From IMG/VR virus record IMGVR_UViG_3300028326_000008, positions 1 through 44,489 of that record: a stretch of 44,489 nucleotides of DNA; one strand, written 5' to 3'. Every line of letters starts with the position of its first letter. Within the stretch, counting starts at the first letter, position 1. This DNA comes from a virus. Its lineage: Duplodnaviria > Caudoviricetes. Both the position numbers and the translations under genes were made by a program. The notes under the pieces were generated by a model that worked only from the letters and a program-made list of their open reading frames with translations, made no database searches and was not told where the DNA came from. Positions 1-44,489 of this stretch are shown here, one piece after another.

Positions 1-60
1 GCCATGGAGCAAGTGCAGGAGCTTACCTCTACCTATCCATTGAGTTCTAAAAACCTATAG
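1..60 (+). CDS. 3' end of an upstream ORF (partial)
   Basis: Frame 1 is open (AMEQVQELTSTYPLSSKNL*) and stops 2 nt before the next ATG. Confidence 0.5.
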   Translation, partial: AMEQVQELTSTYPLSSKNL

Positions 61-62
61 AG

Positions 63-626
63 ATGTGCTTACTACCAGCAGGGCTTGTTGACGCCAACGT
101 TGAAATTTTCGCTACCGAAATCTACGGAAAATGCAAGGCTACCTTCCAAGGTAAGGTGGTTGAATTTTGGGATTTGCCAAGCGAAATTACCTCTTCTATT
201 GAAGATGAGGCTTTGGCCGACAAAAAGGCGATGGCAACCTTCAAGGAAGATGGAGTAACTGAACTAAGAACCATTGTAGAGAGCTGGGCTTGGTGTAATC
301 TAGGAAGATATGACAGTACACCGGACTATACTACCACCACAGGGGAGGTGCGAAAGGAGTTTTACGACTGCGGGAGAAGAGGCAAATGTGCCAACGAATT
401 TCGTCGGTGCAGCAAAGTAGTTGTTGGAGATACCTACCTGACAGCAAGGGAGACAGAGTGTGCTAGGCTTATGGCGCAGGGGTTTGCTGACAAGGAGATT
501 GCCGATGAAATGGGCCTTCAGGAGGTAAGTATGATTTCCCTGAGCCAGCGGGTTAGGGAAAAGGTTGGAGCAAGGAACCGGGTTGATGTGGCAATATGGG
601 CCAACAAAAACGGGCTAATCGATTAG
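63..626 (+). CDS. LuxR/GerE-type HTH transcriptional regulator with a Cys-rich segment
   Basis: C-terminal LTARETECARLMAQGFADKEIADEMG...VGARNRVDV is a LuxR HTH signature, preceded by CGRRGKC...C. Confidence 0.85.
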   Translation: MCLLPAGLVDANVEIFATEIYGKCKATFQGKVVEFWDLPSEITSSIEDEALADKKAMATFKEDGVTELRTIVESWAWCNLGRYDSTPDYTTTTGEVRKEFYDCGRRGKCANEFRRCSKVVVGDTYLTARETECARLMAQGFADKEIADEMGLQEVSMISLSQRVREKVGARNRVDVAIWANKNGLID

Positions 627-630
627 GGCG

Positions 631-831
631 ATGAATGCACAGGACGCAAAAAGATTGAACGAGATAGCAGGGTTGCTGGGGAGCACACTGCAGGAGGTAA
701 AGGGGCTCGTGGATAAGTACGAGTCCCCCAAGCCTCCAAAAAAACGACGAAACCTGAAGCAGGAAAGAAAGGAGAAATACCTCTACAGGCTTCAGTCCGG
801 TAAAATGCGAAAAACCAAAGCCTATGGATGA
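631..831 (+). CDS. Hypothetical basic protein
   Basis: 66-aa ORF tightly packed in the operon. Confidence 0.6.
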   Translation: MNAQDAKRLNEIAGLLGSTLQEVKGLVDKYESPKPPKKRRNLKQERKEKYLYRLQSGKMRKTKAYG

Positions 832-940
832 AGAACTAAAAAAGATTGAGGCCCTGATATGGTTTAACAATAACCTAAGCCTCGACGAGCTTAACAAGCT
901 CAAGGAGTTAGCCAACGACATAGTAATTCAAAGGGAATAG
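824..940 (+). CDS. Small hypothetical protein (38 aa, MDEELKKIEALIWFNNNLSLDELNKLKELANDIVIQRE)
   Basis: Translated by hand; overlaps the upstream stop; amphipathic helix pattern. Confidence 0.55.
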   Translation: MDEELKKIEALIWFNNNLSLDELNKLKELANDIVIQRE

Positions 941-942
941 CC

Positions 943-1020
943 ATGTATGAGTTTGAGGACATTTTAACCATGGCGGGGATAACACCACTGCCACCTAAAC
1001 CAGAAAGCAATGAGAACTAA
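943..1020 (+). CDS. Very small hypothetical protein (25 aa)
   Basis: Fills the gap between neighbours and overlaps the next start. Confidence 0.35.
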   Translation: MYEFEDILTMAGITPLPPKPESNEN

Positions 1021-1219
1021 CTGGTCAGATTATGAAGAGCGATACGGAGAAAGCCGTGAGGATTTTATCGATACGGCTGAAGACGATGAGCTGGAGTCCT
1101 GCTCAATCTGTGGCTATCTTTTCCCTCCGGATGAACTTAAATTTAGAATTAACGAAAAGGGTAAAGAGGAGGCTATATGCACTGAATGCCTAAAAGAGGA
1201 AAGGAGGATCGAATGTTAG
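1010..1219 (+). CDS. Small zinc-finger protein
   Basis: CSIC...CTEC motif pair. Confidence 0.65.
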   Translation: MRTNWSDYEERYGESREDFIDTAEDDELESCSICGYLFPPDELKFRINEKGKEEAICTECLKEERRIEC

Positions 1220-1455
1220 CAAAGACAATTCATGGCACAAGCGATAGCAACATTTTCTTTTCCGAGGACAAGAAGAGTGGGTTGCTTATTCAGCCAAAAC
1301 TTAGAAGGGTACTGTTCTTCGTGAATAACGATACCAAGGACACGCTTTACTATGAACAGGAGACCACTGTTTCAGATGTGGACAAATGGATAAAGGAGAA
1401 GCGGAAACTTTACGAGCAAGAAAAAGCCTCCCGGATGGAACCCAAAGAGGCTTAG
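1213..1455 (+). CDS. Hypothetical protein
   Basis: ORF 1186..1455; ATG 1213 overlaps the previous stop. Confidence 0.6.
   Translation: MLAKTIHGTSDSNIFFSEDKKSGLLIQPKLRRVLFFVNNDTKDTLYYEQETTVSDVDKWIKEKRKLYEQEKASRMEPKEA
1420..1453 (-). terminator. Intrinsic terminator on the minus strand
   Basis: AAGCCTC...GAGGCTT stem with an A-run at 1421-1425 (U-tail on the minus strand). Confidence 0.55.
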
Positions 1456-1488
1456 TAATAAATTATTGTGTAACACACTTAATCAATG

Positions 1489-1520
1489 CAAAGATATGGC
1501 AGAAAATTCTAAAAGTCAAA
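1489..1520 (-). promoter_or_regulatory. Bacteroidota sigma-A promoter, antisense
   Basis: Minus strand TTTG (1520-1517), 20 nt, TATCTTTG (1496-1489). Confidence 0.6.
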
Positions 1521-2362
1521 CATGGCTTGACCAGCTAGATTCGGTTAAGCTAGTTGAGAACGAAAAGGTAAAGGACCAATTCGTTGAAACATATGCGAAA
1601 ATACATAAAGTGCCTCTTGAGGATGGTGAAGTTATTTACAACAAGGAGGCTATTTACTTCAAACAGGCTGTAGGAGCTTCAGACAAGCTGAGGTCTTGCA
1701 CCAGAATATCCCTCTACTCTGCATTTTTGGAAATTGCCATTCAGGGTCTATCCATTCAGCCTGGGGCCAAGTCTCAAGCATACCTTGAGGCGAGAGGTAT
1801 AAAAGTGGGGGATGGATATATCAACACCTGCTTCCTTAGAATTACCGCCTACGGTGAATTAGACCTCCGGATAATGAGCGGTCAAATTCTGAGGATGCTG
1901 AATCCAATCGTAGTTTATGAAGGTGACCAATTCCAACCTAGAACAAACCCACAAGGTGAAATCTATGTGGAGTATTCTGCAGCAATTCCACGAAAAACTA
2001 AGAAAATTATCGGATGCTGGGTGAGAATTGTCCTCCCCGGTAATTTATCAGACTTCAAATGGTTGTTGGAGGATGATATTGCAAGACTGAAGAAATATTC
2101 AATCCCTCGCTATGGGGACAATCGCAATGCTAACGTACTCTATGCTTCAGAAAACGGAGGCATTGATCCTGGGTTCCTTGAAGCCAAAACAATCAAGCAC
2201 GCCATGCGAGCCTATACCAAGTTAAGAGTTGGAGATAACGTGGCTTTTGAGGAGGAGGACGCAGAGGAACAAGTTGCAGATAAGACATCGTTCGCTGCTC
2301 CAACATCAGAGCCCAAAGAGGAGGCAAAACCAATAGTTACTAATCCTGATGAACCTTTTTAA
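1496..2362 (+). CDS. recT: RecT/Redbeta-family single-strand annealing protein
   Basis: SLYSAFLEIAIQGLS, ITAYGELDL, VVYEGDQF, KTIKHA motifs; acidic tail; close to an exonuclease. Confidence 0.85.
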   Translation: MAENSKSQTWLDQLDSVKLVENEKVKDQFVETYAKIHKVPLEDGEVIYNKEAIYFKQAVGASDKLRSCTRISLYSAFLEIAIQGLSIQPGAKSQAYLEARGIKVGDGYINTCFLRITAYGELDLRIMSGQILRMLNPIVVYEGDQFQPRTNPQGEIYVEYSAAIPRKTKKIIGCWVRIVLPGNLSDFKWLLEDDIARLKKYSIPRYGDNRNANVLYASENGGIDPGFLEAKTIKHAMRAYTKLRVGDNVAFEEEDAEEQVADKTSFAAPTSEPKEEAKPIVTNPDEPF

Positions 2363-2363
2363 T

Positions 2364-3554
2364 ATGGAAACAACTGCTACAACAACTGCTATTGCAGTAA
2401 AAGAGGTGCAAGATATTATTAGCAAAGCGCCTCAAATTCTTAGTGAAAACGTTGCTTCAGTCGATAAGGCGAAGGCAGTTGGTGAAAACTTACTTGATCT
2501 CGTCAAAAAGGATGGTATGAGTGACCTTCTTGACAACCAACTATCCGAATACCAGAGCAAAGTAAAGACTACGATCAAGGTGATGAATGAGCGTAGAAAA
2601 GGGTTCACTCAGCTAGTTGACAGATTCAAGAAGGAGTTTACCACCCTTGAAAGCGCACTAGATCCGATGTTCAACCAAATTCAATCTATCCGCGATTCCT
2701 ACGCACAGAAGAAAATAGCTGAGCAACGGGAAAAGGAGCGGATTGCCGAGCTAAACAGAAAGCGGGAACTGGAATTAGTTGAATTACGTCGACAGATAAG
2801 CGTTCAGCTGAATGGCCATCTTGCAAACTACATCTCAGCTGTTAAAAAAGGGCTATATGAGATGTTTGAGGGCTACACTCTTGAAACTATCGGTGGAGCA
2901 GATATCGCAATAAAAGGGACCTCGGAAAACCTACCTGGTGGATTCTTGGATGGTATTAAAATTGTCTACTCCAGCTACCTGCTTACCCCGGACGAAATTT
3001 CTTACGAAGTTGGTATAGCAAAGACACCTGAACTTCTGGCCTCCTTCAATGGTGAATATAAGCAAGCAATTGCTTTCGAAAAGAGGTCCCTGATTGATAA
3101 ATTACCCTCGAAGAAATCAGAGTTGGAGGAGATTGCCAAGGCCAGTGCTGAGGAAAAGAAGCGACTAGAGGCAGAGGCACAAAGGCGCAAGGAAGAGGAA
3201 GCCGAAAGGATAAGGAAAGAGGAGGAAGATGCCAAGGTTAAGGCAGCAGAAGAAGCGGCCGTGAGGGCTTCTGGTGAAGCTGCTAATGCCACTGTCACCG
3301 CCCAAGCAGAGATGTCATTCTCGGAAGCACCAAAGGTAAAGGAAGGTTACGAAATCGTAATAAAAAACAGTGCCGCTTACCTGCAAATCGCACAGTTCTG
3401 GTACGAAAAGGAAGGCAAAAACCTCTCCATGGATAAGATCGAGCGAAAGACCTTCGCTCAAATGAGAGCCTTTTGTGAAGCCTGGGCCCTGAAGAACGAG
3501 GAGAAAATTACTTCCCACTTTATCGATTATAAAGAAACCATAAAGGCAAAGTAA
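2364..3554 (+). CDS. Coiled-coil hypothetical phage protein
   Basis: Long ORF rich in E/K/A heptads. Confidence 0.8.
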   Translation: METTATTTAIAVKEVQDIISKAPQILSENVASVDKAKAVGENLLDLVKKDGMSDLLDNQLSEYQSKVKTTIKVMNERRKGFTQLVDRFKKEFTTLESALDPMFNQIQSIRDSYAQKKIAEQREKERIAELNRKRELELVELRRQISVQLNGHLANYISAVKKGLYEMFEGYTLETIGGADIAIKGTSENLPGGFLDGIKIVYSSYLLTPDEISYEVGIAKTPELLASFNGEYKQAIAFEKRSLIDKLPSKKSELEEIAKASAEEKKRLEAEAQRRKEEEAERIRKEEEDAKVKAAEEAAVRASGEAANATVTAQAEMSFSEAPKVKEGYEIVIKNSAAYLQIAQFWYEKEGKNLSMDKIERKTFAQMRAFCEAWALKNEEKITSHFIDYKETIKAK

Positions 3555-3814
3555 TGGATACGCTTGAGGTTTTGGCAGATGAAAAGCAATTGAGGTTAAA
3601 AGTTCGATTGATAGCCAACACGCAAATAATGCACTTCGTGTGTAACCGATTGGGGGTATTTGCCGAAGAGGTAAACGAGTTCCACTATCGGTTGACTAAG
3701 CCAGGTTATAGAATGCTCAACGTATTTCCGCAATGCTCCAAGGTTAATCCATCGGCCAGCAATAAATACGAGAAAGTTTACCTGCATGAATTCTTACTAA
3801 ACTACTTCTCATGA
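3554..3814 (+). CDS. Hypothetical protein
   Basis: Start/stop overlaps with both neighbours. Confidence 0.65.
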   Translation: MDTLEVLADEKQLRLKVRLIANTQIMHFVCNRLGVFAEEVNEFHYRLTKPGYRMLNVFPQCSKVNPSASNKYEKVYLHEFLLNYFS

Positions 3815-4488
3815 ACCCTGATACCTATTTTCAGAGACCAGAGGTATCTAACTCGGATTTGAGTTGGCTGAAAAGCCAACTCTTTCCAAGGGAGATGCCA
3901 GACCCAACGACGGCATACCGGTTTGGAAACTTGCTGGATGCTATGATAACAGAGCCCAATAGGGTGAATTACTTCAAGAGAACCTGTGACTCCGACCAAT
4001 TTACTAAAGAGGATTTTGATACTGCTCTTCGCATGAAAGAAGCCTTTTGGAACGATGGGTTTTGCTCTACAGTGATGAGTGGTGCCAATCCCCAAAAAGT
4101 AATGGTGGATAAAAAGGTATTGAATTTTAATGGTCTTGAGTTTGACATGGGAGTACGTTGCAAATGGGATATTTGGCGAGAAAACCTTGGTTATGGGGGA
4201 GACATTAAGTCCACTTCGGCCACCACTCAGAAACAGTTTGAAGATGCAATACGATTTTTTGATTACCCAAGGCAAAGGGCTTGGTATATGGATATTGCCA
4301 ATAGTGATAAAGATTTCCTCATTGGAATTTCAAAGAAGAACTTCAAGGTTTTCAAAGTGATAATTAATCGAGGTGATTCCATTTACAATGAAGGGTTTGC
4401 CGACTATATCAATTTGGCATACCGGCACTTTCTATTATTTGGCTCATATAAACGAAACGCAAATGCTTACAAACATATCAACGCCTGA
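3811..4488 (+). CDS. PD-(D/E)XK exonuclease, RecE/ExoVIII (DUF3799)-like
   Basis: VSNSDL, FGNLLDAMITEP, RCKWD, DIKST, YPRQRAWY motifs; RecT partner. Confidence 0.85.
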   Translation: MNPDTYFQRPEVSNSDLSWLKSQLFPREMPDPTTAYRFGNLLDAMITEPNRVNYFKRTCDSDQFTKEDFDTALRMKEAFWNDGFCSTVMSGANPQKVMVDKKVLNFNGLEFDMGVRCKWDIWRENLGYGGDIKSTSATTQKQFEDAIRFFDYPRQRAWYMDIANSDKDFLIGISKKNFKVFKVIINRGDSIYNEGFADYINLAYRHFLLFGSYKRNANAYKHINA

Positions 4489-4882
4489 GCAACTCAAGGA
4501 CGAATCTGAAGAGATTCAGAATTTTCTGGAAATAACCATCTCTGAAGAAGCCACTGAGGCTATTGAACGTGGAAACGACCTCATTGTCTACATCGCGCGA
4601 ACGGGCAAAATGCTTGCGGATGCAAAGTACCACCTCAATGAAAAGAAGAAAAGCGAGGTTATTGAAATGCTTAAGCGGGTAGCAAAGGAAACTCCCAATT
4701 CAACGAGTAAGGCAGTGAATGCCCTGGTAGATTCAATATGCAGGGAAGAGCAGTTCTTAGTTGACTGGATTGAAAGGCTAAACAGGTCCTGCACACACCA
4801 AATGGAGTGGTGTAGAACCGTAGTGAGCAAAGCAAAGGAAGAAATGAGATTGGCCGGAGTAGGCCGTGAGTTTAATCGTTAA
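4463..4882 (+). CDS. Helical hypothetical phage protein
   Basis: ORF 4373..4882; likely start ATG 4463. Confidence 0.7.
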   Translation: MLTNISTPEQLKDESEEIQNFLEITISEEATEAIERGNDLIVYIARTGKMLADAKYHLNEKKKSEVIEMLKRVAKETPNSTSKAVNALVDSICREEQFLVDWIERLNRSCTHQMEWCRTVVSKAKEEMRLAGVGREFNR

Positions 4883-4892
4883 TACCATAAAA

Positions 4893-5318
4893 ATGGAAAA
4901 GCTACTATTTAATGATCTACCCGAAAAAGAGAGGGTAGAAATGCTAGAGGCCAACTCCGATGGAGTTGAGGAAATGGAATACACTGAATTCCTCACTCCG
5001 GAAGAGCTAACCGAGCATAAGGATTTACTTGCTCAAAGGTCCATAGAGGAGTCTAGAATTCTTGATGAAAAGCAGGAGGCTGTAGAAGGTTTTAAGCAGC
5101 AGCTAAAGCCCATAGTTGAAGAAAAGAACCGGCTCTTAACCGAGATTAAGCATGGTAGTAGAAGCCTTTACGGTCGATGCTTCAAGCTAATTGACTACCA
5201 AGATCAGCAGGTAGGTTACTACAACCCAAGGGGCCAGCTGGTGTATTCTCGTCCTTCCAAACCCGAAGAAAGGCAGCGAACAATCATGAGTGTGAAAAGA
5301 ACAGGAACCAACAACTAA
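4893..5318 (+). CDS. Hypothetical phage protein
   Basis: ORF; ATG follows an A-rich leader. Confidence 0.75.
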   Translation: MEKLLFNDLPEKERVEMLEANSDGVEEMEYTEFLTPEELTEHKDLLAQRSIEESRILDEKQEAVEGFKQQLKPIVEEKNRLLTEIKHGSRSLYGRCFKLIDYQDQQVGYYNPRGQLVYSRPSKPEERQRTIMSVKRTGTNN

Positions 5319-5323
5319 CTAAA

Positions 5324-6028
5324 ATGAAACACGAATTAAACATTATCAACAGCGATGGGAAGCCTGTTGTTGTTGAGATCAGAGAAGGTCAGGCTTTACC
5401 CCTAAAGGAGCCACAGAAAATTGCTATTGTGGGCAATATTGATGCAGTCTCAAGATTCCTTACCAAGAGGGCTATAGACCAAAAGCAGAGCCATGTTATC
5501 GTTAACAGGGAACATCAAAAGATTGAGCTTGTGTTTGACGAGAGCAATTTCTACAGTGGATCTGTTGTTGGAAAGCTTGAACTGTCAGAAGCGTTTAACC
5601 GGTTTGAAATAAATACTGGTAAGGAGTATACCACTTACGAGCTGGCCGACTTTTTTAAAATGAACAGAGTTTTCTTCGAAAAGCCATCAGTAGCTGCGAA
5701 CATTGTTAAGGAGTTAGCCAACTTCAAGGCAAAGGTGGATAAGGAAATTGAGCAATCGGATGATAGGAGAGGAAATAAAACCGCCATGATTCGTCAGGTT
5801 GTAGATTCCAATATCCCTGAAAAATTCAATTTGGTTTTACCATTATTTAAAGGACTTGAGAAGCAGACCATTGAAGTTGAGGTAAACATTAATCCCGGAA
5901 ATCTTAACTGCACCCTTATTAGCCCCATGGCGGCAGAGATTATTGATAGCATTACTGACCAGGTGGTAGACCAAGAACTTAAAAAGTTCGAATCGCTGGC
6001 CAATGAAATAGTGGTCATTGAGCAGTAA
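5324..6028 (+). CDS. Hypothetical phage protein (possibly YfdQ/DUF2303-like)
   Basis: 234-aa ORF; C-terminal IPEKFNLVLPLFKG resembles that family. Confidence 0.6.
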   Translation: MKHELNIINSDGKPVVVEIREGQALPLKEPQKIAIVGNIDAVSRFLTKRAIDQKQSHVIVNREHQKIELVFDESNFYSGSVVGKLELSEAFNRFEINTGKEYTTYELADFFKMNRVFFEKPSVAANIVKELANFKAKVDKEIEQSDDRRGNKTAMIRQVVDSNIPEKFNLVLPLFKGLEKQTIEVEVNINPGNLNCTLISPMAAEIIDSITDQVVDQELKKFESLANEIVVIEQ

Positions 6029-6034
6029 TTAACC

Positions 6035-6088
6035 AACCACCCCCGAGGTCAAAAAACTCCTTTTTTGAATCGAAACCCGGGGGTGGTT
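6035..6088. repeat. Nested inverted repeat (long hairpin)
   Basis: AACCACCCCCG/CGGGGGTGGTT outer arms enclosing TCAAAAAA-CTCC-TTTTTTGA. Confidence 0.8.
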
Positions 6089-6102
6089 AAATCCTTTTAG
6101 CC

Positions 6103-6297
6103 ATGAGCAACATAAGCAGGTCGGTTTATCAGCATCAGGTTGAGCTAAACAAGCGGCTTTTGAGGGACATAAAGCACCTGGTTACCAAGGACGATCCGGT
6201 GAGGTCTATAACCATTAAGCTGAAGTGGTTTAACCGGTTCAAGAAGGAGAGTGATTTCAATAAACTATTAATCAGCTTGCTTACAAAGAGATCGTGA
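6103..6297 (+). CDS. Hypothetical protein
   Basis: 64-aa ORF overlapping the ninG start. Confidence 0.6.
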   Translation: MSNISRSVYQHQVELNKRLLRDIKHLVTKDDPVRSITIKLKWFNRFKKESDFNKLLISLLTKRS

Positions 6298-6689
6298 ATA
6301 CTAAAATTATCGCCAGGCTTGACCGCATTTTTTCAGAATACATACGACTTCGAGATGCAGATAGAAACGGATATGTTCGATGCATTTCGTGTGGTAAAAT
6401 AGGCTACTGGAAGGACGTGGACTGTGGCCATTACATCAACAGGAAACATTTGTCTACTCGGTGGCATGAAAAGAACTGCAACGGTCAATGTAGATCATGT
6501 AATCGGTTCGACGAAGGGAACATGCTTGGATATACCAAGGGTTTAGTAAGAAAATACGGAACAGGTATCCTGGACGAGCTGGATGTAATGAAGCATCAGT
6601 CAGGAAAGCTAACCGATTTTGACGGTGAATTGCTAATAAAACACTATAAGGAACAGGTCAAAATACTTAAAAAATCAAAAGCAGCATGA
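6294..6689 (+). CDS. ninG: NinG/Rap-like recombination endonuclease
   Basis: FSEYIRLRD, CISCG, DCGHY, CNGQCRSCN. Confidence 0.85.
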   Translation: MNTKIIARLDRIFSEYIRLRDADRNGYVRCISCGKIGYWKDVDCGHYINRKHLSTRWHEKNCNGQCRSCNRFDEGNMLGYTKGLVRKYGTGILDELDVMKHQSGKLTDFDGELLIKHYKEQVKILKKSKAA

Positions 6690-8128
6690 GCTTTCAAGAT
6701 AACTATCCTCTACCGGAACTCACTATAAACATATCTCTTAAGGGAGAAATGTTTTCCTACCAAAAGCCGGGTACTGCATTTATTCTCAAGAATAAGAGGG
6801 TGATTGTTGGCGACCAAATGGGGTTAGGGAAAACGCTTCAAACTATTGCGGCCATTAAGGGTGCCAATGCAGTTCCTTGTCTTGTTGTTTGCCCGTCCTC
6901 CTTGAAGCTGAATTGGGAGAGGGAAATAGAGCAGTGGAGTGACCTTAAGCCTATGGTACTAACAGACCCGATGAAGAATACCTGGCAACTTTTCTACCAA
7001 GCAGGAATTGCCAACGTTTTCATTGTGAACTATGAATCACTAAAGAAATACTTTGTTGTAGATGTTCCAACCAAGAAAGGTTGGCGATTAAAGGATGTGA
7101 GGTTTAACGCGAATATAAATCTGTTTAAAGCAATAGTAATCGATGAAGGGCACCGTGTAAAAGACCCATCGGCACAACAGTCCAAATTTGCCAGAGGAAT
7201 TGCATACGGCAAGGAGTACCAAATTCTCTTAACGGGAACACCGGTAATTAACTCCCCATCAGATCTAGCCTCCCAGCTTGCGATTATAAATCAGGTTGAT
7301 AAGTTTGGGGGCTATTCCCATTTTATGGACTACTACGACACCAAGGAGGAATCAAAACTACAAGAGCTAAGGGATCTGCTTTACTCCACCTGCTACTACC
7401 GAAGGGAAAAGTCAGAAGTAACTGACTTACCAGAAAAAACAAGACAAGTAATTCTATGCGACATCACCACCCAAAAGGAGTATGACGATGCTGAGAAGGA
7501 TTTAGCCGAATACCTAAGGGAGTATAAAAACGCCACGGAGGGGGAAATTAAGCGAAAGATGCGCGGGGAGGCTATGGTTCGAATAGGAATCTTGAAGAAC
7601 ATCTCAGCTAGGGGTAAGATTGAGGCCGTTACAGAGTTCATTCAAGACACCTTATCCAACGGAGAGAAGTTGATTGTCTTCGGACACTTAAGAGAAGTGT
7701 TAGGTGAACTAAAACACCGTTTTCCAGGAAGTGTTTCTGTTACCGGAAAGGACAGCACCATAGACAGACAGAATAACGTGGATAAATTTCAGAATGACCC
7801 CAATACCAAGCTCATATTCTGCTCTATTGCAGCTGCCGGGGTGGGAATAACCCTTACTGCTTCATCTACTGTAGCATTTATTGAAATGGGTTGGCACCCG
7901 GCTATAATGGACCAGGCAGAGGATAGGGCTCACCGAATAGGACAAAAGAATGCCGTAAACTGCCCCTACTTTATTGGAAAGGGAACAATTGATAATTGGG
8001 TGTATAAAATAATTGAGGAAAAAAGAGGGGTGGCAAATACTGTTTACGGCAGCGAAGAGGACATGGAGGTGGAGATTGTCAACGGAATTATGAATTTATT
8101 TTCAAAGAAGTATAACCTAAACAACTAA
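6686..8128 (+). CDS. SNF2-family helicase (SMARCAL1/HARP-like)
   Basis: GDQMGLGKT, DEGH, LTGTP, GVGITLT, QAEDRAHRIGQ. Confidence 0.92.
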   Translation: MSFQDNYPLPELTINISLKGEMFSYQKPGTAFILKNKRVIVGDQMGLGKTLQTIAAIKGANAVPCLVVCPSSLKLNWEREIEQWSDLKPMVLTDPMKNTWQLFYQAGIANVFIVNYESLKKYFVVDVPTKKGWRLKDVRFNANINLFKAIVIDEGHRVKDPSAQQSKFARGIAYGKEYQILLTGTPVINSPSDLASQLAIINQVDKFGGYSHFMDYYDTKEESKLQELRDLLYSTCYYRREKSEVTDLPEKTRQVILCDITTQKEYDDAEKDLAEYLREYKNATEGEIKRKMRGEAMVRIGILKNISARGKIEAVTEFIQDTLSNGEKLIVFGHLREVLGELKHRFPGSVSVTGKDSTIDRQNNVDKFQNDPNTKLIFCSIAAAGVGITLTASSTVAFIEMGWHPAIMDQAEDRAHRIGQKNAVNCPYFIGKGTIDNWVYKIIEEKRGVANTVYGSEEDMEVEIVNGIMNLFSKKYNLNN

Positions 8129-8132
8129 TGCT

Positions 8133-8540
8133 ATGAACAAGGTAATTTTAATTGGAAGGGTAGGTAAAGACCCTGAAGTAAAGGAGGCCGCTGGATCGAA
8201 AGTCGCAAGGCTTTCATTGGCCACAACTGATTACTTTAAAAATTCAGCAGGTGAAAAAAAGGAAATAACCGATTGGCACTCTATCGTCTGCTGGAAAGGG
8301 CTTGCTGAAATCTGTGAGAAGTATGTTGCCAAAGGCCAGCTGGTAGCCATTGAAGGAAAGCTGAAGCAGCGCTCCTACGAGGGAAAGGAAGGTGGAAAGC
8401 GGTTTGTAACAGAGGTGCTGGCTGATTCCATCCAGATGCTTTCGAAGGTTGAAAAACCGGAAAAGCAAGAAAAATCAGATCAACCATTTCCAGTTATGCC
8501 GGAAATACCAACCGAAGAAGTAAACGACCTACCATTTTAG
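8133..8540 (+). CDS. ssb: Single-stranded DNA-binding protein
   Basis: MNKVILIGRVGKDPE...TDWH...; C-terminal DLPF. Confidence 0.97.
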   Translation: MNKVILIGRVGKDPEVKEAAGSKVARLSLATTDYFKNSAGEKKEITDWHSIVCWKGLAEICEKYVAKGQLVAIEGKLKQRSYEGKEGGKRFVTEVLADSIQMLSKVEKPEKQEKSDQPFPVMPEIPTEEVNDLPF

Positions 8541-8555
8541 CTTACTAATTAATTT

Positions 8556-9320
8556 ATGACTTACATCGAGCGTATTAATAAATTCTGGGTTTCGCATGAG
8601 GGTAATCAATTCAGTACCACAGAAATCGCGCTATATTTCTACCTTTTGAAAGTAGCCAACCTCTGTAGCTGGCCAGATTCGATCAAGCGTAACAACGCTA
8701 AAATCTGCGCGGATTTAGGTGTCAGCTTTAATACACTCGCTCAGGCAAGGAATAAGCTAAGACAGGCAAGGGTAATAGACTTTAAGACCAAGAATGGAGC
8801 CCCAAATGTGACATATACCTTATCAAATTTTGATGAGGTTACTAACGAGGTTGCTGATGAGGTTACTAACGAGGTTGGTAGGGAGGTTACTGCTGAGGTT
8901 GCTGATGAGTTAAATAAGAGTAAAGAGGTAAAAGTAAAGAGGAAAGAATTAACCCCTTCATCCCCTCATGAAATTTCTAGCTCACCAAAAAGGCAAAAAG
9001 AGCAACCGGTGGCTCTTAAATTTCCCTTTAACTCCTCGCTGTTTATTTCTACGTGGGAGCAGCTGGCTACCATGCCCAAGTGGAGGAAAAAAATTACAAT
9101 TTCTCTGCAAATGGCCCTGGATAAGCTTGGCAAATATCAAGAGGAGTTTGCCGTAGAGCTAATGCGGCGAGCCATTGAGGGTGGATATCAAGGTGTGGTG
9201 TTCAGTGACACGGATCAGGCTTATGGCCGGTGGTTGAAATCACGTGGTAATGGTCAGATATTAACCCCGGAAAGTGAAAGTAAAAAATCTAAACTTTTAA
9301 TGAAACTCGATGGAAATTAA
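8556..9320 (+). CDS. Phage replication initiator (N-terminal wHTH, internal iterons)
   Basis: IALYFYLL...ARNKL wHTH; repeat linker; upstream of an ATPase. Confidence 0.8.
   Translation: MTYIERINKFWVSHEGNQFSTTEIALYFYLLKVANLCSWPDSIKRNNAKICADLGVSFNTLAQARNKLRQARVIDFKTKNGAPNVTYTLSNFDEVTNEVADEVTNEVGREVTAEVADELNKSKEVKVKRKELTPSSPHEISSSPKRQKEQPVALKFPFNSSLFISTWEQLATMPKWRKKITISLQMALDKLGKYQEEFAVELMRRAIEGGYQGVVFSDTDQAYGRWLKSRGNGQILTPESESKKSKLLMKLDGN
8831..8911 (+). repeat. 12-bp-period tandem repeats, putative origin iterons
   Basis: GAGGTT at 8835, 8847, 8859, 8871, 8883, 8895 and GAGTT at 8907, followed by an A-rich tract. Confidence 0.8.
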
Positions 9321-9903
9321 CGACGCGCTGGCTCGGCTTAAAGAGCATAAGATTCAGGTAGTGCGCAGCCCTAAACGGCTTTCGTTTGGGGATCGTGCCT
9401 TCTGTAGTTCCTTGTTTTTGGAAGCATTTAAGGCGGTGGACAAAAGTATTCAGGAGTTCAAGATGCTACCTGAATACGAAAAGATTGTTGACTGGATGGA
9501 GGATAACCATGGAAAAGGGTTGATGCTTCAAGGCGATTGCGGCCGAGGTAAGAGCGTAATTGTCTCAGGCGTTATTCCGGCCATTTTCTTTATGCGGTTT
9601 GGTATTGTGCTTCATCCCTTTCATGCCGACAACATTCCTGATGCCATACAGCAGCTCAGCAAGCTGCAAACGGTGGTTGTTGACGAGGTAGGAGTAGAGC
9701 CTATGGCCAATGACTTTGGTGGAAAGTACGAGGGATTCAACAGGATAATCAACGCGGCTGAGAACTCCCTCAAGTTGGTATTTATCACCACCAACTTGAG
9801 CTCTGCACAAATTCTCCAACGCTACGGTGAGAGAACCGTTGAGCGCTTATCTAGGCTGTGTAAAATTGTAAAATTTGAAGGTGATTCACTAAGACCATTT
9901 TAG
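9310..9903 (+). CDS. DnaC/IstB-like AAA+ helicase loader
   Basis: Walker A GDCGRGKS, Walker B VVVDEVG, ITTNLS, RYGER. Confidence 0.88.
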   Translation: MEINDALARLKEHKIQVVRSPKRLSFGDRAFCSSLFLEAFKAVDKSIQEFKMLPEYEKIVDWMEDNHGKGLMLQGDCGRGKSVIVSGVIPAIFFMRFGIVLHPFHADNIPDAIQQLSKLQTVVVDEVGVEPMANDFGGKYEGFNRIINAAENSLKLVFITTNLSSAQILQRYGERTVERLSRLCKIVKFEGDSLRPF

Positions 9904-9905
9904 CT

Positions 9906-10247
9906 ATGTACATGATTCCAGTTGCAGCAATAATTCTAGCAATTATTGTGCTAATCATCCACAAGGTGGTGAAAATAGGTACTACCAATGCCAAGACGCA
10001 AAGCAATGTTACCATTCGGTTGACCTCGCTGGAGGCAGCCTACCTGTTTGATGCATGTGATATGGTTGCCACCAAGGCCAAGGAGGCCAACTATCTGCCT
10101 ATTGAATACCGGACAGGTTTAGGCACCACAGTAAGAGACGTTAAAAAACAAATTACGATACAGCATGAACGCTTATCTCATTCCGGGGCTAGTAAACTTT
10201 CCCCAAAACAGCACATTATCAGCCAAAATAATCTGGTTAGTGTCTAA
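9906..10247 (+). CDS. Hypothetical protein with an N-terminal TM helix
   Basis: Hydrophobic N-terminus. Confidence 0.6.
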   Translation: MYMIPVAAIILAIIVLIIHKVVKIGTTNAKTQSNVTIRLTSLEAAYLFDACDMVATKAKEANYLPIEYRTGLGTTVRDVKKQITIQHERLSHSGASKLSPKQHIISQNNLVSV

Positions 10248-10524
10248 CCAGCTTGGTATTTCTACAGAAATGCTGTGCAGCCGGTCTCGCAAGCGAAAGG
10301 TTGTGGAACCAAGGTTCATTGCGTACTACTTGCTGAAAAATAATACCAAGGAATCGCTTGAGGAAATTGGGTTGCTAATGGGCGGTTTTGACCATGCCAC
10401 TGTACTGCATGGGCTGAAAACAATCAACAATCTCATGGAAACAAGCCAGGAGCTAAGATTGAGGGTTGAAAGCTTACAAAGAATGGTAAAGGATTGGAAT
10501 GCCGAGGTAAGCAAACATGGTTAG
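10165..10524 (+). CDS. Stand-alone DnaA C-terminal (domain IV) HTH protein
   Basis: SRSRKRKVVEPRFIAYYL...SLEEIG..MGGFDHATVLHG. Confidence 0.88.
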   Translation: MNAYLIPGLVNFPQNSTLSAKIIWLVSNQLGISTEMLCSRSRKRKVVEPRFIAYYLLKNNTKESLEEIGLLMGGFDHATVLHGLKTINNLMETSQELRLRVESLQRMVKDWNAEVSKHG

Positions 10525-10547
10525 GTGATATTTTTTTTGCAAATAAA

Positions 10548-10590
10548 CACAAACAAGTTTGTGAAATACAAACAAGATTGTTTATATTTG
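10548..10590 (+). promoter_or_regulatory. Bacteroidota promoter with overlapping repeats (operator candidate)
   Basis: TTTG (10558-10561), 21 nt, TATATTTG (10583-10590); ACAAACAAG occurs twice 20 bp apart. Confidence 0.7.
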
Positions 10591-10611
10591 TAAGAACAAA
10601 ACAAAAAAGCA

Positions 10612-10794
10612 ATGACCACACCAAAGGTAGCAATTACCCTCTCGGCTGCAATAGGAGGAGAGAAGTACATCAACGGAAGCCCTGCCGATCCTGCCCAATT
10701 CTGGCAGTTGCTTAGGCAGGGATTCCAAGATGGCCTTGTAAGAGTAGAAACCCAATCCGAAACCGCAACCATCTGGCAAATCTTCGAGCAATGA
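10612..10794 (+). CDS. Hypothetical protein
   Basis: First ORF after the promoter; ATGA overlap with the next gene. Confidence 0.55.
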   Translation: MTTPKVAITLSAAIGGEKYINGSPADPAQFWQLLRQGFQDGLVRVETQSETATIWQIFEQ

Positions 10795-11546
10795 ACAGCT
10801 TTATAAAGGAGTTTGAGCGATTGGGTTACCGGCACAGCTGGATGGATGTATTCAGCGACTTTCTGAGCCTTTCCCTCTGTGCTTTCGGTATGCAGCGCTA
10901 CGAGGATGAGTACAGAGAAATTATTGGTAGATACCCCAAGGAGGATCAGGCAATATTTCCTAGCCTGTTTGCGGAGATGTTCAAAGCCTACGAAGATGGA
11001 TCAAGCGCTGATGGAACCTGGACCGATGTGCTAGGAGATTTCTACATGGAGTTTGCAAGCCGTTCAACCCAGCAATTTAGGGGTCAGTTTTTTACCTCTC
11101 CATCCATTTGCCAAATGATGGCGAAGCTGACCGTGGATGAGTTAAAATTTGGAACCAATATCAACGACTGCGCATGTGGTTCTGGTAGAACGCTCATTGC
11201 TGTTGCCCGGCTCAACCCAGATAACCGGCTCAAAGCCTTTTTTGTGGGGCAAGATTTAGACATAACGGTCTGCAAAATGGCGGTAATCAACTTCGTAATG
11301 TTTGGCATGGCCGGGGTAATTATTCACATGGATACGATTAGAATGGAGGTGTATGGGGGATGGAGAATCTTTCTACCAGAAACAGGCCTTGGGGTGGTAA
11401 AGTTAACCAAAGAGGAAGCGCTCATGATGGTTACAGAGAAGAAGCAGCCAGAAGAAAAGGAAGAGCCAGCACCAACAGAAACCCCCGCTATTCTGCTAAT
11501 CCCTCAGGAAGATCACCAAAAATACAAGCAACTTCAACTATTCTAG
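10791..11546 (+). CDS. N6-adenine DNA methyltransferase-like protein (HsdM-like) lacking catalytic motif IV
   Basis: GQFFTS and NDCACGSG (SAM-binding) present; no NPP(F/Y). Confidence 0.8.
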   Translation: MNSFIKEFERLGYRHSWMDVFSDFLSLSLCAFGMQRYEDEYREIIGRYPKEDQAIFPSLFAEMFKAYEDGSSADGTWTDVLGDFYMEFASRSTQQFRGQFFTSPSICQMMAKLTVDELKFGTNINDCACGSGRTLIAVARLNPDNRLKAFFVGQDLDITVCKMAVINFVMFGMAGVIIHMDTIRMEVYGGWRIFLPETGLGVVKLTKEEALMMVTEKKQPEEKEEPAPTETPAILLIPQEDHQKYKQLQLF

Positions 11547-11550
11547 ACAT

Positions 11551-11961
11551 ATGAAATCCACAGAAAACTTTAAAAATGTCATTCAGGCTAGGCTTGATAC
11601 AATGGCAGCTGCAGATCCTCTCTTTGCCGAAAGGCTAAAGAAGGAAAATAAGAACATCGACGATTGCATCACCTACATTCTGAATTGGGTAAAGCAAAGC
11701 GAATGCAGCGGATTTACAGATGAAGAAATTTTCGGCCAAGCCGCTCACTACTACGATGAGGATACCATTGATATTGGCAACCCCATAACGTGCAAAGTGG
11801 TGGTGAACCACAAGGTTGAACCTACTGCAGAGGAGATCCAGCAAGCCAAGAAGGAAGCCTTGGATAAAGTGATGGCCGACGAACAGGAAAGGCTTCGAAA
11901 GAAGTCCGTTTTAACCAAGAAGCCAGAACCGACAATAGTTCAACAGGGAAGCTTGTTTTAG
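11551..11961 (+). CDS. PcfK-like protein (AcrIIA9 family)
   Basis: KENKNIDDCITYIL, GFTDEEIF, HYYDED, VVVNH; directly upstream of PcfJ. Confidence 0.85.
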   Translation: MKSTENFKNVIQARLDTMAAADPLFAERLKKENKNIDDCITYILNWVKQSECSGFTDEEIFGQAAHYYDEDTIDIGNPITCKVVVNHKVEPTAEEIQQAKKEALDKVMADEQERLRKKSVLTKKPEPTIVQQGSLF

Positions 11962-11963
11962 CC

Positions 11964-13244
11964 ATGGAACCAAAAACAAAGCTTCAAAAGTTAGTCGTTG
12001 AGCTGACTAAAAAGCTTCCTGCAATCAGTGAGGAGCAAAAAGCGTGGGCATTCGAAAAGTGCCTTGACAAGTATGCTGTTCTATCCAGAAAAACACTTTT
12101 TTGCCTGGAATGTGGTCACTCCTGGAAGGATGGGGGGATACTTGCCTCAGCCAAAACGTGCACCTGTCCGAGCTGTGGTAAAAAGCTGCACATTAAGACC
12201 GGATATCAGCGATTATACAGCGAGGCAGGGTACTTCGGGATTATGACCACTCAGGACGAGATGCAGGTAGTTAGGATGTTCTTTGCCAAGAAAGTTTGCA
12301 AAAAAGGTCAAAAGGCCATTTATTCGGTTTCTGAGGTCATGCAGCACTGGATTGACTTCAAGGGGAGAATCACCACGCTTGCAAAGCAGGTTCGCGGCCT
12401 TACCCAGTACTACGATGCATGGATATTTGACAGCTTTCTTGAAATCCGGTTGCTTACCTATAACGCAGGTCTTCGTGCTAGCATAGCACCTTACAAGATT
12501 TTCCCACAACGGCGGATACTACCAGTAATCAGACGTAATGGATACAATGGCAAATTTTACGGTTTAGCACCGCAAAACCTATTCTCAACAATACTTCAAG
12601 ATTCAATCGCGGAAACGCTTTTGAAGGCTGGCCAAGGGGAAATGTTGAAGCACCGGTTTAAGTCACCTGACGCTGTTGAAAAGTTCTGGCCGAGTATTAA
12701 GATATGCATCCGTAATGGCTATAAAATTGCCGATGCATCCCTGTGGGTTGACTACTTAAAGCTGTTGGATTTCTTTGGTAGGGACCTCCTAAACCAAAAG
12801 TTTGTTTGCCCTGAAAACCTTAAAGCGGAGCATGACCGCTACATGGCCAAAAAGCAAGCGGTGGATAGGAAAAAGAGGCTGATTGAGCTACAGGAAACCA
12901 TTGAGACTGAACAGGGAACCTATGCAGCCCAAAAGGGCAAGTTTTTTGGTTTGCTATTTCAGCAGGGGGATATCATTGTGAAACCCCTAGAAACCGTGGC
13001 TGAATTTGTAGCGGAAGGGGAGGTGCTTAACCACTGTATTTTCACGAGCGAATACTTTAAGAAACCAGAATCGCTGATTCTATCCGCACGGATTAGCAAC
13101 CAGCCAGTGGAGACCATCGAGGTTTCCCTAGAAAGCCTTTCCGTGGTTCAATGCCGGGGGGCTGATAACCATCCAACCAAGTATCACAGCCAGATTTTAA
13201 CCCTAGTTCAGAACAATATTCACCAGATAGCACAGCGATTATGA
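11964..13244 (+). CDS. PcfJ-like protein
   Basis: N-terminal CxxC...CPxC, WVDY, PENLKAEHD, EGEVLNHC, ETIEV, QCRG. Confidence 0.88.
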   Translation: MEPKTKLQKLVVELTKKLPAISEEQKAWAFEKCLDKYAVLSRKTLFCLECGHSWKDGGILASAKTCTCPSCGKKLHIKTGYQRLYSEAGYFGIMTTQDEMQVVRMFFAKKVCKKGQKAIYSVSEVMQHWIDFKGRITTLAKQVRGLTQYYDAWIFDSFLEIRLLTYNAGLRASIAPYKIFPQRRILPVIRRNGYNGKFYGLAPQNLFSTILQDSIAETLLKAGQGEMLKHRFKSPDAVEKFWPSIKICIRNGYKIADASLWVDYLKLLDFFGRDLLNQKFVCPENLKAEHDRYMAKKQAVDRKKRLIELQETIETEQGTYAAQKGKFFGLLFQQGDIIVKPLETVAEFVAEGEVLNHCIFTSEYFKKPESLILSARISNQPVETIEVSLESLSVVQCRGADNHPTKYHSQILTLVQNNIHQIAQRL

Positions 13245-13828
13245 GCCTAACAGAGAAACAGCAACGGTGGATTATGACCCATTTCAAAAACACCAAGAAC
13301 GACTTTATACTTGAAAAGTTTCAGATAAGTCATTCGATGTTGCACCGGTTTGCCCGTGAGAACGGACTAAAAAAAACAGGGCAATTCCAGAAAAAGTGCC
13401 GGGAGGATGCCACGAAAGCGGCCAGATTGGCTAACAAGCGCAACAACTGGCCTCCCAAGGGTTATGAAATTCCCAAGAGTAAGGAAAATCAATTCAAGGC
13501 CGGGATTACCCCTGAAATGAGGCTAGGAAAGAAAAAGAACCTAGAGCGGATACAGAAATCAGCGGAGAGCAGAAGGAGAACGGTAGCCGCTGAAAAGCGA
13601 AGGGTTTTGTTTGGCTTACCCCAAAAAACAAAGCTAAAAGTAGTGGCCGCTCCGCACAACAAGGCGTCATATCGGTACACACTTAAAAAAAGAGGCTACA
13701 TCGTTGAGCGAGGGGCTAAGACAATATTCTACAATGATAGCACGAACAGAAGTGAAATCGTTGAACGCACGGCCAAAGAGCGTTACAGATTTTCAGTTTT
13801 GGAAATGGGGCCTGCCCCGAAATATTAA
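13241..13828 (+). CDS. Basic putative DNA-binding protein
   Basis: N-terminal HTH-like segment; K/R-rich. Confidence 0.6.
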   Translation: MSLTEKQQRWIMTHFKNTKNDFILEKFQISHSMLHRFARENGLKKTGQFQKKCREDATKAARLANKRNNWPPKGYEIPKSKENQFKAGITPEMRLGKKKNLERIQKSAESRRRTVAAEKRRVLFGLPQKTKLKVVAAPHNKASYRYTLKKRGYIVERGAKTIFYNDSTNRSEIVERTAKERYRFSVLEMGPAPKY

Positions 13829-13866
13829 TTCAATGTTTTCTAACAAAAATTGAGGAGGAAAATATA

Positions 13867-14622
13867 ATGAAAATAACAGGCACAAAGGAATGGGCAAGCA
13901 AAACAATCAACCTATTTACAGGTGACTGCCCCAATGGATGTATTTACTGCTACGCCGCTGCAAATAATCACCGCTTTAAGCTTCCAAGGGAGTTTAGGGT
14001 AAAAGACTCCATGCTAGGCGTTAAGTTTAAAAAACGCGAAGGAATTACCATGTATCCGTCTACGCACGACATACGGCCAGAGCACATCGATCTTCATGTT
14101 GATTTTCTCAAGCGATTTCTGGAACCAGGCAATAAGGTTCTAATCGTCACCAAGCCTTTTCCAGAGTGCATTGAAAGGCTATGCAAAGAGTTAATGCCTT
14201 ACAGGGAACAGGTTGAATTTAGATTTACCGTTGGTAGCGGAAATTCGGAAACGTTGAAATATTACGAACCATTTGCTCCTTCTTTTACACAGAGAGCACA
14301 AGCAATAGAAATAGCTTATAACGCTGGATTTAAAACAAGCCTATCTATTGAGCCAATGCTCGATATTATCCCTTACCTGATAATACTTCACTTATACCCA
14401 TTTATTTCTGGAGAAATTTGGATAGGTAAAATGAACAACGCGGTAGTCAGAATATCATCAAACGGACACCGAGACAAGATTGAGATTGTGAAATCCCTTG
14501 TTGAGTGGCAGGCTAGCGATTCCAACATCATGGGAATTGTAAACAACCTTTCTCAATACGATAATGTGAGGTGGAAGGACAGTATAGCAGAGGTAATTAA
14601 CAGAAATAAAAAGGAGGAATAG
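13867..14622 (+). CDS. Radical SAM protein (SplB/DUF5131-like)
   Basis: CPNGCIYCYA (CxxxCxxC), LIVTK, SIEPM. Confidence 0.85.
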   Translation: MKITGTKEWASKTINLFTGDCPNGCIYCYAAANNHRFKLPREFRVKDSMLGVKFKKREGITMYPSTHDIRPEHIDLHVDFLKRFLEPGNKVLIVTKPFPECIERLCKELMPYREQVEFRFTVGSGNSETLKYYEPFAPSFTQRAQAIEIAYNAGFKTSLSIEPMLDIIPYLIILHLYPFISGEIWIGKMNNAVVRISSNGHRDKIEIVKSLVEWQASDSNIMGIVNNLSQYDNVRWKDSIAEVINRNKKEE

Positions 14623-14624
14623 TC

Positions 14625-14996
14625 ATGAAAGAACTGCAAAAATTAATGAACAACATATCGGATTGGTCCAACAAAACATTTGGGGATGGTGATAGATCGG
14701 TTCCAATTTTACATCACCTACAAAAAGAAGTTGTTGAAGCCATTGATATGGTAATTGAATTCAGAGATGTAAGATATGATGATTCTGTTGGTGTTGGAGA
14801 ATATGGCAGGATTTGGGCTAAAATGCAACTTGAATTTGCAGATTGTCTTATGTTGCTATTAGATGCCGCGCAACATGTAAATATATCAGCTGAGGAGTTA
14901 ATTAATGCAACTAATCACAAACTAGAAGTAAACAAAACTAGGATATGGGGCAAGCCCGATGAAAATGGAGTAATAGAGCATATAAAGGAGGAATAA
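14625..14996 (+). CDS. DUF550/MazG-like dNTP pyrophosphohydrolase
   Basis: WSNKTFG, HLQKEVVE, EFADC, KLEVNKTRIW. Confidence 0.8.
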   Translation: MKELQKLMNNISDWSNKTFGDGDRSVPILHHLQKEVVEAIDMVIEFRDVRYDDSVGVGEYGRIWAKMQLEFADCLMLLLDAAQHVNISAEELINATNHKLEVNKTRIWGKPDENGVIEHIKEE

Positions 14997-14998
14997 CT

Positions 14999-15472
14999 AT
15001 GAAAATATTTATATTAATTGTCTCAAAAACGTTCCCAAAAACGCATAAAAGAGCAGGAGAATCAACTGGATTTGTAGATAACATTTCAAAACTTTTTACT
15101 CCTGCAAATACCAAGATACACACTATTCGGGCAAATATCGACTTGTGGAGTAAAAGGGCAAAAGAAATTAACGACGGCAGAGCGTTTTTATCAATTCGCT
15201 ACTGGAGTGGAAAACCTTACAACTCAGAACAGGTTGAAATATGCAAATTGAGGCATATTGGAATTCAAAAGTTTAATGTGTTGGAATATGAAGATAATGA
15301 AGGAATTGAACGAGCCTGTTATTGTGTTGACGATATGGCAAAGCAAACATTGCTAACATCTACTTTAGCCAAAAACGATGGACTTTCATTAGAGGATTTC
15401 AGGGAGTGGTTTAAGGATTACGATTTATCCAACTCAATGGCCATTATTCACTTTACGGAATTCCGGTATTGA
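14999..15472 (+). CDS. ASCH/PUA-like domain protein
   Basis: KIHTIR, WSGKPY, LAKNDGLSLEDFREWF. Confidence 0.55.
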   Translation: MKIFILIVSKTFPKTHKRAGESTGFVDNISKLFTPANTKIHTIRANIDLWSKRAKEINDGRAFLSIRYWSGKPYNSEQVEICKLRHIGIQKFNVLEYEDNEGIERACYCVDDMAKQTLLTSTLAKNDGLSLEDFREWFKDYDLSNSMAIIHFTEFRY

Positions 15473-15522
15473 TTTACTAACCTATTATTGGCAATTGATG
15501 AACTAACTTAAAAACTAATTGT

Positions 15523-15885
15523 ATGATTTCAATTAAAGAAGTAAAACAGATAAGAGAAAACTTTGGATTTACACATTTAGTTATTCTCGGAATTTCCAAC
15601 GATGGTAAACATCACGTTGCTACGCATGGAAAAACAGTAGTACAAGCAAAGGAAGCTGCTAATATTGGTAACCAGTTAAAAAAAGAAATTGGTTGGCCTC
15701 AAAACTTATGCAACTCCAAACCTCTAGAAAGAATTTGCGAACATTGTTCTTTCTGGCAACGTGGATACCACCATCCAGGTGATGTGATACAATCAAATAT
15801 GCACGGTAAATGTATGTTCAATCCAGAACCTACAAAAAGGTATGAACAGGATAGGGCTTGTGGAAATTTTGAGCCATCAGCATAG
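15523..15885 (+). CDS. Cys-rich hypothetical protein
   Basis: CEHC...GKC...AC. Confidence 0.65.
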   Translation: MISIKEVKQIRENFGFTHLVILGISNDGKHHVATHGKTVVQAKEAANIGNQLKKEIGWPQNLCNSKPLERICEHCSFWQRGYHHPGDVIQSNMHGKCMFNPEPTKRYEQDRACGNFEPSA

Positions 15886-15910
15886 TATCAGCGAAATAAA
15901 AACACGAATT

Positions 15911-16177
15911 ATGACAAAAAAAATCTTAATAATAGGTGCTGGGGTAGAAGGAAAATCAACCCTGCATATTGCTTCGTTGCAAGAAAAATACGGTAACGAT
16001 ATCGTTTTAGTAACACCCGAAGAGGCCAAAGAGCAAGGTTTAAGGATGGAAGATTTTGCTAACATTCCAACAATTAAGTTAATAGCACCACCAGTTAATG
16101 AGGACATCCAACGCATATCATTGTCAGGTAGAGAGCAGCGAAGGCAAAGACGAAAAAAAGAGCGAAAAACACACTAG
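15911..16177 (+). CDS. Hypothetical protein
   Basis: N-terminal ILIIGAGVEGKS (Rossmann-like) and a basic tail. Confidence 0.6.
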   Translation: MTKKILIIGAGVEGKSTLHIASLQEKYGNDIVLVTPEEAKEQGLRMEDFANIPTIKLIAPPVNEDIQRISLSGREQRRQRRKKERKTH

Positions 16178-16179
16178 CC

Positions 16180-16368
16180 ATGGGTAAGATTGAAAACGCA
16201 GGTTATTTAGTAATTACCAAATCCGGAAAAAGTGGACGAACCTACCACAACAAAGGATTAATTAACGAAAAGATACCTGTATATCTCGAGGTGAAAGAGC
16301 ATGAGTATGCTGATAAGGCTATACTATGTGATCCTTCAACATTGAAGTTGGTAGGATTTATTGACTAA
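16180..16368 (+). CDS. Hypothetical protein
   Basis: Last ORF of the operon before a terminator. Confidence 0.6.
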   Translation: MGKIENAGYLVITKSGKSGRTYHNKGLINEKIPVYLEVKEHEYADKAILCDPSTLKLVGFID

Positions 16369-16387
16369 TGAGCTAAATCATACCAAC

Positions 16388-16416
16388 AAAAAAAGAGCCC
16401 CTGTATAGAGGCTCTT
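16388..16416 (-). terminator. Intrinsic terminator between convergent genes
   Basis: AAGAGCC...GGCTCTT stem preceded by an A7 run. Confidence 0.7.
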
Positions 16417-16433
16417 AATAATTCCTCCTTAAA

Positions 16434-16619
16434 CTAAGTTTCAGAAGAGTTTAAGGTAATGTTTGACATTAAATCCTCTAGTAGAAATCGGTAGGTAATG
16501 TCTTCAAGTGATGATCTTTCTAATTCATCTGTTGGAAGATTTGAAAGATGTTTTTTAAGGGCCAATAGGTCCCTGCTTGATAGCTCATATTTATGAGCTA
16601 TTTGATTTAAATAATCCAT
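16434..16619 (-). CDS. Small hypothetical moron protein
   Basis: 61-aa AT-rich ORF followed by a terminator. Confidence 0.55.
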   Translation of the reverse strand: MDYLNQIAHKYELSSRDLLALKKHLSNLPTDELERSSLEDITYRFLLEDLMSNITLNSSET

Positions 16620-16719
16620 TTGTAAAATAGAATTACTTTATCACCGATTAAGACAATTCAAATATTGAATTAGTATTATTCCCCAATTGGAATTTTTAAG
16701 TGATGTATTTTCATACAGT

Positions 16720-16746
16720 AAAAAAAAGGAGGCTTAAGCCTCCTTT
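16720..16746 (-). terminator. Intrinsic terminator
   Basis: AAAGGAGGC-TTAA-GCCTCCTTT with an A-run, directly after the DUF3606 stop. Confidence 0.8.
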
Positions 16747-16748
16747 CC

Positions 16749-16925
16749 CTAACGTTTTGAAAGGTATTCTCTAACTTTCTTCACAGAATGACCAACTTCC
16801 CGAACCGCCTTTCTAAGTTGAGCCTCAGATACACCAAGTACTTTAGTCCATCTCTTAACTTCCGCTACTTGTTCTAAACTAATGAGGTCCCTGTCTGGAT
16901 GTCCAATTTTCTTTTTATTATCCAT
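16749..16925 (-). CDS. DUF3606-family small protein (58 aa; not in the ORF track)
   Basis: MDNKKKIGHPDRDLISLEQVAEVKRWTKVLGVSEAQLRKAVREVGHSVKKVREYLSKR. Confidence 0.8.
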   Translation of the reverse strand: MDNKKKIGHPDRDLISLEQVAEVKRWTKVLGVSEAQLRKAVREVGHSVKKVREYLSKR

Positions 16926-16935
16926 TCTCCGTGGT

Positions 16936-17211
16936 TTAAACTGCTGGCACCTTGTTTGAAACTTTCAATAGTGTTCTTCCAAAAATCCTACGGAGCCTAG
17001 ACTGGTATCCACCAGTTTTGTATTTTCCGTAGTACCGTCTTATCCGTTCTTCGACTTCATCCGTTATGGTTACAGAGTTATCTGTAGGGTTGAATGTTTC
17101 TTGGATACTAACGAGTAGACTTTGAAATCCACCATCGTGCTTAGAACTTGGGCTTTGCCTGAACAAGTGATATTGTTCGTCCTCATTTAAAATAATCTTT
17201 TTCTTTTTCAT
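16936..17211 (-). CDS. Hypothetical protein with a duplicated GG(F/Y)QS motif
   Basis: GGFQSLL ... GGYQSRL. Confidence 0.7.
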   Translation of the reverse strand: MKKKKIILNEDEQYHLFRQSPSSKHDGGFQSLLVSIQETFNPTDNSVTITDEVEERIRRYYGKYKTGGYQSRLRRIFGRTLLKVSNKVPAV

Positions 17212-17309
17212 TTTTTTTTAGTATTATGAATTACATTAATGTTTATTCTGTAGCGTTTATCCTGGATGAACTCTACTCTAATCTTTTTTTAATTTTTTTT
17301 CTTACCCTA

Positions 17310-17339
17310 TTGCATCTAATTATATCCTTACTATATTTG
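17310..17339 (+). promoter_or_regulatory. Bacteroidota promoter
   Basis: TATATTTG at 17332-17339 with TTGC upstream. Confidence 0.5.
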
Positions 17340-17471
17340 TCCCGTAATATTGTAAAAAAGATGGGTAGTCTTTAGGTTTACTTATTACAAACTTTAAGTC
17401 GATTTTTTTTGCATCTCAAGAATTGTGCCATGGGCGATAGTTGTGCCTATATGGCATGGTTTTTTTATTTT

Positions 17472-17540
17472 ATGACATTTTGTAATGTCATGCTGTCGGA
17501 ATATTATTATTTTATTTTTCAACTATTCTGATTATCTTTG
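17472..17540 (+). promoter_or_regulatory. Promoter of the packaging operon with an upstream palindrome
   Basis: ATGACATT-N4-AATGTCAT (17472-17491); TATCTTTG (17533-17540). Confidence 0.55.
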
Positions 17541-17560
17541 GTAGGTCAAAGATCGAGGGG

Positions 17561-18052
17561 ATGGATAGCTGCGAGAGAGTGAACTACAAATCAGTAGTTC
17601 GATTACTTCAAAAGAAATACCCAAGCATTTTCGAGGAGCTTACCCAGGAGCCTGTGGTGGCAGACTTGACCATGGCAGAGCCGCTACTTGGAAGATTTTG
17701 CCTACTGAAAGGCTTGAGCAAAGACCAGGTAGTAAAGAACAAGGACCAGAGCCGAATGCTATTTATTGCCTTGGCCACAAAAACCTTTGATCCGCTTTTC
17801 TTTGTAGATACCGAAAAGACACTCCTCCGGGGCTTAAGGGACACCCTTTCAGCCATTCTTTTTGTCCATGAGACGCAAATCTCTCACACTTTGACAACGG
17901 TGCGAACATACCTCAGGGCTTACCCGGCCTTCAGAAAAGAGGTGGACTACCTTTACGCTACAATCGTAAAGGAGTTTTCTCATGACAACCGTAAGTATCA
18001 AAACAGCCTATCTGGGGGTAGACAAGCTTACCCCTTATCCGCAGAACCCTAG
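17561..18052 (+). CDS. Hypothetical protein (possible late regulator)
   Basis: First ORF of the late region; helical, LRDTLSAIL...QISHTL looks HTH-like. Confidence 0.6.
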   Translation: MDSCERVNYKSVVRLLQKKYPSIFEELTQEPVVADLTMAEPLLGRFCLLKGLSKDQVVKNKDQSRMLFIALATKTFDPLFFVDTEKTLLRGLRDTLSAILFVHETQISHTLTTVRTYLRAYPAFRKEVDYLYATIVKEFSHDNRKYQNSLSGGRQAYPLSAEP

Positions 18053-19448
18053 AACCATAACTGAGGCGGACCTGCAAGACCTTTGCCATTCCATTGAGGA
18101 GGATCCGCTTTACTTTGAAACAAGGCCAGTAATTTGCTCTGATAGAACAGGCCACCCGGTTATCATTGCCGGGGAGAAGCGCTGGATGGCAGCCAAGAAA
18201 CTTTTGCTCCCTCAAATACCTGTCGCGATAATTCCGAACCTAGTGGAGGAGGAGGAGCGCAGGATTCTACTTAAAGACAATGGTTCATTTGGGGAATGGG
18301 ACTGGGACTTGTTTCGGGAATATGGTTACTCCGACCTTCCTGTTGGGGAGTGGGGCGTTGATATTCCTTTGGCATTTGGGCCAGAGGAGGAAGGTTTTGG
18401 AAATCTAGATGATTCAGCAATCAAAAGGTCTTTGCATGAAAGATTTGTAATTCCCCCATTTTCCATACTCGACACAAGGCAGGGATACTGGCAAGAGCGA
18501 AAACGCAGTTGGCTATCCCTTGGAATTAAGAGTGAGGAAAGCCGGGAGGACATGAAAGCAATGGGCTCATTTGCCGGGTCCGTTCCACAATACTACACCC
18601 TAAAGGAGAAAGCTGAGCAGAAGGTAAAGCGTAAGCTAACCAATAAGGAGTTTGAGGAATCCTTTTTGCTTGACATGCTTCCGAAGAATAGCCAGCTAGC
18701 CTTTACTTCTACCGGAGGAATGTTGTCTATTTTTGACCCAGTGCTATGCGAGATTGCCTACCGCTGGTTTTGCCCAGATGGCGGATTGGTGCTAGACCCA
18801 TTTGCCGGAGGTTCTGTGAGGGGAATTGTGGCTGGGATGTTAGGCTGTGGATATGCGGGGATAGAATTAAGGGAAGAACAGGTGCAGTCAAATAGAATAC
18901 AGGCAGAGAGAATTATTCCTGAGGCTAAAGTTGCCTGGCATACTGGAAATTCACTTCAGCTTGATACAATATTTACCGAAAAGGCCGATATGATCTTCAG
19001 CTGCCCACCCTATTTCGACCTTGAGGTTTACTCCGATAACCAAGATGATCTTTCCAACATGAGTTGGGATGACTTTAAGTTACAGTATGCTGAGATTATT
19101 CGAAAATCAGTTGCTGCCCTAAAGGATGATTCTTTTGCCTGTTTTGTAGTCGGAGATATAAGAGATGAGAAAGGGTTATACCGGAATTTTGTAGGATTAA
19201 CTACTGAATGCTTTGAAAATGCAGGTGCAAGCCTTTACAACGAAATCATCATGGTAAATGTAGCCGGAAGTTTACCTATTCGTGTTGCTAAGCAGTTCAA
19301 TACGTCTCGCAAGGTGGGTAAGTGTCACCAAAATGTGTTGGTTTACTACAAGGGAAATCCAAAAACCATTAGGGATAAATTCAAAGAGTTAGACTTCTCA
19401 GAGGAAGTTATTAATAGTGTGGAAGCTGAGAATGAACTAGCTATTTAG
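17982..19448 (+). CDS. ParB/Srx-domain DNA methyltransferase fusion
   Basis: N-terminal YPQNPR...IIAGEKRW...DN; LDPFAGGS (motif I) and SCPPYF (motif IV). Confidence 0.88.
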   Translation: MTTVSIKTAYLGVDKLTPYPQNPRTITEADLQDLCHSIEEDPLYFETRPVICSDRTGHPVIIAGEKRWMAAKKLLLPQIPVAIIPNLVEEEERRILLKDNGSFGEWDWDLFREYGYSDLPVGEWGVDIPLAFGPEEEGFGNLDDSAIKRSLHERFVIPPFSILDTRQGYWQERKRSWLSLGIKSEESREDMKAMGSFAGSVPQYYTLKEKAEQKVKRKLTNKEFEESFLLDMLPKNSQLAFTSTGGMLSIFDPVLCEIAYRWFCPDGGLVLDPFAGGSVRGIVAGMLGCGYAGIELREEQVQSNRIQAERIIPEAKVAWHTGNSLQLDTIFTEKADMIFSCPPYFDLEVYSDNQDDLSNMSWDDFKLQYAEIIRKSVAALKDDSFACFVVGDIRDEKGLYRNFVGLTTECFENAGASLYNEIIMVNVAGSLPIRVAKQFNTSRKVGKCHQNVLVYYKGNPKTIRDKFKELDFSEEVINSVEAENELAI

Positions 19449-19469
19449 TTTGACAATAATACTTGACAA

Positions 19470-19976
19470 ATGGCACGTAGGACGAATAGAGGGGAAAGGG
19501 AGCGGGATTTAAACCTCATTACAGAGCTATACACCAAGGGAAGATCATACCGGGAGATAGCCTTTGAGGTTAATGAGCTTCATGGGAGGAAGATAACCTA
19601 CCAGACCGTTTCCAACGAAATTAAGAAGCTGCTGAAGGAGTGGGAGGAAAGCCGCAACGAAATCATCGACCACCAGAAATATGTTGAGCTGGCGAAGATT
19701 GACCGGCTGGAAAGAACCTACTGGGAGGGCTATGAGAAATCGTGCCTGCCTGTCAAGAAGACTTCTACAAGGAAAAAGGGAGTTCCTGACAAGGTTAACA
19801 ACGTGGAGAAGATCGATAATGAGGAAACCAGAGTTGGGGATCCTCGCTTTCTTGACGGCATTAAGTGGTGCATCGAGCAGCGGTGCAAAATATTTGGCAT
19901 CAATGCTCCGCAGAAGTTTGATGTGGAGACAAACCTCTTCCAAGAATTGATGAAATCATCCACAAGTGCGGATTAA
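19470..19976 (+). CDS. terS: Terminase small subunit
   Basis: N-terminal HTH, GDPRFL; overlaps terL. Confidence 0.7.
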   Translation: MARRTNRGERERDLNLITELYTKGRSYREIAFEVNELHGRKITYQTVSNEIKKLLKEWEESRNEIIDHQKYVELAKIDRLERTYWEGYEKSCLPVKKTSTRKKGVPDKVNNVEKIDNEETRVGDPRFLDGIKWCIEQRCKIFGINAPQKFDVETNLFQELMKSSTSAD

Positions 19977-21468
19977 TGAGCAATACATAAACCTATTCAA
20001 ATCGTGGCAAGCAGACTGGAACAAGTTTGCCCGCGAGGTATTGCGCGTTAATCTGGACCAGGAGCAAAAGGATATCGTTGCAGCTGTCCAGAATAATCCG
20101 AGGGTTTCCGTTTGCTCAGGAACTGCGAGAGGAAAGGATTTTGTCGCGGCGGTGGTCGCTATTTGCTTTTTATACCTTACGCCCAAGTGGAACAAGTATG
20201 GGGAGCTCATAGAAAACACGAAGGTTGCACTTACGGCGCCAACCGATAGGCAGGTTAAAAACATCATGTTTCCCGAGGTTTCCCGCCTCTATAACCGAGC
20301 AAAGGTGTTGCCGGGTCGGTTGGTTGGCTACGACATCAGGACCGACAACGAGGAGTGGTTTTTGACTGGCTTTAAGGCGAGCAAGGATAACCACGAGGCT
20401 TGGTCTGGTTTTCATGCGGCCAACACCATGTTCATTATTACGGAGGCTTCTGGTATTGAGGAGACAATCTTCAACGCTATCGAGGGAAACTTGCAGGGCA
20501 ATTCACGCATTTTGCTCGTGTTCAACCCTAACTCTCCAACCGGCTACGCTGCCAAGTCGCAAACATCCCCCCGATGGAAGAAGTTCAGATTGGATAGCCT
20601 AACGTCCACCAACGTAAAGGAAAAGAGAATTGTAATCCCAGGACAGGTCGATTACGATTGGGTAAAGGATAAGGTCGAGGCGTGGTGTATGCCCATTCCT
20701 AAAAGTGCTTTCAGTAAAACCGAGGGCGATTTTGAGTTTGAGAAAGTTTTTTACCGGCCAAGCGACCTATTCCGGGTAAAGGTTCGGGGCATGTTCCCGC
20801 GCGTTTCCTCCGATACTCTTATTCCTTTTGACTGGATTGTGGCCGCCCAGGAGCGGTGGAAGGACTACAGGAAGAAGGATATTGCCCGAAGGGTTGGGGT
20901 TGATGTGGCCGGGATGGGGCGTGACAATACCATATTTTGCCATAAGTTGGATAACTATGTGGAGAAGTTTGACATTGTTGGAGCCGCTGGTGAGGCGGAC
21001 CACATGCGCACCGCGGGGGAGGTGGCTACTATCCTTCGGTCACCATCAAACAAGGCTTTTATTGATACCATTGGTGAGGGAGCAGGGGTATTTTCACGAC
21101 TTCAGGAGCTAGGCTATAAAAATGCCTTTTCCTGCAAGTTCTCAGAGGGAGCAGCTGATCTTACTGATATAACAGGAATTTACAGGTTTGCCAACATGCG
21201 GGCTTACCTGTTCTGGGCTGTTCGGGACTGGCTTAACCCGGTGAACAACATGCAACCGTGCCTACCACCCTGCGATGAATTTGTTGAAGAGGCCACCCAG
21301 ATCAAGTGGAAGTTTCAGAGCAATGGTTCCATTATCATTGAGCCAAAGGAGGACATCAAGAAGCGCATTGGCAGGTCAATTGACTACTTTGATGCGCTGG
21401 CAAATACCTTTTATCCGCATGATAGCAATAGTGAGGATGGGCAGGATTTGAATGGATTGTTTTTCTAA
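19966..21468 (+). CDS. terL: Terminase large subunit
   Basis: GTARGKD, TAPTDRQV, GFH, FNPN, GVDVAGMGRD, IDTIGEG, SIDYFDALA. Confidence 0.93.
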   Translation: MRINEQYINLFKSWQADWNKFAREVLRVNLDQEQKDIVAAVQNNPRVSVCSGTARGKDFVAAVVAICFLYLTPKWNKYGELIENTKVALTAPTDRQVKNIMFPEVSRLYNRAKVLPGRLVGYDIRTDNEEWFLTGFKASKDNHEAWSGFHAANTMFIITEASGIEETIFNAIEGNLQGNSRILLVFNPNSPTGYAAKSQTSPRWKKFRLDSLTSTNVKEKRIVIPGQVDYDWVKDKVEAWCMPIPKSAFSKTEGDFEFEKVFYRPSDLFRVKVRGMFPRVSSDTLIPFDWIVAAQERWKDYRKKDIARRVGVDVAGMGRDNTIFCHKLDNYVEKFDIVGAAGEADHMRTAGEVATILRSPSNKAFIDTIGEGAGVFSRLQELGYKNAFSCKFSEGAADLTDITGIYRFANMRAYLFWAVRDWLNPVNNMQPCLPPCDEFVEEATQIKWKFQSNGSIIIEPKEDIKKRIGRSIDYFDALANTFYPHDSNSEDGQDLNGLFF

Positions 21469-21509
21469 ATTGATGAGGATAATTAGTAAGGTTACTGGAA
21501 CTGTTTAAT

Positions 21510-22262
21510 CTAGGAGGTCTTTATTTTTCGCATCAACACTTTACATCTCGAAAGGTAGTTATCAATTATTGGACTTGTGGGCGACTTAAATTCATCAATT
21601 CTGCGATAAGTTTCCTCCCACCAATCAGGTTGAACTACATAATCGGAAGTTACCATCCTTTCCAATTGCATGTGAGCTGCCTTCATCCTAGACTCAATTT
21701 CTTTAATATGGCCTAATGCATTTTCAGTCAAATTATTTTTCATATCTAAATCATAAATCCTTCTATTAGAAATTATTGAAGAAAATGCAAAATTGAATGC
21801 AGATTGAAAATCTTGTTTCTCACTAAAAGATGTAAATAAAACCCAATTTAATCTATCTTGTGTTTGATATAGCTCCATTGAATTCTTATCAATAATATTC
21901 TCCATAATATTTATCTTTTCTTCTAGATCTTTTTTAAAGCCCTGTTTTAATTCTAATATTTCGAACTTTTGTTTTCTAAATAAGTTCCAAATCCAACCCC
22001 AACTTATTAATCCAGCAATAGTCAGAAGACCTGCTATTATTAAAGAAAAACGGGTGGATTGGTCATTAAGGGCTTCTGAAAAAAATGCCTCTTTGGCCTT
22101 ATAAATAGTAAGTTCTCGCTGCATGGAATCTGCATAAACCTTGTGATATTGTTCGATTGCTACCAATTTGCTATTAACTAATGAATCTTTATTTGTTTTT
22201 GGAGTTGCCTCAATTAATGTTGTATTTAGAACAAAAAACAGGCAAAGAAATAGTGGTTTCAT
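21510..22262 (-). CDS. Moron: exported/membrane protein
   Basis: AT-rich and antisense; signal peptide MKPLFLCLFF; TM FSLIIAGLLTIAGLISWGWIW; TAACTTTG promoter element at 22288-22281. Confidence 0.75.
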   Translation of the reverse strand: MKPLFLCLFFVLNTTLIEATPKTNKDSLVNSKLVAIEQYHKVYADSMQRELTIYKAKEAFFSEALNDQSTRFSLIIAGLLTIAGLISWGWIWNLFRKQKFEILELKQGFKKDLEEKINIMENIIDKNSMELYQTQDRLNWVLFTSFSEKQDFQSAFNFAFSSIISNRRIYDLDMKNNLTENALGHIKEIESRMKAAHMQLERMVTSDYVVQPDWWEETYRRIDEFKSPTSPIIDNYLSRCKVLMRKIKTS

Positions 22263-22283
22263 AAGTAATGTTGTTTTTATCAA

Positions 22284-22359
22284 AGTTATCACATTTTCCC
22301 AAAGGTGCGAACTCCATCCTTCAAATTAATGCCAAGCCTTTATAGCCTCAATACCTTGC
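22284..22359 (+). promoter_or_regulatory. Putative late promoter of the portal gene
   Basis: Dyad, CCTTCAAATT, 24 nt, TACCTTGC; shared with 26018-26093. Confidence 0.55.
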
Positions 22360-22374
22360 CACAAAAATGGCACG

Positions 22375-23835
22375 ATGATAAAGGACACGCTATCACTTAA
22401 CCCTTCCGACATTTACAAAGCGCTTGCTGTAAAAGATGAGCAGAAGGTTTCGCAGGAGAATATCACCAAGCAGCTCGACCCATCTCAGCATGCGGTTTTT
22501 GATACAACCACCAGACCTAAGAAAGATGTTAAGAAGCCAAACGGTCGAAAGGATGAGAAAGGAGAACCCCTTTACGATACCGTTCAGGAGGAGGTCAACC
22601 GAATTCCTCTCGGTTTCCAGCAAATAATAGTAAATAGAGCGGTAGGGTTCCTTTTGGGTATTCCAGTGAAGCTTCGTTCGTATGCCGTTGATGACCCTGA
22701 GAAGAAGCTGGCAGCCATGATTCAGAAGACATGGGACGATAACAAGCTGGACTTCTTCAACCGAAAGCTGGCCAGAAGGGTATTCGCGGAGTGTGAGGCC
22801 GCTGAGCTATGGTATCTCGTTGATGATAGCTCCTTTTGGGCCTCCCTTTGGGCTAAGCTGAAATCGGCTGTTGGTGCAGCAACCAGTTCCAAATTTAGGC
22901 TCAGGGTAAGGTTGATTTCACCATTACTTGGAGACAAGCTTTATCCCCACTACGATGAGTACGGGGACATGGACGCCTTTAGCCGGGAGTACATCGTAAC
23001 GGAGAATGGTAAAAAGGTTTCCCGGTTCGATATTTATACCGCCGATGTGGTGGTGAACATGGTTAAGGGTGATGGTGGATGGACGGAGGAAAAACGTGCC
23101 GCCAACCCCTTCAAGAAAATACCGGTTATTTACTACAGCCAGGAGGTGCCGGAATGGTATCTCGTGCAGGGGCTCATTGAGCGCTACGAAACCCAAATGA
23201 GCAACCTAGCAGATACCAACGATTACTTTGGCTCACCAATGGTCAAGGTAAAGGGCAAGGTGCTTGGCTTTGCCTCCAAGGGGGAGCAGGGAAAGGTATT
23301 GCAGATGGAAAAGGATGCCGACGCCTCCTATCTCTCCTACGACAATGCACCCGAGTCCATCAAGCTAGAGCTGGAAACGCTCGAAAAGCACATCTATGGA
23401 CTCACCCAAACACCCAACATTTCTTTTGAGAACATGAAGAGCATGGGCGATGTGTCGGGAATTGCCCTTAAGCTGAAGTTCATGGATGCCCACCTGAAGG
23501 TGGAGAACAAGCTTGAGCTGTTCGGGGAGATGTTTCAGCGAAGGTTGAACCTGCTTAAAAACGTTCTTGGAATGGTAGTGGATACTTCCCTTTCCCAGCA
23601 GGTTTTAACGCTCGAAATGGAGCCGATATTTACACCTTACCTACCAAAGAACGTCAAGGAAGAGGTGGATATCCTCGCCACCGCCACAGGTAAACCAATC
23701 ATGTCAGTTAAGACCGCCATTGAGAACAACCCGCTGGTTGGGGATGCTGACGAGGAAATTAGCCGAATGGATGAGGAGGCGAAGGCTGAGCTTACGGCCA
23801 GCCGAAATGCACTGAGTGGGACACTTAACATGTAA
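22375..23835 (+). CDS. Portal protein (SPP1 gp6-like)
   Basis: IVNRAVGFLLG.PV, NPFKKIPVIYY, SGIALK; follows terL. Confidence 0.92.
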   Translation: MIKDTLSLNPSDIYKALAVKDEQKVSQENITKQLDPSQHAVFDTTTRPKKDVKKPNGRKDEKGEPLYDTVQEEVNRIPLGFQQIIVNRAVGFLLGIPVKLRSYAVDDPEKKLAAMIQKTWDDNKLDFFNRKLARRVFAECEAAELWYLVDDSSFWASLWAKLKSAVGAATSSKFRLRVRLISPLLGDKLYPHYDEYGDMDAFSREYIVTENGKKVSRFDIYTADVVVNMVKGDGGWTEEKRAANPFKKIPVIYYSQEVPEWYLVQGLIERYETQMSNLADTNDYFGSPMVKVKGKVLGFASKGEQGKVLQMEKDADASYLSYDNAPESIKLELETLEKHIYGLTQTPNISFENMKSMGDVSGIALKLKFMDAHLKVENKLELFGEMFQRRLNLLKNVLGMVVDTSLSQQVLTLEMEPIFTPYLPKNVKEEVDILATATGKPIMSVKTAIENNPLVGDADEEISRMDEEAKAELTASRNALSGTLNM

Positions 23836-23860
23836 TCATTGCAAAGAAAAGAGTGGTGTT

Positions 23861-24130
23861 ATGGAAAGACGAATTTTTAAAACTTATCCTAGCCATGCTT
23901 TGGACAAGATAAAAGAATTAATGGATGAAGGTTGGACTATTGTTGCTAGTGCAAATACTTCAACTCCTCCAACTGAACCTGATGCACATGGTGTATCGTA
24001 TGGTGGTCAATCTTTTGAAATTTTGGCTGAACGAAAAGAGGTGGATCCTGTGCTTAAGGAAATATACCCTTTAGGAATGCCAAAACCAATGACGCCGTCA
24101 GAATGGAATAATATTAATAAAAAACGATGA
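23861..24130 (+). CDS. Hypothetical protein
   Basis: ORF 23816..24130; ATG at 23861. Confidence 0.55.
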   Translation: MERRIFKTYPSHALDKIKELMDEGWTIVASANTSTPPTEPDAHGVSYGGQSFEILAERKEVDPVLKEIYPLGMPKPMTPSEWNNINKKR

Positions 24131-24143
24131 ACCCAAGTGAGCT

Positions 24144-24689
24144 ATGACGTGTATAGTTGGAATTATAGACAAGGAATCAAAACGAGTTATTATTGGAGGA
24201 GATTCGGCAGAGTCTACTAACTCAAGTATTTCGATACGAAAAGACTCAAAGGTATTTGAGAATGGAGAATTTGTTATTGGATGCACCTCCTCTTTTCGAA
24301 TGATCCAATTGCTTAGATTTTCATTCAAACCTCCCAAAATCATCTCAAAGGATATTTATGAATACATGTGCACTGACTTTATAAGTGAGGTAAGAGCATG
24401 TTTTCGAGATGGTGGTTTTCTACGAAAAGATTCTGAGGGTTCAGAAGCAGGAGGCACTTTTTTAGTTGCCTATAAAAATAGGCTCTTCAAGGTAGAGGAT
24501 GATTTTCAAGTGGCTGAGAATTTGAATGGGATAGATGCTGTTGGCTGCGGTGCTGATGTTGCTCTAGGGGCTTTATATTCTCTATCTCAGCAAAATATTC
24601 AGACAGAAGATATAGCCTTAAAGGCATTGGAAACTGCTGAATTTTTGGCAATAGGAGTGTGCCGTCCGTTTGTTTTAATAGGCACGTAA
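24144..24689 (+). CDS. Ntn-hydrolase, HslV/proteasome-beta-like peptidase
   Basis: MTCIVG (Thr nucleophile), GGDS, KVF, AVGCGADVALGAL. Confidence 0.75.
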   Translation: MTCIVGIIDKESKRVIIGGDSAESTNSSISIRKDSKVFENGEFVIGCTSSFRMIQLLRFSFKPPKIISKDIYEYMCTDFISEVRACFRDGGFLRKDSEGSEAGGTFLVAYKNRLFKVEDDFQVAENLNGIDAVGCGADVALGALYSLSQQNIQTEDIALKALETAEFLAIGVCRPFVLIGT

Positions 24690-24712
24690 CGGTTACAAGA
24701 ACATAATTACCG

Positions 24713-25756
24713 ATGATTTCCAGCTACGATAAGCAGTTACTGCAAAAAGTGTTTGCCCAAGACGCCGCCATTGGTAGCGTCTTTAACATCTTTGTTCGGT
24801 CGATTGCTGGCAAGCTAACAAGGTTAAAAGATGGTGGCTGGGATAAGAACCCACAGCTTGAAAAGGAGATTGACAAAGAATTAGCCAAGCTGCAAAGCAA
24901 CCTTGAAAGCACTGTTTACAACAGCCAGAAGTGGGCTTTTTCATTGTCGAGGACCAAGAACGACGAGCTGGTTAAGTCCTACATTAAGGGTATGGCCATC
25001 AGCGGCAAGCTGAAGGAAAAGCTCTTTGGGGTTAACGAAAAGGCACTTGAAGCCTTTGTGAATCGAAAAGTTGATGGGCTTGGACTTTCTGAGCGTGTGT
25101 GGAATACTACGAACCAAGTCAAGGAGCAGCTGGGATACTACCTAGAGAGCGGAATTGCAACCGGTCGAAGTGCCAATTTAATTGCCCAGGACGTTCGACA
25201 AATACTCAAAAATCCCGATGCACTTTACCGAAGAGTTCGGGATAAGGACGGTAAGCTGGTCCCAAGCCGACCCATGAAGGATTTTGTCACTAAACCTGGT
25301 GTTTACAAATCTGCCCACCAGAATGCCGTTCGGTTGGCTGCTACTGAAACCAACATGGCCTACCGAACTGCAGACCATACAAGGTGGCAGACTCTAGACT
25401 TTGTGGTAGGGTATGAAGTGAGGCTATCTGGTAGCCACCCTGCAGTGGATATATGCGACTACATGGCCGGTCGATACCCAAAGGATTTTGTATTTCGTGG
25501 CTGGCACCCGCGATGCTTTTGCCATGCTGTCCCGATACTGATGTCGGAGGAAGATTACCTAACCTACATGGATGCAGATGAGGAAACTGCAACGACCATG
25601 CTTGAGCAGAATTCAATACAATCTATTCCTGCAAGTGCTGAAAGCTACATTTCAGAAAATAAAAAGGCCATAGAGCGCTTAAAGTCTGCTCCATACTGGG
25701 TTGAAGATAACTTCAATGATGGTAAAATAGCAAGTGGTTTAAAGTTACAGCAATGA
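24713..25756 (+). CDS. Minor head protein (SPP1 gp7/MuF-like)
   Basis: LSERVW, RLAATETNMAY, CDYMAG, WHPRCFC. Confidence 0.88.
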   Translation: MISSYDKQLLQKVFAQDAAIGSVFNIFVRSIAGKLTRLKDGGWDKNPQLEKEIDKELAKLQSNLESTVYNSQKWAFSLSRTKNDELVKSYIKGMAISGKLKEKLFGVNEKALEAFVNRKVDGLGLSERVWNTTNQVKEQLGYYLESGIATGRSANLIAQDVRQILKNPDALYRRVRDKDGKLVPSRPMKDFVTKPGVYKSAHQNAVRLAATETNMAYRTADHTRWQTLDFVVGYEVRLSGSHPAVDICDYMAGRYPKDFVFRGWHPRCFCHAVPILMSEEDYLTYMDADEETATTMLEQNSIQSIPASAESYISENKKAIERLKSAPYWVEDNFNDGKIASGLKLQQ

Positions 25757-25759
25757 AGT

Positions 25760-25921
25760 TTATTGGGTCGGTGGCTCTTTCTCATGGCTATGGGTAACCT
25801 TCATTACAAGGTCTCTTGCAGCCTGCTTCATTTCACGTCTTTCTTCTTCTGACATTTTTAGAAGTCTATTTTGGGGTTCTTTTTCTGTTTGATCGACCTT
25901 TTCCTCTATCTCTTTATTCAT
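25760..25921 (-). CDS. Small antisense hypothetical protein (53 aa; not in the ORF track)
   Basis: MNKEIEEKVDQTEKEPQNRLLKMSEEERREMKQAARDLVMKVTHSHEKEPPTQ. Confidence 0.5.
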   Translation of the reverse strand: MNKEIEEKVDQTEKEPQNRLLKMSEEERREMKQAARDLVMKVTHSHEKEPPTQ

Positions 25922-26017
25922 GGTAATAGTAAAAACTATTTAGTTATAATTTTCTAGTAATTGAGTTTGAGTACAACCCGCTTATACTGCCTATTGCTCA
26001 AATTTGTTTCATGATAA

Positions 26018-26093
26018 AGTTCGCACACTTGTATAAGTGTGATACTTCAGACCTTCAAATTCTTTCCCCCGAGTAGACTTCAGGGTAATTTTC
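26018..26093 (+). promoter_or_regulatory. Putative late promoter of the scaffold/capsid genes
   Basis: Dyad, CCTTCAAATT, 24 nt, TAATTTTC. Confidence 0.55.
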
Positions 26094-26124
26094 CTCCATG
26101 AAAGTTTAACCAAACTAAACCCTC

Positions 26125-26760
26125 ATGAAGGAAAAAATTTTACAGGCTTTAAAAACCAAATATACTGGGGTTCAAAGTCTAGTGCTAGACAGGGTTGCAG
26201 AGGAACTCGCAAAGACTGTCACCGAGGAAGCCAACATTGAAACCGCAATTGGCGGGGTCGGAGGCTTAATCAACACCTTTAATTCCATCCTCCAATCGGA
26301 GGGCGACCGCAGGGCAACCGATGCCGCAAAGACTGCACTTGGGAACTACGAAAGACAGCATAACCTTAAGGAAGGTAAGCCAATCGAAGGGCCTAAGCCA
26401 GCAGATCCTAATGACATCGCTTCTATCGTGGCGAACGCTGTGAAAGCAGCCGTTGAGCCACTGCAAAACGAGCTGAACCAGTTCAAGCAAAAGGGCTCAA
26501 GTGAGGCACTTTCTGCTAAGCTGAAGGCTAAGATGGCAGAGAAGAAAATCCCTGAAGCATTCCTGAAAGGTCGAACTGTCGAGAGCGAGGATAAGCTAGA
26601 CGGCGTGTTGGCTGAAATTGAAGCCGACTTCACCGCTGTTAAGCAAGACCTCATCAACGAGGGGGTAGTAGTTGAGCCGCCCAAGGGCAGCGTAGGCAAC
26701 CCATCCAGCGTGGATGCCGATATCGAAGCCTGGGCAGGAAAGGACAAGAAGTCTAACTAA
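26125..26760 (+). CDS. Capsid scaffolding protein
   Basis: Helical, charged protein upstream of the head genes. Confidence 0.7.
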   Translation: MKEKILQALKTKYTGVQSLVLDRVAEELAKTVTEEANIETAIGGVGGLINTFNSILQSEGDRRATDAAKTALGNYERQHNLKEGKPIEGPKPADPNDIASIVANAVKAAVEPLQNELNQFKQKGSSEALSAKLKAKMAEKKIPEAFLKGRTVESEDKLDGVLAEIEADFTAVKQDLINEGVVVEPPKGSVGNPSSVDADIEAWAGKDKKSN

Positions 26761-26774
26761 TAACTAAGCAAAAA

Positions 26775-27305
26775 ATGGCTTTAGGATTCAGAAAAGTTGA
26801 AACTACGGAGATCATCCCTGTTTTTTCGCGGATTAACGAAACCGTCACTGGCGGATTCGCGCTCGACAAGGCAGGCTTGACCGACGGTCAGACCCTCAAG
26901 GCGGGAACGCTGATGGTCTACGATGAGGCGACCCGTAAAGCAAAGGTGGTGAAAACTACCAGAGCTTACGAGAACGCCAACGCATCCACCTCTGTAAAGG
27001 TGGAAAAAGGGCATCTGCTGGTAGTTGGGGAAAGCATTGACGGCGTGGCCATCGATGCAATCAACACGAGCAATGCAGATTACGACACCCTCACCATGCA
27101 CTCGGCAGTTACCGTTGTTGCCGGTGATGTACTAGCCTCTCAAAGCGTAACCGATTTGACTACCGGTCTTCTCCATGAGGAAACCGTTGTAGCCGACAAC
27201 GAATCGGTAACTATTGTAATTAGCGGCACTGCCTACGCACGTAGGATTCCTCCTGTAACCAAGGAGCAGCTGCCTGGAACCATTAACCTGTCTAACTCCA
27301 AGTAA
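26775..27305 (+). CDS. Head decoration/fiber protein
   Basis: GGF.LD, LKAGT; position just before the major capsid gene. Confidence 0.7.
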   Translation: MALGFRKVETTEIIPVFSRINETVTGGFALDKAGLTDGQTLKAGTLMVYDEATRKAKVVKTTRAYENANASTSVKVEKGHLLVVGESIDGVAIDAINTSNADYDTLTMHSAVTVVAGDVLASQSVTDLTTGLLHEETVVADNESVTIVISGTAYARRIPPVTKEQLPGTINLSNSK

Positions 27306-27307
27306 TT

Positions 27308-28393
27308 ATGGCAAAGATTAAATCAATTTTCGCGCCCTACTCGGACAGGCTTCAGGTGATGGTGGATGCATCACAGGATAAGTTCGCACCTGTTTGGTGG
27401 AAGAACTACTTTGATTGGGGTATTCCTAGGATTTCGCTAACCTACGAGACTGTGATTGGACGGTCCAGAATTGAGGCTGCGGCTTCCGTTGTGGCTCACC
27501 AGTCAAGCGCTCCGCTCCGGTCTCGGGATAAGCTGTCGAAGCTTTCCGGAGAGGTGGCAGCCATTAAGGAAAAGTTTCAGCTGACCGAGGCTGACTACCG
27601 GGACTACCTCACCCTACAGAACCTTTCTGTGGATGATCAAACCAAGAAGCAGGCTTTGCTTAACCTCATGTTCTCTGATATGAAACGCGTCGGTGATGCC
27701 GCCATGAAGCGGATCGACATGATGGTACTGCAGGCTGTTTCAACCGGAAAAATCAGCATGACAGCCACCAACAATCCTGATGGTATTGTAACTGGTGACA
27801 TTGACCTGCTGATGCCGGTTGACAACTTCAAAAAGGTGGTAGAGAAGTGGTCTGTTCCAGAAACAGCAACCCCAATTACGGACATCAAGACGCAGGTGGA
27901 AGCCGGCGAAGATGCTGGAAGGTCGTTTGCCAAGATGCTCATGACTAGATCCACCTTCTGGAAATTGCAGAAGTGCAACGAGACCATGTCCATGATGGCG
28001 GGTTACTTCCGCATGAATACCAACCAGAAGCGGGTTGGAACGCTTGACGAAATCAACGAAATGTTGACTTCTAATGGTTTCCCAACTATCGAACTTGTGA
28101 ATGAGGCTATTGGGGTTGAATCTGATGGAAAGATTTCCGTTCAGAGACCTTTTAAGGACACTTCTGTAGTGTTTATTCCAGCCGGTAAACTTGGCCTAAT
28201 CAACTGTGCAATTCCGATTGAGCAGATGAAGCCTGTTGCCGGTATTTCCTATGCAACCTACGAGAACGGTCTTATCTCCAAGTGGCAAGAAAACGACCCA
28301 TTTGCAGAGTGGACGGCTATTGAGCTTAAGGCATTCCCTGGGCTTGAGGCTATCGACAGGATGTATATAATGGATGTTGAAACTAAGGCATAA
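27308..28393 (+). CDS. Major capsid protein (lambda E-like)
   Basis: 361 aa; QAVSTGKI, KWS...ATPITDI, VVFIP.GKLG; followed by a hairpin. Confidence 0.88.
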   Translation: MAKIKSIFAPYSDRLQVMVDASQDKFAPVWWKNYFDWGIPRISLTYETVIGRSRIEAAASVVAHQSSAPLRSRDKLSKLSGEVAAIKEKFQLTEADYRDYLTLQNLSVDDQTKKQALLNLMFSDMKRVGDAAMKRIDMMVLQAVSTGKISMTATNNPDGIVTGDIDLLMPVDNFKKVVEKWSVPETATPITDIKTQVEAGEDAGRSFAKMLMTRSTFWKLQKCNETMSMMAGYFRMNTNQKRVGTLDEINEMLTSNGFPTIELVNEAIGVESDGKISVQRPFKDTSVVFIPAGKLGLINCAIPIEQMKPVAGISYATYENGLISKWQENDPFAEWTAIELKAFPGLEAIDRMYIMDVETKA

Positions 28394-28396
28394 ATC

Positions 28397-28416
28397 AAGG
28401 GGGAGCAATCCCCCTT
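28397..28416 (+). terminator. Hairpin after the capsid gene (terminator or mRNA stabiliser)
   Basis: AAGGGGGA-GCAA-TCCCCCTT. Confidence 0.65.
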
Positions 28417-28430
28417 AACCTCTTTTACCC

Positions 28431-28748
28431 ATGACCAACCTTGAAGCGCTTAAGTCCACCATAATTGGCTATCCAGTTGAGGAGAATACCCACTTGCGGA
28501 TTCTCCTAGATAGGGGAATTACCCCGCAGGAGGAATACGCTGGAAAAAATCAAGCCTTTGAGCTGGCCACAGCAGATGTGCTATCTGCACTCCTGACTGC
28601 AGCCAACTTCTCTGAGGGAGACCTACAGATCAGCCTAACGGACAAAAGCAACTTCAGGAAGGTGGCCACTGGGATTTACAACAAATGGGGAGAGCCTAAC
28701 CCCTTAGAGGATAGGCAACCAACAGTCACGGGAATTAGCCCGTGGTAA
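28431..28748 (+). CDS. Head-tail adaptor
   Basis: Position after the capsid gene; MTNLEAL, SEGDLQIS, terminal W. Confidence 0.65.
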   Translation: MTNLEALKSTIIGYPVEENTHLRILLDRGITPQEEYAGKNQAFELATADVLSALLTAANFSEGDLQISLTDKSNFRKVATGIYNKWGEPNPLEDRQPTVTGISPW

Positions 28749-28771
28749 TTACTAACCAAATTTAATTTCAC

Positions 28772-29170
28772 ATGAAAAAGTTTATTGCAATGCTGATGGT
28801 TTTCGGGGCTATGCTCCTGATGCCTTTTGCCCTTTTGGCCTCTGATGGTAGCAACGATGCGGGGCCTATTAGCAGCATCTTCGTCACTTTCGTGACCCTC
28901 GTAGCCGCTATTCCGCTGGTTGTAGAAGCGGTAAAAAAGGTAATCAAAACCGACATCAAAATCATTAACCAGATCATCTCGTGGATTACGGGAATTGCCT
29001 TGACAATGGCGGGTTGGTGGCTCGGGTTCGGGTTCTTGGTTGGGCTGGTCTGGTGGCACGCGCTGATAGTTGGGCTGTGTGCATCACTTGCCGCTAATGG
29101 GGTTTACGATACAAGCATTTACGAGTATATCCTTCGAGCGGTGGGCATTCTGAAACCACTAAGCAAATAA
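28772..29170 (+). CDS. Multi-TM holin/antiholin-like protein
   Basis: Four hydrophobic segments; LAANGVYD. Confidence 0.7.
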   Translation: MKKFIAMLMVFGAMLLMPFALLASDGSNDAGPISSIFVTFVTLVAAIPLVVEAVKKVIKTDIKIINQIISWITGIALTMAGWWLGFGFLVGLVWWHALIVGLCASLAANGVYDTSIYEYILRAVGILKPLSK

Positions 29171-29176
29171 AGGATT

Positions 29177-29686
29177 ATGAGACAGCTGGAATTCATACAA
29201 CGGCTTTTCAACTATAGCGAAATGAAGGTGCAAGTGGCAGCATTTTATGGCGTAATCTTTTCAGGAATTTGCGCCTTCAGTGAGGGGTTTATGGGCATCT
29301 CTGGGAGCCTGTTCGTTCTCCTGTTCATCATCATGATTACTGACTACATCACAGGTCTTCAGGCATCAAAAAAGGAGGGACAGAAGTTCATCAGCAAAAG
29401 GGGATTGCAGTGGGTATTTAAGTTCGGAAGCTATATGGTATTTCTGGCTGTCTCCTACATGGTTCGAAGAGAGCTGCTAATTAATCATTTGGACATGCTT
29501 GAAATACCATTCAAGCTAATCCATTTCTACGTTTTAATCCACATTTTTTGGTGGGAGCTGAAGAGCATTGATGAAAACTTTGAAAGGCTCGGCTACTCCT
29601 TCAGGGTACTGAAGCTGGCGGATAGCCTATTTAAGGTAGTGAAGGGGATTTTTAAACGAAAAATGGAGGAAGAAAGTGGAAAGTAA
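29177..29686 (+). CDS. Holin (phage holin family 4-like)
   Basis: DYITG, ELKSIDEN, TM helices. Confidence 0.8.
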   Translation: MRQLEFIQRLFNYSEMKVQVAAFYGVIFSGICAFSEGFMGISGSLFVLLFIIMITDYITGLQASKKEGQKFISKRGLQWVFKFGSYMVFLAVSYMVRRELLINHLDMLEIPFKLIHFYVLIHIFWWELKSIDENFERLGYSFRVLKLADSLFKVVKGIFKRKMEEESGK

Positions 29687-30197
29687 GCTACCCTTTGAGG
29701 AAAAGGTAAAGCAGAATCGCGAGGCGTTTCTGGATCGAGTTAGGACCATTTCAAAGCAGCTGGGTATTAGACCAGAATGGCTAATGCTTGCTATGAATAT
29801 TGAAACAGCCGGTACTTTCAGGGCTGACAGTCAAAACCCAATGAGCCACGCAACTGGACTGATTCAGTTTATGCCGCACACAGCTATAAGCCTTGGCACA
29901 ACCTGCGATAATTTGAAGTCCATGACCAATGTGCAGCAGCTCGACTACGTGCTGAAGTATATGAAAACCTACAGCGGCAAGATGAACTCCTTTGAGGATG
30001 TTTACCTGAGTATATTTTACCCTGCTGCGGTTGGTAAGCCAGATTCATACCAGCTTGGTGCAACAGCTGAAATGCGGCGTAAGATTGCGCTCCAAAACTC
30101 AGCATACGATCAGAATAAGGATGCGGTAGTGACAAAAGCAGAGGTCAAATTCGCTATCCGAAAGTTCATTCCTAAAGGATTTGAGGGGGTATTCTAG
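29676..30197 (+). CDS. Endolysin, lytic transglycosylase/lysozyme-like
   Basis: IETAG, ATGLIQFMPHTA, QQLDYV. Confidence 0.85.
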   Translation: MESKLPFEEKVKQNREAFLDRVRTISKQLGIRPEWLMLAMNIETAGTFRADSQNPMSHATGLIQFMPHTAISLGTTCDNLKSMTNVQQLDYVLKYMKTYSGKMNSFEDVYLSIFYPAAVGKPDSYQLGATAEMRRKIALQNSAYDQNKDAVVTKAEVKFAIRKFIPKGFEGVF

Positions 30198-30502
30198 TGT
30201 TGAGCAAAAGACCACATACGCTAACCTTTAGGTGGAACTCGGAGCCTACTATTGATGAGGCTACCGGTAGACCTACTGAAGGTGGTGAGGATTCAATCAC
30301 TATACAATGCCGATACCAGCCAAACGGTACCGGAAAGTTTGTTGAGTCGGAAGGTGGTATTAGCCTAACCTATGCATATAAGGTCTTTTCAGATGTACTG
30401 CCGGTCATTATTCCCGCTGGTGCAACTACGGAAATTGAAGGAAAATTGCTCACCGTCATTCGGCACGATAACATGCAAATGCACTCCAGAATATGGGTAT
30501 AG
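30197..30502 (+). CDS. Head closure protein
   Basis: Synteny; beta-rich, 101 aa. Confidence 0.6.
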   Translation: MLSKRPHTLTFRWNSEPTIDEATGRPTEGGEDSITIQCRYQPNGTGKFVESEGGISLTYAYKVFSDVLPVIIPAGATTEIEGKLLTVIRHDNMQMHSRIWV

Positions 30503-30909
30503 AGCTCAAGACGAACATCAATACCCTCATGAAAAAGTATGGGGGAAACGTGGCAAGGATTGCTGAAGAGCGGGCCTTGGCCAAGCTGCAATACCTCGGT
30601 GAGCTATTTCTTGAGATATCGCGTGCATCTGGAAACTATACTGATAGAACCGGAAACCTGAGAAGCTCACTCGGCTATGTGGTAGCCTTAAATGGTGAGA
30701 TAGTATCCCGCAATTTCGGAGGTGGCAAGGGAGGCGAAAGGTCAGAGAAGCTGGCATCACAGATTGCCAGCAGGCATTCCAAGGGGTATGTGCTTATCTG
30801 CATGGCTGGAATGGAGTATTCCATTTATGTGGCTCTACGTGGCTACGATGTAATTGACTCCGGAGAGGTAAAGGTTAGAAAATCATGGGATAAGCTGCTA
30901 AAGAAATGA
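30493..30909 (+). CDS. Neck protein (HK97 gp10-like)
   Basis: YTDRTGNLRSS, AGMEYSIYV. Confidence 0.8.
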   Translation: MGIELKTNINTLMKKYGGNVARIAEERALAKLQYLGELFLEISRASGNYTDRTGNLRSSLGYVVALNGEIVSRNFGGGKGGERSEKLASQIASRHSKGYVLICMAGMEYSIYVALRGYDVIDSGEVKVRKSWDKLLKK

Positions 30910-31292
30910 AAACCACCTACGACATAGAAAACGCCCTGTATGGGTTGCTGAATGTGTCAGATTTCAAATCTCTGTTTGCTGGCAAGCTATATAACGGCAG
31001 ACGGCCTGCAACGGCAACGGTGGCAGAGGATGTAGTTATTAACGCTACGACAGTTGATGCCGACCAAGTTCAGGGTGGAGTGGCCTACGTGAAGTGCTGG
31101 GCCAAGGATGTTGGCGGATTTGCCAACCCCAAGCTGGATGGAATCATCAAGAAGGCATCAGAACTTATTGAGAGCTCAAGTGTGGATGGGTATGAGTTTG
31201 AAATCCTTTCCACAAGCACGATACCCGATGACCAGAACGCTGGCTGGTCCATCGGCATAGTTAGAATTGAATGTTTCATTAATAATTTGTAA
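30906..31292 (+). CDS. Tail terminator
   Basis: Synteny before the tail tube gene. Confidence 0.6.
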   Translation: MKTTYDIENALYGLLNVSDFKSLFAGKLYNGRRPATATVAEDVVINATTVDADQVQGGVAYVKCWAKDVGGFANPKLDGIIKKASELIESSSVDGYEFEILSTSTIPDDQNAGWSIGIVRIECFINNL

Positions 31293-31294
31293 AA

Positions 31295-31798
31295 ATGGCA
31301 AAGAAATTCACACGAGGGTTACAATCCCTCAAGTTTGCACCCGCCTCGACAGATGGAACCATGCCAACGGAAGGGCTTGTCGCCGTCGACTGGTCCAAGG
31401 AAGGATCAGTAACGATCAACATTGGGGAGGCGGAGGAAACCAAGATCAACATCGAGGAGGCTGATACTGCGCTGAGGGTGCTCTACGGAAGTAGGGATGT
31501 CAACATCACCGCTGAAATCTACAATACCTCTCTTGATTCGATGGCACAGTTCTTTGGTGGAGAAGTAGCTGTAAGCGAATGGACACCTGACGCAGAGATG
31601 GCTGCCGAAAACCAAGCTGTCGAGCTTACCACGCGCTCAGATTCCGGAAAGGCGATGAAAATCAACATTCCTGCTGCAGCAATTATGGCTTCCATGGGCG
31701 GGAATCTTACGAAAAAGGATGGCTTGACCATCAAGCTGAAGATTACCCCGCTTATCGTGGTTGCCGGTACGCCTCCATGGACTTGGGAAGAAGTCTAG
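31295..31798 (+). CDS. Major tail (tube) protein
   Basis: Synteny; acidic, beta-rich, 167 aa. Confidence 0.75.
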   Translation: MAKKFTRGLQSLKFAPASTDGTMPTEGLVAVDWSKEGSVTINIGEAEETKINIEEADTALRVLYGSRDVNITAEIYNTSLDSMAQFFGGEVAVSEWTPDAEMAAENQAVELTTRSDSGKAMKINIPAAAIMASMGGNLTKKDGLTIKLKITPLIVVAGTPPWTWEEV

Positions 31799-31844
31799 GA
31801 AGCTAGGAGCATTGAAGGGGGTTCGAATCCCCCTTATTCCACCA
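31785..31844 (+). ncRNA. tRNA-like element without an anticodon arm
   Basis: T-arm GGGGG-TTCGAAT-CCCCC, 7-nt acceptor strand, ACCA. Confidence 0.5.
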
Positions 31845-31859
31845 CTAATACTTACAAAA

Positions 31860-32357
31860 ATGAGTGAACAGGTAGCTAAAACGCTTACAGAGGAGCCAAT
31901 CCAGTTTGAAATAAGGCCAAGAAGAGCAGGGTTGATGAAGGTGCTTGAGCGGCTAAGAATTCTTAAAAAAACGAGGTCTTTTAGCATATACCCTGCAACA
32001 TTGGGCATGCTGGAAGAGATGGCCGCAAATGGTGAAAAGGTGAACATTGGTGACATATCCGGTATAGGTGAAGCTATTTCTTCAGCCAGCAAAAATGGGC
32101 TGCACGTTTGCCGATTTTTAGCCGTGGCCATACTTCGCGATAAGGGGCCTATTGCCAAGGTTCGTGTGGAGATCCTTGCTAGGTTTCTTCACCAAAACCT
32201 AACATCCAAGAGCCTTGCGTCACTGGTTGATGTGGTGATAAAGCAAACCGACATCGCTTTTTTTTTAAGCATTATGAAATCAATCGAAAACAAAGACGGG
32301 AAAGAAAAGAGCGGAAAATCGACAACTCCCCCTGGGGCATCGCAGGCGGAGCCATAA
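31860..32357 (+). CDS. Tail assembly chaperone (gpG-like)
   Basis: Between the tail tube and tape measure genes. Confidence 0.75.
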   Translation: MSEQVAKTLTEEPIQFEIRPRRAGLMKVLERLRILKKTRSFSIYPATLGMLEEMAANGEKVNIGDISGIGEAISSASKNGLHVCRFLAVAILRDKGPIAKVRVEILARFLHQNLTSKSLASLVDVVIKQTDIAFFLSIMKSIENKDGKEKSGKSTTPPGASQAEP

Positions 32358-32506
32358 AGTATTACCGATTCTCCTGGGACTTTGTCCTTTGGGGAATATC
32401 GATGCAAAACCTGATGCTGCTGATGCAGGCCATACAGGATTATGAGGATAGCGATGAGGTGGATGAGGACGAATTTGAGGAACTGTTTAAGGGGAATAAG
32501 CGATGA
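32261..32506 (+). CDS. -1 frameshift extension of the tail chaperone (gpGT-like)
   Basis: T TTT TTA slippery site; the -1 frame is open to TGA 32504-32506 (…SPWGIAGGAIKYYRFSWDFVLWGISMQNLMLL…). Confidence 0.7.
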   Translation, partial: FFKHYEINRKQRRERKERKIDNSPWGIAGGAIKYYRFSWDFVLWGISMQNLMLLMQAIQDYEDSDEVDEDEFEELFKGNKR

Positions 32507-35500
32507 GTGGTGCAGTTGACGAAAGCCTATACTTTGTAAGCCGAATAGACCTAGATGGTCTGAGAGGGGATGTAGCCAAAATTGAGCAGCAGCTGAGGGG
32601 AATAACCAGCACGGCCAAGGGTGAAGCGCAAAAGTTCGACGATACCTATAAACGGTTGACTCAGGTAGTTGCTGGATACTTTTCCCTAACATTTGGAGCA
32701 CACCTTGCCTCAAGTATTATTGAAGTTCGTGGTCAATTCCAGCAGCTTGACATTGCATTTACTACCATGCTCGGTAGTAAGGAGAAATCATCAAAGTTAA
32801 TGGCCCAAACGGTTGAACTTGCGGCCAAGACACCCTACTCACTCCTTGAAGTTGCACAAGTGGAAAAAGGCTTAATCGCCTTTGGTGAAGATGCTTCCAA
32901 TGTTGCTGATACCATGACGCGCTTGGGAAATATTTCCTCTGGAACTGGGGCCAATATTGGTGAATTGGGTCAGGCCTACGGAAAGGTTATGAGCAAGGGA
33001 AAGATGCAGGCAGAAGAGCTCAACCAGTTCACAGAGCGAGGGGTTCCTATCGTTGCTGAACTTGCCAAAATGTATGGGGTTACTGCGGCTGAAGTTTACA
33101 AGATGGTGGAGCAGGGAAAGGTTGGCTTTCCTGAATTGCAGCAGGTTATTAAGAACGTTACCGATGAAGGAGGAATGTTCTACAACCTCATGGAGAAGCA
33201 ATCCACCACGTTGACAGGTAAGATTTCCAACCTTGGTGATGCGATCGACAACATGTATAATGACCTCGCTGCAGGAAACGATGGTATCGTTGGGGATAGC
33301 ATTGACGGTCTTATTTCGCTAGTGAACAACTACGAAACGGTGCTCAAGGTATTGGAGAGCATGGTTGTGGCCTATGGTGCTTACAAAACGGCTCTGATTG
33401 TCAATTCAATGACAATGAAGGGACTTACCATTGCTGAGAACCTTCACCGTATTGCAATGATTGCAAAGGAAAAGGCGCTGAAGCTGGCCACTATTGCACA
33501 GAATGCTTTCAATAAAGCCGCTATGATGAATCCCCTTGGGCTGATTATTGGTGGTTTAGTTGCGGCTACCGGTGCACTGCTTATTTATGGAAAGTCCTCA
33601 AAATCGGTTGCAGAATCACAGGATGCAGCCGCTGGTTATACGGAGGAATACTCCAAGAAGCTTACAGAGCAGCGGGCCGAACTTGAAAAAAACATTTCAA
33701 TTGCTTCAAATAACTACAAGTCGCTCGAGGAAAGGAATAGCGCACTTAAAAGAGTCAAGGACTCTAGCAATGGATATCTCAATAGCCTTACGCTTGAGAA
33801 CCTGAAAACATCAGAAGGAACCACTCTCCTTAAGAATTACAATGAAGAGCTGGAGCGCAAGATTCGTTCTGACGCCTTGGCCGACAAAAAAACGGCCATA
33901 TTTAAGCAGAAGGCCGACCTTGAAATTCAAAATGATAAGCTCAATAGCGCTATAGTGGCAGTTCCTACCACTGAAATGCAGGAAATCAGCAACAAGCAAA
34001 ATCAGCTTGCCCTTAAAATCAACCAAGATTTAATTGCTGGCCTTGATACTCAAATAGCCAAACTTGATGATATTGATAAGCGGTTAAGCGCAGGACCTAA
34101 AGGTAACGACAAGGACATCCCTCAAACCATTGCCGATATTGACAAAAAGATCAAGGAGTTAAGGGATGCCCAGCTAACGTCAACAATCAAGAGTGAATAT
34201 GAATCCTATGAGGCTAAAATAGCAGTATTGGAGGCCAAAAAGGAGGCCATTACTGGTAAAAAAGCAGATAAGGAAGCCTCTAAAGATGAGAAGGATGCTG
34301 CCAAAACTGAGCTAGATGCACTCAAGGAAGAATTGGACAACAAGAAGTATTTCTACAAGGACGATTTAGCTGCATACCAGCAATACCTTGCAGACAAAGA
34401 AGCCCTTCTTTTTGGTTCTGGGAAGGATGATCAGCTGAAGGCCGTTCATGATGCACAGAAGGATAACGACAGGGAGATTGCCCAGAACTTGGCTGACTTA
34501 GCAAAGAAGTATGAAACCTTTGAGCAGCAAAAAAAGGATGTTTCTGCCAGGTATGCTAAAGAACGGCTAACCCTAATTGAGGCAGGGAAAACCGAGGAAA
34601 TCGCCCAGCTGGATAAGGCGGAGAAGGAAGAGCTAAAGAACATGGAAACCAACCATGTTAAGGAGAATGCCTCCTACCAATACCTATTTGAAAGCATCGA
34701 TAAGCTTAGCGTTGATGCACTGAAAAAAAGAATTGCCCGGCTAAAGCAGGATTTGGCCATGACGGCCACTACCGCAGAGGAGAAGTTGGCTTTAGAAAAG
34801 GGATTGGCAGAGGCCAGCGAGGCTCTTGTGTCAAGGGCTCCAATGGCTGCACTAAAAGAGTTGAGTGCAAGGGCAAAAGAGCTAAAGAAGCAAATCAAGG
34901 AGGCAAAAACGGATGAGGAGAAAGCCCCACTTCAGGCAGAGCTGGATGGTGTCACCCAGAAGAAGGGGGAGGCTTTAGCAGATGTATTTGGTAACGTTTC
35001 AAGCCGTCTAGGTGAGGCAAAGGAGCTGGCTGGAATGTTCAGTTCGTCCCTAGGTGAGGCTGTAGGTATGGCCTCCGATTTAGCCGGTTCATTTGCTCAA
35101 ATGGCATCCGGTAACTATATCGCTGGGGCCATTGGTATAGCAACAACCCTCGCTAAAGTCATTGTGGGAAATCAAGGGCCTAGCTACGCGGAAAGGGAAG
35201 CGGCCAAAACAAAAGTCCTAACCGATGCAATTACTGAAACGAACGCTGCACTGGAAAGACAAATAAGGCTTACTGAGTTACTTCAGGGATTGCAAAAGAG
35301 TGCTGGCTATGCCGATGCTATACAGGAAACTGCTGATGCGTTCAGTAAGACCACGACGGATTTAGAAAACGAGCTAAAGGCGTTTACCAGTAAAATAAAC
35401 GATACCAAGGCTGTATTGATGAATAATTTTATGAAGGAAAAATTCACCAACATCCTTGGAACAACAGATGAAGGCCAAAAGCAACTTGCAGATATACGAG

Positions 35501-36375
35501 CTCTTCTAAATAGTAAGGATTTTAAGGACTTTACAAACGCAGATTGGACTAAGGTAATTGATGCTGCTGCTGGACAGGAAAAAGAAAGGTTACAGAACCT
35601 TTACGATCAATGGATTTCGCTTCAGCAAAAGCAACAAGAATACTTCAATACCTGGGCTGAAGGGCTGACCGGCACATCCTACGATAGCATGGTAGAGGCC
35701 ATTGCATCCGGATTCGAAGATGGTAATTACTCTGCGGAGGAGTTTTCCAAGAACTTCGAAACATTGATGAAAACGGCCATTCTTAACGCGCTAAAAACGC
35801 AGTGGATTGAGGAGCCCATGAAGGAGTGGAACGCACACTTTGCCGACGCCATGAAGGATGGGGTTCTCACCAAGGAGGAGGCTGATAACCTGAAGGCAGA
35901 AATGCAAACCATCAAGGACAATGCTGCGGCAGGATTGGAAGCCATTAACCAAGCCGGCATTGATTTGCTCGGTGACACAACCGATAGCGCAAAAGGTCTC
36001 TCGGGTGCCATTCAGGGCATGAGCCAGGACAGTGCCGATCTCTTGGCTGGCCAGATGGGTGCTATTCGAATACATGTTGCAGATATTGCCGCTGCGATTA
36101 CAGGAAGTTTCAATAGCGACCTGAAAGATGCCTGGAAAACACCAACTGACCTACTAAGCAATACACTCGGGGTAGGCATTGGCAACATGAGCGATAGCCT
36201 CATGCTTATGCAGGAAACATCTGCCAGAGCTAACGATATTCTATTGAATATACAAAACAACACAGCAAGGCTGTGGAACATTGAGGTATTGCTTTCAAAC
36301 TTGAATAGCGGAGGCGTAAGCAATGGTGGTGGATACAACAATTCATTTCGGGAAGACCGAATAATGGGGAGGTAA
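32503..36375 (+). CDS. Tape measure protein
   Basis: 1290 aa; FTTMLGS, AAKTPY, ELNQFTERGVPI tape-measure domain. Confidence 0.95.
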   Translation: MSGAVDESLYFVSRIDLDGLRGDVAKIEQQLRGITSTAKGEAQKFDDTYKRLTQVVAGYFSLTFGAHLASSIIEVRGQFQQLDIAFTTMLGSKEKSSKLMAQTVELAAKTPYSLLEVAQVEKGLIAFGEDASNVADTMTRLGNISSGTGANIGELGQAYGKVMSKGKMQAEELNQFTERGVPIVAELAKMYGVTAAEVYKMVEQGKVGFPELQQVIKNVTDEGGMFYNLMEKQSTTLTGKISNLGDAIDNMYNDLAAGNDGIVGDSIDGLISLVNNYETVLKVLESMVVAYGAYKTALIVNSMTMKGLTIAENLHRIAMIAKEKALKLATIAQNAFNKAAMMNPLGLIIGGLVAATGALLIYGKSSKSVAESQDAAAGYTEEYSKKLTEQRAELEKNISIASNNYKSLEERNSALKRVKDSSNGYLNSLTLENLKTSEGTTLLKNYNEELERKIRSDALADKKTAIFKQKADLEIQNDKLNSAIVAVPTTEMQEISNKQNQLALKINQDLIAGLDTQIAKLDDIDKRLSAGPKGNDKDIPQTIADIDKKIKELRDAQLTSTIKSEYESYEAKIAVLEAKKEAITGKKADKEASKDEKDAAKTELDALKEELDNKKYFYKDDLAAYQQYLADKEALLFGSGKDDQLKAVHDAQKDNDREIAQNLADLAKKYETFEQQKKDVSARYAKERLTLIEAGKTEEIAQLDKAEKEELKNMETNHVKENASYQYLFESIDKLSVDALKKRIARLKQDLAMTATTAEEKLALEKGLAEASEALVSRAPMAALKELSARAKELKKQIKEAKTDEEKAPLQAELDGVTQKKGEALADVFGNVSSRLGEAKELAGMFSSSLGEAVGMASDLAGSFAQMASGNYIAGAIGIATTLAKVIVGNQGPSYAEREAAKTKVLTDAITETNAALERQIRLTELLQGLQKSAGYADAIQETADAFSKTTTDLENELKAFTSKINDTKAVLMNNFMKEKFTNILGTTDEGQKQLADIRALLNSKDFKDFTNADWTKVIDAAAGQEKERLQNLYDQWISLQQKQQEYFNTWAEGLTGTSYDSMVEAIASGFEDGNYSAEEFSKNFETLMKTAILNALKTQWIEEPMKEWNAHFADAMKDGVLTKEEADNLKAEMQTIKDNAAAGLEAINQAGIDLLGDTTDSAKGLSGAIQGMSQDSADLLAGQMGAIRIHVADIAAAITGSFNSDLKDAWKTPTDLLSNTLGVGIGNMSDSLMLMQETSARANDILLNIQNNTARLWNIEVLLSNLNSGGVSNGGGYNNSFREDRIMGR

Positions 36376-36378
36376 TAT

Positions 36379-37014
36379 ATGCTGAGCGGAAGATTTACTG
36401 TAGACGGAGTTGACCTTTATGACATCTACAAATTCATTGTCGAAAAAGCGGATGGGTTGGATGTTCTGCCAAAGCCCAAGAAACGGACTACTTACGACTG
36501 GGCAGACGAAAGTGGAGTGGAAGTTGATCCTGCCACTGACCTAGTTTTTGAGTCAATGGGAATAACGCTTACAGGTAGAGTCGTTGGAAACAGCTACAGC
36601 CTTGGGATGAGTAAAGTTAACGCCTTGCTAGCCTTGATTTCCAAGGATGGGTTTCACCTGCTCAAGAGTGGATTCAGAAATAAGGTTTATCCGGTTCTCC
36701 TGGAGGATTCTACAGCCAAGCCTCTTTTTGGATTAACTCGGCAGGAGGTTGTTATTGACCTAACCCTCAAGCTGACCTGCCCCTTCCCCGAGCGTAGGCA
36801 GGGAGCTGCTACCGTAACCGCCCTGCAGGCTGTCGCCGTTCGAGTTGATACCGGCAAGGAGTTTTCGGTTTGGTGGGGAGATGGAAGCATGGATAAGGGG
36901 TTTAATGAACTCACTCATGAGTACCAAGCAGGAAATACCTACCCAGTGCTGGTGGCAGGAACCGGGATTACTTGGGCAACATTTGACAATGATAGCGTGG
37001 TGATGGAGGATTAG
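36379..37014 (+). CDS. Distal tail protein
   Basis: Follows the tape measure gene; DW.DE.G.E motif; PKD-like WGDG C-terminus. Confidence 0.7.
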   Translation: MLSGRFTVDGVDLYDIYKFIVEKADGLDVLPKPKKRTTYDWADESGVEVDPATDLVFESMGITLTGRVVGNSYSLGMSKVNALLALISKDGFHLLKSGFRNKVYPVLLEDSTAKPLFGLTRQEVVIDLTLKLTCPFPERRQGAATVTALQAVAVRVDTGKEFSVWWGDGSMDKGFNELTHEYQAGNTYPVLVAGTGITWATFDNDSVVMED

Positions 37015-37016
37015 CG

Positions 37017-40000
37017 ATGGTGGAGATTTATAGAAATGGTTCGGTAATAATTGATGTTCATCCCGCCGATGGGGACAAGGTGGTAAAGAAGGTAATGGGA
37101 GAAAACACGCTTTCACTCACCGCCAATCTTGCCAATGCCTTTAACTTTAGCGTGGGTGATTACCTGTTTTTTGATGGTGAGCGTTACACGCTAAATGTGA
37201 TTCCAAAGCTTAAAAAATCAGCCTCCAACCTCTTCTCCTATGACCTCATTTTTGAGGGTATTGAGTATGAGCTACGAAAGGCTAGGTTTCTATTTTATAC
37301 CCAAAATTTGGATTACGTTGGAGGTGCTGACTTTTCATTAATGGGTGACGCAGCCCTTTTTGCCAGGATTATTGTAGAGAATCTAAATCGGGTCCAAACC
37401 GGTTGGAGCGTTGGGGAAACAATAACCTCCGAGGCAAAGAACTTAACCTTTTCTAATAACTCCTGCTTGGAGGCAATAACCAGCGTTGTTAATGCCTTCG
37501 AAACGGAGTACTGGGTTGGGCAGGACCAAACAATCAATATCGGGATTAGGGGTGACATTCTTCCAGTAACATTTGAGTATGGTAAGGGTAAGGGCCTTTA
37601 CTCCATAGAGCGAGAAAATGTGTCCAGCTCTGACATTGTTACCAGGCTGTATCCTTTTGGCAGCGATGCAAACTTGCCAAAAGGATACAGGGAAAACGCC
37701 AAAAGGTTGCAAATACCAACATCCTATGTTGAGAAAAATGTAGATAAGTTTGGAGTGATTGAAGGGTCTGAAACCTTTGACGATATTAAACCGGAGCGAA
37801 CCGGTACAGTAACCTCGGTGGGTGATATTTTCACCTTTGCTGATTCTAGCATGGATTTCGACCTAAACGCGAAGGATGAGAATCAAAATACCCTTTACCT
37901 CATCCCGGACACCAAGGCCAAAATTCACTTCCAGACTGGGGATTTAGCGGGCTATGAGTTTGATATTACCTCCTACGACCATGCCACAAAAACATTTATC
38001 GTAGCCAAGTTCACCAACGAGGTGGCCTATGACCTCCCAAACAACACCCTAAAGCCCAAGGTTGGTGATTTCTACATCCTTCTGGATATTTACATGCCAC
38101 AATCGTATGTAGATGCCGCAGAGGCCAAATTGCTTGCTAAGGCACAGGAATTATTGGATCAGAAAAGCGAACCGAATGTGGCCTACAAGGTAGCAGTAGA
38201 TCCTCTTTTTGTTGGAAGAGGTGGTTTTACTTACAAGGCTGGCGACTACGTTGGAATTAAGGATATTCCTTTAACAATTGATAGGAATATTCGGCTTGTA
38301 TCGGTTACTAGGAGCGTTCCACGGCCGAATGAGTATGACTTTGACCTTGCCGACACGGTTGAGCCTTCTCTTACCTCGCTGGTGATTGCTGCGCTGGATA
38401 GAGCTGACCAGGTGCTTCAAATGAACAAGTTGCTTGACCCAGCAAGGGCTAGAAGGAGCTGGCGAACGACGGAGGAGCTGCGAGGGGCTATTTACGATGT
38501 AGATGGCTACTTTGATCCTGAAAATATCAAACCGTTTTCTATTGAAACTAGCATGCTCACGGTTGGGAGCAAGGGAACCCAATTTTATACAGACTGCTAC
38601 TTTCAAGCAAACTACCAAAGCAATAAAAATAGCATAAATGTAGGCAACGGATCATTGGCTCACTTCACAATCGCTGAAACTATCAAAACGTGGGTAATAA
38701 CCGGTATTAGTGAGACATTACCAGATGATAACCTCCGATATATTTACATTACCTGCCAAAAGGATGCCAATGTTGGTCAGGTAACCTTATCTGCTTCCAC
38801 CAAAGGAATTGAGGAGGGAAATTACTATAACTTCTTTGCTGGTGTTCTTTCTTCTGTGATAGATAATGCCAGGCAAATATCCCTGCTTTTTGGTTTTACG
38901 AGCGTCAACGGTCGATTCATTAAGACTGGCCGGGTGCAATCTGCCGACGGCCAAACATACTTTGACCTTGATTCTGGAGAGATTGGGGGCAATATCAAGT
39001 TCAAAAATACATCAGGAAGCTATGAGAGCATTGCTTCCACCGTGAGCAGCATGCAGTCGCAAATTGATGGCACCATTTCATCTTGGTTTTTCGATTACGA
39101 GCCAACGCTCGACAATGTTCCTGCTGTGAATTGGGGCGATGCCCAGGTTATGGAAATTCACCTTGGCGACCTATTCTACTGGACCTCTAAGGGATATGCC
39201 TACCGATTTCAAAAGATTGGGTCCGATTTCTCTTGGGCAAGAATTGCAGACACAGACATAACCTTAGCCTTAGCTAACGCTGCAGCGGCACAAGCAGCGG
39301 CTAACACTGCCAATGCGCTGTTATCCGATATTGCTAGCGATAGCAAACTGACTCCAAATGAAAAACAGGCAATAAAGAAGGAGTGGGACATTATTCAAGC
39401 AGAGTTTGCAGGAGTGGAGGCGGCGGCAGATAACCTTAGCCTTGGCTACGATGACTACGACGATGCTTACTATGCGCTGAGTGCCTACATAACCCCATTG
39501 CTGGCCAATATGACAACAACTAGCACGATTGATTCGGCAACGTTCAACGGCATTTTCTCGACTTACTACATGCAGAAGCTTAATTTGCTCAATACAATTA
39601 GTGCAACCATTAACCTGACTGCCAGAGCTGCGTTAAATCAAGCCAATGCTGTTTTTCCTAAAGATGATGGACTAATGGCCCACTGGAGCTTCGACAACGA
39701 TCCGATTATTCCGGACGGTTCAACTCCTACTTACCAGAGTGTTAAAGATTGGGTTAATGGGGTTGATGGATGGAATGGTAGTAGCTCTATGATATCAGTT
39801 GAAAATAACGCATTAAAATCTAGTAACTCAATTAATGCCAATGGTGCTGTAATTATTCGAGATTGGAGTGAAATATTTAGAGGTAAATCACTAATTATCA
39901 AAGTAAGAAGCAAGAATCCTATATTCAATTCCTGTTATTATACAGGAACTTCAATCGTTATTGCTGACAATCCTGTAGTTATCGATCAATATAATTGGTT

Positions 40001-42188
40001 AGTTCGCTTTGACAATATACAGGTAGATGGCTTCCCTTATTTGTATATTTATCTGAATAATGGTGCTGTTGGACAAACAGCATGGTTTGATCTTATCTGG
40101 ATTGGCAATATTTCGTTTGCTAGCGAAGTTCGGGACAATTCAGGCAACGGAAATACTTTATCTACGGCCAATGGTAGCATAGCAGTACCTACCGGAGTGA
40201 GTGGAAATTCTCGGCGTTTCAATGGTACAGAATACCTTTCAACAGACTCTACTAAATTCAGACTTCCTGCATTTTCATTTTCCGTCTGGTTTAACTCTCC
40301 TGGGATGGCTGCAGGTCAAACAGAGGGTGGGATGTTTACGTTAACTTCATACTGTAGGTTGGTCATTAATTCTATTGGGAAAGTGGTATTTTATTTGTGG
40401 AGCGGTTCATCTTGGAAAAGTATTACCACTACAATTACTTTGTTTAATGGCTGGCACCATGCAGTAGGTGTGTTTGACGGTTCAACTATGTATTTATATG
40501 TAGATGGTGTTATAATAGGCAGTTTAGCTACAACAATTGTATACAGTAATTCACTGCTATATATTGGTTGGGATGCTAATAATGTGGCCTATCACTTCAA
40601 TGGCATGCTCGACGAAATAAGATTCTACAGCCGTGCATTGAATTCCAATGAGATATTGGGCCTTTATAAGTATATCACGAAGGGAAAGGCTACCGCGATA
40701 GATCTGGAGGCTTCCTACCTAAAGAAAGCATTTTCTGAAGATACAAGTATTACCGGAGGTCTTGTTGCTACCACTCTGCTGAAGGTGGGGGCAACAAACT
40801 CTAACGGAGATTGGACCGAGCAGGCCGGAATTAATGGTGCAGGCACCGGAGCAGACACTCCGCGCGTTTACGCGGGTGGAACTCTTCAAGATGCAATTGA
40901 CTTAGTTGCTGGTGATGAAAAGCAGATGGCGGTTATAACTGATGATGGTAGACTATTTGCAACGGCTGGAATGATAGGTGGCTTCAATATTGCTCAGTCA
41001 GGAATTGATAAAGAGCAAACAATAACGGATGATGGAGATGCTTATACCGGTGCATTTGAATTAGACTGGGTGCAGCAGGTATTAAGGTTCCTTCGAGATG
41101 GCGCCAATAAGGTAAAGATTTCTGCAAAAAAATTACTTACAGGAATACCTTCTCCTTTTAATCAATCGGTATCGTCAGGCTTATGGAAAAATCAGATAAC
41201 AACATCTGCTACTACAACGCTATCAACGGTCTATACGTTAGCACCGGCAAACTACAGTCTTAACTTGAATTACAGCTATTCGATAAACCACAACAACTAT
41301 CTCGTAGGTCAGTATGCAGGCGGTGGGATTATTGAGAGTGTGAATTTAATTGCAAACTTTTCAATAACAATTAAAGTATGGAAGGTAGACTCATCTGGAA
41401 ACAAGCTATCGGTTATCGCATCACAAACGCACTATCGTTATATTAATGCATTGGGAAATACATTTGAACGAATTATTACGCAAACAGGATCAAAGTCAAT
41501 TGATTTTAACTTGCAAAATTCGACAAACATTGCATTTGAAGTTATTGTTGTAGGGGTAGATAACTCCTCCTACAGCTGGAGTAGCGATACAAAATTTGGA
41601 ACCGTTTTAGTAACATTCGATAAGTATTATCTAAATACATCCGCAACTTACGTTGGCAATTCTGAATTTTTAGAAATAGGCTATAGCGGGATAAAAATTA
41701 ATACTATAGGACAGTATTTTATCTATAATTTTATAGAAGCTGCTTGGCAATGGATGGTCCGCGCTAATGCTTACTTTCTTAGCAAAGGAGGGAATACTTC
41801 CGTTTACCTAGATGATGCTTCTTTCAGAGCAAGCAGAACAACTCTTCAGGGCATCGTTCTTAATATTGTCAATAAGACAAGCAACTATGCAATCAGCACT
41901 TCTGCTGCCGATAAGGCATTGGCCGGTATAAAGGTAGTAAACCCCGGCGCAGACATTACCATAACGCTTCCTGATCTAAATGCTTACGAAACGGTAAATG
42001 GTGTAACAACCTATTACAACGATAATAGGGCAATTTGGGTCCTTGCTACGACACGCAATGTTGTTGTTTATCCATCTGGTTCTCAGAAAATAAGGAATAC
42101 AACAGGAGTAACAATTTCTCAAAATACAGGGTTTTTATTCATTGGAGACAGAGCAAGTTTAAACTGGATGATTGTGGGGGTAGGATAA
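37017..42188 (+). CDS. Tail tip/hub and receptor-binding protein with a LamG domain
   Basis: YGKGKGLY, TRLYPFGS hub motifs; LamG WHHAVGVFDG, LYVDG, FNGMLDEIRFY. Confidence 0.88.
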   Translation: MVEIYRNGSVIIDVHPADGDKVVKKVMGENTLSLTANLANAFNFSVGDYLFFDGERYTLNVIPKLKKSASNLFSYDLIFEGIEYELRKARFLFYTQNLDYVGGADFSLMGDAALFARIIVENLNRVQTGWSVGETITSEAKNLTFSNNSCLEAITSVVNAFETEYWVGQDQTINIGIRGDILPVTFEYGKGKGLYSIERENVSSSDIVTRLYPFGSDANLPKGYRENAKRLQIPTSYVEKNVDKFGVIEGSETFDDIKPERTGTVTSVGDIFTFADSSMDFDLNAKDENQNTLYLIPDTKAKIHFQTGDLAGYEFDITSYDHATKTFIVAKFTNEVAYDLPNNTLKPKVGDFYILLDIYMPQSYVDAAEAKLLAKAQELLDQKSEPNVAYKVAVDPLFVGRGGFTYKAGDYVGIKDIPLTIDRNIRLVSVTRSVPRPNEYDFDLADTVEPSLTSLVIAALDRADQVLQMNKLLDPARARRSWRTTEELRGAIYDVDGYFDPENIKPFSIETSMLTVGSKGTQFYTDCYFQANYQSNKNSINVGNGSLAHFTIAETIKTWVITGISETLPDDNLRYIYITCQKDANVGQVTLSASTKGIEEGNYYNFFAGVLSSVIDNARQISLLFGFTSVNGRFIKTGRVQSADGQTYFDLDSGEIGGNIKFKNTSGSYESIASTVSSMQSQIDGTISSWFFDYEPTLDNVPAVNWGDAQVMEIHLGDLFYWTSKGYAYRFQKIGSDFSWARIADTDITLALANAAAAQAAANTANALLSDIASDSKLTPNEKQAIKKEWDIIQAEFAGVEAAADNLSLGYDDYDDAYYALSAYITPLLANMTTTSTIDSATFNGIFSTYYMQKLNLLNTISATINLTARAALNQANAVFPKDDGLMAHWSFDNDPIIPDGSTPTYQSVKDWVNGVDGWNGSSSMISVENNALKSSNSINANGAVIIRDWSEIFRGKSLIIKVRSKNPIFNSCYYTGTSIVIADNPVVIDQYNWLVRFDNIQVDGFPYLYIYLNNGAVGQTAWFDLIWIGNISFASEVRDNSGNGNTLSTANGSIAVPTGVSGNSRRFNGTEYLSTDSTKFRLPAFSFSVWFNSPGMAAGQTEGGMFTLTSYCRLVINSIGKVVFYLWSGSSWKSITTTITLFNGWHHAVGVFDGSTMYLYVDGVIIGSLATTIVYSNSLLYIGWDANNVAYHFNGMLDEIRFYSRALNSNEILGLYKYITKGKATAIDLEASYLKKAFSEDTSITGGLVATTLLKVGATNSNGDWTEQAGINGAGTGADTPRVYAGGTLQDAIDLVAGDEKQMAVITDDGRLFATAGMIGGFNIAQSGIDKEQTITDDGDAYTGAFELDWVQQVLRFLRDGANKVKISAKKLLTGIPSPFNQSVSSGLWKNQITTSATTTLSTVYTLAPANYSLNLNYSYSINHNNYLVGQYAGGGIIESVNLIANFSITIKVWKVDSSGNKLSVIASQTHYRYINALGNTFERIITQTGSKSIDFNLQNSTNIAFEVIVVGVDNSSYSWSSDTKFGTVLVTFDKYYLNTSATYVGNSEFLEIGYSGIKINTIGQYFIYNFIEAAWQWMVRANAYFLSKGGNTSVYLDDASFRASRTTLQGIVLNIVNKTSNYAISTSAADKALAGIKVVNPGADITITLPDLNAYETVNGVTTYYNDNRAIWVLATTRNVVVYPSGSQKIRNTTGVTISQNTGFLFIGDRASLNWMIVGVG

Positions 42189-42745
42189 TGAAAAATGTTT
42201 TGATTGTTTTGGTTTTGTGCCTGGCCGGGGTGGCCATATATCTATGGATAAGACCATACCCTGTGCCACAGGGAAAAGTGGTAGTTTCAAAAGGATGGTT
42301 GGATAGCTTAAACGCTATTGCCATTCAGCCACCCGAGACGTTAAAAATTGAAACTCCATCTCCACCAGATACGGTCGAGAAACCTATTTACATTCCAGTT
42401 CCTGCATCGGTGGATAGCAACCGAGTGGCCTACCATGATAGCCTGGTTAATTCCCAATTTTCCATGCATGTTTGGGATACAATTCAGAAGGGAACGGGTT
42501 TGATTTTAGCCCGAAAATGGCGATGGAGGCTGTTTGTTCCCGAGAAGATAGAGACAGTTATCACTAAGCCCGTTCCAATGCCATATCCTGTGGAAAAACC
42601 GGTAACAGAGTGGCAATATTTTGGTAAGGCTTGGATCGGAAACGGCCTACAGCTGGAAGGTGGAGCCATCTACAAAGGGAGGTGGATAGTTGGAACTAAG
42701 GCTGGGTTGCACTCAGTAGAAATCGGGGTTGGGATCGTATTTTAG
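42188..42745 (+). CDS. Membrane-anchored protein (spanin candidate)
   Basis: N-terminal TM, Pro-rich linker, C-terminal amphipathic beta strands ending in F. Confidence 0.55.
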   Translation: MKNVLIVLVLCLAGVAIYLWIRPYPVPQGKVVVSKGWLDSLNAIAIQPPETLKIETPSPPDTVEKPIYIPVPASVDSNRVAYHDSLVNSQFSMHVWDTIQKGTGLILARKWRWRLFVPEKIETVITKPVPMPYPVEKPVTEWQYFGKAWIGNGLQLEGGAIYKGRWIVGTKAGLHSVEIGVGIVF

Positions 42746-42994
42746 ATCCTGCTTTTTTTCAACCAAAAAATAGAATTCTCCGTCCTGCCTCTTGTGCTTG
42801 AAATCATATATTACAAGCATGAGAAGTATATCCTTGTATTCGTATGATGTAAATGGTTCTTGGTATTCATTCACCAACTTAATGACCTTGCTGAGGGGGA
42901 TGAATGTAGTATCCTCGTTTTCGAGGTCAGGTCTTTTGTATATAGAAAGGAAGGCCTCGTTAAATCGTTGATCTAACACCTCATGTTCAGTCAT
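42713..42994 (-). CDS. Hypothetical moron protein
   Basis: ORF 42713..43087; likely start ATG 42994 after an A-rich leader. Confidence 0.55.
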   Translation of the reverse strand: MTEHEVLDQRFNEAFLSIYKRPDLENEDTTFIPLSKVIKLVNEYQEPFTSYEYKDILLMLVIYDFKHKRQDGEFYFLVEKKQDLKYDPNPDFY

Positions 42995-43031
42995 ATTTTT
43001 GTTTATATTTGTAATAACACATTCATAAAAA

Positions 43032-43110
43032 TAAAGTTTAGTTTTGTTCGAAGTGTTATTCAAAGCTCCTTTATTAATGCTGAACATGGCTGTTTGAAAG
43101 GCAATTTTAT
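43032..43110 (+). repeat. Imperfect direct repeat, copy 1
   Basis: Exact core TGGCTGTTTGAAAGGCAAT at 43087-43105. Confidence 0.85.
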
Positions 43111-44187
43111 ATGAAACAACTAATTACTTTCATCTATGCAATACTCCTAGGGAGTATCGTATTTGGTCAAAGCATTGAGGCCACGACCAAAACTGGTCAA
43201 AAGATCGTTCTCTACCAAGATAAAACATGGGAGTATTCTGATGTTCTAGCCTTAAAGGAAATAACCCCATATTATGGAGTTGTAGGCCTCAAAAGCCAAG
43301 GAACAGTGCCAAACAATCTGGTCGTTAGCCATACAGATTACATTCTTTCCTACAATCCAAACTATAGGCTTGCTTCATGGGTTTCCTACGAGCTGACCAA
43401 GGAAATGCTTCTTAAGCAACCACGAATTGCCAGGGCTGACAAGTTTACGCGCGACCCAGCCATTCCACAAAATATGTCGGCCATGGATGCTGATTACCGA
43501 AAGTCAGGCTACGACCGTGGCCACCTTTGCCCTGCAGCCGATATGGCACATTCTGAAAAAACTATGGAGGAATCCTTTTACTACTCTAACATGACACCTC
43601 AAAAGCCTGGATTCAACCGAGGCGTGTGGAATAGACTGGAGGATCAGGTGCGAATGTGGGCGCTTGACAATGACAAAATTTATGTTGCTACAGGGCCAGT
43701 GCTCAGTGCTAAGTATGTCACAAAGGAAAAGAGCCTATATGTTCCAAAATACTTTTACAAGGTTCTTTTAGATTACGAAGCACCAGAGGTTAAAGGAATA
43801 GGCTTTATTATCCCTAACGAGAGTTCGAGTGAACCACTAAGCTCTTTCGCTGTCTCCATCGATAGCGTAGAAGCAATGACCGGTATTGATTTCTTTTCTG
43901 CCTTACCGGATAAAGAGGAAAAGATTATTGAATCCGTATGCGATTATAGCCTCTGGGACAAACAGAGCTCATCTGTATACAGCGCTCGACCGCCAGCCTA
44001 TAACAGCACTAGCACCGATGTAACGGCACCCAAAGATTCCACCAGTTCAGGAAAGAGGTGCAAGGCCATAACGAAGGCTGGAACGCAGTGCAAACGAATG
44101 GCTGAACCTGGTAGCGACTATTGCTGGCAGCATAAGCAGATATACGAAAATAAGGACAATACTAAAGTGTTTTTCTTGAAGAGTTAA
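43111..44187 (+). CDS. Secreted DNA/RNA non-specific endonuclease (NucA/EndoG family) with a C-terminal Zn-finger
   Basis: Signal peptide; SGYDRGHL, SNMTPQ, FNRGVW..LE; C-x9-C-x10-C-x2-H tail. Confidence 0.93.
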   Translation: MKQLITFIYAILLGSIVFGQSIEATTKTGQKIVLYQDKTWEYSDVLALKEITPYYGVVGLKSQGTVPNNLVVSHTDYILSYNPNYRLASWVSYELTKEMLLKQPRIARADKFTRDPAIPQNMSAMDADYRKSGYDRGHLCPAADMAHSEKTMEESFYYSNMTPQKPGFNRGVWNRLEDQVRMWALDNDKIYVATGPVLSAKYVTKEKSLYVPKYFYKVLLDYEAPEVKGIGFIIPNESSSEPLSSFAVSIDSVEAMTGIDFFSALPDKEEKIIESVCDYSLWDKQSSSVYSARPPAYNSTSTDVTAPKDSTSSGKRCKAITKAGTQCKRMAEPGSDYCWQHKQIYENKDNTKVFFLKS

Positions 44188-44239
44188 TCAAGGTTCTTTA
44201 ACAAGGTTGAACTTGGCTGTTTGAAAGGCAATATTTTAT
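44163..44239 (+). repeat. Imperfect direct repeat, copy 2
   Basis: Exact core at 44214-44232. Confidence 0.85.
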
Positions 44240-44260
44240 TGGGCAAATCCATTTCTAGTG

Positions 44261-44283
44261 CTCAATCAAAAACTCAATCAAAA
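44261..44283 (+). repeat. Tandem CTCAATCAAAA x2, candidate integrase arm sites
   Basis: Copies at 44261 and 44273, about 90 bp from the att core. Confidence 0.5.
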
Positions 44284-44362
44284 CAGGGGATAATGGGCTG
44301 TTTTTTGACGCTTTTCATTTTATTACAATGCTGTATATCAATACATTATATACTATGGTGCA

Positions 44363-44382
44363 GAGTCTCGTCCTGGGTACCA
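44363..44382 (+). other. att core: duplicated tRNA 3' end (probably tRNA-Leu)
   Basis: GAGTCTCGT-CCTGGGT-ACCA = partial T-arm, acceptor strand and CCA; no 5' half upstream. Confidence 0.7.
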
Positions 44383-44388
44383 TAAATT

Positions 44389-44430
44389 AAAGCTTTGCAG
44401 TTCATTGAATTGCAAGGCTTTTTTGTTTTT
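44389..44430 (+). terminator. Intrinsic terminator after the tRNA remnant
   Basis: AAAGCTTTGCAGTTCA/TGAATTGCAAGGCTTT stem followed by a T-run. Confidence 0.75.
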
Positions 44431-44489
44431 ATGTATGGGCTATTAACATTCAACCCCTCAGGTGTTGAGCCTTAGGACGAAAAATATTT

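Follow-up and report, generated by a model that had tools for sequence, protein, structure and literature searches.

A tRNA top-half motif at the tube/chaperone junction of a Bacteroidota siphophage and its possible role in processing the tail message

A tRNA-like motif between two tail genes

Given that a sequence resembling the 3′ end of a tRNA, encoded CCA included, lies between two structural genes of a phage, we asked what kind of element it is and what it would do to the message that carries it. The window is the whole stretch of DNA analysed, 44,489 nt long (IMG/VR record IMGVR_UViG_3300028326_000008). This 44.5-kb phage record carries genes for terminase, portal, capsid, holin, tail and tape measure; its named relatives by capsid are mostly Bacteroidota prophages, and the phage is a Bacteroidota siphophage. 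The tail module runs from neck through completion, tube and chaperone to tape measure, and the 61-nt gap between the tube and chaperone genes holds the element. The features concerned are the following:

28397..28416, + strand: hairpin after the capsid gene, with a GCAA loop, the same G5/C5 stem and no T-loop or CCA (comparison element)
31295..31798, + strand: major tail (tube) gene, 167 aa, last codons W-E-E-V-TAG (by homology and gene order)
31771..31803, + strand: predicted hairpin across the last tube codons and the stop (pair probability 0.999-1.0 in three context lengths; MFE)
31785..31806, + strand: acceptor 5′ strands of the original prediction (from 31785 or 31786) with a D-like hairpin, an alternative fold inside the coding end
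31806..31844, + strand: predicted 39-nt tRNA top-half minihelix (pair probability 0.53-0.89)
31817..31833, + strand: T-arm of five G-C pairs with the consensus T-loop TTCGAAT, equal to the T-arm of Bacteroidales tRNA-Ser
31841..31844, + strand: discriminator A (31841) and encoded CCA (31842-31844), an RCCA motif (from the sequence)
31860..32357, + strand: tail assembly chaperone gene, its ATG 15 nt 3′ of the CCA (PHROG 12247; precedes the tape measure gene)
32258..32506, + strand: run of nine T (32258-32266) and −1 frame open to 32506, overlapping the tape-measure start (from the sequence)
32503..36375, + strand: tape measure gene (PHROG 9959, E 1e-159)

In Porphyromonas phage phage005b the tube protein matched a gene product annotated as major tail protein (26.5% identity, E 8e-7); Pfam and PDB sequence searches with it returned no matches, and its structure was predicted with low confidence (pLDDT 45). 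Known tail chaperone genes use a frameshift, and on this basis the T-run and open −1 frame at 32258-32506 likely mark one in the chaperone gene. Elsewhere in the window, holin-like and lysozyme-like genes lie within the head-tail module (28772-30197, between the adaptor and head-closure genes), and a 260-aa gene on the − strand (21510-22292, between terminase and portal) had no PHROG or Pfam match. Furthermore, a non-specific endonuclease gene (PF01223, 43111-44187) stands between two 50-nt direct repeats (82% identity; 43063-44239), an arrangement that resembles a swappable cassette.

The original prediction had described a perfect T-arm followed by exactly 7 nt, a discriminator and CCA, and all of these parts were found at 31817-31844, with the 7-nt acceptor 3′ strand (31834-31840) directly 3′ of the T-arm. 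No other T-arm occurs in the genome on either strand. Among 10,000 order-2 Markov genomes, the T-arm was counted 1,430 times, the T-arm with a correctly placed CCA 20 times, and both together with an acceptor match of at least 6/7 on 12 occasions; the chance expectation for such a motif in simulated genomes is ~0.001-0.002 per genome.

Judged as a tRNA (RF00005), the element has the T-arm, 7-nt acceptor strand, discriminator and CCA, and lacks the D and anticodon arms and a tRNA call by ARAGORN or Rfam. ARAGORN reported no tRNA or tmRNA gene, and a canonical tRNA was rejected on that null. The Rfam tmRNA model RF00023 matched 31785-31844 with 20.1 bits (E 3.2e-5) against a gathering score of 47, and 324 model positions were replaced by 22 nt in the alignment. 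The likeness to the tRNA-like domain of tmRNA lies in the T-arm and the U70-C71-C72-A73-CCA end, but the element has neither an mRNA-like domain nor pseudoknots. The tmRNAs of four Bacteroidales genomes from the host group end differently, and a tmRNA or two-piece tmRNA was rejected on this difference and on the score. BLASTN of a 101-nt region against phages gave weak matches (E 0.3-3), and the matches listed fall on tRNA genes. Because of the simulation counts, the Rfam score below threshold and the ARAGORN null, we regard the motif as real and uncommon, yet neither a tRNA nor a tmRNA.

Predicted fold and resemblance to tRNA-Ser

Fold probabilities in this section are predictions from model energies. 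The predicted minihelix starts 7 nt 3′ of the tube stop, outside the gene, and is ordered as four pairs (GGAG with 31837-31840), a 5x1 internal loop, two A-U pairs, the T-arm, A73 and CCA. Pairing of GGAG (31806-31809) with the acceptor strand is predicted at 0.53-0.71 with 45-135 nt of upstream mRNA, and at 0.78-0.89 when the coding region is kept unpaired, as under a ribosome. The T-arm itself is predicted to pair stably (0.97), and its stem grows to 7 bp with AA/TT.

The original prediction had folded the region differently, as an anticodon-less tRNA mimic with a D-like arm, and the pairings on which that fold was built do exist in the sequence. The strand from 31786 pairs at 6 of 7 positions, with six Watson-Crick pairs; the register from 31785 is likewise 6/7 paired and comprises G1-C72, G2-C71, G3.U70 and a second G.U; and a 4-bp CTAG/CTAG hairpin can be drawn at 31795-31806. 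In an isolated 60-mer the two registers are predicted at 0.29 and 0.50. Once 45-135 nt of upstream mRNA are included, however, the hairpin at 31771-31803 closes over the stop codon and takes up these bases, so that both registers, along with the D-like stem, drop to 0.000. On these energies the anticodon-less fold is probably wrong. The proposed alanine identity fares no better: G3.U70 is restricted to the 31785 register, which has probability 0.000 in context, whereas the predicted minihelix carries A3-U70 and no G3.U70. The 5′ strand also doubles as the tube codons W-E-E-V, and a C-terminal W-x-E/L-V occurs in 10/11 rows of aligned tubes (endings over the 11 rows: W-E-E-V 3, W-E-L-V 2, W-A-E-V 2, W-S-E-V 2, W-V-E-V 1, I-S-E-V 1), so protein coding can explain this strand.

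The T-arm and acceptor strand closely match host-group tRNA genes. Together they form a 24-mer found in 45 of 301 Bacteroidales genomes at 1-2 mismatches and in none exactly; a reversed control gave 0, and all six of the 24-mer loci checked (6/6) were tRNA-Ser. Between Bacteroidales tRNA-Ser and the element, the 17-nt T-arm is identical and 6/7 acceptor 3′ bases are the same, and the 5′ end of one Bacteroidales tRNA-Ser(GCT) equals the strand from 31786. Unlike these tRNAs, the element has no D, anticodon or variable arm. Its A-CCA was not simply copied, because in the Bacteroidales tRNA-Ser genes the discriminator is G73 and just 1/16 rows encodes CCA. An exact complement of the acceptor strand lies near 32493, within coding sequence.

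A resemblance within the same genome speaks against a tRNA origin. The hairpin after the capsid gene, which had been noted for its similar G5/C5 stem, is present with its GCAA loop, and it has 7 + 11 nt in common with the element hairpin, the longest such match among 21 rows; the element may therefore come from an ordinary hairpin. A near-identical G-first GCAA hairpin without a U-tract follows the capsid gene in L095, so this hairpin type is native to the family and need not be a duplicate, and several relatives have G-first hairpins without U-tracts after their capsid genes. The terminator scan lists the post-capsid hairpin, unlike the element: the element hairpin has no U-tract and is unlisted as an intrinsic terminator on both strands, and a minus-strand terminator was rejected as none is listed there.

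The tube/chaperone junction in related phages

Copies of the element DNA were found in sequences 99.7-100% identical to the phage record only, hence they offer no covariation. Contigs from viruses, metagenomes and genomes, scanned with the tube protein or alignments of it, yielded near-identical copies or nothing. Close tube homologues amount to ten proteins at 57-70% identity, and profile searches of 401 and 133 Bacteroidales genomes found distant tubes only (in 6 and 4 genomes), with no T-arm in their gaps. The junction survey accordingly covered more distant phages, reached via capsid and tube alignments and sampled as the best 80 of 133 type II loci and the best 80 of 458 capsid loci. A quick tree placed the tubes in two groups, type I, which includes this phage's, and type II ('SWGKP' type, Paludibacter prophages included); the two are homologous (HHalign 85%, E 5.7e-6).

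Gaps were tallied by cluster at 80% identity, each gap ending at the first long ORF, so that some were shortened, and L176/L177 and the tRNAs of L100 were missed. A T-arm was found in the type I gap of 1/71 clusters, the sole one being this phage's (0/70 others). When the tally was repeated with a fixed 200 nt after the stop, none of the 81 other distinct type I tubes was followed by a T-arm. Most type I gaps instead hold a hairpin or terminator, and 33/54 of their hairpins have at least 4 T in the next 8 nt.

In type II, by comparison, the gap carries a T-arm in 16/30 clusters, against 0/70 for type I (Fisher p 1e-10, uncorrected for kinship). Strict T-arms numbered 18 distinct examples in the 10,000 nt after 50 type II tube stops, versus 2 in 272,074 nt of flanks. 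The motif described here is a real and uncommon tRNA top half at a junction where tRNA-like elements recur.

The type II elements range from whole to decayed. Rfam searches of 17 type II loci gave eight tRNA matches (38.7-74.1 bits), L183 being an intact tRNA at 74 bits, and nine loci without a match at E 0.05; the Rfam tRNA search found none for the elements of L151, L158, L186, L187, L202, L219 and L018. By eye, the gradation runs from intact Met- or Thr-like tRNAs through variable or wrong-sized anticodon loops to L202 and L219, in which merely 33-35 nt separate acceptor from T-arm. In the Paludibacter group, acceptor and T-arm are kept and the anticodon loop varies. Acceptors in type II are paired at 6-7 of 7 positions, and T-stems are paired in 54/55 cells with both-side changes at 4/5 pairs, a covariation that is partly circular because paired T-stems were the criterion for picking the rows, which moreover go back to several tRNAs. 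Many of these elements have a hairpin just 5′, which in L202, L021 and L018 spans the stop codon, and the distance from the element to the following ATG is mostly 14-28 nt (18 nt here). The order of hairpin, element and short spacer to ATG is common to type II and the layout predicted for this phage. Encoded CCA, prominent in the original prediction, is no class feature, being present in only 2/22 elements. What the type II junction keeps is the top half and not decoding, which points to processing as the selected trait.

Several further observations concern this clade. Intact, degenerate or tandem tRNAs lie between its tube and chaperone genes (L151-L219, L018, L019, L068, L100), frequently with a G-first hairpin ahead of them, and ARAGORN labels several of the elements tRNA-SeC or Asn owing to their drifting anticodon loops. 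The gaps of L179, L181 and L182 (~1945-2030) and L228 (1945-2170) have a common short motif and small hairpins, with no standard T-arm and no Rfam match, and possibly hold another structured RNA. A ribozyme in type II gaps lacking a T-arm was also considered, but Rfam found none in 12 loci.

An RNase P signal and its alternatives

We consider an RNase P cut signal likely because the junction in relatives holds either a terminator or a whole or decayed tRNA. Stated in full, the proposal is that the element acts as a t-element-like RNase P site that splits the tube mRNA from the chaperone/tape-measure mRNA and stands in a terminator's place; on this our judgement is evenly balanced. Host RNase P would cut 5′ of G31806 in the predicted minihelix. 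The upstream piece would retain an intact tube frame and end 7 nt after the stop, inside the 31771-31803 hairpin, and this stop-codon hairpin would slow 3′ exonucleases and so protect the 3′ end of the tube mRNA. The downstream chaperone/tape-measure piece would begin with a 5′ end made by processing and would decay independently, and with such separate decay the tube would outnumber chaperone and tape measure. The cut would thereby do the job of the terminators in type I relatives. A processing signal had been among the original suggestions, and it has gained comparative support from the intact-to-degenerate tRNAs at the same junction in the homologous tube clade; the cleavage itself is a prediction. 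For this copy of the element, a function is predicted as likely.

What RNase P is known to accept bears on this proposal. E. coli RNase P cleaves hairpin substrates that combine acceptor stem, T-stem and T-loop. It measures ~12 bp, its P15-loop GGU pairs with the RCCA of the substrate, and phage RNAs and mRNAs are among its further targets (PMC11143913); in a model hairpin, an A at −1 left the cleavage site unshifted (PMC3874170). Against the ~12 stacked pairs from T-loop to G1-C72 with RCCA, the minihelix has 11 predicted pairs, one 5x1 loop and RCCA. Its departures are that 5x1 internal loop within the acceptor stem, only four contiguous terminal pairs, an A at −1 and no D-loop. Class A RNase P RNA was found in 4/4 Bacteroidales genomes with related prophages, which may not be this phage's host, and the GGU that pairs with RCCA is kept in the one Bacteroidales RNase P RNA aligned. 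For the RNase P proposal speak also the rarity of the motif in simulated genomes, the concentration of T-arms at the type II junction, the common layout and the missing U-tract. Against it stand the isolation of the element within its own tube type (1/71 clusters), its copies' lack of covariation and its match to the post-capsid hairpin.

A wider reading can be built on the same series. Tailed phages would use tRNA punctuation, the tube/chaperone terminator having repeatedly been swapped for a tRNA that decays towards the RNase P minimum; the series would finish in the 39-nt CCA minihelix, gained independently in a terminator-using clade, and many tail-module 'tRNA genes' would be cutting signals and not decoders. 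We hold this reading tentatively, leaning slightly against it. Within it, tRNA punctuation at the junction would mean that virion protein stoichiometry is set by host tRNA processing.

The main competitor treats the element as a G-first stabilising hairpin of the ordinary kind or as a weak terminator, its T-loop and CCA being coincidental or an inert relic of a tRNA-Ser 3′ end on which no tRNA enzyme acts. The absence of the T-arm from all other type I gaps, most of which hold hairpins, speaks for this, as do the extension of the stem to 7 bp with AA/TT, the 18 nt in common with the post-capsid hairpin, the G-first hairpins without U-tracts after relatives' capsid genes, and the start of the loop with TTC in 5/54 type I hairpins; the relic version can also point to the 24-mer at 1-2 mismatches from tRNA-Ser ends in 45/301 genomes. 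Coincidence, however, needs a 7-nt loop (3/54 type I hairpins, none T-loop-like), the T-loop consensus, the CCA offset and G1-C72/G2-C71 together, for which a rough product, estimated and not computed by a tool, is ~1e-5 per gap; the L095 hairpin weakens the case for duplication, and the G73 and rare CCA (1/16 rows) of tRNA-Ser genes weaken that for simple copying. We think this account unlikely, though it deserves to be taken seriously. Lower still we place a tRNA mimic matured at its 3′ side only, by a cut in the AU-rich spacer with trimming to CCA or by RNase Z after A73; the tube mRNA would then keep the element as its stable tRNA-like 3′ terminus, and the chaperone leader would be very short. 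Twenty of the 22 type II elements lack CCA, as RNase Z substrates do, and here the T-arm is predicted to be stable, whereas the 5′ acceptor strand pairs weakly and would be covered in part by the terminating ribosome; yet an encoded CCA, which inhibits bacterial RNase Z, is present in this element, and in type II a separate hairpin usually stands directly 5′ of the element, as a 5′ cut would need. In favour of a 3′-side cut, plant t-elements guide cleavage by RNase Z as well as by RNase P (PMC1920247). We regard 3′-side maturation as improbable.

Two further accounts fit the data poorly. The original prediction offered, besides a processing signal, a released, mascRNA-like RNA of 59-60 nt starting at 31785/31786, anticodon-less and possibly alanylated via G3.U70, that would decoy synthetases or defences aimed at tRNAs. 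The isolated 60-mer is predicted to adopt its registers, its 31786 strand equals a tRNA-Ser(GCT) 5′ end, the Rfam tmRNA alignment starts at 31785, and plant t-elements can cut within reading frames, as in nad6 and ccmC (PMC1920247). The registers are nevertheless unpopulated in the predicted mRNA context, G3.U70 belongs to the weaker one only, and the W-E-E codons account for the 5′ strand; release would sever the tube gene four codons ahead of its stop and so remove the stop codon, and defences that cut anticodons would meet no anticodon loop. A decoy is accordingly very improbable. The least credible account, which we consider close to dismissible, is an attachment-site core or recombination scar that copies the 3′ end of a tRNA or tmRNA from the host. 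The 3′ ends of tRNA-Ser that match with one mismatch suggest it, but an exact match occurs in 0/301 Bacteroidales genomes and nowhere else in IMG/VR, the four host-group tmRNAs end differently, integration at the element would split the tail operon, and an integrase was found in 0/39 ORFs scanned.

Set beside known systems, the element proposed here as an RNase P site can be compared with several. In the 'SWGKP' gap elements (L018, L019, L021, L068, L100, L159-L219) it finds the same junction, homologous tubes, a T-arm, a preceding hairpin and a spacer to the ATG; these differ in a 6-7 bp acceptor, 33-64 nt of D/anticodon-like sequence and mostly no CCA, and the phage element is shorter, belongs to the other tube clade and has no demonstrable sequence ancestry in common with them. 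In mammalian lncRNAs, an RNase P cut of a tRNA-like unit, mascRNA or menRNA, sets the 3′ end of a structure-guarded upstream RNA. The phage element resembles these in its tRNA-like unit and in a cut, predicted here, that would define the upstream RNA 3′ end, whereas they are eukaryotic, form a cloverleaf of ~60 nt and receive CCA after the cut. The t-elements of plant mitochondria are described as non-decoding tRNA-like structures by mRNA ends, found via GGTTCRANYCC and proposed to guide RNase P/RNase Z (Forner et al. 2007, PMC1920247). The phage element has the GGTTCRANYCC motif within a predicted tRNA-like fold and adjoins a predicted mRNA end; unlike them it lies in a phage late operon, would face an RNA-based bacterial RNase P, encodes CCA and would be a minimal minihelix. 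Membership of the t-element class depends on transcript ends that coincide with those of the element. Non-tRNA substrates of bacterial RNase P include model hairpins, phage M3 RNA, the P1/P7 C4 antisense RNA, T4 gene 32 mRNA and polycistronic mRNAs (PMC11143913, PMC3874170). Of their cleavage determinants, the element has the T-loop and 3′ RCCA and is predicted to form an acceptor/T-stem stack, and the substrates as described in these sources include no tRNA-shaped terminator substitute between structural genes. Full-text literature searches, in a collection with few subscription papers, showed among the papers listed no description of a phage tail-operon tRNA-like processing element.

If the RNase P proposal is true, the element would be a phage counterpart of mitochondrial tRNA punctuation and would give a testable, non-translational reason for odd tRNA genes in small phages; if it is false, the element is an ordinary hairpin. 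With its gradation from intact tRNA down to a 39-nt minihelix, this one junction offers a natural set for studying what RNase P needs inside an mRNA.

tRNA-like sequences also stand elsewhere in the structural modules of the surveyed phages. In a Chitinophaga prophage (L104, 5439-5512), an 80-nt stretch ahead of the scaffold gene contains three T-arm-like hairpins, and for the first of them a 7/7 acceptor match lies 20 nt upstream. Lone Met-like tRNA genes follow a portal or head-morphogenesis gene in L036 (near 871), L119 (near 991) and L120 (near 1910).
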